Source: a phage
DNA length: 42,499 nt
Reading direction: 5' to 3' (one strand)
Sequence record: OZ418230.1
In this document: one piece after another, positions 1 through 42,499 of the stretch
Layout: every line of letters begins with the position of its first letter
Numbering within the stretch: position 1 is the first letter of the stretch
Notes under the pieces: generated by a model
Database searches by the model: none
What the model was told of the DNA's origin: nothing
What the model saw: only the letters and a program-made list of their open reading frames with translations
Position numbers and translations under genes: made by a program

Positions 1-190
1 GGGGCGGCGACCTCGCGGGTTTTCGCTATTTATGAAAATTTTCCGGTTTAAGGTGTTTCCGTTCTTCTTCGTCGTAACTTAATGTATTTATTTAAAATAC
101 CCCCTGAAAAGAAAGGAAACGACAGGTGCTGAAAGCGAGCTTTTTGGCCTCTGTCGTTTCCTTTCTCTGTTTTTGTCCGTGGAATGAGCA
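1..190. other. cos: cos region: left cohesive end (gggcggcgacct at 2..13) and terminase-binding region (cosB) upstream of Nu1
   Basis: First ~190 bp match the remembered lambda left-end sequence almost base for base; Nu1 starts at 191. Confidence 0.85.
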
Positions 191-710
191 ATGGAAGTCA
201 ACAAAAAGCAGCTGGCTGACATTTTCGGTGCGAGTATCCGTACCATTCAGAACTGGCAGGAACAGGGAATGCCCGTTCTGCGAGGCGGTGGCAAGGGTAA
301 TGAGGTGCTTTATGACTCTGCCGCCGTCATAAAATGGTATGCCGAAAGGGATTCTGAAATTGAGAACGAAAAGCTGCGCCGGGAGGTTGAAGAACTGCGG
401 CAGGCCAGCGAGGCAGATCTCCAGCCAGGAACTATTGAGTACGAACGCCATCGACTTACGCGTGCGCAGGCCGACGCACAGGAACTGAAGAATGCCAGAG
501 ACTCCGCTGAAGTGGTGGAAACCGCATTCTGTACTTTCGTGCTGTCGCGGATCGCAGGTGAAATTGCCAGTATTCTCGACGGGATCCCCCTGTCGGTGCA
601 GCGGCGTTTTCCGGAACTGGAAAACCGACATGTTGATTTCCTGAAACGGGATATCATCAAAGCCATGAACAAAGCAGCCGCGCTGGATGAACTGATACCG
701 GGGTTGCTGA

Positions 711-736
<26 letters not shown>
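191..736 (+). CDS. nu1: terminase small subunit
   Basis: 181-aa ORF, translation matches lambda Nu1 (MEVNKKQLADIFGASIRTIQNWQEQGMPV...) from memory; first gene after cos. Confidence 0.95.
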
Positions 737-4417
<3,681 letters not shown>

Positions 4418-4437
<20 letters not shown>

Positions 4438-5749
4438 TCTCCCGCATATTGCCAGCATGGCCTTTAATGAGCCGCTGATGCTTGAACCCGCCTATGCGCG
4501 GGTTTTCTTTTGTGCGCTTGCAGGCCAGCTTGGGATCAGCCGCCTGACGGATGCAGTATCCGGCGACAGCCTGACTGCCGGAGAGGCACCCGCGGCGCTG
4601 GCGTTATCCGGTGATGATGACGGACCACGACAGGCCCGCAGTTATCAGGTCATGAACGGCATCGCCGTGCTGCCGGTGTCCGGTACGCTGGTCAGCCGGA
4701 CGCGGGCGCTGCAGCCGTATTCGGGAATGACCGGTTACAATGGCATTATCGCCCGTCTGCAACAGGCTGCCAGCGATCCGATGGTGGACGGCATTCTGCT
4801 CGATATGGACACACCGGGCGGGATGGTGGCGGGAGCATTTGACTGTGCTGACATCATCGCCCGTGTGCGAGACATAAAACCGGTATGGGCGCTGGCCAAC
4901 GACATGAACTGCAGTGCAGGTCAGCTGCTTGCCAGCGCCGCCTCCCGGCGTCTGGTCACGCAGACTGCCCGGACAGGCTCCATCGGCGTCATGATGGCTC
5001 ACAGTAATTACGGTGCTGCCCTGGAGAAACAGGGCGTGGAAATCACGCTGATTTACAGCGGCAGCCATAAGGTGGATGGCAATCCCTACAGCCATCTTCC
5101 GGATGACGTCCGGGAGACACTGCAGTCCCGGATGGACGCAACCCGCCAGATGTTTGCGCAGAAGGTGTCGGCATATACCGGCCTGTCTGTGCAGGCTGTG
5201 CTGGATACCGAGGCTGCAGTGTACAGCGGTCAGGAGGCCATTGATGCCGGACTGGCTGATGAACTTGTTAACAGCACCGATGCGATCACCGTCATGCGTG
5301 ATGCACTGGATGCACGTAAATCCCGTCTCTCAGGAGGGCGAATGACCAAAGAGACTCAATCAACAACTGTTTCAGCCACTGCTTCGCAGGCTGACATCAC
5401 CACCGTGGAGCCTGCGAAGGAGGGCGAAAACGCCAGCGCGGCGCAGCCGGATGTGAACGCACAGATCACCGCAGCGGTTGCGGCAGAAAACAGCCGCATT
5501 ATGGGGATCCTCAACTGTGAGGAGGCTCACGGACGCGAAGAACAGGCGCGCGTTCTGGCAGAAACCCCCGGAATGACCGTGGAAACGGCCCGCCGCATTC
5601 TGGCCGCAGCACCACAGAGTGCACAGGCGCGCAGTGACACTGCGCTGGATCGTCTGATGCAGGGTGCACCGGCACCGCTGGCTGCAGGTAACCTGGCATC
5701 TGATACCAATAAAGAATTACTTAATACACCTGAAGCTTTACCGGTATAA
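4418..5749 (+). CDS. C: head maturation protease / scaffold fusion (gpC)
   Basis: Lambda C begins VTAELRNLPHIASMAF... with GTG at 4418, in frame with the track ORF 4304..5749; upstream extension not used. Confidence 0.88.
5132..5749 (+). CDS. nu3: scaffolding protein Nu3 (nested in-frame in C)
   Basis: Internal in-frame ATG (MDATRQMF...) at the position corresponding to lambda Nu3 start. Confidence 0.7.
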   Translation: MDATRQMFAQKVSAYTGLSVQAVLDTEAAVYSGQEAIDAGLADELVNSTDAITVMRDALDARKSRLSGGRMTKETQSTTVSATASQADITTVEPAKEGENASAAQPDVNAQITAAVAAENSRIMGILNCEEAHGREEQARVLAETPGMTVETARRILAAAPQSAQARSDTALDRLMQGAPAPLAAGNLASDTNKELLNTPEALPV

Positions 5750-5758
5750 GAGGCAGTT

Positions 5759-6091
5759 ATGGCGACAAAAGAAGAGTTTAACCATTACCAGCCGCTGGGT
5801 AACAGTGATCCGGCTCATACAGCAATTGCGCCTGGCGGATTGAGTGCGAAAACGCCTGCAATGACCCCACTGATGCTGGATGGCACTACCCGTAAGCTGG
5901 TTGTGTGGGATGGCACCACCGACGGTGCAGCCGTTGGCATTCTGGCGGTTGCTGCTGACCAGACCAGCACCACACTGACGTTCTACAAGTCCGGCTCGTT
6001 CCGTTATGAGGATGTGCTCTGGCCGGAGGCTGCCAGCGACGAGACGAAAAAACGGACCGCGTTTGCCGGAACGGCAATCAGCATCGTTTAA
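5759..6091 (+). CDS. D: head decoration protein D
   Basis: 110 aa, matches lambda gpD. Confidence 0.95.
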
Positions 6092-6146
6092 TCTTCCCCT
6101 TCATCAACAAAGGCCGCCTGTGCGGCTTTTTTTATGGAAATAATTT

Positions 6147-7172
6147 ATGTCTGTATATACAACTGCAGAATTACTGGCATCGACCCAGCATCACTTTAAG
6201 TTCGATCCGCTGTTTCTGCGCCTGTTTTTCCGTGAAACCTATCCTTTCACCACGGAGAAAGTCTATCTCTCACAAATTCCGGGACTGGTAAACATGGCGC
6301 TGTACGTTTCGCCGATTGTTTCCGGTGAGGTTATCCGATCCCGTGGCGGCTCCACCTCTGAATTTACGCCGGGTTATGTCAAACCCAAGCATGAGGTGAA
6401 TCCGCAGATGACCCTGCGTCGCCTGCCGGATGAAGAACCGCAGAACCTGGCTGACCCGGCTTACCGTCGTCGCCGTATTATTCGGCAGAATATGCTGGAT
6501 GAAAATCTGGCGATTGCCCAGGTCGAAGAGATGCAGGCAGTTTCTGCCGTGCTTAAGGGCAAATACACCATGACCGGTGAAGCCTTCGATCCGGTTGAGG
6601 TGGATATGGGCCGCAGTGAGGCGAATAACATCACGCAGTCCGGCGGCACGGAGTGGAGCAAGCGTGACAAGTCCACGTATGATCCGACCGACGATATCGA
6701 AGCCTACGCGCTGAACGCCAGCGGAGTGGTGAATATCATCGTGTTTGATCCGAAAGGCTGGGCGCTGTTCCGTTCCTTCAAAGCCGTCAGGGAGAAGCTG
6801 GATACTCGTCGCGGCTCTCATTCCGAGCTGGAGACAGCGGTGAAAGACCTGGGCAAAGCGGTGTCCTACAAGGGGATGTATGGCGATGTGGCCATCGTCG
6901 TGTATTCCGGACAGTACGTGGAAAACGGCGTCAAAAAGAACTTCCTGCCGGACAACACGATGGTGCTGGGGAACACTCAGGCACGCGGTCTGCGCACCTA
7001 TGGCTGCATTCAGGATGCGGACGCACAGCGCGAAGGCATTAACTCCTCTGCCCGTTACCCGAAAAACTGGGTGACCACCGGCGATCCGGCGCGTGAGTTC
7101 ACCATGATTCAGTCAGCACCGCTGATGCTGCTGGCTGACCCTGATGAGTTCGTGTCCGTACAACTGGCGTAA
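6147..7172 (+). CDS. E: major capsid protein E
   Basis: 341 aa, matches lambda gpE. Confidence 0.95.
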   Translation: MSVYTTAELLASTQHHFKFDPLFLRLFFRETYPFTTEKVYLSQIPGLVNMALYVSPIVSGEVIRSRGGSTSEFTPGYVKPKHEVNPQMTLRRLPDEEPQNLADPAYRRRRIIRQNMLDENLAIAQVEEMQAVSAVLKGKYTMTGEAFDPVEVDMGRSEANNITQSGGTEWSKRDKSTYDPTDDIEAYALNASGVVNIIVFDPKGWALFRSFKAVREKLDTRRGSHSELETAVKDLGKAVSYKGMYGDVAIVVYSGQYVENGVKKNFLPDNTMVLGNTQARGLRTYGCIQDADAQREGINSSARYPKNWVTTGDPAREFTMIQSAPLMLLADPDEFVSVQLA

Positions 7173-7213
7173 TCGTGGCCCTTCGGGGCCATTTTCTCTA
7201 TGTGGAGGAGTCC

Positions 7214-7609
7214 ATGACGAAAGGTGAACTGATTGTCCGTCTCCGGTCGCTGGGTGAGCAACTGAACCGTGATGTCAGCCTGACGGGGACGAAAGAAGAA
7301 CTGGCGCTCCGTGTGGCAGAGCTGGAAGAGGAGCTTGATGACACGGATGACGCTGCCGGTCAGGATACCCCTCTCAGACCGGAAAATGCGCTGACCGGAC
7401 ATGAAAATGAGGTGGTATCAGCGCAGCCGGATACCATGATTGATACGGCTGCTCTGGTCACGGTCGTGGCACTGGTGACGCTGCATACTGATGCACTTCA
7501 CGCCACGCGGGATGAACCTGTGGCATTTGTGCTGCCGGGAACGGCGTTTCGTGTCTCTGCCGGTGTGGCAGCCGAAATGACAGAACGTGGCCTGGCCAGA
7601 ATGCAATAA
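7214..7609 (+). CDS. FI: DNA packaging protein FI
   Basis: Starts MTKGELIVRLRSLGEQLNRD... as lambda FI; ATG at 7214 in frame with track ORF 7175..7609. Confidence 0.85.
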   Translation: MTKGELIVRLRSLGEQLNRDVSLTGTKEELALRVAELEEELDDTDDAAGQDTPLRPENALTGHENEVVSAQPDTMIDTAALVTVVALVTLHTDALHATRDEPVAFVLPGTAFRVSAGVAAEMTERGLARMQ

Positions 7610-7620
7610 CGGGAGGCGCT

Positions 7621-7974
7621 GTGGCTGATTTCGATAACCTGTTCGATGCTGCCATTGCCCGCGCCGATGAAACGATACGCGGGTACATGGGAACGTCAGC
7701 CACCATGACATCCGGTGAGCAGTCCGGCGCAGTAATACGTGGTGTTTTTGATGACCCTGAAAATATCAGCTATGCCGGACAGGGCGTACGCGTTGAAGGC
7801 TCCAGCCCGTCCCTGTTTGTCCGGACTGATGATGTGCGGCAGCTGCGGCGCGGCGACACGCTGACCATCGGTGAGGAAAACTTCTGGATAGACCGGATTT
7901 CGCCGGATGATGGTGGAAGCTGTCATCTCTGGCTTGGGCGGGGCGTACCGCCTGCCGTTAACCGTCGCCGCTGA
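7621..7974 (+). CDS. FII: head-tail connector FII
   Basis: 117 aa, GTG start, matches lambda FII. Confidence 0.9.
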   Translation: MADFDNLFDAAIARADETIRGYMGTSATMTSGEQSGAVIRGVFDDPENISYAGQGVRVEGSSPSLFVRTDDVRQLRRGDTLTIGEENFWIDRISPDDGGSCHLWLGRGVPPAVNRRR

Positions 7975-7985
7975 AAGGGGGATGT

Positions 7986-8564
7986 ATGGCCATAAAAGGT
8001 CTTGAGCAGGCCGTTGAAAACCTCAGCCGTATCAGCAGAACGGCGGTGCCTGGTGCCGCCGCAATGGCCATTAACCGCGTTGCTTCATCCGCGATATCGC
8101 AGTCGGCGTCACAGGTTGCCCGTGAGACAAAGGTACGCCGGAAACTGGTAAAGGAAAGGGCCAGGCTGAAAAGGGCCACGGTCAAAAATCCGCAGGCCAG
8201 AATCAGGGTTAACCGGGGGGATTTGCCCGTAATAAAGCTGGGTAACGCGCGGATTGTCCTGTCCCGACGCAGGCGTCGTAAAAAGGGGCAGCGTTCAGCC
8301 CTGAAAGGTGGCGGCAGCGTGCTTGTGGTGGGAAACCGTCGTATTCCCGGCGCGTTTATTCAGCAACTGAAAAATGGCCGCTGGCATGTTATGCAGCGTG
8401 TGGCCGGGAAAAATCGTTACCCCATTGATGTGGTGAAAATTCCGATGGCGGTGCCGCTGACCACGGCGTTTAAACAGAATATTGAGCGGATACGGCGTGA
8501 GCGTCTTCCGAAAGAGCTGGGCTATGCGCTGCAGCATCAACTGAGGATGGTAATAAAGCGATGA
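7986..8564 (+). CDS. Z: tail completion protein Z
   Basis: 192 aa, lambda gpZ-like. Confidence 0.9.
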   Translation: MAIKGLEQAVENLSRISRTAVPGAAAMAINRVASSAISQSASQVARETKVRRKLVKERARLKRATVKNPQARIRVNRGDLPVIKLGNARIVLSRRRRRKKGQRSALKGGGSVLVVGNRRIPGAFIQQLKNGRWHVMQRVAGKNRYPIDVVKIPMAVPLTTAFKQNIERIRRERLPKELGYALQHQLRMVIKR

Positions 8565-8956
8565 AACATACTGAACTCCGTGCAGCCGTACTGGATGCAC
8601 TGGAGAAGCATGACACCGGGGCGACGTTTTTTGATGGTCGCCCCGCTGTTTTTGATGAGGCGGATTTTCCGGCAGTTGCCGTTTATCTCACCGGCGCTGA
8701 ATACACGGGCGAAGAGCTGGACAGCGATACCTGGCAGGCGGAGCTGCATATTGAAGTTTTCCTGCCTGCTCAGGTGCCGGATTCAGAGCTGGATTCGTGG
8801 ATGGAGTCCCGGATTTATCCGGTGATGAGCGATATCCCGGCACTGTCAGATTTGATCACCAGTATGGTGGCCAGTGGCTATGACTACCGGCGCGACGATG
8901 ATGCGGGCCTGTGGAGTTCAGCCGATCTGACTTATGTCATTACCTATGAAATGTGA
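8561..8956 (+). CDS. U: tail terminator protein U
   Basis: 131 aa, ATGA overlap with Z, lambda gpU-like. Confidence 0.9.
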
Positions 8957-8963
8957 GGACGAT

Positions 8964-9704
8964 ATGCCAACACCAAATCCTCTGGCACCGGTGAAAGGGG
9001 CCGGGACCACACTGTGGGTTTATAAGGGGAACGGTGACCCTTATGCGAACCCGCTTTCAGACGTTGACTGGTCGCGTCTGGCTAAAGTTAAAGACCTGAC
9101 GCCCGGCGAACTGACCGCTGAGTCCTATGACGACAGTTATCTCGATGATGAAGATGCGGACTGGACCGCGACCGGACAGGGGCAGAAATCTGCCGGAGAT
9201 ACCAGCTTCACGCTGGCGTGGATGCCCGGAGAGCAGGGGCAGCAGGCGCTGCTGGCGTGGTTTAATGAAGGGGATACCCGAGCCTATAAAATCCGCTTCC
9301 CGAACGGCACGGTCGATGTGTTCCGCGGCTGGGTCAGCAGTATCGGTAAGGCGGTGACGGCGAAGGAAGTGATCACCCGCACGGTGAAGGTCACCAATGT
9401 GGGCCGTCCGTCGATGGCAGAAGATCGCAGCACGGTGACGGCGACAACCGGCATGACGGTGACACCCGCCAGTGCTTCCGTAGTGAAAGGGCAGAGCACC
9501 ACGCTGACCGTGGCATTCCAGCCGGAGGGCGCAACCGACAAGAGCTTCCGTGCGGTGTCTGCGGATAAAACAAAAGCCACCGTGTCGGTCAGTGGTATGA
9601 CCATCACCGTGAAAGGTGTTGCTGCAGGCAAGGTCAACATTCCGGTCGTATCCGGTAATGGTGAGTTTGCTGCGGTTGCAGAAATCAACGTCACCGCCAG
9701 TTAA
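8964..9704 (+). CDS. V: major tail tube protein V
   Basis: 246 aa from [20 protein letters not shown]...; lambda gpV including C-terminal Ig-like domain. Confidence 0.9.
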
Positions 9705-9719
9705 TCCGGAGAGTCAGCG

Positions 9720-10142
9720 ATGTTCCTGAAAACCGAATCATTTGAACATAACGGTGTGACCGTCACGCTTTCTGAACTGTCAGCCCTGCAGCGTATTGAG
9801 CATCTCGCCCTGATGAAACGGCAGGCAGAACAGGCGGAGTCAGACAGCAACCGGAAGTTTACTGTGGAAGACGCCATCAGAACCGGCGCGTTTCTGGTGG
9901 CGATGTCCCTGTGGCATAACCATCCGAAGAAGACAAAGCTGCCTTCCATGAATGAAGCCGTTAAACAGATTGAGCAGGAAGTGCTTACCACCTGGCCCAC
10001 AGAGGCAATTTCTCATGCTGAAAACGTGGTGTACCGGCTGTCCGGTATGTATGAGTTTGTGGTGAATGATGCCCCTGAACAGGCAGAGGACGCCGGGTCT
10101 GCAGAGCCTGTTTCTGCGGGAAAGTGTTCGACGGTGAGCTGA
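9720..10142 (+). CDS. G: tail assembly chaperone G
   Basis: 140 aa, lambda gpG-like; contains slippery site near 3' end. Confidence 0.9.
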   Translation: MFLKTESFEHNGVTVTLSELSALQRIEHLALMKRQAEQAESDSNRKFTVEDAIRTGAFLVAMSLWHNHPKKTKLPSMNEAVKQIEQEVLTTWPTEAISHAENVVYRLSGMYEFVVNDAPEQAEDAGSAEPVSAGKCSTVS

Positions 10143-10558
10143 GTTTTGCCCTGAAACTGGCGCGTGAGATGGGGCGACCTGACTGGCGCGCCATGCTTGC
10201 CGGGATGTCATCCACAGAGTATGCCGACTGGCACCGCTTTTACAGTACCCATTATTTTCATGATGTTCTGCTGGATATGCACTTTTCCGGGCTGACGTAC
10301 ACCGTGCTCAGCCTGTTTTTCAGCGATCCGGATATGCATCCGCTGGATTTCAGTCTGCTGAACCGGCGTGAGGCTGACGAAGAGCCTGAAGATGATGTGC
10401 TGATGCAGAAAGCGGCAGGGCTTGCCGGAGGCGTCCGCTTTGCCCCGGACGGAAATGAAGTTATCCCCGCTTCCCCGGATATGGCGGGCATGACGGAGGA
10501 TGACGTAATGCTGATGACAGTATCAGAAGGGATCGCAGGAGGAGTCCGGTATGGCTGA
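10124..10558 (+). CDS. T: T portion of the G-T tail assembly chaperone (made by -1 frameshift from G)
   Basis: ORF in -1 frame relative to G, beginning at the slippery heptamer G GGA AAG (10118..10124); lambda gpT-like. Confidence 0.85.
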   Translation: MFDGELSFALKLAREMGRPDWRAMLAGMSSTEYADWHRFYSTHYFHDVLLDMHFSGLTYTVLSLFFSDPDMHPLDFSLLNRREADEEPEDDVLMQKAAGLAGGVRFAPDGNEVIPASPDMAGMTEDDVMLMTVSEGIAGGVRYG

Positions 10559-13130
10559 ACCGGTAGGCGATCTGGTCGTTGATTTAAGTCTGGATGCGGC
10601 CAGATTTGACGAGCAGATGGCCAGAGTCAGGCGTCATTTTTCCGGTACGGAAAGTGATGCGAAAAAAACAGCGGCAGTCGTTGAACAGTCGCTGAGCCGA
10701 CAGGCGCTGGCTGCACAGAAAGCGGGGATTTCCGTCGGGCAGTATAAAGCTGCCATGCGTATGCTGCCTGCGCAGTTCACTGACGTGGCCACGCAGCTTG
10801 CAGGCGGGCAAAGTCCGTGGCTGATCCTGCTGCAACAGGGTGGTCAGGTGAAGGACTCCTTCGGCGGGATGATCCCCATGTTCAGGGGGCTTGCCGGTGC
10901 GATCACCCTGCCGATGGTCGGGGCCACCTCGCTGGCGGTGGCGACCGGTGCGCTGGCGTATGCCTGGTATCAGGGCAACTCAACCCTGTCCGATTTCAAT
11001 AAAACGCTGGTCCTTTCCGGTAATCAGGCGGGACTGACGGCAGATCGTATGCTGGCCCTGTCCAGATCCGGGCAGGCGGCAGGGCTGACGTTTAACCAGA
11101 CCAGCGAGTCACTGACGGCGCTGGTGAATGCCGGTGTGCGTGGTGGTGAGCAGTTTGAGGCAATCAGCCAGAGTGTGGCGCGTTTCTCCTCTGCATCCGG
11201 CGTGGAGGTGGACAAGGTCGCTGAAGCCTTCGGGAAGCTGACCACTGACCCGACGTCTGGGTTGACGGCGATGGCGCGCCAGTTCCATAACGTGACGGCG
11301 GAACAGATTGCGTATGTTGCTCAGTTGCAGCGTTCCGGCGATGGGGCCGGGGCATTGCAGGCGGCGAACGAGGCCGCAACGAAAGGGTTTGATGACCAGA
11401 CCCGTAAACTGAAAGATAACATGGGTACGCTGGAGACCTGGGCAGACAAGACTGCACAGGCATTCAAATCCATGTGGGATGCGGTGCTGGATATTGGTCG
11501 CCCGGACTCCTCTGCAGATATGCTCGCCAAAGCTGAAAAGGCTTTTGATGAAGCGGATAAAAAATGGCAGTGGTATCAGAGCCGAAGCCACCGGCGCGGT
11601 AAAACGTCAGCATTTCTTGCCAATCTCCGGGGGGCATGGGAGAAGAGAGAGAATGCGCGACTTGGGCTTTCAGCCGCCACGTTGCAGGCAGATCTTGAAA
11701 AGGCCAGTGAGATGGCAGCAAAAGATCGGGCCGAGTCTGAGGCATCACGGCTGAAATATACCGAAGAGGCGCAGAAGGCTTACGAACGCCTGCAGACACC
11801 GCTGGAGAAATATACCGCCCGCCAGGAGGAACTGAATAAGGCACTGAAAGACGGAAAAATCCTGCAGGCAGATTACAACACGCTGATGGCGGCGGCGAAA
11901 AAGGACTATGAAGCGACGCTGAAAAAGCCGAAGCAGTCCGGCGTGAAAGTGTCTGCGGGCGATCGTCAGGAAGACAGTGCTCATGCTGCCCTGCTGACGC
12001 TTCAGGCAGAACTCCGGACGCTGGAGAAGCATGCCGGAGCGAATGAGAAAATCAGCCAGCAGCGCCGGGATTTGTGGAAGGCAGAAAGTCAGTTCGCGGT
12101 ACTGGAGGAGGCGGCACAACGTCGCCAGCTGTCCGCACAGGAGAAATCCCTGCTGGCGCATAAAGACGAGACGCTGGAGTACAAACGCCAGCTGGCTGTA
12201 CTTGGCGACAAGGTCACCTATCAGGAGCACCTGAACGCGCTGGCGCAGCAGGCGGATAAGTTCGCACAGCAACAACGGGCAAAACGGGCCGCCATTGATG
12301 CAAAAAAACGGGGGCTGACTGACCGGCAGGCAGCGCGGGAAGCCACGGAACAGCGCCTGAAGGAACAGTATGGCGATAATCCGCTGGCGCTGAATAACGT
12401 CATGTCAGAGCAGAAAAAGACCTGGGCGGCTGAAGACCAGCTTCGCGGGAGCTGGATGGCAGGCCTGAAGTCCGGCTGGAGTGAGTGGGAAGAGAGCGCC
12501 ACGGACAGTATGTCGCAGGTTAAAAGTGCTGCCACGCAGACCTTTGATGGTATTGCACAGAATATGGCGGCGATGCTGACCGGCAGTGAGCAGAACTGGC
12601 GCAGCTTCACCCGTTCCGTGCTGTCCATGATGACAGAAATTCTGCTTAAGCAGGCAATGGTGGGGATTGTCGGGAGTATCGGCAGCGCCATTGGCGGGGC
12701 TGTTGGTGGCGGCGCGTCCGCGTCAGGCGGTACAGCCATTCAGGCCGCTGCGGCGAAATTCCATTTTGCAACCGGAGGATTTACGGGAACCGGCGGCAAA
12801 TATGAGCCAGCGGGGATTGTTCACCGCGGTGAATTTGTCTTCACGAAGGAGGCAACCAGCCGGATTGGCGTGGGGAATCTCTACCGGCTGATGCGCGGCT
12901 ATGCCACCGGTGGTTATGTCGGTACACCGGGCAGCATGGCGGACAGCCGGTCGCAGGCGTCCGGGAAGTTTGAGCAGAATAACCATGTGGTGATTAACAA
13001 CGACGGCACGAACGGTCAGATAGGGCCACAGGCGCTGAAGGCGGTTTATGACGTAGCCCGTAAGGCGGCAATGGATGTTGTGACCGGGCAGATGCGTGAT
13101 GGTGGTCTGTTCTCCGGAGGTGGACGATGA
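10551..13130 (+). CDS. H: tail tape measure protein H
   Basis: 859 aa, lambda gpH-like (lambda 853 aa). Confidence 0.95.
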   Translation: MAEPVGDLVVDLSLDAARFDEQMARVRRHFSGTESDAKKTAAVVEQSLSRQALAAQKAGISVGQYKAAMRMLPAQFTDVATQLAGGQSPWLILLQQGGQVKDSFGGMIPMFRGLAGAITLPMVGATSLAVATGALAYAWYQGNSTLSDFNKTLVLSGNQAGLTADRMLALSRSGQAAGLTFNQTSESLTALVNAGVRGGEQFEAISQSVARFSSASGVEVDKVAEAFGKLTTDPTSGLTAMARQFHNVTAEQIAYVAQLQRSGDGAGALQAANEAATKGFDDQTRKLKDNMGTLETWADKTAQAFKSMWDAVLDIGRPDSSADMLAKAEKAFDEADKKWQWYQSRSHRRGKTSAFLANLRGAWEKRENARLGLSAATLQADLEKASEMAAKDRAESEASRLKYTEEAQKAYERLQTPLEKYTARQEELNKALKDGKILQADYNTLMAAAKKDYEATLKKPKQSGVKVSAGDRQEDSAHAALLTLQAELRTLEKHAGANEKISQQRRDLWKAESQFAVLEEAAQRRQLSAQEKSLLAHKDETLEYKRQLAVLGDKVTYQEHLNALAQQADKFAQQQRAKRAAIDAKKRGLTDRQAAREATEQRLKEQYGDNPLALNNVMSEQKKTWAAEDQLRGSWMAGLKSGWSEWEESATDSMSQVKSAATQTFDGIAQNMAAMLTGSEQNWRSFTRSVLSMMTEILLKQAMVGIVGSIGSAIGGAVGGGASASGGTAIQAAAAKFHFATGGFTGTGGKYEPAGIVHRGEFVFTKEATSRIGVGNLYRLMRGYATGGYVGTPGSMADSRSQASGKFEQNNHVVINNDGTNGQIGPQALKAVYDVARKAAMDVVTGQMRDGGLFSGGGR

Positions 13131-13456
13131 AAACCTTCCGCTGGAAAGTGAAACCGGGTATGGATGTGGCTTCGACTCCTTCCGTCAGGGAGGTGCGCTT
13201 TGGTGATGGTTACTCCCAGCGCGCGCCTGCCGGGCTGAATGCCAACCTGAAAACGTACAGCGTGACGCTTTCTGTCCCCCGTTGGGAGGCCACGGCGCTG
13301 GAATCGTTTCTGGCAGAGCACGGAGGCTGGAAAGCCTTTCTGTGGACGCCGCCTTATGACTGGCGGCAGATAAAGGTGATCTGCGCAAAATGGACGTCGC
13401 GGGTCAGTATGCTGCGTGTTGAGTTCAGCGCAGAGTTTAAACAGGTGGTGAACTGA
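13127..13456 (+). CDS. M: tail tip protein M
   Basis: 109 aa, lambda gpM. Confidence 0.9.
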   Translation: MKTFRWKVKPGMDVASTPSVREVRFGDGYSQRAPAGLNANLKTYSVTLSVPRWEATALESFLAEHGGWKAFLWTPPYDWRQIKVICAKWTSRVSMLRVEFSAEFKQVVN

Positions 13457-14154
13457 TGCAGGATATCCGGCAGGAAACACTGAATGAATGCACCCGTGCG
13501 GAGCAGTCGGCCAGCGTGGTGCTCTGGGAAATCGATCTGACAGAGGTCGGTGGTGAACGTTATTTTTTCTGTAATGAGCAGAACGAAAAAGGTGAGCCGG
13601 TTACCTGGCAGGGGCGGCAGTATCTGGCGTATCCCATTCAGGGGAGTGGTTTTGAACTGAATGGCAAAGGCACCAGTACGCGCCCCACGCTGGCAGTCTC
13701 TAACCTGTACGGTATGGTCACCGGGATGGCGGAAGATCTGCAGAGTCTGGTCGGCGGAACGGTGGTCAGGCGTAAGGTTTACGCCCGTTTTCTGGATGCG
13801 GTGAACTTCGTCAACGGAAACAGTGACGCCGATCCGGAGCAGGAGGTGATCAGCCGCTGGCGCATCGAGCAGTGCAGCGAACTGAGCGCGGTCAGTGCCT
13901 CCTTTGTGTTGTCCACACCAACGGAAACGGATGGTGCTGTTTTTCCGGGGCGCATCATGCTGGCCAACACCTGCACCTGGACCTATCGCGGTGATGAGTG
14001 CGGTTATAACGGTCCGGCTGTCGCGGATGAATATGACCAGCCGACGTCCGATATCACGAAGGATAAATGCAGCAAATGCCTGAGCGGCTGTAAGTTTCGC
14101 AATAACGTCGGCAACTTTGGCGGCTTCCTTTCCATTAACAAACTTTCGCAGTAA
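13456..14154 (+). CDS. L: tail tip protein L
   Basis: 232 aa, lambda gpL (MQDIRQETLNECTRAEQSASVV...). Confidence 0.95.
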   Translation: MQDIRQETLNECTRAEQSASVVLWEIDLTEVGGERYFFCNEQNEKGEPVTWQGRQYLAYPIQGSGFELNGKGTSTRPTLAVSNLYGMVTGMAEDLQSLVGGTVVRRKVYARFLDAVNFVNGNSDADPEQEVISRWRIEQCSELSAVSASFVLSTPTETDGAVFPGRIMLANTCTWTYRGDECGYNGPAVADEYDQPTSDITKDKCSKCLSGCKFRNNVGNFGGFLSINKLSQ

Positions 14155-14159
14155 ATCCC

Positions 14160-14903
14160 ATGACACAGACAGAATCAGCGATTCTGGCGCACGCCCGGCG
14201 ATGTGCGCCAGCGGAGTCGTGCGGCTTCGTGGTAAGCACGCCGGAGGGGGAAAGATATTTTCCCTGCGTGAATATCTCCGGTGAGCCGGAGGCGTATTTC
14301 CGTATGTCGCCGGAAGACTGGCTGCAGGCAGAAATGCAGGGTGAGATTGTGGCGCTGGTCCACAGCCACCCCGGTGGTCTGCCCTGGCTGAGTGAGGCCG
14401 ACCGGCGGCTGCAGGTGCAGAGTGATTTGCCGTGGTGGCTGGTCTGCCGGGGGACGATTCATAAGTTCCGCTGTGTGCCGCATCTCACCGGGCGGCGCTT
14501 TGAGCACGGTGTGACGGACTGTTACACACTGTTCCGGGATGCTTATCATCTGGCGGGGATTGAGATGCCGGACTTTTATCGTGAGGATGACTGGTGGCGT
14601 AACGGCCAGAATCTCTATCTGGATAATCTGGAGGCGACGGGGCTGTATCAGGTGCCGTTGTCAGCGGCACAGCCGGGCGATGTGCTGCTGTGCTGTTTTG
14701 GTTCATCAGTGCCGAATCACGCCGCAATTTACTGCGGCGACGGCGAGCTGCTGCACCATATTCCTGAACAACTGAGCAAACGAGAGAGGTACACCGACAA
14801 ATGGCAGCGACGCACACACTCCCTCTGGCGTCACCGGGCATGGCGCGCATCTGCCTTTACGGGGATTTACAACGATTTGGTCGCCGCATCGACCTTCGTG
14901 TGA
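14160..14903 (+). CDS. K: tail tip assembly protein K (JAMM/NlpC-P60-like)
   Basis: Lambda K sequence; HSHPGG motif present. Longest ORF used; the classical lambda annotation starts at the internal Met corresponding to 14304. Confidence 0.85.
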   Translation: MTQTESAILAHARRCAPAESCGFVVSTPEGERYFPCVNISGEPEAYFRMSPEDWLQAEMQGEIVALVHSHPGGLPWLSEADRRLQVQSDLPWWLVCRGTIHKFRCVPHLTGRRFEHGVTDCYTLFRDAYHLAGIEMPDFYREDDWWRNGQNLYLDNLEATGLYQVPLSAAQPGDVLLCCFGSSVPNHAAIYCGDGELLHHIPEQLSKRERYTDKWQRRTHSLWRHRAWRASAFTGIYNDLVAASTFV

Positions 14904-15472
14904 AAACGGGGGCTGAAGCCATCCGGGCACTGGCCACACAGCTCCCGGCGTTTCGTCAGAAACTGAGCGACGGCTGGTATCAGGTACGGATTGCCGGGCG
15001 GGACGTCAGCACGTCCGGGTTAACGGCGCAGTTACATGAGACTCTGCCTGATGGCGCTGTGATTCATATTGTTCCCAGAGTCGCCGGGGCCAAGTCAGGT
15101 GGCGTATTCCAGGTTGTCCTGGGGGCTGCCGCCATTGCCGGATCATTCTTTACCGCCGGAGCCACCCTTGCAGCATGGGGGGCAGCCATTGGGGCCGGTG
15201 GTATGACCGGCATCCTGTTTTCTCTCGGTGCCAGTATGGTGCTCGGTGGTGTGGCGCAGATGCTGGCACCGAAAGCCAGAACTCCCCGTACACAGACAAC
15301 GGATAACGGCAAACAGAACACCTATTTCTCCTCACTGGATAACATGGTTGCCCAGGGCAATGTTCTGCCGGTTCTGTACGGTGAAATGCGCGTGGGGTCA
15401 CGCGTGGTTTCTCAGGAGATCAGCACGGCAGACGAAGGGGATGGTGGTCAGGTTGTGGTGATTGGTCGCTGA
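14801..15472 (+). CDS. I: tail tip assembly protein I
   Basis: 223 aa, overlaps K by 103 bp exactly as in lambda. Confidence 0.9.
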   Translation: MAATHTLPLASPGMARICLYGDLQRFGRRIDLRVKTGAEAIRALATQLPAFRQKLSDGWYQVRIAGRDVSTSGLTAQLHETLPDGAVIHIVPRVAGAKSGGVFQVVLGAAAIAGSFFTAGATLAAWGAAIGAGGMTGILFSLGASMVLGGVAQMLAPKARTPRTQTTDNGKQNTYFSSLDNMVAQGNVLPVLYGEMRVGSRVVSQEISTADEGDGGQVVVIGR

Positions 15473-15532
15473 TGCAAAATGTTTTATGTGAAACCGCCTC
15501 CGGGCGGTTTTGTCGTTTATGGAGCATGACGA

Positions 15533-18500
15533 ATGGGTAAAGGCAGCAGTAAGGGGCATACCCCGCGCGAAGCGAAGGACAACCTGAAGTCCACGCAGCT
15601 GCTGAGTGTGATCGATGCCATCAGCGAAGGGCCGGTTGAAGGTCCGGTGGATGGATTAAAAAGCGTGCTGCTGAACAGTACGCCGGTGCTGGACAGTGAG
15701 GGGAATACCAATATCTCCGGTGTCACGGTGGTGTTCCGGGCAGGTGAGCAGGAGCAGACTCCGCCGGAGGGGTTTGAATCCTCCGGCTCCGAGACGGTGC
15801 TGGGTACGGAAGTGAAATATGACATGCCGATCACCCGCACCATCACGTCGGCAAACATCGACCGTCTGCGCTTTACTTTCGGCGTGCAGGCACTGGTGGA
15901 AACTACCTCAAAGGGGGACAGGAATCCGTCGGAAGTCCGTCTGCTGGTTCAGATACAGCGTAATGGTGGCTGGGTGACGGAAAAAGACATCACCATTAAA
16001 GGCAAAACCACCTCGCAGTATCTGGCCTCGGTGGTGGTGGATAACCTGCCGCCGCGCCCGTTTAATATCCGGATGCGCAGGATGACGCCGGACAGCACCA
16101 CAGACCAGCTGCAGAACAAAACGCTCTGGTCGTCATACACCGAAATCATCGATGTGAAACAGGGCTACCCGAACACGGCACTGGTCGGCGTGCAGGTGGA
16201 CTCGGAACAGTTCGGCAGTCAGCAGGTGAGCCGTAATTATCATCTTCGCGGGCGCATTCTGCAGGTGCCGTCGAACTATAACCCGCAGACGCGGCAATAC
16301 AGCGGTATCTGGGACGGAACGTTAAAACCGGCATACAGCAACAACATGGCCTGGTGTCTGTGGGATATGCTGACCCATCCGCGCTACGGCATGGGAAAAC
16401 GTCTTGGTGCGGCGGATGTGGATAAATGGGCGCTGTATGTCATCGGCCAGTACTGCGACCAGTCGGTGCCGGACGGCTTTGGCGGCACGGAGCCGCGCAT
16501 TACCTGTAATGCGTACCTGACCACACAGCGCAAGGCGTGGGATGTGCTCAGTGATTTCTGCTCGGCGATGCGCTGTATGCCGGTATGGAACGGGCAGACG
16601 CTGACGTTCGTGCAGGACCGACCATCAGATAAGGTGTGGACCTATAACCGCAGTAATGTGGTGATGCCGGATGATGGCGCGCCGTTCCGCTACAGCTTCA
16701 GCGCCCTGAAGGACCGCCATAATGCCGTTGAGGTGAACTGGATTGACCCGGATAACGGCTGGGAGACGGCGACAGAGCTCGTGGAGGATACGCAGGCCAT
16801 TGCCCGTTACGGTCGTAATGTCACGAAGATGGATGCCTTTGGCTGTACCAGTCGGGGGCAGGCACACCGCGCCGGGCTGTGGCTGATTAAAACGGAACTG
16901 CTGGAAACGCAGACCGTGGATTTCAGCGTCGGCGCAGAAGGGCTTCGCCATGTACCGGGCGATGTTATTGAAATCTGTGATGATGACTATGCCGGTATCA
17001 GCACCGGTGGTCGTGTGCTGGCGGTGAACAGCCAGACCCGGACGCTGACGCTCGACCGTGAAATCACGCTGCCATCCTCCGGTACCACGCTGATAAGCCT
17101 GGTTGACGGAAGTGGCAATCCGGTCAGCGTGGAGGTTCAGTCCGTCACCGACGGCGTGAAGGTAAAAGTGAGCCGTGTTCCTGACGGTGTTGCTGAATAC
17201 AGCGTATGGGGGCTGAAGCTGCCGACGCTGCGCCAGCGCCTGTTCCGCTGTGTGAGTATCCGGGAGAACGATGACGGTACGTATGCCATCACCGCCGTGC
17301 AGCATGTACCGGAAAAAGAAGCCATCGTGGATAACGGGGCGCACTTTGACGGCGACCAGAGCGGCACGGTGAATGGTGTCACGCCGCCAGCGGTGCAGCA
17401 CCTGACCGCCGAAGTCACCACAGACAGCGGGGAATATCAGGTGCTGGCGCGATGGGACACGCCGAAGGTGGTGAAGGGCGTGAGCTTCCTGCTTCGCCTT
17501 ACCGTGGCAGCGGACGACGGCAGTGAGCGGCTGGTCAGCATGGCCCGGACGACGGAAACCACATACCGCTTCAGGCAACTGGCGCTGGGGAACTACAGGC
17601 TGACAGTCCGGGCGGTAAATGCGTGGGGGCAGCAGGGCGATCCGGCATCGGTATCGTTCCGGATTGCCGCACCGGCAGCGCCGTCGCAGATTGAGCTGAC
17701 ACCGGGGTATTTTCAGATAACCGCCACGCCCCATCTTGCCGTTTATGATCCGACGGTACAGTTTGAGTTCTGGTTCTCGGAAAAGCGGATTGCGGATATC
17801 AGGCAGGTTGAAACCACAGCCCGCTATCTTGGCACGGCGCTGTACTGGATAGCTGCCAGTATCAATATCAAACCGGGCCATGATTATTATTTTTACATCC
17901 GCAGTGTGAACACCGTTGGCAAATCGGCATTTGTGGAGGCTGTTGGCCAGCCGAGTGATGATGCATCCGGCTATCTGGATTTTTTCAAAGGCGAGATAGG
18001 GAAAAGCCATCTGGCTCAGGAGCTGTGGACGCAGATTGATAACGGTCAGCTTGCGCCTGACCTGGCTGAAATCAGGACGTCCATTACGGATGTCAGCAAT
18101 GAAATCACGCAGACCGTCAATAAGAAACTGGAAGACCAGAGTGCGGCAATTCAGCAGATACAGAAGGTTCAGGTTGATACAAATAATAACCTGAACAGCA
18201 TGTGGGCTGTGAAGCTGCAGCAGATGCAGGACGGACGCCTTTATATCGCGGGTATTGGTGCCGGTATTGAGAACACCCCTGACGGCATGCAGAGTCAGGT
18301 GCTGCTGGCGGCGGACAGGATTGCGATGATTAATCCTGCGAATGGCAATACAAAGCCGATGTTTGTTGGGCAGGGCGATCAGATATTCATGAACGAAGTG
18401 TTCCTGAAATATCTGACGGCTCCCACCATTACCAGCGGTGGCAATCCCCCAACGTTTTCACTGACACCTGATGGTCGACTTTCTGCGAGAAATGCGGATA

Positions 18501-19015
18501 TCAGCGGTAACGTGAATGCGAACTCCGGGACGCTCAATAATGTCACGATTAACCAGAACTGTCGGATTCTGGGAAAACTGTCAGCTAACCAGATTGAAGG
18601 TGATATTGTCAAAACGGTGGGAAAAGCCTTTCCGAGAAATGGCAGTTATGCCAGCGGTACAATAACGGTCACTGTGTACGATGACCAGGCTTTTGACCGT
18701 CAGATAGTCGTCCCCCCCGTTCTGTTTCGCGGTGGTAAGCATGAAAACTTCAACAGCAACAACCAACAGTCATACTGGTATTCAACCTGTAAGCTGCAGG
18801 TGCTGAAGAACGGACAGGAAATCTTTCAGCAACCCGCGACGGATGTCAGCAGGGTATTTTCATCAGTCATTGATATGCCTGCCGGACACGGCCATGTCAC
18901 CCTGACTTTCAATGTTTCTTCATATGGTGCAAATAACTGGACGCCAACGACCAGTATCAGCGACCTTCTTGTTGTCGTGATGAAGAAATCAACAGCCGGC
19001 ATCAGTATCAGTTGA
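15533..19015 (+). CDS. J: central tail fibre / host-specificity protein J
   Basis: 1160 aa; lambda J-like over most of the length, C-terminal ~150 aa divergent (lambda J is 1132 aa). Confidence 0.92.
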
Positions 19016-19034
19016 ATTTTAAAACCCAAATTCG

Positions 19035-19058
19035 GGCACCAGAAATGGTGCCTTTTTT
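19035..19058 (+). terminator. rho-independent terminator after J
   Basis: Hairpin ggcacc-agaaat-ggtgcc followed by TTTTTT. Confidence 0.6.
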
Positions 19059-19073
19059 ATTTGTGGAGTGAAT

Positions 19074-21095
19074 ATGGCAGTACAGATTTCAGGTGTGCTG
19101 AAAGACGGTGCAGGAAAACCGATACAGAACTGCACCATTCAGCTCAAAGCAAAACGTAACAGCACCACAGTTGTGGTGAACACGGTGGCCTCAGAAAATC
19201 CGGATGAAGCCGGACGTTACAGCATGGATGTTGAGTATGGCCAGTACAGCGTCGCCCTGCTGGTTGAAGGTTTTCCGCCTTCACATGCCGGGACCATCAC
19301 CGTGTATGAGGATTCTAAGCCGGGGACATTGAATGATTTTCTGGGCGCTGCAACAGAAGATGATGTTTGTCCGGAGGCACTGTATCGTTTTGAAAAGATG
19401 GTGGAAGAGGCGGCACGCAACGCTGAAGCCGCCTCTCAGAGCGCAGCGGCAGCAAAGAAATCAGAAACAGCAGCGGCATCGTCCAGGAACGCGGCGAAAA
19501 CATCAGAGACGAATGCAGGTAACAGCGCGAAAGCGGCAGCTTCTTCAAAAACAGCCGCACAAAACGCAGCAACAGCGGCAGAACGTTCAGAGACAAATGC
19601 CCGTGCGTCAGAAGAAGCCTCCGCAGACAGTGAAGAGGCTTCCCGCCGTAATGCAGAGTCAGCCGCTGAAAATGCCGGAGTCGCCACCACAAAAGCGCGG
19701 GAGGCCGCAGCAGACGCAACAAAGGCCGGGCAGAAAAAGGATGAGGCTCTGTCGGCAGCGACACGAGCTGAAAAGGCGGCAGACCGCGCAGAAGCCGCAG
19801 CGGAAGTGACTGCAGAGCCCTGTGCGAATATAGTGCCGCCGCTGCCTGATGTGTGGATACCGTTTAACGATTCACTGGATATGATTACGGGTTTTTCGCC
19901 ATCTTATAAAAAGATAGTTATTGGTGACGATGAAATAACAATGCCAGGCGACAAGATTGTTAAGTTTAAACGTGCTTCAACAGCAACGTATATTAATAAG
20001 TCCGGCCAACTCAAGCTTGCTGAAGTTGACGAACCGCGATTTGAGCGCGATGGCTTATTGATTGAAGGACAGAGGACAAATTATCTGAGGAACTCAAATA
20101 AACCAGACTCATGGACTGTTCATTCCGCACTGAATAAAACATTTGGCACTGATAAACAGGGGTTCAATTATGCCACGGTGACACCCACGGAAAGTATAGT
20201 GGGAACAACAGGTGGCTATACTGTGCATGGTGTGGTTGCAGCAGACAGATTCCCGCTGGCAAGTGGTGAATGTTTCACTTTTTCGTGCCGGGTTAAAGGC
20301 GCTAAAGCACGATGCAGGTTAAGAGTTTCAGTTATTATTGGTGGAACAGATACCTTCTCTGCTGACTCTTATCTTGATCTGGATACCCGGATCGCAACAG
20401 TAAGCGGTAATACATCCCTTATAACAGCCAAAGCTGAACAACAGGGCGAGTGGACCTACTATGAGGCCACTTATACAGCTAATACGGACATTGATACCGT
20501 TAACTGTGCTTTTTATATGACAAATAAAATAAGTAATGAGCCATTCTATGATGACTCAACATTAACCATGACGACGCCGCAAATTGAACTGGGCAATACG
20601 GCATCGTCATTTATTGTAACTACAATGCCAACAACACGCGCAAGTGATGTAGTTACTATCCCATCGCAGAATAACCTGTCAACACGGCCTTTTACGGTAT
20701 TGTGCGAAGTAAGCAGGAACTGGAGTACACCGCCCAATGTTGCGCCAAGGATATTTGATGTTGGAGGGCACAGTATTGATGATAATTATTTATCGCTGGG
20801 GTTTGTTGCAACAGGAAAGATAAGCGCCAACGTAGGAATGGTTCAGCCACAAATTGCCTCAGATGGAGAAAGGTTCATTGTGGGTGTGAGAGCTAAATCT
20901 GATTTATCAGTAAATGCAATATGCAATGGTAATTATACAACAAACCTTAATGGTAAAATATTTGGAGTTACAGCAACATCGTACCGGTTTGGTGGGCAGA
21001 CCGCAGCAGGAACGCGTCATTTGTTTGGACACATCAGAAATTTCAGAGTCTGGTTTAAAGAATTAAATGACAGGCAAATCAAGGAGGCAGTATGA
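19074..21095 (+). CDS. stf: side tail fibre protein, mosaic (lambda Stf-like N-terminus, Ala-rich repeat region, divergent distal domain)
   Basis: N-terminal ~110 aa match lambda orf-401/Stf (MAVQISGVLKDGAGKPIQNCTIQLKA...); central A/S/E-rich repeats with recurring SETNA motifs; C-terminal ~420 aa not lambda-like and lower GC. Confidence 0.8.
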   Translation: MAVQISGVLKDGAGKPIQNCTIQLKAKRNSTTVVVNTVASENPDEAGRYSMDVEYGQYSVALLVEGFPPSHAGTITVYEDSKPGTLNDFLGAATEDDVCPEALYRFEKMVEEAARNAEAASQSAAAAKKSETAAASSRNAAKTSETNAGNSAKAAASSKTAAQNAATAAERSETNARASEEASADSEEASRRNAESAAENAGVATTKAREAAADATKAGQKKDEALSAATRAEKAADRAEAAAEVTAEPCANIVPPLPDVWIPFNDSLDMITGFSPSYKKIVIGDDEITMPGDKIVKFKRASTATYINKSGQLKLAEVDEPRFERDGLLIEGQRTNYLRNSNKPDSWTVHSALNKTFGTDKQGFNYATVTPTESIVGTTGGYTVHGVVAADRFPLASGECFTFSCRVKGAKARCRLRVSVIIGGTDTFSADSYLDLDTRIATVSGNTSLITAKAEQQGEWTYYEATYTANTDIDTVNCAFYMTNKISNEPFYDDSTLTMTTPQIELGNTASSFIVTTMPTTRASDVVTIPSQNNLSTRPFTVLCEVSRNWSTPPNVAPRIFDVGGHSIDDNYLSLGFVATGKISANVGMVQPQIASDGERFIVGVRAKSDLSVNAICNGNYTTNLNGKIFGVTATSYRFGGQTAAGTRHLFGHIRNFRVWFKELNDRQIKEAV

Positions 21096-21370
21096 AAGAT
21101 TTAACTTTGAAATTTCCTGGTAACAGAGAGTTTAAATCCTTCCTGTCATCTCTTGACTGGGAGGAGGATGAAGACCTCCAGAATAAACTGTTAGTCGATG
21201 AAATTGGTTTCACCTACACAGAAACAGGGGTAACAGAAGAGGGAGAACCTGTCTGTGTCCGGAATGACGGTTATTTTGTCAACATTCGCATTCTTGATGA
21301 CTTGTTTGATGTTTCTGTATTCTCTGATTATGTCGTGGAGCTGGAAACACCGCTTCGGGAATGGAGCTGA
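21092..21370 (+). CDS. small acidic hypothetical protein (possible tail fibre chaperone)
   Basis: 92-aa ORF with ATGA overlap on stf stop; no family recognised. Confidence 0.45.
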   Translation: MKDLTLKFPGNREFKSFLSSLDWEEDEDLQNKLLVDEIGFTYTETGVTEEGEPVCVRNDGYFVNIRILDDLFDVSVFSDYVVELETPLREWS

Positions 21371-21382
21371 AAGGAGGAAATA

Positions 21383-21610
21383 ATGGATATAAGCCCCTTA
21401 CTTCATGCACTTTGTGCTGTGGCTGCGCAGATACTGGTTGGTCTTTTTACCGGAAACTGGGCTTACGGAGCGATAGCCGGTTGTACGTTCTTCATTGCGC
21501 GTGAACATACCCAGGCAGAATATCGCTGGATTGAAATGTTCGGGCATGGCAAGCGAATGAATATGCCGTGGTGGGGCGGTTTTGATGTTACGCCATATGG
21601 GCTGGACTGA
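21383..21610 (+). CDS. hypothetical small hydrophobic protein
   Basis: 75-aa ORF with hydrophobic N-terminus; its last codons run into the icd-homologous segment in a different frame, so could be fortuitous. Confidence 0.3.
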
Positions 21611-21749
21611 AGCCGCAGACCTGATTGTTAAAGGTATGGAAGGCGCAATCAACGCCAAGACTGTAACCTATGACTTCGAACGTCTGATGGAAGGCGCTAA
21701 ATTGCTGAAATGTAGCGAGTTTGGCGACGCGATCATCAAGAACATGTAA
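21585..21749 (+). other. attP-associated substitute 3' end of host icd (isocitrate dehydrogenase)
   Basis: Open frame translating [54 protein letters not shown], near-identical to the E. coli Icd C-terminus; phages 21 and e14 integrate in icd. Confidence 0.8.
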
Positions 21750-21772
21750 TCACTACATGTGTTAAATATTTA

Positions 21773-21800
21773 AACGGGCGTGTTATACGCCCGTTGTTTT
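21773..21800 (+). terminator. rho-independent terminator following the icd 3' segment
   Basis: Stem aacgggcg/cgcccgtt with 7-nt loop followed by gtttt. Confidence 0.65.
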
Positions 21801-21815
21801 ATGATGATGTAAAAT

Positions 21816-21852
21816 CTTCCCCAAAACTTTCCCCAAAACCCTTCCCCAAAAC
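21816..21852. repeat. three tandem 12-13 bp direct repeats (c/t)ttccccaaaac; candidate integrase arm-type sites
   Basis: cttccccaaaac / tttccccaaaac / ccttccccaaaac in direct succession between the icd segment and the int 3' end. Confidence 0.6.
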
Positions 21853-21862
21853 TGGCTATTTT

Positions 21863-23005
21863 CTATGCTGTTTTGATATCTACGATAACCCAGTCTTTAC
21901 CACGATCATCATTGTATCGGTCGGTCATTTTTCTGGATTTATGGCCTAACAACTTTTGCGTATCCAGACCCTGTTCCCGATATAACCGTTCTGACAGAGA
22001 TCGCTGCTCATGAAATGTGGGCGCAGTTCCTTGCTCCCATTTTATGCCACATTTTTCCCTGGCCTTTTTAAAAGCCGTTGTCAGAGTATTTGCAGAAACC
22101 TGGTCTCCTCTGTTTGCTTGAGAGGTAGTGTGACGGTAATGGACCAGATATTTACTAACAACAGCATCCCTGCACTGAGATATAACTTCACGAAGGGTAA
22201 TATTCAGAGCATCGCATTTCAGGTTAAGCGGAATAGCAAGTTTTGAACCGGTTTTTTCCTGAGTAATGTGCAACATGTCGTCCCAGATATCAGAGAATTT
22301 CAAATTGCAGATATCACCTAAACGTTGTCCAGTAACAAGAGCAAGTAGCATGCCGCATTTTAAATAGGGCTGCCGTCTGCTTACGCTTTCAAATATTGCC
22401 TGCCATTCGGGCAGTGACAATCTTTGGCGGTTTACTCGATTTCGCGGTTGTTTTGTTGCCTGCGCTGGGTTAAATCCTGGCGGAACATGTCCTGCGTGTT
22501 GTGCTTCTTTGAAGACGTCGATCAACACCATTCTCACGACTTGCGCCATCCTGTTATGACCTTCAGCCTTTACAGCATCAATTATTTCGGCAATATCAAG
22601 TGCGGTAATATCCTTGAGGTGTTGCATTCCACAATGCTCACGGAAAAGACGAATGGGTTTGCCTTTTTGCCGATAGGAGTTGGGTCTTAGTTCATTATGT
22701 TGCAGCCTGTCCTCCTGGATAGAAATATATTTATCAAGCCATTCTGTCACCGTAATTTCTGAGCGCCTGCCTTTCATTCTTTCCAGACGCTCATTGACGC
22801 TTAATATTTGTCGGGTACGTTGTTCAGCAATAATGGTATTTGCTTCAGTAGCAACTTGTTTTGCTTCATTCTCATCAGTTCCTAAGCTATGAAAACGACC
22901 GGATAGTGGATGTTTGTATTGCCAATATACCTTTCCGGTTCGCTTATCTAATTTGCAATATAAATTGGGTATAGAGATTTTGTGAGATCGGGGTCTAGCA
23001 GCCAT
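21863..23005 (-). CDS. int: tyrosine integrase, phage 21/e14 (icd-targeting) type
   Basis: 380 aa with tyrosine-recombinase C-terminal region (…HEQRSLSERLYREQGLDTQKLLGHKS…); resembles e14 IntE from memory; adjacent to attP. Confidence 0.9.
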   Translation of the reverse strand: MAARPRSHKISIPNLYCKLDKRTGKVYWQYKHPLSGRFHSLGTDENEAKQVATEANTIIAEQRTRQILSVNERLERMKGRRSEITVTEWLDKYISIQEDRLQHNELRPNSYRQKGKPIRLFREHCGMQHLKDITALDIAEIIDAVKAEGHNRMAQVVRMVLIDVFKEAQHAGHVPPGFNPAQATKQPRNRVNRQRLSLPEWQAIFESVSRRQPYLKCGMLLALVTGQRLGDICNLKFSDIWDDMLHITQEKTGSKLAIPLNLKCDALNITLREVISQCRDAVVSKYLVHYRHTTSQANRGDQVSANTLTTAFKKAREKCGIKWEQGTAPTFHEQRSLSERLYREQGLDTQKLLGHKSRKMTDRYNDDRGKDWVIVDIKTA

Positions 23006-23231
23006 CAGCGATTATCCGTTGGAGTTTTGGGTTTGCGTTTATTGGGAGTTGCGGTTCTGCAAGCGTTCCTACAAAACGGGAATTTCGGTCAATCATCCAG
23101 TAGCGACCAACTTTTATAGCGGGTGGGGCCATCATTTTCCCTTGCGCGTATTTTTTCAGAACTCGCTCACTTGGTGCTAAGTCCCCAAATTCTTCTTTAG
23201 CCCAGTCCTGTAAAGTGATTAGTCGAGACAT
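22995..23231 (-). CDS. xis: excisionase
   Basis: 78-aa ORF overlapping int start by 11 bp, position typical of xis. Confidence 0.75.
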   Translation of the reverse strand: MSRLITLQDWAKEEFGDLAPSERVLKKYAQGKMMAPPAIKVGRYWMIDRNSRFVGTLAEPQLPINANPKLQRIIADGC

Positions 23232-23370
23232 TTGTCCTCCTCTTAGCTGCTGAGGGAGTTTGTGACCGATATATCTGACATGATATTAAGCTCATGGCAG
23301 GTACATCTCTTGACTGGTCATAGAGATAAATTTAATGCTGAGAAATGCAGTATTGAATTTATCAATTTTT

Positions 23371-23610
23371 CTATTTCCTGCGTATGGCACGTAACTTCTT
23401 AATGTGTTCTGCCGTTTCGATCTCTTCTGCTATCCGATCTGCATCAGCTTTATTCACAGGTTCAAAGTCATGATTAAAGCGGAACATGCTGGCGATACAT
23501 GTTCTGCCTTTTCGGATGTAGTGAACTTTGTTGTAGGTAGAACGCAGGATTTTGCAGGGAGTGCCGTGGTGGTCGACGTACCAGGTGTTAGGAAAAATGA
23601 TTCTGAGCAT
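23371..23610 (-). CDS. hypothetical protein
   Basis: 79-aa ORF in the distal pL operon; no family recognised. Confidence 0.4.
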   Translation of the reverse strand: MLRIIFPNTWYVDHHGTPCKILRSTYNKVHYIRKGRTCIASMFRFNHDFEPVNKADADRIAEEIETAEHIKKLRAIRRK

Positions 23611-23657
23611 TTTTACACCTCAGTTGGACGATGTTGAAATTTGCTGCTTTGAGGCCA

Positions 23658-23876
23658 TCACAATCCCCATTGTTTGTTCTTAAGTTCGATCTCCTCCTGG
23701 CAACTTGCACAAGTCCGACAACCCTGAACGACCAGGCGTCTTCGCTCATCTATCGGATCGCCACACTCACAACAATGAGTGGCAGATACAGTCTGGTAGT
23801 TCAGACGACGCATTTTTATTGCTGTATTGCGCTGTAATTCTTCGATTTCTGATGCTGAATCAATGATGTCTGCCAT
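23658..23876 (-). CDS. TraR/DksA-family C4 zinc-finger protein
   Basis: 72 aa with CxxC…CxxC (CCECGDPIDERRRLVVQGCRTCASCQ) typical of the TraR/DksA zinc ribbon. Confidence 0.6.
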   Translation of the reverse strand: MADIIDSASEIEELQRNTAIKMRRLNYQTVSATHCCECGDPIDERRRLVVQGCRTCASCQEEIELKNKQWGL

Positions 23877-23974
23877 CTTCCATTAATCCCTGAATTGTTG
23901 GTTAATACGCTTGAGGGTGAATGCGAATAATAAAAAAGGAGCCTGTAGCTCCCTGATGATTTTGCTTTTCATGT

Positions 23975-24274
23975 TCATCGCTCCTTAAAGACGCCGTTTA
24001 ACATGCCGATCGCCAGGCTTAAATGAGTCGGTGTGAATCCCATCAGCGTTACCGTTTCGCGGTGCTTCTTCAGTACGCTACGGCAAATGTCATCGACGTT
24101 TTTATCCGGAAACTGCTGTCTGGCTTTTTTGATTTCAGAGTTAGCTTGACGGGCAATGCTGCGAAGGGCGTTTTTCTGCTGAGGTGTCACTGAACAAGCC
24201 CCATGCCGGAAAGCATAAGCACACAGAATATGAAGCCCGCCGCCAGAAAAATGCATTCTGTTGTTGTCATGCAA
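23975..24274 (-). CDS. hypothetical protein
   Basis: 99-aa ORF, start uncertain (internal Met possible). Confidence 0.45.
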   Translation of the reverse strand: MHDNNRMHFSGGGLHILCAYAFRHGACSVTPQQKNALRSIARQANSEIKKARQQFPDKNVDDICRSVLKKHRETVTLMGFTPTHLSLAIGMLNGVFKER

Positions 24275-24458
24275 GCTCTCTCTCGTTTGCCTCTGCTTTC
24301 GCCGCCATCATTTCCAGCTTTTGTGAAAGGGATGCGGCTAACGTATGAAATTCTTCGTCTGTTTCTGCTGGTATTGGCACAAACCTGACTCCAATTTGAG
24401 CAAGGCTATGTGCCATCTCAATGCTCGTTCTTAACTCAACAGGAGATGCTTTGTGCAT
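24267..24458 (-). CDS. lambda Orf63-like small protein
   Basis: 63 aa ([23 protein letters not shown]…), matches my recollection of lambda orf63 and its position upstream of orf60a/exo. Confidence 0.6.
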   Translation of the reverse strand: MHKASPVELRTSIEMAHSLAQIGVRFVPIPAETDEEFHTLAASLSQKLEMMAAKAEANERELA

Positions 24459-24619
24459 ACAGCCCCTCGTTTATTATTTATCTCCTCAGCCAGCCGCTGG
24501 GCTTTCAGTGGATTTTGGATAACAGAAAGGCCGGGAAATACCCAGCCTCGCTTTGTAACGGAGTAGACGAAAGTGATCGCGCCTACCCGGATATTATCGT
24601 GAGGATGCGTCATCGCCAT
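24431..24619 (-). CDS. lambda Orf60a-like small protein
   Basis: 62-aa ORF overlapping the 3' end of exo as lambda orf60a does. Confidence 0.55.
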
Positions 24620-25290
24620 TGCTCCCCAAATACAAAACCAATTTCAGCCAGTGCCTCGTCCATTTTTTCGATGAACTCCGGCACCATCTCGTCAAAACTC
24701 GCCATGTACTTTTCATCCCGCTCAACCACGACATAATGCAGTCCTTCACGCTTCATACGCGGGTCATAGTTGGCAAAGTACCAGGCATCTTTTCGTGTCA
24801 CCCACATGCTGTACTGCACCTGGGCCATGTAAGCCGACTTTATGGCCTCGAAACCACCGAGCCGGAACTTCATGAAATCCCGGGAGGTAAACGGGCATTT
24901 CAGCTCAAGGCCATTGCCGTCACTGCATAAACCATCGGGAGAGCAGGCGGTGCGCATACTTTCGTCGCGATAGATGATCGGGGATTCAGTAACATTCACG
25001 CCGGAAGTGAATTCAAACAGAGTTCTGGCGTCGTTCTCGTACTGTTTTCCCCAGGCCAGCGCCTTAGCATTAACTTCCGGAGCCACACCGGTGCAAACCT
25101 CAGCCAGCAGGGTGTGGAAGTAGGACATTTTCATGTCAGGCCACTTCTTTCCTGAGCGGGGCTTTGCTATCACGTTGTGAACTTGTGAAGCGGTGATGAC
25201 GCCGAGCCGTAATTTGTGCCACGCATCATCTCCCTGCTCGATAGCTCTCACGTCGATCCCGGTACGCTGCAGGATAATGTCCGGTGTCAT
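24610..25290 (-). CDS. exo: lambda exonuclease (Red-alpha)
   Basis: 226 aa, near-identical to lambda Exo. Confidence 0.95.
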
Positions 25291-26072
25291 GCTGCCACCT
25301 TCTGTTCAGTGGCTTTTTGTTTCAGGAATCCAAGAGCTTTCACTGCTTCGTCCTGTGTCAGTTCTGACGATGCACGAATGTCGCGGCGAAATATCTGGGA
25401 ACAGAGCGGCAATAAGTCGTCATCCCATGTTTTATCCAGGGCGATCAGCAGAGTGTTAATCTCCTGCATGGTTTCATCGTTAACCGGAGTGATGTCGCGT
25501 TCCGGCTGACGTTCTGCAGTGTATGCGGTATTTTCGACAATGCGCTCGGCTTCATCCTTGTCATAGATACCAGCAAATCCGAAGGCGAGACGGGCACACT
25601 GAATCATGGCTTTATGCCGTAACATCCGTTTGGGATGCGACTGCCACGGCCCCGTGATTTCTCTGCCTTCGCGAGTTTTGAATGGTTCGCGGCGGCATTC
25701 ATCCATCCATTCGGTAACGCAGATCGGATGATTACGGTCCTTGCGGTAAATCCGGCATGTACAGGATTCATTGTCCTGCTCAAAGTCCATGCCATCAAAC
25801 TGCTGGTTTTCATTGATGATGCGGGACCAGCCATCAACGCCCACCACCGGAACGATGCCGTTCTGCTTATCAGGGAAGGCGTAAATTTCTTTCGTCCACG
25901 GATTAAGGCCGTACTGGTTGGCGACGATCAACAATGCGATGAACTGCGCATCGCTGGCATCACCTTTAAATGCCGTCTGGCGAAGAGTGGTGATCAGTTC
26001 CTGTGGGTCGACAGAATCCATGCCGACACGTTCAGCCAGCTTCCCTGCCAGCGTTGCGAGTGCTGTACTCAT
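25287..26072 (-). CDS. bet: Red-beta single-strand annealing protein
   Basis: 261 aa, lambda Bet. Confidence 0.95.
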
Positions 26073-26077
26073 CCGTT

Positions 26078-26494
26078 TTATACCTCTGAATCAATATCAA
26101 CCTGGTGGTGAGCAATGGTTTCAACCATGTACCGGATGTGTTCTGCCATGCGCTCCTGAAACTCAACATCGTCATCAAACGCACGGGTAATGGCTTTTTT
26201 GCTGGCCCCGTGGCGTTGCAAATGATCGATGCATAGCGATTCAAACAGGTGCTGGGGCAGGCCTTTTTCCATGTCGTCTGCCAGTTCTGCCTCTTTCTCT
26301 TCACGGGCGATCTGCTGGTAGTGACGCGCCCAGCTCTGAGCCTCAAGACGATCCTGAATGTAATAAGCGTTCATGGCTGAACTCCTGAAATAGCTGTGAA
26401 AATATCGCCCGCGAAATGCCGGGCTGATTAGGAAAACAGGAAAGGGGGTTAGTGAATGCTTTTGCTTGATCTCAGTTTCAGTATTAATATCCAT
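26078..26494 (-). CDS. gam: Gam, RecBCD inhibitor
   Basis: 138 aa, lambda Gam (long form). Confidence 0.95.
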
Positions 26495-26592
26495 TTTTTA
26501 TAAGCGTCGACGGCCTCACGAAACATCTTTTCATCGCCAATAAAAGTGGCGATAGTGAATTTAGTCTGGATAGCCATAAGTGTTTGATCCAT
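26449..26592 (-). CDS. kil: Kil (host cell-division inhibitor)
   Basis: 47-aa product [47 protein letters not shown] as lambda Kil; the track ORF 26449..26718 is an upstream extension. Confidence 0.8.
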
Positions 26593-26725
26593 TTTTTGGG
26601 ACTCCTGGCTGATTAAGTATGTCGATAAGGCGTTTCCATCCGTCACGTAATTTACGGGTGATTCGTTCAAGTAAAGATTCGGAAGGGCAGCCAGCAACAG
26701 GCCACCCTGCAATGGCATATTGCAT
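26561..26725 (-). CDS. cIII: CIII (FtsH inhibitor stabilising CII)
   Basis: Manual translation gives the 54-aa [54 protein letters not shown], lambda CIII; below the track length cutoff. Confidence 0.8.
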   Translation of the reverse strand: MQYAIAGWPVAGCPSESLLERITRKLRDGWKRLIDILNQPGVPKNGSNTYGYPD

Positions 26726-26797
26726 GGTGTGCTCCTTATTTATACATAACGAAAAACGCCTCGAGTGAAGCGTTATTGGTATGCGGTAACGCCGCGC

Positions 26798-27166
26798 TCA
26801 GGCGGCTTTGATAGTCATATCATCTGAATCAAATATTCCTGATGTATCGATATCGGTAATTCTTATTCCTTCGCTACCATCCATTGGAGGCCATCCTTCC
26901 TGACCATTTCCATCATTCCAGTCGAACTCACACACAACACCATATGCATTTAAGTCGCTTGAAATTGCTATAAGCAGAGCATGTTGCGCCAGCATGATTA
27001 ATACAGCATTTAATACAGAGCCGTGTTTATTGAGTCGGTATTCAGAGTCTGACCAGAAATTATTAATCTGGTGAAGTTTTTCCTCTGTCATTACGTCATG
27101 GTCGATTTCAATTTCTATTGATGCTTTCCAGTCGTAATCAATGATGTATTTTTTGATGTTTGACAT
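26798..27166 (-). CDS. ea10: Ea10 protein
   Basis: 122 aa matching lambda Ea10. Confidence 0.9.
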   Translation of the reverse strand: MSNIKKYIIDYDWKASIEIEIDHDVMTEEKLHQINNFWSDSEYRLNKHGSVLNAVLIMLAQHALLIAISSDLNAYGVVCEFDWNDGNGQEGWPPMDGSEGIRITDIDTSGIFDSDDMTIKAA

Positions 27167-27426
27167 CTATTCATATCCTCACAGATAAAAAATCGCCCTC
27201 ACATTGGAGGGCAAAGAAGATTTCCAATAATCAGAACAAGTCGGCTCCTGTTTAGTTACGAGCGACATTGCTCAGTGTATTCACTCGTTGGAATGAATAC
27301 ACAGTGCAGTGTTTATTAGTATGCCTGTCTTTTAACCACATCAGGCTCGGTGGTTCTCGTGTACCCCTACAGCGAGAAATCGGATAAACTCTATTCACCC
27401 CTACAGAGAGCAAAAGAGAAACGCCG

Positions 27427-28008
27427 ATGAACAACTCATGGTGGCAGGAACTAATGCATTTTTTCCTGCAAGGAATGACACTTAAACAGTTGATTCATAT
27501 GCTAATCATCCTGATCATATTGATTATTGTTATGCCTGTAAGCGTAAAAGAATGGATAAACCTGCATAATCCAGAAATCCTTCCTCATTACTGGATGTAT
27601 TACATCCTGTTGTTTTGCGTTAGCTATGTGCTTAACGGCGTTGTTAATTCCGCTTATCACGCTGTGACTGTAAGAATTGAGATATTCGCTGCTCAGAAGC
27701 GCAAATCTAAAGAAGAGAAATACGTGCAAGATTTGTTTGATTCGTTAACTCTTGGAGAAAGAGCGTATTTGGCATTCGCTGTAGCCGCTAATAACCAGCT
27801 AAAGACAGAAAAGGGAAGCCCTGAAGCAATCTCATTGCTCGAAAAAGGGCTTCTTATTCGGGTACCTTCTGCTACTGGATATCCTGAAATCGACCGTTTT
27901 GTTATCCCGGAACGCTATAGAAATGAGTGCTACATTAGGTTTGCTGGGAAGAAAGACAGTCTTATGGATGAACTTATCGCTCAGGATAAGCATGGCAAAA
28001 ACAAGTAA
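27427..28008 (+). CDS. superinfection exclusion protein B-like membrane protein
   Basis: 193 aa, N-terminal TM helices, rightward within the leftward operon next to N; lambda sieB promoter-like sequence (cccctacagcgagaaatcggataaac) upstream; protein diverges from lambda SieB. Confidence 0.6.
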   Translation: MNNSWWQELMHFFLQGMTLKQLIHMLIILIILIIVMPVSVKEWINLHNPEILPHYWMYYILLFCVSYVLNGVVNSAYHAVTVRIEIFAAQKRKSKEEKYVQDLFDSLTLGERAYLAFAVAANNQLKTEKGSPEAISLLEKGLLIRVPSATGYPEIDRFVIPERYRNECYIRFAGKKDSLMDELIAQDKHGKNK

Positions 28009-28024
28009 TTAGCAAATGAATTTA

Positions 28025-28333
28025 TCATCTCGCCGTCAGTTGTTTTGATTTCCGGTAGCCTGCCGCGTAAATAGCTACGTTTGGCAGGCAAACACTTCCA
28101 CTGCATTCATCTACTTTCTTGCAGCGAAGGCTTCCGAGTGATATTGCTTTTTCAGAAAGGCTTAACCGCTTTCTCGGGTCTTCCTGAACAGGTTCCTCAC
28201 TGTCTGTGCCGAAGATCGAATCGATGATGTTGCAGATGGAATCACGCTCGATGGCCAGCTTTCTGCGCCGCTCATGACGGCGAGTTTTGGCATTTCCTGC
28301 AAATGTTGATTTTCCGTACACGATTACCGTCAT
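28025..28333 (-). CDS. N: N-like transcription antiterminator
   Basis: Arg-rich motif (AKTRRHERRRKLAIER) near the N-terminus if started at MTVIVYG (28333); first gene after nutL; alternative start 28417. Not lambda N. Confidence 0.6.
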   Translation of the reverse strand: MTVIVYGKSTFAGNAKTRRHERRRKLAIERDSICNIIDSIFGTDSEEPVQEDPRKRLSLSEKAISLGSLRCKKVDECSGSVCLPNVAIYAAGYRKSKQLTAR

Positions 28334-28450
28334 GATGTTTTCCTCATGTGAAATGGCTTTGGTGGTGATGCGCCAGATGCTGATCTTCTGGTTGCTGTCG
28401 TTACTGCTGCAATTCACATCACCCCAAACCCATCTCGTTTGGTATCTGTT

Positions 28451-28486
28451 CGCGCTTTGTCAGCGCATCATCGAAGTTAAAGAGCC
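28451..28486 (-). promoter_or_regulatory. nutL candidate (boxA-like ggctctttaa plus boxB hairpin gcgc-tgacaaa-gcgc on the minus strand)
   Basis: Same boxA/boxB arrangement and GACAA loop as the nutR candidate after cro. Confidence 0.5.
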
Positions 28487-28740
28487 TGCCAATCTGTTCC
28501 GTTTGGCTGCCAGCGTCCTGCTGATGGCGATTATAATGAACCAATAGTTCGATATTATCAAGAACTATAAGTACGAATTGTTTGTGGTTCATTAACTTAA
28601 TGAGATATGTTTTTGATATGTAAAGGAATTTATTTTTGTAAAGATTGAAGATTGGTCAGTAGGAGAGAAAGAATTGTTTGCTGGCGTGTTAGTTCGTGGG
28701 TTAGCACATGTGCGGATGTTAAATAAGGTAGACGATCGTG

Positions 28741-28770
28741 AGGAAAAGAAAAACCGGCGCTGAGGCCGGG
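28741..28770 (-). terminator. rho-independent terminator ending the cI-side (immunity) transcript
   Basis: On the minus strand, hairpin cccggc-ctcagc-gccggg followed by tttttcttttcc, 5 nt after the stop of the 28776..29675 gene. Confidence 0.6.
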
Positions 28771-28775
28771 TATAA

Positions 28776-29675
28776 TTATTTGATTATTTCTTTTATAAAG
28801 ACTTCTTTCGGTTGGTATTTTTTATCTGATGATTTGAGCTGGTACGTTATTGTTATATCAGCACGTACAGAAAATTTACCTGCAAAATCTGATGGGTTTA
28901 CGTTGGGGCCAAGAACCATATTTACTCTTCGATCTATTAATCCAGGGATAACAGCAGCCCAACCTTTCTCTGGATTGTCGAGGTCTAATGCACGGATTTC
29001 AACATCAACATCAAAATGATCCTGAGTATATGACTCTGGTGTGAAGACAACTTCAGTTGGGGCTTTTTTAATGGTTTCAGCGGGAATGGTCACTGTACCA
29101 CCCCCTGTACCTATGACCATCGTAGATCCTTCGTCTGCCCTAGCTGGGGCAAGCGTCTTAATGGAACTTTTGGCAAGAGTCTTCTTATTGGTTACCGTGC
29201 TTTCTATGATTGCTTGAAGACGGTCAGGTGAAATATTAGCCTCACCGGCACCAATATTGATGATTGTATTGTTATTTGCTTCAAAGTGGGAGGTGTTGCT
29301 TGGAGCCATAGCCTTAGTTGCTAGAACTAAGCCATATCCAACCAGACCAATAACAACAGCACCAACGAGAGCGTTTCTCATTTTCCCATTTCCGATCTTT
29401 GCATGAGCGCCAGCAAGAAACTTGTCCATTTCTTCTTGGCTACCAAAGAGGAGTTTAATAACAATATCTTCATAAAGGCTTCCTGCTTCTAATCGCGCAA
29501 CATGCACCGATATATCAAGGATATTAGCCCCTGTCAGTTCCTGCAAAACACCTTCTGATTGTTTTGCGATGGCCTCCCACCCTTGAAGGGAGGTAATCAC
29601 ATCTTTGATGCTTACAGGTTCTTTAGTTGAATAATATATGTTTTCGGTAAAGGTTAAAGATAATTCTTGGGACAT
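28776..29675 (-). CDS. uncharacterised membrane-anchored protein in the rexAB position
   Basis: 299-aa ORF downstream of cI on the same strand, gagg SD, one predicted TM helix (MRNALVGAVVIGLVGYGLVLATKA), low GC; no family recognised. Confidence 0.7.
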   Translation of the reverse strand: MSQELSLTFTENIYYSTKEPVSIKDVITSLQGWEAIAKQSEGVLQELTGANILDISVHVARLEAGSLYEDIVIKLLFGSQEEMDKFLAGAHAKIGNGKMRNALVGAVVIGLVGYGLVLATKAMAPSNTSHFEANNNTIINIGAGEANISPDRLQAIIESTVTNKKTLAKSSIKTLAPARADEGSTMVIGTGGGTVTIPAETIKKAPTEVVFTPESYTQDHFDVDVEIRALDLDNPEKGWAAVIPGLIDRRVNMVLGPNVNPSDFAGKFSVRADITITYQLKSSDKKYQPKEVFIKEIIK

Positions 29676-29804
29676 CCGAGCCCTCGCTGTTTCTTTCGAT
29701 TTGCTGTGTTAAGCTAATATTTTAATATCCATGTTTCTGTTTGCTTGCAGTGTGTTTCTCACCACCATCCAAACGTACTGGTTACTAGCTATGTGATGAT
29801 GAAG

Positions 29805-30512
29805 TCATGAACTTTTCAGCCATTCCCTGGCCTCGATGTCATCTAGGTGGCGAGATTGCTTCAGAATACCAGCTACATACTCCACCTTTGCTACTTGATG
29901 ATAAGGCAACGTTATTGGCCTGTGGTCTTGGTTGATGCTTGTAAATTGGTATTCTCCGTCTCTGTCATAGCCAAGAACCTTGATCATGTTGTGCCCTTCA
30001 ATGGTTCTGACAAACACCTCATCACCTGGGAATACTTTGGTGTTAGGCTCAATGAGTACATATTCTCCTGATTTTATTCTGGGCCACATGCTGTCTCCTT
30101 TTACACGAAGACCAAAGGCATCTGGATCATCGCTATAAATCTTGAGCCACCCATCGCGCTCTTCGGTCATCTCGATGGCACCATCAACACCAAGAATTGC
30201 CTCACCAACCACGCGCACTAACCCTTTTTTTAATTTGCCAACAATTGAAAAAGTATCTTCATCATTCGCTCCATTTAACGAAGTGCCGTGCTGAAGCCAA
30301 ACAACATCAACGTTTAGAAATTTCGCAAGCGCATTCATTTTTTCCTGGCGTGGTAAAGACTCAGCATTAAACCATTTGCTAACGCCTTTGGACGAAAGAG
30401 AAAGGGCACGGGCTATGGCCATTCCCCTACCATGTTCATCAAGACCAGCTTCTTTACAGGCTTGCGCTAGCCGCTGGGCGAATTCTTTGCGCACTTTTTC
30501 ATTCTGAACCAT
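29805..30512 (-). CDS. cI: CI-type prophage repressor (HTH + S24 LexA-like peptidase domain), non-lambda immunity
   Basis: 235 aa; N-terminal HTH and C-terminal GDSM serine motif; divergently oriented to cro; not lambda or 434 cI. Confidence 0.85.
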   Translation of the reverse strand: MVQNEKVRKEFAQRLAQACKEAGLDEHGRGMAIARALSLSSKGVSKWFNAESLPRQEKMNALAKFLNVDVVWLQHGTSLNGANDEDTFSIVGKLKKGLVRVVGEAILGVDGAIEMTEERDGWLKIYSDDPDAFGLRVKGDSMWPRIKSGEYVLIEPNTKVFPGDEVFVRTIEGHNMIKVLGYDRDGEYQFTSINQDHRPITLPYHQVAKVEYVAGILKQSRHLDDIEAREWLKSS

Positions 30513-30590
30513 GAGTACGATACTAAAGCACTTGCAAAAACTTTCAGTTCAACCATAATGCGTACTGAAAGTACGAAAAAGGACATTCCT
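30513..30590. promoter_or_regulatory. oR/pRM/pR divergent promoter-operator region
   Basis: 78-bp gap between divergent cI and cro; contains inverted ctttcag/ctgaaag and repeated gtacga elements. Confidence 0.6.
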
Positions 30591-30818
30591 ATGCAAAATC
30601 TTGATGAGCCGATTAAAGGTGTCGGCATCCCTGAAGTTGCGAAGGCTTGTGGAGTTAGCGAAAGGGCTGTCTATAAGTGGCTCAAAAACGGCTTCCTCCC
30701 TAAGACTGAGTTTTTTGGGAAAACGAAATACGCATCAAAAATCGAAGAGATTTCTGGTGGCAAATATCAAGCAAGCGAAATGCTTGAAATAAGCAAAAAG
30801 AACCTTCTGGCAGCATAA
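30591..30818 (+). CDS. cro: Cro-like HTH repressor
   Basis: 75 aa from MQNLDEPIKGVGIPEVAKACGVSERAVYKWL… (HTH), with aagga SD; the track start at 30558 would leave too little room for operators. Confidence 0.75.
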   Translation: MQNLDEPIKGVGIPEVAKACGVSERAVYKWLKNGFLPKTEFFGKTKYASKIEEISGGKYQASEMLEISKKNLLAA

Positions 30819-30825
30819 GTAACAC

Positions 30826-30860
30826 CGCTCTTTATCAATCTGCACCGCCGACAACGCGGT
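30826..30860 (+). promoter_or_regulatory. nutR candidate (boxA cgctcttta; boxB hairpin accgc-cgacaac-gcggt)
   Basis: boxA consensus immediately after cro stop, followed by a 5-bp stem / 7-nt loop hairpin. Confidence 0.55.
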
Positions 30861-30924
30861 AACTAATTAAGAACTCATCGAAAGATGCGTATTAGTGATT
30901 ATTTACCTATGGAAATAGTAAGAA

Positions 30925-31224
30925 ATGGAACAAACAAATTACAGCAAACTATCACAGCGCGACGTTGATCGCGCAGAAACAGATTTACTTATCAACCTGT
31001 CAACGCTTACTCAGCGCGGTCTGGCAAAGATGATTGGCTGTCATGAATCGAAGATAAGCAGAACAGACTGGAGGTTTATAGCTTCGGTCTTGTGTGCTTT
31101 TGGCATGGCATCAGACATCAGTCCGATTAGCAGAGCTTTTAAGTATGCGCTTGATGAAATCACCAATAAAAAACGCCCGGTGTGCAAGACCGAGCGTTCT
31201 GAACAAATCCAGATGGAGTTCTGA
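30925..31224 (+). CDS. cII: CII transcriptional activator
   Basis: 99 aa; C-terminus …TNKKRP…TERSEQIQMEF as lambda CII. Confidence 0.85.
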   Translation: MEQTNYSKLSQRDVDRAETDLLINLSTLTQRGLAKMIGCHESKISRTDWRFIASVLCAFGMASDISPISRAFKYALDEITNKKRPVCKTERSEQIQMEF

Positions 31225-31245
31225 GGTCATTACTGGATCTATCAA
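31167..31245 (-). ncRNA. oop: oop antisense RNA (approximate)
   Basis: cII-O intergenic region and cII 3' end match lambda; minus-strand hairpin + T6 inside cII 3' end corresponds to the oop terminator. Ends placed by analogy. Confidence 0.45.
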
Positions 31246-31256
31246 CAGGAGTCATT

Positions 31257-32156
31257 ATGACAAATACAGCAAAAATACTCAACTTCGGCAGAGGTAACTT
31301 TGCCGGACAGGAGCGTAATGTGGCAGATCTCGATGATGGTTACGCCAGACTATCAAATATGCTGCTTGAGGCTTATTCGGGCGCAGATCTGACCAAGCGA
31401 CAGTTTAAAGTGCTGCTTGCCATTCTGCGTAAAACCTATGGGTGGAATAAACCAATGGACAGAATCACCGATTCTCAACTTAGCGAGATTACAAAGTTAC
31501 CTGTCAAACGGTGCAATGAAGCCAAGTTAGAACTCGTCAGAATGAATATTATCAAGCAGCAAGGCGGCATGTTTGGACCAAACAAAAACATCTCAGAATG
31601 GTGCATCCCTCAAAACGAGGGAAAATCCCCTAAAACGAGGGATAAAACATCCCTCAAATTGGGGGATTGCTATCCCTCAAAACAGGGGGACACAAAAGAC
31701 ACTATTACAAAAGAAAAAAGAAAAGATTATTCGTCCGAGAATTCTGGCGAATCCTCTGACCAGCCAGAAAACGATCTTTCTGTGGTTAAACCGGATGCTG
31801 CAATTCAGAGCGGCAGTAAGTGGGGAACAGCAGAAGACCTGACCGCCGCAGAGTGGATGTTTGACATGGTGAAGACCATCGCGCCATCAGCCAGAAAACC
31901 GAATTTTGCTGGGTGGGCTAACGATATCCGCCTGATGCGTGAACGTGACGGACGTAACCACCGCGATATGTGTGTGCTTTTCCGCTGGGCCTGCCAGGAC
32001 AACTTCTGGTCCGGTAACGTGCTGAGTCCGGCCAAACTCCGCGACAAGTGGACCCAGCTCGAAATCAACCGTAACAAGCAACAGGCTGGCGTGACAGCCG
32101 GAAAACCAAAACTCGACCTGACAAACACTGACTGGATTTACGGGGTGGATCTATGA
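31257..32156 (+). CDS. O: replication initiator O
   Basis: 299 aa, near-identical to lambda O. Confidence 0.95.
   Translation: MTNTAKILNFGRGNFAGQERNVADLDDGYARLSNMLLEAYSGADLTKRQFKVLLAILRKTYGWNKPMDRITDSQLSEITKLPVKRCNEAKLELVRMNIIKQQGGMFGPNKNISEWCIPQNEGKSPKTRDKTSLKLGDCYPSKQGDTKDTITKEKRKDYSSENSGESSDQPENDLSVVKPDAAIQSGSKWGTAEDLTAAEWMFDMVKTIAPSARKPNFAGWANDIRLMRERDGRNHRDMCVLFRWACQDNFWSGNVLSPAKLRDKWTQLEINRNKQQAGVTAGKPKLDLTNTDWIYGVDL
31605..31730. other. origin of replication: four ~18-20 bp iterons plus adjacent AT-rich region inside O
   Basis: Repeats of the form atccctcaaaacgaggga (four copies, 31605..31690) followed by an A/T-rich tract. Confidence 0.85.
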
Positions 32157-32854
32157 AAAACATCGCCGCACAGATGGTTAACTTTGACCGTGAGCAGATG
32201 CGTCGGATCGCCAACAACATGCCGGAACAGTACGACGAAAAGCCACAGGTACAGCAGGTAGCGCAGATCATCAACGGTGTGTTCAGCCAGTTACTGGCAA
32301 CTTTCCCGGCGAGCCTGGCTAACCGTGACCAGAACGAACTGAACGAAATCCGCCGCCAGTGGGTTCTGGCTTTCCGGGAAAACGGGATCACCACAATGGA
32401 ACAGGTTAACGCAGGAATGCGCGTAGCCCGTCGGCAGAATCGACCATTTCTGCCATCACCCGGGCAGTTTGTTGCATGGTGCCGGGAAGAAGCATCCGTT
32501 ATCGCCGGACTGCCAAACGTCAGCGAGCTGGTTGATATGGTTTACGAGTATTGCCGGAAGCGAGGCCTGTATCCGGATGCGGAGTCTTATCCGTGGAAAT
32601 CAAATGCGCACTACTGGCTGGTTACCAACCTGTATCAGAACATGCGGGCCAATGCGCTTACTGATGCGGAATTACGCCGTAAGGCCGCAGATGAGCTTGT
32701 CCATATGACTGCGAGAATTAACCGTGGTGAGGCGATCCCTGAACCAGTAAAACAACTTCCTGTCATGGGCGGTAGACCTCTAAATCGTGCACAGGCTCTG
32801 GCGAAGATCGCAGAAATCAAAGCGAAGTTCGGACTGAAAGGAGCAACTGTATGA
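32153..32854 (+). CDS. P: replication protein P (DnaB helicase loader)
   Basis: 233 aa, lambda P. Confidence 0.95.
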   Translation: MKNIAAQMVNFDREQMRRIANNMPEQYDEKPQVQQVAQIINGVFSQLLATFPASLANRDQNELNEIRRQWVLAFRENGITTMEQVNAGMRVARRQNRPFLPSPGQFVAWCREEASVIAGLPNVSELVDMVYEYCRKRGLYPDAESYPWKSNAHYWLVTNLYQNMRANALTDAELRRKAADELVHMTARINRGEAIPEPVKQLPVMGGRPLNRAQALAKIAEIKAKFGLKGATV

Positions 32855-33141
32855 CGGGCAAAGAGGCAATTATTCATTACCTGGGGACGCATAATAGCTT
32901 CTGTGCGCCGGACGTTGCCGCGCTAACAGGCGCAACAGTAACCAGCATAAATCAGGCCGCGGCTAAAATGGCACGGGCAGGTCTTCTGGTTATCGAAGGT
33001 AAGGTCTGGCGAACGGTGTATTACCGGTTTGCTACCAGGGAAGAACGGGAAGGAAAGATGAGCACGAACCTGATTTTCAAGGAGTGTCGCCAGAGTGCCG
33101 CGATGAAACGGGTATTGGCGGTATATGGAGTTAAAAGATGA
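32851..33141 (+). CDS. ren: Ren
   Basis: 96 aa, matches lambda Ren. Confidence 0.9.
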   Translation: MTGKEAIIHYLGTHNSFCAPDVAALTGATVTSINQAAAKMARAGLLVIEGKVWRTVYYRFATREEREGKMSTNLIFKECRQSAAMKRVLAVYGVKR

Positions 33142-33214
33142 CCATCTACATTACTGAGCTAATAACAGGCCTGCTGGTAATCGCAGGCCTTTTTATTTGG
33201 GGGAGAGGGAAGTC

Positions 33215-33655
33215 ATGAAAAAACTAACCTTTGAAATTCGATCTCCAGCACATCAGCAAAACGCTATTCACGCAGTACAGCAAATCCTTCCAGACCCAAC
33301 CAAACCAATCGTAGTAACCATTCAGGAACGCAACCGCAGCTTAGACCAAAACAGGAAGCTATGGGCCTGCTTAGGTGACGTCTCTCGTCAGGTTGAATGG
33401 CATGGTCGCTGGCTGGATGCAGAAAGCTGGAAGTGTGTGTTTACCGCAGCATTAAAGCAGCAGGATGTTGTTCCTAACCTTGCCGGGAATGGCTTTGTGG
33501 TAATAGGCCAGTCAACCAGCAGGATGCGTGTAGGCGAATTTGCGGAGCTATTAGAGCTTATACAGGCATTCGGTACAGAGCGTGGCGTTAAGTGGTCAGA
33601 CGAAGCGAGACTGGCTCTGGAGTGGAAAGCGAGATGGGGAGATCGGGCTGCATGA
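33215..33655 (+). CDS. ninB: NinB (Orf recombination mediator)
   Basis: 146 aa from MKKLTFEIRSPAHQQNAIHAVQQILPD…, lambda NinB. Confidence 0.9.
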   Translation: MKKLTFEIRSPAHQQNAIHAVQQILPDPTKPIVVTIQERNRSLDQNRKLWACLGDVSRQVEWHGRWLDAESWKCVFTAALKQQDVVPNLAGNGFVVIGQSTSRMRVGEFAELLELIQAFGTERGVKWSDEARLALEWKARWGDRAA

Positions 33656-34179
33656 CTATCAAATCAAATACGCCAGCACACGACAAGGACTGCTGGCAAA
33701 CGCCGCTTTGGCTTTTTGATGCACTGGATATTGAGTTTGGATTCTGGCTGGATTCGGCAGCGAGCGACAAAAATGCTCTGTGTGCTCACTGGCTAACTGA
33801 GGCCGACGACGCGCTCAATTCTGAGTGGGTAAGCCACGGTGCAATCTGGAATAACCCACCGTACAGCAATATCAGGCCGTGGGTGGAAAAAGCCGCTGAG
33901 CAGTGCATACAACAGCGACAGACGGTAGTTATGCTTGTGCCAGAGGATATGTCAGTCGGATGGTTCAGCAAGGCTCTGGAGAGTGTCGACGAAGTTCGCA
34001 TTATCACTGATGGACGGATTAATTTTATCGAACCATCGACAGGGCTGGAGAAGAAGGGAAACAGCAAAGGCTCCATGCTGCTGATTTGGCGACCGTTCAT
34101 CAGTCCTCGACGGATGTTTACTACCGTATCCAAAGCGGCATTGATGGCGATCGGGCAGGGCGTCAGGAGGGCGGCATGA
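33652..34179 (+). CDS. DNA N6-adenine methyltransferase (orphan, phage Dam-like)
   Basis: NPPY catalytic motif (AIWNNPPYS); ATGA overlap with ninB stop; occupies the ninC position. Confidence 0.75.
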
Positions 34180-34352
34180 GGCGACAGCGACGAAGTTTCA
34201 CCGACATCATCTGCGAAAACTGCAAATACCTTCCAACGAAACGCTCCAGAAATAAACGCAAGCCAATCCCAAAAGAATCTGACGTAAAAACCTTCAATTA
34301 CACAGCTCACCTGTGGGATATCCGGTGGCTAAGATATCGTGCGAGGAAATGA
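34176..34352 (+). CDS. ninE: NinE
   Basis: 58 aa [58 protein letters not shown], lambda/DLP12 NinE; ATGA overlap with the methyltransferase. Confidence 0.8.
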
Positions 34353-34696
34353 CAATGGATTATTCACAGTTAAGTGATTTTGAAATTAACAGAATGGTAG
34401 GAGACATAATTTTTAAAGGCCTTTGGGCAAGTAAACCGGAAACATCAGGGAATAACACCAACAAATGGTATTACGGAAATGCTGATACAACTTTTGAGCC
34501 ATTAAATCATTTGCCTGACTACTGCAATGATCCGAGCGCTTCATGGCCGATTATTGAGAAATACAGGATTTCTATCTTAGACCAGTTAACTGAATGGTGT
34601 GTGGATGCAAAAGGCGTAAGCCCAATATTTGATACCAGACCTCTCCGCGCCGCCATTATTGTCTTTCTCCTGATGCAGGAGGCCAATAATGCTTAG
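34349..34696 (+). CDS. hypothetical nin-region protein
   Basis: 115 aa from MTMDYSQ…; ATGA overlap with ninE; no confident family. Confidence 0.5.
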
Positions 34697-34883
34697 CCCA
34701 TCTCAATCCCTTCAATACCTGAAAGGAAGCATAGAGCGGGCTTCAATGTGCACAGAGTGGATTCTATCTAGGTTTAGCGCATACAGAAGATTGCCGGTAA
34801 AGGGCATGCCAAGCAAGTCGATGCTGCATATGCAAAAGAATGCGCGCGGGAAGGTATGGCGAGAACGCAGGTTATCTGGCTGA
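34689..34883 (+). pseudogene. ninF-like 5' fragment fused to unrelated sequence (chimeric ORF)
   Basis: First ~18 codons ([18 protein letters not shown]) match lambda NinF; downstream the product diverges and the NinF CxxC…CxxC cysteines are missing. Confidence 0.5.
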
Positions 34884-34906
34884 AAGAGGGGGTAATTAAG
34901 GCGTGA
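34778..34906 (+). pseudogene. 3' remnant of a ybcO-like (DUF1364) gene, no start codon
   Basis: Alternative frame reads …[31 protein letters not shown], matching the C-terminus of DLP12 YbcO from memory; bounded upstream by TAG stops; its stop overlaps the rusA GTG. Confidence 0.5.
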
Positions 34907-35265
34907 ATACTTACCACATCACACTACCCTGGCCTCCGAGCAATAATCGCTATTATCGCCATAATCGCGGGCGCACGCACGTCAGCGCAGAGGGGCAGGC
35001 ATACCGCGATAACGTCGCCCGAATCATTAAAAACGCAATGCTGGATATCGGCCTGGCGATGCCTGTGAAAATCCGCATTGAGTGCCACATGCCGGATCGC
35101 CGTCGCCGTGACCTGGATAATCTGCAAAAAGCCGCTTTTGACGCACTCACCAAAGCAGGTTTCTGGCTGGATGATGCTCAGGTCGTTGATTACCGCGTTG
35201 TGAAGATGCCTGTTACCAAAGGTGGGAGGCTGGAATTGACCATCACCGAAATGGGGAATGAATGA
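34903..35265 (+). CDS. rusA: RusA Holliday-junction resolvase
   Basis: 120 aa, GTG start, near-identical to DLP12 RusA (…[34 protein letters not shown]…). Confidence 0.9.
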
Positions 35266-35402
35266 TGTTTGAGTTTTATATGGCAGAACGTCTTCGCCAC
35301 CGCTGGGTGCGTCTGCGCTTATATCGTTTCCCCGGTTCTGTTTTGACCGATTACCGAATACTGAAGAATTACGCCAAAACACTGACAGGAGCAGGAGTAT
35401 GA
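35262..35402 (+). CDS. ylcG: YlcG small protein
   Basis: Manual translation gives 46-aa [46 protein letters not shown], as DLP12 YlcG; overlaps rusA stop. Confidence 0.7.
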
Positions 35403-35487
35403 AGTCAGAGATAACAATCAACTAATACTGTTTTGCTGATTTTTGCTTGTAATTGGCGTTCTGGTCTGATTTTTGTGGAGTAAGTTG

Positions 35488-35865
35488 ATGCGTGATATTC
35501 AGATGGTTCTTGAGCGTTGGGGAGCGTGGGCGGCTAATAATCATGAAGATGTGACCTGGTCGTCCATTGCCGCCGGTTTTAAGGGATTAATTCCTTCAAA
35601 AGTAAAATCTCGCCCGCAATGTTGTGACGATGACGCGATGATCATTTGCGGGTGCATGGCCCGTCTGAAAAATAACAACAGCGATTTGCATGATTTGTTA
35701 GTGGACTATTATGTCGGCGGCATGACTTTTATGGCGCTTGCGCGTAAGCATGGTAGATCTGATTGTTGGATTGGCAGGATGCTCCAAAAAGCTGAGGGCG
35801 TAGTGGAGGGCATGCTGATGGTGTTGGATCTCAGATTGGAGATGGATGCTGATTGTTTGAGATAA
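35488..35865 (+). CDS. Q: late-gene antiterminator Q (phage 82 / DLP12 QuuD type)
   Basis: [34 protein letters not shown]… resembles QuuD; start at 35488 preferred over track start 35473. Confidence 0.85.
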
Positions 35866-35894
35866 TTAAAGGAAAAGTTGCTGTCTGGTTATCA

Positions 35895-35921
35895 TTAGAC
35901 TAATGTTTCAAATGTTAGAAT
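35895..35921 (+). promoter_or_regulatory. candidate late promoter pR' (-35 ttagac, -10 tagaat)
   Basis: Sigma70-like hexamers downstream of Q and upstream of a terminator; spacing roughly 15 bp, so tentative. Confidence 0.35.
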
Positions 35922-35963
35922 CGCAACGTAGTTATGATCATATAACAGCTTGTTCCCTGATTT

Positions 35964-35993
35964 AGCCAGCCTCCCCAAAGGCTGGTTTTTTTT
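35964..35993 (+). terminator. tR'-like rho-independent terminator downstream of Q
   Basis: Stem ccagcc/ggctgg with 8-nt loop followed by TTTTTTTT. Confidence 0.7.
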
Positions 35994-36021
35994 CTAATAA
36001 GTATCAATCCGGTTAGGTATT

Positions 36022-36546
36022 TTATTGTTTGACCCATAATAGTTCATTGACATTGAATCCCAATTTTTGAGCAGTACGCACATAGTCTGCTTTTACATTA
36101 TCTGGAATAGTTGGAGTCCGTGCCAGAATCCATAGGTATTCTCTGTTCGGACCACTGACAAGAGCATACTTATACTCATCATCCAGTTTGATTACATTAT
36201 AGCCACCATAGAAGGGGCCAAAAAACGAAACCTTCAACGCTGCAGTTGTATTATCTCCTGTAAAGTATGCTTTACCTTCGCTCTCGCTCCATTTGTTTTT
36301 CGTTGGGTCATATCCACGATTAAGTACACTAATCCCTCCGTCGTTCCGTTTCCCATAAGTGGCGCTGACCTGTTCCAGACCACGTTCAAATCGGTTCTCA
36401 AGCCGAGCTATTTCATACCATTTTCCGAGGTAGCGGTTGGTGTCAAAATTTGTAATCGGCTGCACACCTTTAGGTGGTGTCGGGGCCTTACATGCTATCA
36501 GAGTGAAAGAGAGTGCAATGCCAGTCAACACAGGCCATAACTTCAT
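36022..36546 (-). CDS. Blc-like outer-membrane lipocalin lipoprotein
   Basis: 174 aa with lipobox (LIAC) and strong similarity to E. coli Blc (…YLGKWYEIARLENRFERGLE…KVSFFGPFYGGYNVI…). Confidence 0.8.
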   Translation of the reverse strand: MKLWPVLTGIALSFTLIACKAPTPPKGVQPITNFDTNRYLGKWYEIARLENRFERGLEQVSATYGKRNDGGISVLNRGYDPTKNKWSESEGKAYFTGDNTTAALKVSFFGPFYGGYNVIKLDDEYKYALVSGPNREYLWILARTPTIPDNVKADYVRTAQKLGFNVNELLWVKQ

Positions 36547-36895
36547 AATATATCCTGTACTTTTGATAGTTGAGAGTAAGTATTAAAGATAGATGATTAC
36601 TACCGATCACCTAAAGAACTTTCCTACTATATTAGGAATAGTCCATAACAAAAAAATTGTCAGTGATGACGGCAGAAAGGCAGTTTAGGTCGTGTACTAC
36701 ACTGTTAACCTGTTAATGAATTAGTCAAGGGGTAGGCAATGATAAAAAAACCTGTCGTTGGGATCAGTGGTTGTTTGGCCGGTTCTTCTGTCCGTTTTGA
36801 TGGTGGTCACAAAAGAGCTAGCTTTTTAATGGACAAATTACTGGAATGGGTAACATTCAAACCAGTATGTCCGGAAATGGCTATAGGGCTTCCAG

Positions 36896-36900
36896 TTCCG
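36896..36900. repeat. IS2 target-site duplication, left copy (ttccg)
   Basis: Identical 5-mer directly flanks both IS2 ends. Confidence 0.85.
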
Positions 36901-36911
36901 TGGATTTGCCC

Positions 36912-37817
36912 CTATATTTCCAGACACCTGTTATCACTTAACCCATCACTGGCCCACTGCCGCAGATATTCCCGTGGCGAGCGATAACCCAGCGCACTAT
37001 GCGGATGCCATTCGTTATAATGCTCGAACGCCTCTGCAAGGTTCTTTGCTGCCGTTAACCCGTCTGGTTTGGGCATGATACTGATGTAGTCACGCTTTAT
37101 CGTTTTCACGAAGCTCTCTGCTATTCCGTTACTCTCCGGACTCCGCACTGCCGTGTTCTTCGGTTCAAGTCCCAACATCCTGGCGAACTGACGTGTTTCA
37201 TTCGCCCGGTAGCATGAACCATTATCCGTCAGCCACTCCACTGGAGACGCCGGAAGCTCGCTGCCAAAGCGGCGTTCCACTGCTCCCAGCATGACGTCCT
37301 GTACTGTTTCACTGTCGAAGCCACCCGTTGTGACCGCCCAGTGCAGTGCCTCACGGTCACAGCAGTCCAGCGCGAACGTGACCCGCAGTTTTTCTCCGTT
37401 ATCACAGCGGAACTCAAACCCGTCAGAGCACCATCGCTGATTACTTTCTTTCACAGCCACTCTGCCGGTATGTGCCCGTTTCGATGGCGGTACAGCGGGT
37501 TTTCGCTCAAGCAACAGCGCATTCTGGCGCATGATCCGGTAAACACGTTTGGCATTGATCGCAGGCATACCATCAAGTTCTGTTTGTCTGCGAAGCAGCG
37601 CCCATACCCGACGATAACCATATGTGGGTAGCTCTCCGATAACATGGTGTATACGGCGAAGCACATCCGTATCATCCGTGTGACGGCTGCGGCGGCCGTC
37701 CTTCCAGTCATCGGCTCGTCTGAGAATGACGTGCAACTGCGCACGCGACACCCGGAGACAACGGCTGACGAAGCTTACTCCCCATCCCCGGGCAATAAGG
37801 GCGCGTGCGCTATCCAC
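36912..37817 (-). CDS. insD: IS2 transposase OrfB (InsD)
   Basis: 301 aa, matches IS2 InsD. Confidence 0.9.
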
Positions 37818-38140
37818 TTTTTTGCTCGCCCATATTCAACGGCTTCTTTAAGGAGTTCATTTTCCATCGTTTTTTTGCCGAGCAGACGCTGGAGTTCTTT
37901 AATCTGCTTCATGGCGGCAGCAAGTTCAGAGGCAGGAACGACCTGTTCTCCGGCAGCCACAGCAGTAAGACTTCCCTCCTGGTATTGCTTACGCCAGAGA
38001 AATAGCTGGCTGGCTGCCACACCATGTTGCCGGGCAACAAGGGAGACCGTCATTCCCGGTTCAAAGCTCTGCTGAACGATAGCGATCTTTTCCTGTGTAG
38101 TACGCCGTCTGCGTTTCTCCGGCCCTAAGACATCAATCAT
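37775..38140 (-). CDS. insC: IS2 OrfA (InsC)
   Basis: 121 aa from [40 protein letters not shown]…; overlaps insD (frameshift window). Confidence 0.9.
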
Positions 38141-38231
38141 CTGTTCTCCAATGACTAGTCTAAAAACTAGTATTAAGACTATCACTTAAATAAGTGATAT
38201 TGGTTGTCTGGAGATTCAGGGGGCCAGTCTA

Positions 38232-38236
38232 TTCCG
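38232..38236. repeat. IS2 target-site duplication, right copy (ttccg)
   Basis: Identical to 36896..36900. Confidence 0.85.
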
Positions 38237-39343
38237 CGTCCTGCTCTACGTCTTGTTCGCTCGGCGCAAGGAAATATACGGATGTGTTTCAGCCACGACC
38301 AGAATGAGGATGTTACAGAGAAAATGACAGAGTTTAGTCGTTCTTATCTTGACAAATTAAAGGATGTATCGGGATTTGTGGTTTGTGCAAAATCTCCTAG
38401 CTGTGGTATGGAACGCGTGCGTGTATATGATGAAAATGGTAATCGTGGTCGTAAAGATGGAGTGGGACTATTTACGAGCACGTTGATGGAAAGGTTTTCC
38501 TGGCTACCGGTTGAAGAGGATGGGCGACTACATGATCCAGTGCTTCGTGAAAACTTTGTTGAAAGAGTATTTGCTTTACATGAGCTCAATCATCTTTATA
38601 AAGCGAAATTATCAAGAAGGGAATTATTAGCTTTTCATAGCCGTTATAAGCTTCAGTTGTTGGCGCATAGCCAGGCCGGTTATAAAGAGATGGGGCCATT
38701 TGTGGCTGCAATACATGAGTGGGCAGACCTTGAATCATACTTTGAGGTGTATCGTGAGAAGCTGATGGCGATTCTCAGAAAACCTGCATCACGTAAAAAT
38801 CACACGAATGTGCTGATGCATATACAGGGATATTTTAGTAACTGCTTAAATACACGTCAGCGTAAAGAGTTGAGCGATGTTATACTTAACTATCGAGCTG
38901 GCACGCTACCTCTTCTTGCGCCATTAACTTTGCTGAAGCATTACTTGGCAGAGTATCCTGATGATTATTTGCTTATACAGAATTACTTCCACCCCTATCC
39001 TGATGAACTGGCTCTAAGACTCTTGGTGAACTAGGCGTTTGGAATGCACCAACAAGATGATTTTCTCCTTAGAGAATGTTTACAATCGTAAAAACTTCAC
39101 TATGATATCTATAGTTGTACAGTTTGTAAAAAAATTCGGTTCATGCTTAAGGTAATGTTAATATGTTAATTAATGATTAATAATCAAGCAAGCCAAAAAT
39201 AGTTCTGTTTAATCTAGTATTACATAAATATTTTAAAGAAAATATCAAAGTTCATGATGATATAATGAGATTTTTCTCATTGAAAATATGGCAATTTTAA
39301 TATTTCCACCTATACTTACTTAACTCAAATCTAATTATGTCAG

Positions 39344-40084
39344 GTGGATGGTATGCCATGCATATGTTCTATCATTTTAGTTTTGAACTCGTTTGATATC
39401 CGGCTTGGTAAAGAAAAAATCTCTCTAAAAAAAGGAAGTGTTGTTGCTATAGAATACAATTTAAAAGTTTTCTTTTCTTCAAATAAAGATAATATAATGA
39501 TCGTGGATATTGAAGAGAAAACAGTTAATGACTTCTTTAAAAACAATACACTCTCACCTTTTTCTGTAAGAAGATTTTATTCAGCATACTTGATAGTAAA
39601 CTGTACAGACTATTCATTGTTAAAGAACTTGATAGGTTGCTTGAATTGTGATGGTGAAACTACGGCTGTAGTTAAAAATTCAATATTATTTGCATGTCTT
39701 GCTATTTTATCCTCGGAAAAAATGTTTCAGAGTTTTTTGTTTGGGTGTCTTAATAGTTTAGGAAGCAAAGTTAAGGCTATTATTCACTCGGACATATCTG
39801 CAGCATGGAGACTTTGTGATATTTCTTCAAGACTATGTCTGAGTGAAAGTTTGTTAAAAAGAAAACTAAAACACGAAGGCTTATCATTTAGCAAATTAAT
39901 TCTTGAAGAACGAATGGTGATGGCTGAAAGGTTATTAAGCTACAATTTCTATCCTGTTGGGAAAGTTGCTAAAATATGTGGTTATGAAAGCGCGTCATAT
40001 TTTATAAGTGTTTTCAGAAGATATTTTGGTGTTCCCCCCCATGAATATTCATCAAGATTTTTTTTAGAAAAAGGCAAGATGTAA
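39344..40084 (+). CDS. AraC/XylS-family transcriptional regulator (low GC)
   Basis: C-terminal double-HTH signature (…GYESASYFISVFRRYFGVPPHEYSS…) resembling GadX/Rns-type regulators; gene and upstream region markedly AT-rich. Confidence 0.8.
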   Translation: MDGMPCICSIILVLNSFDIRLGKEKISLKKGSVVAIEYNLKVFFSSNKDNIMIVDIEEKTVNDFFKNNTLSPFSVRRFYSAYLIVNCTDYSLLKNLIGCLNCDGETTAVVKNSILFACLAILSSEKMFQSFLFGCLNSLGSKVKAIIHSDISAAWRLCDISSRLCLSESLLKRKLKHEGLSFSKLILEERMVMAERLLSYNFYPVGKVAKICGYESASYFISVFRRYFGVPPHEYSSRFFLEKGKM

Positions 40085-40251
40085 CGTGATGCGTTTTGAT
40101 GATTTTGTAATTTTCATATTTGATGATTATATGATGCTTTCAGCTACGCCAGAATAATCGCTGGCGTTTTTCTTTTCTAATGTAACTTCTGTATCTTTCC
40201 CTCTTTCATTCCAAACCGTGTACACCATCCGTTATTCGCGGAGGTGAGGCT

Positions 40252-40467
40252 ATGAAATCCATGGACAAGTTAACAACGGGCATTGCCTACGGCACCTCTG
40301 CAGGCAGTGCTGGCTACTGGTTTTTACAGTGGCTTGATCAGGTCAGTCCGTCACAGTGGGCGGCGATTGGAGTGCTTGGAAGCCTTGTGTTGGGTTTTCT
40401 CACTTATCTGACAAACCTTTATTTCAAGATTAAAGAAGATAAGCGTAAGGCTGCGAGAGGTGAATAA
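40252..40467 (+). CDS. S: pinholin (phage 21 S21 type), dual-start motif
   Basis: 71 aa [31 protein letters not shown]… as S21/EssD; Met1 and Met4 give the dual start. Confidence 0.85.
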
Positions 40468-40964
40468 TGTCGCCATCATTACGCAAGGCTGTAGCAGCTG
40501 CTATTGGTGGTGGGGCTGTTGCCATAGCGTCTGTGCTCATCACTGGTCCGAGTGGTGACGATGGTCTGGAAGGTGTCAGCTACATACCATATAAAGATAT
40601 TGTTGGTGTATGGACTGTATGTCACGGGCATACAGGAAAAGACATCATGCTCGGTAAAACGTATACCAAAGCAGAATGCAAAGCACTCTTGAATAAAGAC
40701 CTTGCCACTGTCGCCAGACAAATTAACCCGTACATCAAAGTCGATATACCGGAAACAACGCGCGGCGCTCTTTACTCATTCGTTTACAACGTGGGTGCTG
40801 GCAATTTCAGAACATCGACGCTTCTTCGCAAAATAAACCAGGGCGATATCAAAGGCGCATGTGATCAGTTACGTCGCTGGACATATGCTGGCGGTAAGCA
40901 ATGGAAAGGTCTCATGACTCGTCGTGAGATTGAGCGTGAAATCTGTTTGTGGGGTCAGCAATGA
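40467..40964 (+). CDS. R: SAR endolysin (phage 21 R21 / RrrD type lysozyme)
   Basis: 165 aa with N-terminal signal-anchor-release segment ([20 protein letters not shown]) and lysozyme domain. Confidence 0.9.
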
Positions 40965-41422
40965 ACAGAGTAACCGCGATTATCTCCGCTCTGGTTATCT
41001 GCATCATCGTCTGCCTGTCATGGGCTGTTAATCATTACCGTGATAACGCCATTACCTACAAAGCCCAGCGCGACAAAAATGCCAGAGAACTGAAGCTGGC
41101 GAACGCGGCAATTACTGACATGCAGATGCGTCAGCGTGATGTTGCTGCGCTCGATGCAAAATACACGAAGGAGTTAGCTGATGCGAAAGCTGAAAATGAT
41201 GCTCTGCGTGATGATGTTGCCGCTGGTCGTCGTCGGTTGCACATCAAAGCAGTCTGTCAGTCAGTGCGTGAAGCCACCACCGCCTCCGGCGTGGATAATG
41301 CAGCCTCCCCCCGACTGGCAGACACCGCTGAACGGGATTATTTCACCCTCAGAGAGAGGCTGATCACGATGCAAAAACAACTGGAAGGAACCCAGAAGTA
41401 TATTAATGAGCAGTGCAGATAG
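40961..41422 (+). CDS. Rz: i-spanin Rz
   Basis: Lambda Rz from the Met at 40961 ([30 protein letters not shown]…), ATGA overlap with R. Confidence 0.88.
41181..41363 (+). CDS. Rz1: o-spanin Rz1 (embedded in Rz, +1 frame)
   Basis: 60-aa lipoprotein [59 protein letters not shown], as lambda Rz1. Confidence 0.88.
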
Positions 41423-41453
41423 AGCTGCCCATATCGATGGGCAACTCATGCAA

Positions 41454-41747
41454 TTATTGTGAGCAATAGACACGCGCTTCCAGCGGAGTATAAATGCCTA
41501 AAGTAATAAAACCGAGCAATCCATTTACGAATGTTTGCTGGGTTTCTGTTTTAACAACATTTTCTGCGCCGCCACAAATTTTGGCTGCATCAACAGTTTT
41601 CTCCTGTCCAATTCCCGAAACGAAGAAGTGATGGGTGATGGTTTCCTTTGGTGTTACTGCTGTCGGTTTGTTTCCAACAGTAAACGTCTGTTGAGCACAT
41701 CCTGTAATAAGCATTGCCAGAGCGGCAGAAAACAACATTTTTTTCAT
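41454..41747 (-). CDS. bor: Bor serum-resistance lipoprotein
   Basis: 97 aa from MKKMLFSAALAMLITGCAQQTFTV…, lambda Bor; the track start 41795 is an upstream extension. Confidence 0.88.
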   Translation of the reverse strand: MKKMLFSAALAMLITGCAQQTFTVGNKPTAVTPKETITHHFFVSGIGQEKTVDAAKICGGAENVVKTETQQTFVNGLLGFITLGIYTPLEARVYCSQ

Positions 41748-42106
41748 CTTATTATCCTGCATTGTTAAAAACGGCAGAATCCTATGTGACAACAATTAAA
41801 CGATAGTTAAATGGATTGATGAAAATTAAAACTATATAGGTGGATGCTCAGCCTATTGGAGGAGGGGGGCACTCAGAATCCTGTGGAATGAAATAAACCG
41901 CTCTTTCTGTCCATTACCCTTTTAGCTGCGCTGTATCGTCGCCGTATTCCCGCATTAACCATGACCGTAGCCCGACGGGGAATTCCTTCTGCGTGAGTGT
42001 GCGGGAATAATCAAAAACGATGCACACCGGGTTTTACTGTGCTGACAGACGCAGGGTTACCCTCATAGTCGCTTTTCCGGTGCGATGGTGGAAGAAACCG
42101 GGATGT

Positions 42107-42301
42107 TTATTCATCATCACTTTGGATTGATGTACATGCTCTCTTTTCTGACGTTAGTCTCCGACGGCAGGCTTCAATGACCCAGGCTGAGAAATTCCCA
42201 GACCCTTTTTGCTCAAGAGCGATGTTAATTTGTTCAATCATTTGGTTAGGAAAGCGGATGTTGCGGGTTGTTGTTCTGCGGGTTCTGTTCTTAGTTGACA
42301 T
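42107..42301 (-). CDS. small ribbon-helix-helix (Arc/CopG-like) protein
   Basis: 64 aa; …NIRFPNQMIEQINIALEQKGSGNFSAWVIEACRRRL… resembles an RHH fold; same position as the unnamed lambda right-end ORF. Confidence 0.5.
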   Translation of the reverse strand: MSTKNRTRRTTTRNIRFPNQMIEQINIALEQKGSGNFSAWVIEACRRRLTSEKRACTSIQSDDE

Positions 42302-42399
42302 GAGGTTGCCCCGTATTCAGTGTCGCTGATTTGTATTGTCTGAAGTTGTTTTTACGTTAAGTTGATGCAGATCAATTAATACGATACCTGCGTCATAAT

Positions 42400-42499
42400 T
42401 GATTATTTGACGTGGTTTGATGGCGTAGATGCACGTTGTGACATGTAGATGATAATTATTATCATTTTGTGGGTCCTTTCCGGCGATCCGACAGGTTAC
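42400..42499. other. cos: right genome end leading into cos
   Basis: Terminal …gggtcctttccggcgatccgacaggttac matches the remembered lambda right end that precedes the cohesive terminus. Confidence 0.75.

Follow-up and report, generated by a model that had tools for sequence, protein, structure and literature searches.

A three-part recombination scar between ninX and rusA in the nin region of a lambda-like phage

INTRODUCTION

How did the DNA between ninX and rusA in a lambda-like temperate phage genome come to carry the start of one gene and the end of another, and does any part of it still work as a gene? The nin region is known for gene shuffling (PMC4118853). The question is raised by OZ418230.1, a stretch of 42,499 nt that is called the window here. 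In an original prediction, positions 34689-34906 of the window had been read as the trace of an exchange between a lambda-type and an 82/DLP12-type nin module, with one breakpoint and two non-functional fragments. We find that this segment is very likely a non-coding remnant, left by two or more illegitimate recombination events in the lambdoid nin region, and that it consists of three parts rather than two.

RESULTS

Anatomy of the locus

The gene order of the region and the features of the scar are listed below; the division of 34689-34906 into three parts derives from blastn and Smith-Waterman alignments.

32153-32854: P, the first nin-region gene in the listed order
32851-33141: ren, after P
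to 33655: ninB, after ren
to 34179: Dam-type methyltransferase gene, after ninB
to 34352: ninE, after the Dam-type methyltransferase gene
34355-34696, plus strand: ninX, intact (Pfam Phage_P22_NinX, PF10765, 58.8 bits)
34677-34682, plus strand: AGGAGG Shine-Dalgarno sequence inside the 3' end of ninX, 6 nt upstream of the ORF64 ATG
34689-34883, plus strand: ORF64, a chimeric ORF of 64 codons made of a ninF 5' end, filler and out-of-frame ybcO 3' DNA
34689-34751, plus strand: P22-type ninF 5' remnant of 21 codons (88.9% identity to ninF of P22, HK and Sf101)
34752-34816, plus strand: filler of 65 nt and of third origin, matching neither ninF nor ybcO
34817-34906, plus strand: ybcO (DUF1364) 3' remnant, codons 68-96 and the stop, a start-less pseudogene
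34819-34823, plus strand: CGATG microhomology at the site of the second junction, from a three-way alignment
34886-34892, plus strand: GAGGGGG, a Shine-Dalgarno-like motif for rusA within the ybcO remnant, as read from the sequence
34903-35265, plus strand: rusA, intact, starting with GTG and encoding a Holliday-junction resolvase (Pfam RusA, 82 bits)
35262-35402, plus strand: ylcG, intact (NCBIfam NF033498, 77.7 bits)
to 35865: Q of the 82/DLP12 type, after ylcG

Over the 1,151 nt tested (34300-35450), the window is 100% identical to Escherichia phages 1H12 and Lambda_2E9 and to several Lambda_ev isolates, and in the records of the identical phages the ninX counterpart is annotated as NinX/DUF2591.

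Some observations concern the neighboring region downstream of Q. An IS2 element (ORF 36912-37817, minus strand; NCBIfam "IS2 transposase TnpB," 695.8 bits) lies within 36739-37817 and appears to split a YbgA/COG1683-like moron gene, which is an intact CDS of 960 nt in 1H12, while here the ORF from 36739 has 82 codons and then gives way to IS sequence. Between Q and the lysis genes, 36022-36546 (minus strand) holds a moron for a lipocalin Blc-like lipoprotein, called "Lipocalin Blc" in 1H12, and related phages carry an OmpD/OmpC porin gene in its place. Just downstream of Q, 35951-35994 (plus strand) gives a weak match to the Rfam family "Betaproteobacteria_toxic_sRNA" (26.2 bits, gathering score 50, E = 0.024), which sits where the late promoter/terminator region is expected and is probably due to chance.

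The left part is the head of a P22-type ninF

The first 63 nt of the scar (34689-34751) align to P22-type ninF at 88.9% identity (E = 7e-14), in alignments that run on from the 3' end of ninX and, by blastn as well as by Smith-Waterman, all stop at 34751. The first 22 residues of ORF64 are identical to the N-terminus of P22 NinF at 16 positions (BLASTP), whereas lambda NinF begins differently (VIDQNRSYEQ) and lambda ninF matches only 34723-34751. The NinF-like start of the original prediction is thus confirmed, but its assignment to lambda is not: judging from these alignments, the head is of the P22/HK type that is linked to ninX.

ORF64 resembles the NinF of P22 and lambda (PF05810) in its first 21 codons, which are of the P22 type, in its ribosome site and in the way it overlaps the stop of ninX upstream. 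It lies directly after ninX, the stop codon of which (TAG, 34694-34696) overlaps its start (ATG at 34689), and AGGAGG at 34677-34682 would be the native ninF ribosome site, which ribosomes may still use. What it lacks is the Cys-rich core (C-x2-C ... C-x2-CC, P22 residues 20-44) and the acidic tail. ORF64 falls outside the NinF domain family, giving no match at E <= 1 to the Pfam profile PF05810 (25 Cys-rich positions; gathering score, 27.5 bits); the control, P22 NinF, reaches 50.4 bits with the Cys-rich core at residues 20-44. Of the cysteines in this core, which the original prediction had described as lacking, only the first, Cys21, is retained.

The right part is the tail of ybcO and leads into an intact rusA

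The frame ending at 34906 is identical to residues 68-96 of DLP12 YbcO at 27 of 29 positions. A YbcO C-terminus had been proposed for 34778-34906, but the ybcO-derived part comprises only 34817-34906, which at the DNA level is 96.7% identical to phage ybcO and 93.3% identical to that of K-12 DLP12 (E = 5e-34, far beyond chance). All ybcO matches, including those to Klebsiella phage alleles of 80% identity, begin at 34817. Upstream, the frame is closed by TAG codons at 34769-71 and 34775-77, and its sole canonical start, the ATG at 34856 with no ATG, GTG or TTG before it, would give a product of 16 aa. The TGA of the remnant (34904-34906) and the GTG of rusA (34903) overlap precisely as they do in DLP12. 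Both the start-less frame and the stop overlapping rusA had been predicted correctly.

Relative to the YbcO of DLP12 and phage 82 (DUF1364, PF07102), the remnant keeps the last 29 residues, the stop and the GTGA overlap with rusA, while the start codon and residues 1-67 are missing. It therefore has neither a full-length YbcO/DUF1364 domain nor a start codon with the N-terminal Cys/His region, and it covers only profile positions 62-92 of 92 in Pfam YbcO (PF07102; 19.1 bits, cutoff 29.9), compared with positions 2-92 and 144.8 bits for the DLP12 YbcO control. DUF1364, including YbcO (PDB 3G27), belongs to the His-Me finger superfamily, and its active site has been predicted (PMC5714182). All Cys and His residues of YbcO except one lie within residues 1-67. 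RefSeq PGAP already treats these 90 nt as a pseudogene, under the name [quoted passage not shown] Because a start is lacking and the N-terminal 67 residues are absent, we regard the ybcO piece as a dead pseudogene, and its lack of function, as originally proposed, is well supported.

Similarity to K-12 DLP12 extends over 34817-35450 at 97%, spanning rusA and ylcG. The RusA translation is full length by its Pfam domain (PF05866; 82 bits over residues 9-114) and contains D70, D72 and D91, which we take to be the catalytic residues. The order rusA-ylcG-Q (82 type) is shared with the DLP12/phage 82 nin module (ninE-ybcO-rusA-ylcG-quuD); before ybcO codon 68 the two differ, with dam-ninE-ninX-ninF' here and ybcN-ninE-ybcO 5' there. 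The proposed exchange of modules is thus right in its kind, a recombination scar, and in the 82/DLP12 type of the ybcO-rusA-ylcG-Q side, whereas the other side is of the ninE-ninX-ninF type. The GAGGGGG motif lies 3 nt past the ORF64 stop and 10 nt upstream of the rusA GTG, and if it acts as the rusA Shine-Dalgarno sequence, rusA would have kept its own site and would remain expressible. In E. coli 118UI (NZ_CP032515.1; 1415-2618 of the extracted locus), the scar is followed by a rusA that is cut by an IS3-family insertion, indicating that the module is still decaying in some prophages.

The filler is shared with a cassette of Stx1-converting phages

The 65 nt between these two parts match neither. 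Smith-Waterman alignments of the filler to the rest of ninF and to ninG (P22, lambda) and to ninE and 5' ybcO (DLP12, PhiR70_1) score no better than shuffled sequence, and a diverged or frameshifted piece of ninF, ninG, ninE or 5' ybcO was rejected on that ground. The only other context in which we found the filler is that of the Stx1-converting phages SH2026Stx1 and AU6Stx1 and of EHEC prophages (type B). The filler together with the 29 nt to its left (34723-34823) is 87-88% identical to SH2026Stx1/AU6Stx1 over 101 nt, with 13 differences per 101 nt that are evenly spread.

The same ninF-5'/filler junction thus occurs in both contexts, and the surroundings differ. Type B has ninE, a lambda-type ninF 5' end (frame NRSYEQESVERASVYTEWILSRLSAYRRLLVKDMPGK...) directly after it, a cassette, the ninF 3' end and ninG, with no ybcO or rusA; its filler runs into the cassette of 2.8 kb. 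Homology of type B to lambda breaks off at the same point as the ninF homology in the window, and on the right side it returns near the very end of ninF, over the last ~21 nt (...EEEGDG*), and goes on into the start of ninG. In SH2026Stx1, the cassette (at about 293-3127 of MG986485.1 18600-25500) is ~2.8 kb long, has 34% GC and contains a reverse-strand ORF of 590 aa (751-2523) with unannotated function as well as a long TTTCTA tandem repeat array at about 2845-2945. From this layout, a foreign AT-rich cassette appears to have replaced the ninF core in type B, with the filler as its leftmost ~72 nt. Since the searches for a source of the filler found no parent, its reading as the left edge of a cassette draws on a single further context. 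Just to the left of the junction, both the window and type B have CTTCA and TGT where P22 and lambda have CTTTA and CGT, and these shared derived changes argue for a single origin of the ninF/filler joint.

Type B loci show changes of their own. In most copies, the ninF-like frame has decayed further, by loss of the start (GTG to GTA) and/or a CAA to TAA change at codon 4, and four IMG/VR type B contigs hold an intact ninF-like frame of 51 codons. In SH2026Stx1 (3141-3765 of MG986485.1 18600-25500), a "putative HNH endonuclease" of 189 aa opens with the NinG N-terminus MAKPARRRC, and homology to lambda ninG returns only at 3766, an arrangement that suggests insertion of an HNH gene into the 5' end of ninG or its fusion with that end.

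Two junctions instead of one breakpoint

Homology to ninF ends abruptly at 34751 and homology to ybcO begins abruptly at 34817, placing the first junction at 34751/34752 and the second at 34817-34823, with the filler between them. At the second joint, the sequence is ...GGCAAAACGATGAGG in type B, ...ATTTTGTCGATGCTG in ybcO and ...AGCAAGTCGATGCTG in the window; short homology, for which the original prediction had suggested a check, is indeed found here, as CGATG (34819-34823) is common to all three.

The one breakpoint that had been placed at 34745-34780 does not survive this alignment. One crossover at about 34745-34780, between ninF of the lambda type and ybcO of the DLP12 type, would account for the presence of both fragments and for their adjacency, but 34752-34816 fits neither parent, the filler is common to Stx1 phages that have no ybcO there, and the 5' end is of the P22 type instead of the lambda type. 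We consider such a single crossover very unlikely. A filler of third origin that is shared with the Stx1 cassette implies at least two successive events and not one ninF x ybcO exchange.

Distribution of the scar

Among 5,426 complete E. coli genomes, 584 match over at least 80% of 34689-34906. By blastn, the filler is present in 835 of the 5,426, of which ~585 are of the scar type and 250 of the cassette type (EHEC type). The scar-bearing share is about 11%, and 568 of the ~585 are at >=99% identity. Furthermore, 27 phage records carry the scar, with 34735-34830 being 100% identical. Since these 27 records and the ~585 E. coli genomes, each completed independently, have the identical junction, we can dismiss the possibility that sequencing or assembly produced it artificially in the window.

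A scan of IMG/VR with a 25-nt filler pattern returned 116 contigs, all in the two known contexts and with strict pairing: 78 combine a P22-type 5' end with ybcO on the 3' side, 36 combine a lambda-type 5' end with the cassette, and mixed pairs do not occur. Searches of 50,697 phage records by blastn (distant mode) and by tblastn gave no third context of the filler, nor did blastn against the 5,426 complete E. coli genomes. In 185,579 species genomes, an 18-mer scan likewise gave none, matching one E. coli contig and one Bacteroidia MAG, the latter taken as a chance match. Among phage records, E. coli genomes, IMG/VR and species genomes, then, we did not find a source of the filler or cassette outside ninF. 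Our literature search on ninF/ybcO/rusA found no paper describing the scar.

ORF64 is probably a nonfunctional fragment

With its native AGGAGG site in place and its start still overlapping the stop of ninX, ORF64 is probably translated. This could be taken to mean that it is a real expressed small protein, be it a new NinF variant or a newborn chimeric gene, that is kept for a function of its own, such as that of a basic peptide, or as a ribosome relay from ninX to rusA. Its position is compatible with a relay: the ORF64 stop lies 20 nt before the rusA GTG, and some translational coupling may therefore survive. ORF64 is also the sole frame that is open across the filler in both contexts, it is named "protein ninF" in some RefSeq/nr records, and of its 67 copies in IMG/VR all but one are intact. 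The exception has an in-frame duplication of 18 nt; in this scar-bearing contig, the tandem duplication (CAATCCCTT x2 extra) falls in the ninF remnant at ~34705-34722 and leads to an ORF of 70 aa.

The sequence relationships of ORF64 speak against such a protein. It matches no Pfam or NCBIfam family, and the NinF domain is absent, which leaves the label "protein ninF" unjustified. Its last third is ybcO DNA in the wrong frame. In a search of 5.8 billion sequences, its homologues amount to 11 near-identical protein clusters, all from E. coli, and several of these are frameshifted to unrelated tails, with one shifted into the YbcO frame. A real protein family, of which ORF64 would be a full-length member, was rejected on these grounds. 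In most type B copies, the equivalent frame is start-less or bears a stop. Variants among the 43 unique scar sequences from IMG/VR look neutral, with 12 nonsynonymous and 5 synonymous changes in ORF64 compared with 36 and 49 in ninX plus rusA; this contrast is marginal (Fisher's P = 0.06) and suggestive of relaxed constraint. The intactness of ORF64 is what one would expect by default at 98-100% identity. On balance, we think it very unlikely that ORF64 is a functional small protein or relay. If it were, a relay would stand in for the lost natural coupling of ybcO and rusA, and a functional ORF64 would explain why a single, near-invariant scar allele is found in about 11% of complete E. coli genomes. 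Most likely, the peptide is without a function of its own, so that of the two fragments first described as nonfunctional, the ybcO piece is well supported as such and ORF64 is probable but not proven.

The filler itself might instead be a functional noncoding element that is kept in two contexts, for example because a protein binds to it or because its RNA is structured. This reading would fit the 87-88% identity across the contexts and the invariance of the filler in 568 of ~585 scar genomes and in the 43 unique IMG/VR sequences, an invariance that is partly an ascertainment effect, as the IMG/VR loci were picked by the 25-nt filler pattern. Against it, the differences between the contexts are spread evenly, and no Rfam family, promoter-like site or terminator-like site was found within 34689-34906, on which basis an RNA or regulatory element in the scar was rejected. 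Invariance of the filler and intactness of ORF64 both fit a young, recently spread allele, although they may also reflect constraint. A functional filler is, in our estimate, highly improbable.

DISCUSSION

The evidence favors a history of at least two illegitimate events, for which we propose the following course. In the first, the Cys-rich core of an ancestral ninF (codon 22 to about codon 52) would have been swapped for a foreign AT-rich cassette; the product of this event would survive in Stx1-converting phages as ninE, ninF 5' end, cassette, last 6 codons of ninF and ninG. In the second, the cassette, 72 nt from its left edge, would have been joined at CGATG to codon 68 of the ybcO of an 82/DLP12-type module, with the loss of the cassette and of ybcO codons 1-67. 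The outcome would be the arrangement seen here, in which 21 codons from the start of ninF are joined through 65 nt of the cassette edge to the final 29 codons of ybcO, and an intact rusA comes next. With its ribosome site retained, the ninF start probably drives a chimeric peptide of 64 residues, in which the ybcO DNA is read out of frame. The ninF/filler joint is probably the older of the two and the filler/ybcO joint the later one, an order that we infer from parsimony.

In lambdoid phages, similarity switches abruptly between lineages at "novel joints" where little or no sequence is shared. The scar shows the same abrupt switches at points with little or no common sequence and is ordinary lambdoid mosaicism, with a ybcO pseudogene that is already annotated in hundreds of genomes. 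It differs in that the joints here lie inside genes and not at their boundaries, and visible gene fragments are left as a consequence. No new mechanism is implied. The label "protein ninF" on ORF64 should not be propagated, a matter of little import beyond annotation. For this group of phages, the scar means that a nested pair of illegitimate joints, including one at a microhomology of 5 nt, links a P22/HK-type nin module, a cassette of Stx1 phages and an 82/DLP12-type rusA module, and it could act as a lineage marker for this prophage family.

Follow-up and report, generated by a model that had tools for sequence, protein, structure and literature searches.

The window analysed here, i.e. the whole 42,499-nt stretch of record OZ418230.1, represents the complete, cos-ended genome of a lambdoid phage. 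Homology to the K-12 prophage DLP12 ends at position 35847 and restarts at 40241; hence, positions 35848-40240 form an exchangeable segment, which matches almost exactly the island at 35866-40251 that the first-pass annotation had placed between Q and the lysis genes. The segment carries an antisense blc-like lipocalin gene, a rudS gene interrupted by an IS2-type element and a gene for an AraC/XylS-family regulator, and it sits in place of nmpC within late regions that are otherwise DLP12-like. Its GC content amounts to 37% compared to 51.5% of the phage backbone, in which the lowest 732-bp window still reaches 39.2%. All three cargo proteins belong to full-length PHROG phage families. After removal of the IS2, the sequence is 99.9% identical at the nucleotide level across 8.1 kb to the cultured Escherichia phage 1H12 (NC_049947, Jouyvirus jv1H12), which shares the order Q, antisense blc, rudS, AraC-like gene and holin (gp64-gp68) as well as the cos ends. 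However, 1H12 has no IS2, its rudS is intact, and it possesses a b-region of approximately 5.5 kb with sitABCD that is absent from OZ418230.1.

Late control region and borders of the slot

The proposed location between Q and S holds, because the segment is flanked by a P21/DLP12-type Q and an S21-type holin. The late antiterminator Q of the QuuD/P21 type (35488..35865, plus strand, 125 aa; Pfam Phage_antitermQ, E=2.5e-51) is named 'antiterminator Q family protein' by RefSeq in the identical locus of 118UI. Up to position 35847 the region shares 93.7% nucleotide identity with the K-12 quuD region, and Q is distantly similar to the Q21 structures 6p18/6jnx (E=2e-8). On the right side, the S21-type class II holin (40252..40467, plus strand; Pfam Phage_holin_2_1, E=3e-35) is the first lysis gene, directly behind the point at which homology to DLP12 essD restarts (40241).

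Q cassettes are ordered as Q gene, PR', sigma-dependent pause element, terminator and late genes (bioRxiv 10.1101/651190; PMC6606751). By analogy with this architecture, the plus-strand region 35866..35963 presumably comprises the late promoter pR' and the Q-loading region. It holds TGnTAGAAT, an AATGTT(N3)AATGTT direct repeat and a -10-like TATGAT, but conservation of these candidate elements in DLP12 and the other allele is only partial or poor, and none of them could be singled out as the exact pR' promoter. It is followed by a tR'-like intrinsic terminator (35964..35995) in the late-operon direction (plus strand), which consists of a 9-bp stem and a U8 tail, with a folding energy of -14.2 kcal/mol (z=-3.5, none of 200 shuffled sequences being equally stable). 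The hairpin has no U-tract on the minus strand, and the terminator is also kept in IdasGreatGrand. In Stx phages and DLP12, stx and nmpC, respectively, occupy the same slot, 3' of Q and tR' and 5' of the holin. OZ418230.1 differs from both by its cargo genes, one of which is antisense while another one has its own terminator.

The blc-like lipocalin gene and the interrupted rudS

The gene next to the tR'-like terminator (36022..36546, minus strand) is antisense to the late operon and encodes a Blc-like outer-membrane lipocalin lipoprotein of 174 aa. The first-pass annotation had seen a bacterial lipocalin lipoprotein on the opposite strand, which is corroborated by the Pfam domain Lipocalin_2 (E=2e-43), a score of 315.5 bits against the NCBIfam Blc subfamily (cutoff 267 bits) and a lipobox L-I-A-C with Cys19 as final residue. 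The protein also matches the PDB structures of Blc (3mbt/1qwd, E about 1e-69) and corresponds to gp65 of 1H12, annotated as 'Lipocalin Blc'. Mathieu et al. (2020, PMC6969025) list blc among the frequent lambda morons, carried by more than 50% of the lambdas of the infant gut. Chromosomal Blc of E. coli K-12 (b4149) is of equal length, shares the Lipocalin_2 fold and the lipobox and likewise scores above the NCBIfam Blc cutoff. The identity amounts to 60% and the upstream DNA is unrelated; the phage-borne blc represents a diverged paralogue of b4149 and not a copy of it.

The divergent intergenic region between blc and rudS (36547..36738, 34.9% GC) gave only weak consensus matches in the promoter search, does not resemble the promoter region of chromosomal blc, and holds no convincing sigma-70 promoter for blc. 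A possible sigma-S-like -10 element, (A/C)ATACTTAC, is situated approximately 35 nt 5' of the blc ATG. In isolate 68, an IS2 is located in this spacer instead.

The middle gene had been noted as an IS2-disrupted DUF523/DUF1722 gene, which agrees with our analysis. Its 5' fragment (36739..36900, plus strand; Pfam 2-thiour_desulf) comprises codons 1-54 including Cys12 and Cys44, and its 3' fragment (38237..39034, plus strand) comprises codons 55-319 with the rest of the TudS domain including Cys110 (2-thiour_desulf) and DUF1722 (E=1e-40). The intervening 1331-bp element of the IS3 family (36901..38231, minus strand) was assigned to the IS2 type by its ends, length and target duplication, a 5-bp direct repeat TTCCG at 36896-36900 and 38232-38236, together with the domains HTH_Tnp_1 and rve. 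Its terminal repeats are imperfect, the apparently intact orfA and orfB lie on the minus strand, and RefSeq describes an IS3 family transposase with programmed frameshift without marking it as pseudo. It shares about 95% identity with IS2 copies from other locations, and the exact IS2/rudS junction was found in 4 of 5426 genomes.

In silico removal of the IS2 restored an ORF with Cys12, Cys44 and Cys110 that is identical in 960 of 960 nt to RudS_vir, i.e. gp66 of 1H12; hence, the view of an uncharacterised DUF protein was rejected. The RudS family comprises TudS-DUF1722 fusions acting as tRNA 4-thiouridine desulfidases, and expression of RudS_vir in E. coli lowered the amount of s4U in tRNA (Jamontas et al., 2024, PMC11417400). 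In contrast to RudS_vir, rudS of OZ418230.1 is interrupted after codon 54, which parts Cys12 and Cys44 from Cys110 and DUF1722 and is therefore predicted to make the gene product inactive. Neither a convincing promoter 5' of rudS nor a terminator after its stop codon was found.

The AraC/XylS-family regulator

The third cargo gene (39353..40084, plus strand) encodes a PatE/Psr/AppY/YdeO-like regulator of 243 aa. The family assignment proposed earlier was confirmed by domain analysis, which showed a double HTH (HTH_18, E=3e-15; HTH_AraC, E=2e-12), whereas the start had been set to GTG 39344, which is less likely than ATG 39353 with its AGGTGGA Shine-Dalgarno sequence. The protein matches phrog_1450 over the full length and corresponds to gp67 of 1H12, annotated as 'hypothetical protein'. 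The gene has 31.1% GC and the 318-bp spacer 5' of it 26.7%, which bears out the reported AT-richness of both when compared with the phage backbone.

Two promoter candidates were found in the spacer, both on the plus strand. The distal sigma-70-like one (39079..39106, TTTACA-16-TATGAT) matches the consensus at 10 of 12 positions and lies within a 32-nt block that is invariant bar one spacer base, although the alleles are approximately 13% diverged and show indels elsewhere in the spacer. The proximal candidate (39288..39319, approximately 35 nt 5' of the ATG) has a sigma-S-type extended -10, CTATACTTAC, at 39310-39319, of which TTTCCACCTATACTTAC is kept in three of four sequences; the exception, CCTACACTTAC, occurs in Ecol_517, where the AraC gene is a frameshifted pseudogene. 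The H-NS nucleation motif was not enriched. Between the regulator gene and the holin lies an intrinsic terminator (40146..40177, plus strand) with a 7-bp GC-rich stem and UUUUUCUUUU (-11.3 kcal/mol, z=-3.1, 0 of 200 shuffles equally stable), which is also kept in IdasGreatGrand.

The earlier description as a GadX/Rns-like protein that could rewire acid resistance fits the closest relatives by sequence and fold, namely GadX, CsvR, Rns and ToxT. In the structural model, the DNA-binding domain superposes on that of GadX at 1.1 A rmsd with 42% identity, and Rns, CsvR and ToxT share the two-domain fold over the full length, but the N-domain of the regulator is shorter than in the GadX/YdeO/Rns/ToxT subgroup. 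The best NCBIfam match is YdeO with a full-length alignment; nevertheless, the regulator scores far below the equivalog cutoffs of YdeO and GadX and well below every other one. Among prophage-borne proteins, and with the labels PatE and PsrB assigned by island position and not by accession number, it shares 53% identity with the AraC regulator of EHEC prophage CP-933H (presumed PatE; 72% in the DNA-binding and 38% in the N-terminal domain), about 40% with the regulators of OI-57 (probable PsrB) and Stx2k phages, whose genes are also located between Q and S, and 30% with AppY. PatE (Z0321, CP-933H/OI-8), PsrA/PsrB (OI-50/OI-57) and AppY (DLP12) are likewise AT-rich, full-length homologous and approximately 240-250 aa in size, but have other genomic neighbours, and the hosts in our case are commensal or uropathogenic and not EHEC. 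All of these proteins activate the acid-fitness island; PatE, PsrB and AppY switch on gadE and hdeA together with the acid-resistance pathway AR2 (PMC10877973; PMC10057817). The low scores against YdeO and GadX and the 38% identity of the N-terminal domain indicate that the signal, and possibly the targets, of the phage regulator could differ from those of its relatives.

Distribution, expression and possible roles of the cassette

Among 5426 complete E. coli genomes, blc was found in 1139, rudS in 1081 and the regulator gene in approximately 1030, so that about 20% of them carry the cassette, which is also present in plaque-forming phages. Purifying selection acts on all three cargo genes, with dN/dS values of 0.07 for blc, 0.10 for rudS and 0.24-0.26 for the regulator gene at about 5-13% nucleotide divergence, which resemble those of Q and lysozyme. 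Together with the replacement of nmpC, the deviating GC content, the listing of blc as a moron and the PHROG families, this supports the earlier view of horizontally acquired cargo. The purely lysogenic role that had been attached to it is not supported for the two sense-strand genes, because rudS and the AraC-like gene are situated 3' of the tR'-like terminator and should thus also be part of the Q-dependent late transcript.

We propose a layout in which Q precedes, in this order, a short leader, the tR'-like terminator, antisense blc, rudS, the regulator gene and the lysis genes, with rudS as a gene for a [4Fe-4S] tRNA 4-thiouridine desulfidase that was knocked out by a recent insertion of the IS2-type element. 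In the lysogen, blc, independently of Q, and the regulator gene would be transcribed from their own promoters, the latter via the sigma-70-like site and the sigma-S-type -10, both of them conserved. H-NS probably silences the AT-rich DNA. Upon induction, the layout suggests that Q-modified RNA polymerase would pass tR', antisense blc, rudS, IS2 and the regulator gene with its terminator before it reaches S-R-Rz; because of this read-through, the sense-strand cargo would also be expressed late, like stx.

It is conceivable, though clearly less probable, that the sense-strand cargo is chiefly a lytic auxiliary, in which case rudS and possibly the regulator gene would mainly be expressed from the Q-antiterminated transcript, and RudS would erase the photosensitive s4U of tRNA after UV-type induction and thereby sustain translation for virions. 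The two genes are indeed co-oriented with the late operon behind the tR'-like terminator as stx is, rudS has neither a convincing promoter nor a following terminator, and RudS overexpression cuts the UVA-induced growth delay; however, RudS_vir was the least active variant assayed (PMC11417400). Moreover, blc lies antisense to this late transcript, the promoter-like blocks and terminator of the regulator gene represent a moron anatomy, and cryptic DLP12-like prophages without complete virion gene sets (shown for two, L010 and L011) still possess the cassette, with purifying selection acting on it.

Many AraC-family proteins regulate adjoining genes, and the three cargo genes are nearly always inherited together, which could point to a local regulator of cassette or phage genes, for example of the blc/rudS promoters or lysis timing, instead of host regulons. 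Blc binds lipid, and Rns and ToxT, to which the N-domain is structurally most similar, bind fatty acids. We consider such a local function unlikely, since the characterised relatives PatE, PsrB and AppY target host acid-fitness genes, the DNA-binding domain closely resembles that of the PatE-like protein, and no repeated operator-like motif was identified within the cassette. Very improbable is the assumption of decaying, selectively neutral DNA hitch-hiking in a recombination-prone slot: IS2 breaks rudS in OZ418230.1, other strains have IS2 or IS1 elsewhere in the island, the regulator gene of Ecol_517 is frameshifted, and nmpC in the same slot of K-12 is also disrupted by an IS element (IS5), but the low dN/dS values at the given divergence, the intact copies carried by plaque-forming phages and by approximately one fifth of the complete E. 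coli genomes, and the restriction of the IS2 junction to four genomes argue against it. The broken rudS and the regulator pseudogene in at least one strain show that the cargo is dispensable.

Hence, the three-gene accessory cassette is real, common and mostly ordinary, and already described or predictable. With a probability of roughly 0.75, it represents standard accessory (moron) cargo of the Q-to-S slot in 1H12-like and DLP12-like lambdoid coliphages, arranged and expressed as proposed above. By analogy with PatE, PsrB and AppY, its regulator would most likely act on acid-fitness genes of the host and, in the lysogen, switch on gadE and hdeA.

Genome context and layout of the Q-to-S region

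The sequence opens with a lambda-type cos end (GGGGCGGCGACCT...), runs in the order terminase, tail, int, cI, Q and lysis, and ends one base short of the end of the record of Escherichia phage 1H12. Given the lambda-type cos start and the virion gene order, the window represents a complete lambdoid genome of 42,499 bp and not a chromosomal slice. Identity to 1H12, a Jouyvirus cultured from the infant gut, amounts to 98.4% in the structural genes and 99.95-99.97% elsewhere, with two structural differences: an insertion sequence found only in the window and a b-region of approximately 5.5 kb found only in 1H12. The b-region is missing from the window at about 21586, where the tail-fibre genes are followed by int (21863-23005); in 1H12 it occupies 21576-27124 and comprises four small ORFs as well as sitABCD, a moron for Mn/Fe transport. 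Across the whole window no tRNA genes were detected, in contrast to Stx and O157 phages.

The first-pass annotation had described cargo between Q and the lysis genes, and all of its elements were recovered by the ORF listing combined with Pfam and NCBIfam scans. A Q gene of the P21/DLP12 type (35488-35865) is followed by a minus-strand gene for a Lipocalin_2 protein of 174 aa (36022-36546), an N-terminal fragment of a 2-thiouracil desulfurase (DUF523; 36739-36900), an element of the IS3 family whose HTH_Tnp_1 and rve ORFs are encoded on the minus strand (36901-38231), a fragment with the remaining DUF523 and DUF1722 that ends at 39034, and an AraC-family ORF ending at 40084. The lysis side consists of an S21-type holin, lysozyme and Rz/Rz1. 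Downstream of Rz, the minus strand carries a Bor-type lipoprotein gene (41454-41747), which is labelled 'increased serum survival lipoprotein Iss' at the identical locus of E. coli 118UI; this Bor/Iss gene is a further moron adjoining the lysis cassette.

Homology to the K-12 prophage DLP12 stops at 35847 and restarts at 40241, while the K-12 interval holds an IS5-disrupted nmpC; hence, 35848-40240 is an exchangeable slot, and in related phages the same slot is occupied by nmpC or stx. The cargo has a GC content of 37% compared to 51.5% for the backbone, and all three cargo proteins match full-length PHROG families that have no assigned function and no virion or lysis role. It therefore combines the atypical composition and the dispensability for the phage life cycle that define a moron. 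None of the three proteins matched a known anti-phage defence model in PADLOC, an Rfam scan of 35300-42499 (E<=1) returned nothing beyond a sub-threshold match on a terminator hairpin, and literature searches with the protein accession numbers, and for DLP12 together with lipocalin, yielded nothing relevant.

Prophages with a 100% identical copy of this region occur in E. coli 118UI and in three other human isolates. The 118UI prophage has rusA interrupted by a further IS3-family element, and the DUF1364-family gene upstream is annotated as a partial pseudogene (118UI locus L001, 4105-5866). Since rusA is intact in the window (34903-35265; compared stretch 34689-35265), the window is not the 118UI copy, despite the identical Q-to-S region. 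The order Q, antisense blc, an intact 319-aa DUF523-DUF1722 gene, AraC-like gene and holin is common to 1H12 and IdasGreatGrand, a more distant phage. In a set of 5426 complete E. coli genomes, blc occurs in 1139, rudS in 1081 and the regulator in about 1030 (at least 80% identity), many of these cassette copies lying in DLP12-like cryptic prophages at the nmpC position; the 1H12-type allele (at least 99%) is present in 108-110 of these genomes, the number varying with the query. A comparison of the two allele lineages gave dN/dS values of 0.07 (blc), 0.10 (rudS) and 0.24-0.26 (regulator), comparable with those of Q (about 0.1) and lysozyme (0.03-0.08), and the cargo is under purifying selection.

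The interrupted rudS gene and the lipocalin

The interrupted gene corresponds to gp66 of 1H12, which was studied as RudS_vir by Jamontas et al. (2024; PMC11417400). RudS is a fusion of TudS and DUF1722 that strips 4-thiouridine (s4U) from tRNA by means of a [4Fe-4S] cluster on three cysteines; every variant tested, including RudS_vir, reduced the s4U content of tRNA in E. coli, and with RudS_KT the growth delay under UVA became shorter (PMC11417400). In the window, the Pfam domains TudS (DUF523) and DUF1722 as well as Cys12, Cys44 and Cys110, as listed for RudS_vir, are all encoded. However, the frame is interrupted after codon 54 by an IS2-type element, and both rudS pieces are annotated as pseudogenes in RefSeq at the identical 118UI locus. 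Because the insertion parts Cys12 and Cys44 from Cys110 and DUF1722, RudS should be inactive in the window. Excision of the element together with one copy of the duplication restores an ORF of 960 nt, which is identical to 1H12 gp66 at 960 of 960 positions.

The element covers 1331 bp (36901-38231) and is flanked by a 5-bp duplication, TTCCG, at 36896-36900 and 38232-38236. Its IS2-like termini (TGGATTTGCCCC... and ...GGGGGCCAGTCTA) form imperfect inverted repeats, and with a length of approximately 1.33 kb, orfA/orfB with a programmed frameshift and the 5-bp duplication it has the features of IS2 (IS3 family). The transposase carries no pseudogene flag in RefSeq, where it is labelled 'IS3 family transposase'. 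Its identity to other IS2 copies is about 95%, with only about 93-97% for most of the copies known from E. coli genomes and from phages; the element is a diverged IS2 isoform and not canonical IS2. The exact junction was found in only 4 of the 5426 complete genomes. In E. coli isolate 68 (L011, 2787-4015), IS2 resides in the blc-rudS spacer instead and rudS is intact, and in other strains IS1 has entered the island in or near blc. Hence, the IS2 insertion is recent and lineage-specific; the four-genome distribution and the other positions of IS2 and IS1 speak against an ancient insertion or an insertion hotspot. The island itself has been struck repeatedly by insertion sequences, at differing sites.

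The lipocalin belongs to the Blc subfamily of NCBIfam (315.5 bits compared to a cutoff of 267), contains a Lipocalin_2 domain, matches E. coli Blc structures in the PDB at E of about 1e-69 and shares 60% identity with K-12 Blc. Reading its signal peptide by eye (MKLWPVLTGIALSFTLIAC, followed by KAP) gives the lipobox LIAC with Lys and no Asp at +2, by which phage Blc is predicted to be an outer-membrane lipoprotein. In the survey of Mathieu et al. (2020; PMC6969025), blc was listed as a moron in more than half of the lambda isolates. The upstream regions of chromosomal and phage blc could not be aligned, so that no promoter can be transferred from the chromosomal gene. A strong sigma-70 promoter was not found for phage blc, and the sole candidate is a possible sigma-S-like -10 element.

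Transcription signals and the AraC/XylS-type regulator

Approximately 100 nt past the Q stop codon, the plus strand carries a terminator (35964-35995; -14.2 kcal/mol, z=-3.5, U8 tail). On the opposite strand the hairpin lacks a U-tract; hence, it belongs to the late operon and not to blc. Its position fits the textbook order (Q, PR', pause element, terminator, late genes), and a terminator right after Q makes the sense-strand cargo part of the Q-dependent late transcription unit, as is the case for stx. Candidates for the exact pR' and Q-binding element were found, but neither the 87%-identical allele nor DLP12 conserves them, and the TGAGCA repeat of phage 21 is absent. In phage 21, the Q-binding direct repeat lies between -35 and -10; a resembling arrangement occurs just downstream of Q at 35902-35925, where the direct repeat AATGTT(N3)AATGTT abuts an extended -10-like TGTTAGAAT, and it is only partly conserved in the other allele.

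The regulator gene and the spacer in front of it are the most AT-rich DNA of the window, with 31.1% GC (GC3 25.8%) in the gene and 26.7% in the 318-bp spacer, compared to a backbone mean of 51.5% and a minimum of 39.2% among 732-bp backbone windows. Upstream of the gene lie two promoter candidates, TTTACA-16-TATGAT (39079-39106) and a sigma-S-type -10, CTATACTTAC (39310-39319), both in the best-conserved parts of an otherwise indel-rich spacer. The latter is altered to CTACACTTAC in the DLP12-like cryptic prophage of E. coli Ecol_517, in which the AraC-like gene is a frameshifted pseudogene (L010, 6096-6826). Between the regulator gene and the holin, the plus strand carries another terminator (40146-40177, z=-3.1). 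With this solid terminator and its conserved candidate promoters, the regulator gene appears to have the anatomy of a moron. The expectation of H-NS sites in the AT-rich leader found no backing in a motif search: TCGATAAATT with up to two mismatches gave 32 matches compared to 37 expected, none of them in the AT-rich spacer, which leaves AT content as the basis of the H-NS idea.

The likelier start codon is ATG 39353 (243 aa), in agreement with the RefSeq and 1H12 annotations. HTH_18 (residues 161-237) and HTH_AraC (204-235) both score above their Pfam cutoffs, with residues counted from GTG 39344 and to be reduced by 3 for the ATG start. An AlphaFold model built with 13 homologues (mean pLDDT 77) shows seven helices at residues 136-225 (ATG numbering) with pLDDT 84-95, and this DNA-binding domain superimposes on that of GadX at 1.1 A (TM 0.89-0.91). 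Hence, the double HTH, whose absence would have spoken against the first-pass reading of the cargo, is present in both Pfam and model. The modelled N-domain is beta-rich, with pLDDT of about 80 at residues 1-60 and below 60 at 61-120. Full-length Foldseek matches are Rns, CsvR and ToxT, but with a TM score of only 0.44, and sequence searches group the regulator with GadX, CsvR, Rns and ToxT. The best NCBIfam model is YdeO, aligned over its full length at 112.7 bits (cutoff 348), and GadX reaches 98.7 bits (cutoff 500); both scores fall far below the equivalog cutoffs, which makes the protein a relative and not an orthologue of YdeO or GadX.

Closer relatives are encoded by other prophages. The only AraC-family gene of CP-933H (OI-8) in EDL933, presumed to be PatE/Z0321, shows 53% identity over 235 aa (72% in the DNA-binding domain, 38% in the N-domain). 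A 237-aa regulator of the OI-57 prophage, probably PsrB, and the regulator upstream of stx2 in phiSTEC1575-Stx2k are each 40% identical to the window protein, the latter being 92% identical to the OI-57 protein, and AppY of DLP12 shows 30%. In OI-57 (L014, EDL933 CP008957, 35274-35987), the gene resides between a DUF1133 Q-like gene and tRNA-Ile/Arg plus lysis genes, the same slot as in the window. For psrA (Z1789), tblastn of EDL933 CP008957 1,625,001-1,700,000, which covers OI-50, the reported site of the gene, gave no AraC-like sequence. By these alignments the regulator is homologous over its full length to acid-resistance activators of the PatE/PsrB/AppY type. According to reviews and the AppY study, PatE, PsrB and AppY all switch on gadE, hdeA and the AR2 pathway of acid resistance, and LEE type III secretion is additionally repressed by PatE and the Psr proteins (PMC10877973, PMC8565820, PMC10057817). 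No published work was found on the window's regulator protein itself.

A probable modular accessory cassette and its possible roles

The identities of the genes, the anatomy of IS2 and the terminators are shown directly, as are conservation, distribution and purifying selection. Taken together, the Q-to-S cargo is best read as a modular accessory cassette that is common among lambdoid coliphages. In the lysogen, blc and the regulator would be transcribed from their own promoters, probably under the control of H-NS and RpoS, and the regulator would most likely switch on acid-fitness genes. Upon induction, Q-modified polymerase would read the whole interval, including IS2; if the window DNA came from particles, phage production tolerates an IS2 within the late operon.

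Other explanations are compatible with some of the data as well, and none is better supported than the modular cassette. The role of rudS may be mainly lytic, as its place in the late transcription unit would allow, but its persistence in DLP12-like cryptic prophages speaks against this. The regulator may act purely locally, against which stands its kinship with activators of host acid resistance. Neutral decay would agree with the repeated IS hits and the frameshifted copy in Ecol_517, but not with the low dN/dS values. A more far-reaching proposal is that the three genes were selected jointly as a stress module and did not come together by chance. The PatE-like regulator would then sense fatty acids or envelope lipids via its Rns/ToxT-like N-domain and couple the acid and envelope responses of the host to the neighbouring lipid-binding Blc, while rudS in the Q-dependent late transcript would tie UV-type induction to the erasure of photosensitive s4U in tRNA. 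We regard this as improbable; if true, one phage cassette would shape part of the acid, envelope and UVA physiology in a fifth of E. coli.

Regarding the modular cassette, much is already known: two of the three genes have been published for an identical phage sequence, and both the slot and the movement of insertion sequences in it are classical. The regulator adds a new member to a class that has been well studied. Overall, the finding is correct, though ordinary. Its practical value lies mostly in annotation, where the 'DUF523/DUF1722' or 'YbgA family' pseudogene is better named IS2-disrupted rudS and the 'hypothetical' or 'helix-turn-helix' protein a PatE-like AraC/XylS regulator. Points of interest are the PatE-like regulon in non-EHEC strains, the physiology of prophage-borne rudS and the effect of IS2 on lysis. 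E. coli was described as lacking TudS and RudS homologues (PMC11417400), which holds for K-12. Nevertheless, prophage-borne rudS is present in about 20% of the complete genomes of this species, and therefore tRNA s4U levels and UVA responses may vary between strains with their prophage content. Moreover, regulators of the PatE/Psr type are not confined to EHEC, as a close relative is carried by a very common lambdoid phage of commensal and uropathogenic strains, which makes the window regulator an easy test case for the question whether phage-borne control of the acid fitness island is general in E. coli.

Follow-up and report, generated by a model that had tools for sequence, protein, structure and literature searches.

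The lambda-like phage genome OZ418230.1 (42,499 nucleotides, the whole of which is called the window here) carries a complete copy of IS2 inside rudS, a gene that lies between the late-gene antiterminator Q and the lysis genes. A recent insertion has probably made a null allele of this passenger gene, and late and lysis expression would be little affected. IS2 is a textbook insertion sequence, and it is commonplace for an IS to insert into a passenger gene of a lambdoid prophage, the nmpC::IS5 of DLP12 and 434B being the classic case. All the components described below are known, and the exact insertion is already annotated in RefSeq genomes, in the form of two pseudogene halves and a transposase. 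The event is real, recent and ordinary, and it is of little significance alone.

The IS2 copy and its place in the late region

As written, the 42.5-kb genome opens at a cos end of the lambda type (first letters GGGGCGGCGACCTCG), with Nu1 (191-736) and A (711-2636) placed as in lambda, and runs through the head and tail genes, int (21863-23005, minus strand), the immunity and replication region and the nin region to late control. Q (35488-35865, plus strand) is a late-gene antiterminator of the Q21 family, which is recognised by Pfam Phage_antitermQ (PF06530), matches the Q21 structures (PDB codes: 6P18 and 6JNX) over residues 13-95 with an E value of 2e-8, and is 88% identical to Q of phage 434B. 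A candidate pR' region with a tR'-like terminator (35837-35995, plus strand) was delimited purely by consensus matches. The candidate promoter sites are a consensus-scan hit at 35837-35866 and an extended -10 (TGTTAGAAT) at 35913-35921, while the terminator is a strong hairpin (stem 35964-35987) with a T8 run that extends to 35995. Promoter-like sites and then a hairpin directly after Q would correspond to the expected pR'-tR' arrangement.

Between this region and the lysis genes are located the lipocalin moron blc (36022-36546, minus strand; Pfam Lipocalin_2), the divergently oriented rudS, itself a non-essential passenger ("moron") gene, and a moron encoding a YdeO/GadX-like regulator of the AraC family (39344-40084, plus strand), which has a promoter-like site of its own at 39079-39106. 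A terminator-like hairpin with a T-run (40146-40167, plus strand) lies 85 bp before S. The lysis cassette (40252-41422, plus strand) consists of an S21-type holin (40252-40467; Pfam Phage_holin_2_1), a lysozyme (40467-40964; Pfam Phage_lysozyme) and Rz (40949-41422; Pfam Phage_lysis). In cassettes of the phage 21 type the lysozyme is a SAR endolysin; the lysozyme of the window is known from its Pfam domain and its PGAP name, RrrD.

The element occupies exactly 1331 bp (36901-38231, minus strand) between two copies of TTCCG, the left one at 36896-36900, which is present as a single copy in the empty allele of phage Lambda_2E9, and the right one at 38232-38236, which matches it in sequence. Read in its own orientation, which is the minus strand of the window, it starts with TAGACTGGCCCCCTGAATCTCCAGACA and ends with GGAAATATAGGGGCAAATCCA; its transposase genes are antisense to the late operon. 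Alignment to IS2A of Escherichia coli K-12 MG1655 (NC_000913.3, 381260-382590) is free of gaps, with 58 substitutions (95.64% identity). The inverted repeats of IS2 are 42 bp (IRL) and 41 bp (IRR) long (PMC3299598). In the window, IRR (36901-36941, minus strand) is the end toward blc and Q, it terminates in GGAAATATAGGGGCAAATCCA and differs from K-12 by one substitution; IRL (38190-38231, minus strand) is the end toward the 3' fragment of rudS and the lysis genes, it begins with TAGACTGGCCCCCTGAATCTCC and its first 41 bases are those of K-12. IS2 transposes by a copy-out/paste-in route in which a minicircle is formed, and the sequence elements of the minicircle junction promoter Pjunc are present as well (the -35 TGGAAA in IRR and TAGACT in IRL).

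The coding content of the element is intact. insC (orfA, 37775-38140, minus strand) encodes a 121-aa product, the HTH repressor and N-terminal part of the OrfAB transposase (Pfam HTH_Tnp_1), that is identical to K-12 InsC at 121 of 121 residues. insD (orfB, 36912-37817, minus strand) encodes 301 aa with an rve DDE integrase core (Pfam rve, rve_3 and HTH_21), and shares 287 of 301 residues (95.3%) with K-12 InsD, 14 residues being different. Both frames are open and overlap, and the intact A6G motif (37817-37823, minus strand; IS positions 409-415) predicts a programmed -1 frameshift. The NCBIfam models of IS2 TnpA and TnpB score 275.8 and 695.8 bits, against curated cut-offs of 229 and 597, respectively. 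The length, the lack of indels, the termini, InsC, the A6G motif, the rve DDE domain and the 5-bp target duplication are common to this copy and K-12 IS2, while the centre of the inner IRL palindrome is TT here and AA in K-12. Nucleotide identity (95.64%) and protein identity (100% for InsC, 95.3% for InsD) lie above the limits for isoforms that we take to be the ISfinder convention, i.e. more than 90% for DNA and more than 95% for protein. The element is an intact IS2 isoform of the K-12 type and belongs to the IS3 family. PGAP names the identical copies in strains 118UI and MSB1_7C merely "IS3 family transposase, programmed frameshift", because of the divergence from K-12 IS2 (95.6% identity in DNA, 14 residues in InsD).

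A preliminary description of this DNA had proposed a 1331-bp element with IS2 termini, InsC and InsD reading frames and flanking TTCCG, located between Q and S-R-Rz. The K-12 alignment, in which both the ends and the reading frames match IS2, and the NCBIfam models agree with the first part of this proposal, and the coordinates of Q and of the lysis cassette with the second.

The interrupted rudS gene

Removal of the element and one TTCCG copy in silico joins 36739-36900 to 38237-39034 in a single frame of 960 nt that encodes 319 aa, in line with the roughly 319-aa product that had been predicted before. In the restored protein, residues 7-149 match PF04463 (2-thiouracil desulfurase, DUF523/TudS; E value 3.6e-40) and residues 192-309 match PF08349 (DUF1722; E value 1.3e-40), and there is a weak but specific match (E value 9e-5) to TudS (PDB code: 6Z92). 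The earlier DUF523/DUF1722 label is thereby confirmed, and it can be sharpened to RudS_vir: the restored gene is identical at 960 of 960 nt to the intact genes of the phages Lambda_2E9 and 1H12, in the latter of which it is gp66. Such an uninterrupted relative had been called for, and it is not confined to the gene itself. The uninterrupted Q-to-Rz region is found at 99.9-100% identity in the temperate coliphages Lambda_2E9, Lambda_4B5, the Lambda_ev phages and 1H12, and the restored Q-to-Rz stretch of the window (4765 bp) differs from that of Lambda_2E9 by one base.

gp66 of Escherichia phage 1H12 (NC_049947) is the protein that was studied as RudS_vir in 2024 (PMC11417400). RudS proteins are fusions of TudS with DUF1722 that remove the sulfur of 4-thiouridine (s4U) from tRNA, and the expression of RudS_vir lowered the s4U content of tRNA, albeit less than other RudS proteins did (PMC11417400). 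The [4Fe-4S] cluster of RudS_vir is ligated by Cys12, Cys44 and Cys110, and mutation of these ligands abolished activity in most of the homologues tested (PMC11417400). The restored protein has cysteines at positions 12, 44 and 110, as in Table 1 of PMC11417400, and the insertion parts Cys110 from the other two. The 5' fragment (36739-36900, plus strand) comprises codons 1-54 with Cys12 and Cys44 and is annotated by PGAP as the pseudogene "2-thiouracil desulfurase family protein, missing C-terminus"; its reading frame continues into IS2 as far as a stop at 36987, giving 82 aa. The 3' fragment (38237-39034, plus strand) comprises codons 55-319 with Cys110 and DUF1722, and appears as the pseudogene "YbgA family protein, missing N-terminus".

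The same 960 nt lie at the same place in 1H12, between blc and the AraC-like gene in the Q-to-S interval; RudS_vir is intact there, whereas in the window it is split by IS2 after codon 54 and is expected to be inactive. Since Cys110 and the whole of DUF1722 are missing from the 82-aa product, rudS of the window is best seen as a null allele, a reading that we infer from the sequence combined with the published mutagenesis. Lysogens of this phage would lose the phage-encoded tRNA s4U desulfidase.

Origin of the insertion and other IS2 insertions in the same zone

The junctions of the element were searched for with 200-bp queries across each of them in 5,426 complete E. coli genomes, and were found contiguous in exactly this form in only four, 118UI (Mexico), MSB1_7C (Australia), ECO_1_S (South Korea) and ECO_2_R, while 1,064 contain the restored empty site. 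A 30-mer of the junction was absent from IMG/VR, from the GTDB representative genomes and from the JGI metagenomes. In every phage record of INPHARED the coverage of the 6.1-kb query stays below 80%, and therefore none was seen with the insertion. The window was set against three of the four carriers, with about 38.5 kb covered in each of MSB1_7C and ECO_1_S and about 11 kb in 118UI; the aligned segments are 99.35-100% identical to it. In MSB1_7C and ECO_1_S, the two that were checked for this, the prophage is integrated at icd; both prophages are collinear with the window after permutation at cos, and that of MSB1_7C differs from it by 12 mismatches and one gap in 38.5 kb aligned.

A 5-bp flanking repeat is expected at random in about 1 of 1024 cases; such a chance repeat is insufficient as an explanation, because removal of the element restores exactly a known allele. 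IS2 is a multi-copy element in E. coli and could be misassembled, hence the IS might be an assembly chimera that is absent from the real phage. This is exceedingly improbable: both junctions are unbroken in the same form in four complete genomes that were sequenced and assembled independently, which excludes an assembly artefact, and the 5-bp duplication is perfect and the length is exactly 1331 bp. The insertion is one transposition within one lineage of icd-integrated prophages, and it is recent and precise, as the preliminary description had held; the exact restoration of the empty allele, and 4 of 5,426 genomes against 1,064 empty sites, bear this out.

IS copies 100% identical to that of the window occur in 118UI and MSB1_7C, on their plasmids of 90-98 kb, and in many other strains; the plasmid copies of ECO_1_S and ECO_2_R are 99.8-99.9% identical. 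The isoform is frequent on plasmids. We propose that a resident IS2 isoform transposed once into codon 54/55 of rudS, which would have generated the 5-bp duplication of TTCCG. The donor was probably the plasmid-borne, 100%-identical copy in the same strains, although other donors are possible, as identical copies exist in many strains.

The sister prophages carry further insertion sequences that the window lacks, namely, in both MSB1_7C and ECO_1_S, an IS4 that separates E from FI, and an IS3-family element in rusA of 118UI and in ren of ECO_1_S. The lack of further ISs in the window and its cos-first layout fit a genome that can still be packaged, but the layout could also be an editorial rearrangement of a prophage. 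The additional ISs of the sister prophages would also fit a prophage that has escaped selection for lytic growth.

The blc-rudS neighbourhood has been entered by IS2 on other occasions. At least 12 independent IS2 insertions were seen in a zone of about 400 bp in related E. coli prophages, a count that gives no strength of enrichment, the sampling of IS2 sites having been aimed at this zone. The hits range from the 5' end of blc through the region between blc and rudS into codons 1-54 of rudS. The other IS2 copies examined (n = 12) are of the K-12 type, each with its own 5-bp duplication. In window-equivalent positions, copies in the orientation of the window lie at 36528, 36631, 36675, about 36692, 36742 (directly abutting the ATG of rudS) and 36807, and those in the opposite orientation at about 36504, 36596, 36635, 36671 and about 36708. 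Outside the zone, IS2 was found at 39761, in the AraC-like gene, and between ninE and ybcO. The first four independent copies were all antisense to late transcription, but an orientation bias was rejected on a direct test with mirror-image chimeric junction queries, which found the window orientation in 12 genomes at about seven sites and the opposite one in seven genomes at about five sites.

The GC content of the zone is 34.9-39.3%, that of the blc-rudS interval being 34.9% as compared to 50.6% for the window. According to one report, IS2 favours regional hot targets and regions that are curved (PMC3299598), and a cluster in this AT-rich interval fits that preference. The number of independent insertions within 400 bp, one of them directly against the start codon of rudS, might alternatively reflect selection for the loss or the rewiring of rudS expression: repeated hits in the promoter and 5' region of rudS would silence a tRNA-demodifying enzyme at whose cost the lysogen lives, and the present insertion would be one such adaptive knockout. 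We consider this distinctly unlikely, given the targeted sampling, the AT-richness of the zone together with the reported target preference of IS2 (PMC3299598), the occurrence of both orientations (7 to 5), the unbroken reading frame of rudS in most of those insertions and the 1,064 genomes in which the site is uninterrupted. A broader reading, to which we also assign a rather low probability, holds the blc-rudS interval of this prophage module, which is widespread and carried by roughly 1,080 genomes, to be a genuine recurrent target of IS2, hits in which may be selected and would either tune or abolish the s4U eraser or damp late and lysis transcription. The insertion described here would then be a case of IS-mediated taming of a prophage and not a neutral accident.

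Transcription across the element

The insertion of IS2 into rudS is predicted to leave late and lysis expression little affected, and lysis itself may well be unaltered. The late transcript crosses two terminator-like hairpins before it reaches S (35964-35987 and 40146-40167); expression of the lysis genes is thus already dependent on antitermination. After induction, the Q21-family antiterminator would modify RNA polymerase at pR', the modified polymerase would ignore these two hairpins on its way to S, and it should likewise read through the antisense RNA of IS2, which is C-rich and untranslated over 1.3 kb. Q proteins act as a torus, narrowing the exit channel for RNA, Q-lambda suppresses polarity, and the Rho resistance of Q21-type complexes is regarded as likely in a 2025 review, according to which validation is still needed (PMC12360218). 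The situation would be different for unmodified transcripts that start at the rudS promoter in a lysogen. The plus strand over the IS contains 394 C against 314 G and all three of its frames are closed; since the late-sense RNA is C-rich and closed in all frames, unmodified transcripts should stop in IS2, presumably by a Rho-dependent cut-off. The AraC-like gene downstream might be served by its own promoter-like site.

Whether the insertion could be polar even on Q-modified transcription, through Rho-dependent sites in the antisense IS2 RNA, has to be weighed against this. The preliminary description had raised polarity on late and lysis transcription with the reservation that Q-modified polymerase might read through; with that reservation the suggestion is unsupported but not wrong. 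Were it so, the expression of S-R-Rz and of the morphogenetic genes downstream would decrease, lysis would be weak or late and the prophage would drift to domestication. IS2 in galEP3 contains several Rho-dependent terminators (PMC3737525), the late-sense RNA of the IS is untranslatable, C-rich and G-poor, the Rho resistance of Q21-type complexes lacks formal proof (PMC12360218), and the sister prophages of the same lineage have gathered further ISs, including one in the head-gene region. galEP3, an IS2 insertion in the gal leader, is the classical reporter of Rho-dependent polarity; gal transcription, however, is not antiterminated, unlike the late operon of the window, which is read by Q-modified polymerase, and the IS2 strand transcribed in galEP3 may or may not be the one transcribed here. 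The literature offered no usable source for the IS2 labels "orientation I" and "orientation II", which are not applied to this copy.

The best available precedent for Q-modified polymerase at this place is phage 434B (OL657227.1). It has a late region of the DLP12 type, with nmpC::IS5 between a Q that is 88% identical to that of the window and the genes of an S21-type holin, a SAR endolysin and Rz. As in the window, the IS lies within a passenger gene and its transposase is encoded on the strand opposite to late transcription, and the sequence record describes a phage that was isolated; unlike in the window, the element is IS5 (1195 bp) and the passenger is a porin gene on the opposite strand. 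The fact that 434B makes virions with IS5 at the equivalent place argues against polarity on Q-modified late transcription, as do the two terminator-like hairpins that are passed before S in any case, the suppression of polarity by Q-lambda (PMC12360218) and the window itself, a cos-ended genome in which all other lambda-like genes are open. By analogy with these systems, polarity of this kind appears unlikely. Lambda r32 is a further precedent for lambda N or Q reading through IS2; full-text searches of the literature for such read-through returned only irrelevant matches, and the precedent is not used as evidence here.

The preliminary description had also suggested that the element might add outward promoter activity toward S-R-Rz, and this suggestion found no support. 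The known promoters of IS2 are PIRL, which reads inward, and Pjunc, which uses the -35 in IRR and the -10 in IRL (PMC3299598). In the window, IRL faces the lysis genes and the -35 of IRR points toward blc and Q. Our own hexamer scan found no hexamer pair above 8/12 at either junction, and the consensus promoter scan, for which 8/12 is below threshold, found none there; a hybrid or outward promoter was accordingly rejected at both junctions, and activity of this kind directed at S-R-Rz is, as far as can be predicted from the sequence, unlikely. Such a promoter would, with no need for Q, drive the 3' fragment of rudS, the AraC-like regulator or S-R-Rz. The ability of IS2 ends to supply promoter elements, as in Pjunc (PMC3299598), and an in-frame TTG-initiated reading frame that starts in IRL at 38204 could be taken to favour it, but we regard it as very unlikely, considering that the lysis genes face IRL and not IRR, that PIRL reads inward (PMC3299598), that the best junction hexamer pair stays below the scan threshold, that a terminator-like hairpin precedes S and that constitutive holin and endolysin would be lethal to a lysogen, yet the insertion is carried by four lysogenic strains.

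The insertion provides a natural, putative null allele of RudS_vir, so far the only viral RudS on which experiments have been done. A comparison of lysogens of this phage with matched ones of 1H12 or Lambda_2E9, whose flanks are identical, could show the effect of a phage-borne tRNA s4U eraser on the host. Moreover, 1.3 kb of untranslated DNA of known Rho sensitivity within a Q21-type late operon may serve as a ready-made test of the Rho resistance of the Q21 family (PMC12360218).

The passenger block and the lysis cassette

The passenger (moron) block between Q and S (36022-40084) contains the minus-strand gene blc, rudS, and a gene encoding a YdeO/GadX-like regulator of the AraC family, the latter with a promoter-like site of its own at 39079-39106. 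The GC content of the block is 26-44%, compared with 50.6% for the whole window, and this blc/rudS/AraC-like block is a typical acquired moron cluster. A terminator-like hairpin of 7 pairs followed by a T-run is found at 40146-40167, and the holin gene starts about 85 bp downstream of it; since it is the second such structure, besides the tR'-like one at 35964-35987, the lysis genes sit behind two terminators. On the minus strand, 3' of Rz, lies an iss/bor-type serum-resistance lipoprotein gene (41454-41795), so annotated in the sister prophages.

IS2 insertions in the blc-rudS zone of other prophages

In a sampling aimed at this zone, other E. coli prophages (loci L003 and L011-L020) revealed at least 12 independent IS2 insertions at window-equivalent positions 36504-36900, each flanked by its own 5-bp duplication. 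The zone comprises the 5' end of blc, the AT-rich blc-rudS intergenic region and codons 1-54 of rudS. Seven of these insertions have the orientation seen in the window and five the opposite one; one of them, in CB7286 with the target-site duplication AATGA, adjoins the rudS start codon.

The IS2 isoform

The IS2 of the window (36901-38231) is an isoform with 95.6% identity to the IS2 of K-12, designated "IS3 family" rather than IS2 by PGAP. Copies 100% identical to it are carried by 90-98 kb plasmids of two strains bearing the prophage insertion (CP032516.1, 4730-6060; LR890406.1, 63866-65196), and many other strains also hold such copies. The inner palindrome of IRL, the end facing the lysis genes, differs from that of K-12 IS2 at its centre (38189-38190, IS positions 42-43), reading ATCACTTA-TT-TAAGTGAT instead of ATCACTTA-AA-TAAGTGAT, while its arms are the same. 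This palindrome coincides in part with the OrfA operator reported immediately upstream of the inward-reading promoter PIRL.

Genome end, icd and the sister prophages

The window opens with one additional G, ahead of the lambda-type cos sequence GGGCGGCGACCT (positions 1-15). In MSB1_7C and ECO_1_S the prophage is located at icd. From 21583 onward (21583-21749) the window aligns with MSB1_7C, the match starting in the 3'-terminal part of the host icd gene; this alignment suggests that the phage carries an icd 3' end. A phage-borne icd 3' end is typical of icd-integrating phages such as phage 21 and e14.

The sister prophages with the same rudS::IS2 (118UI, MSB1_7C and ECO_1_S; loci L002, L008 and L009) contain further insertion sequences that are absent from the window, namely an IS4 flanked by the major capsid gene and FI, and a member of the IS3 family that lies in either rusA or ren. 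The rudS::IS2 prophage lineage is accumulating insertions, and the window looks like its least-decayed form.
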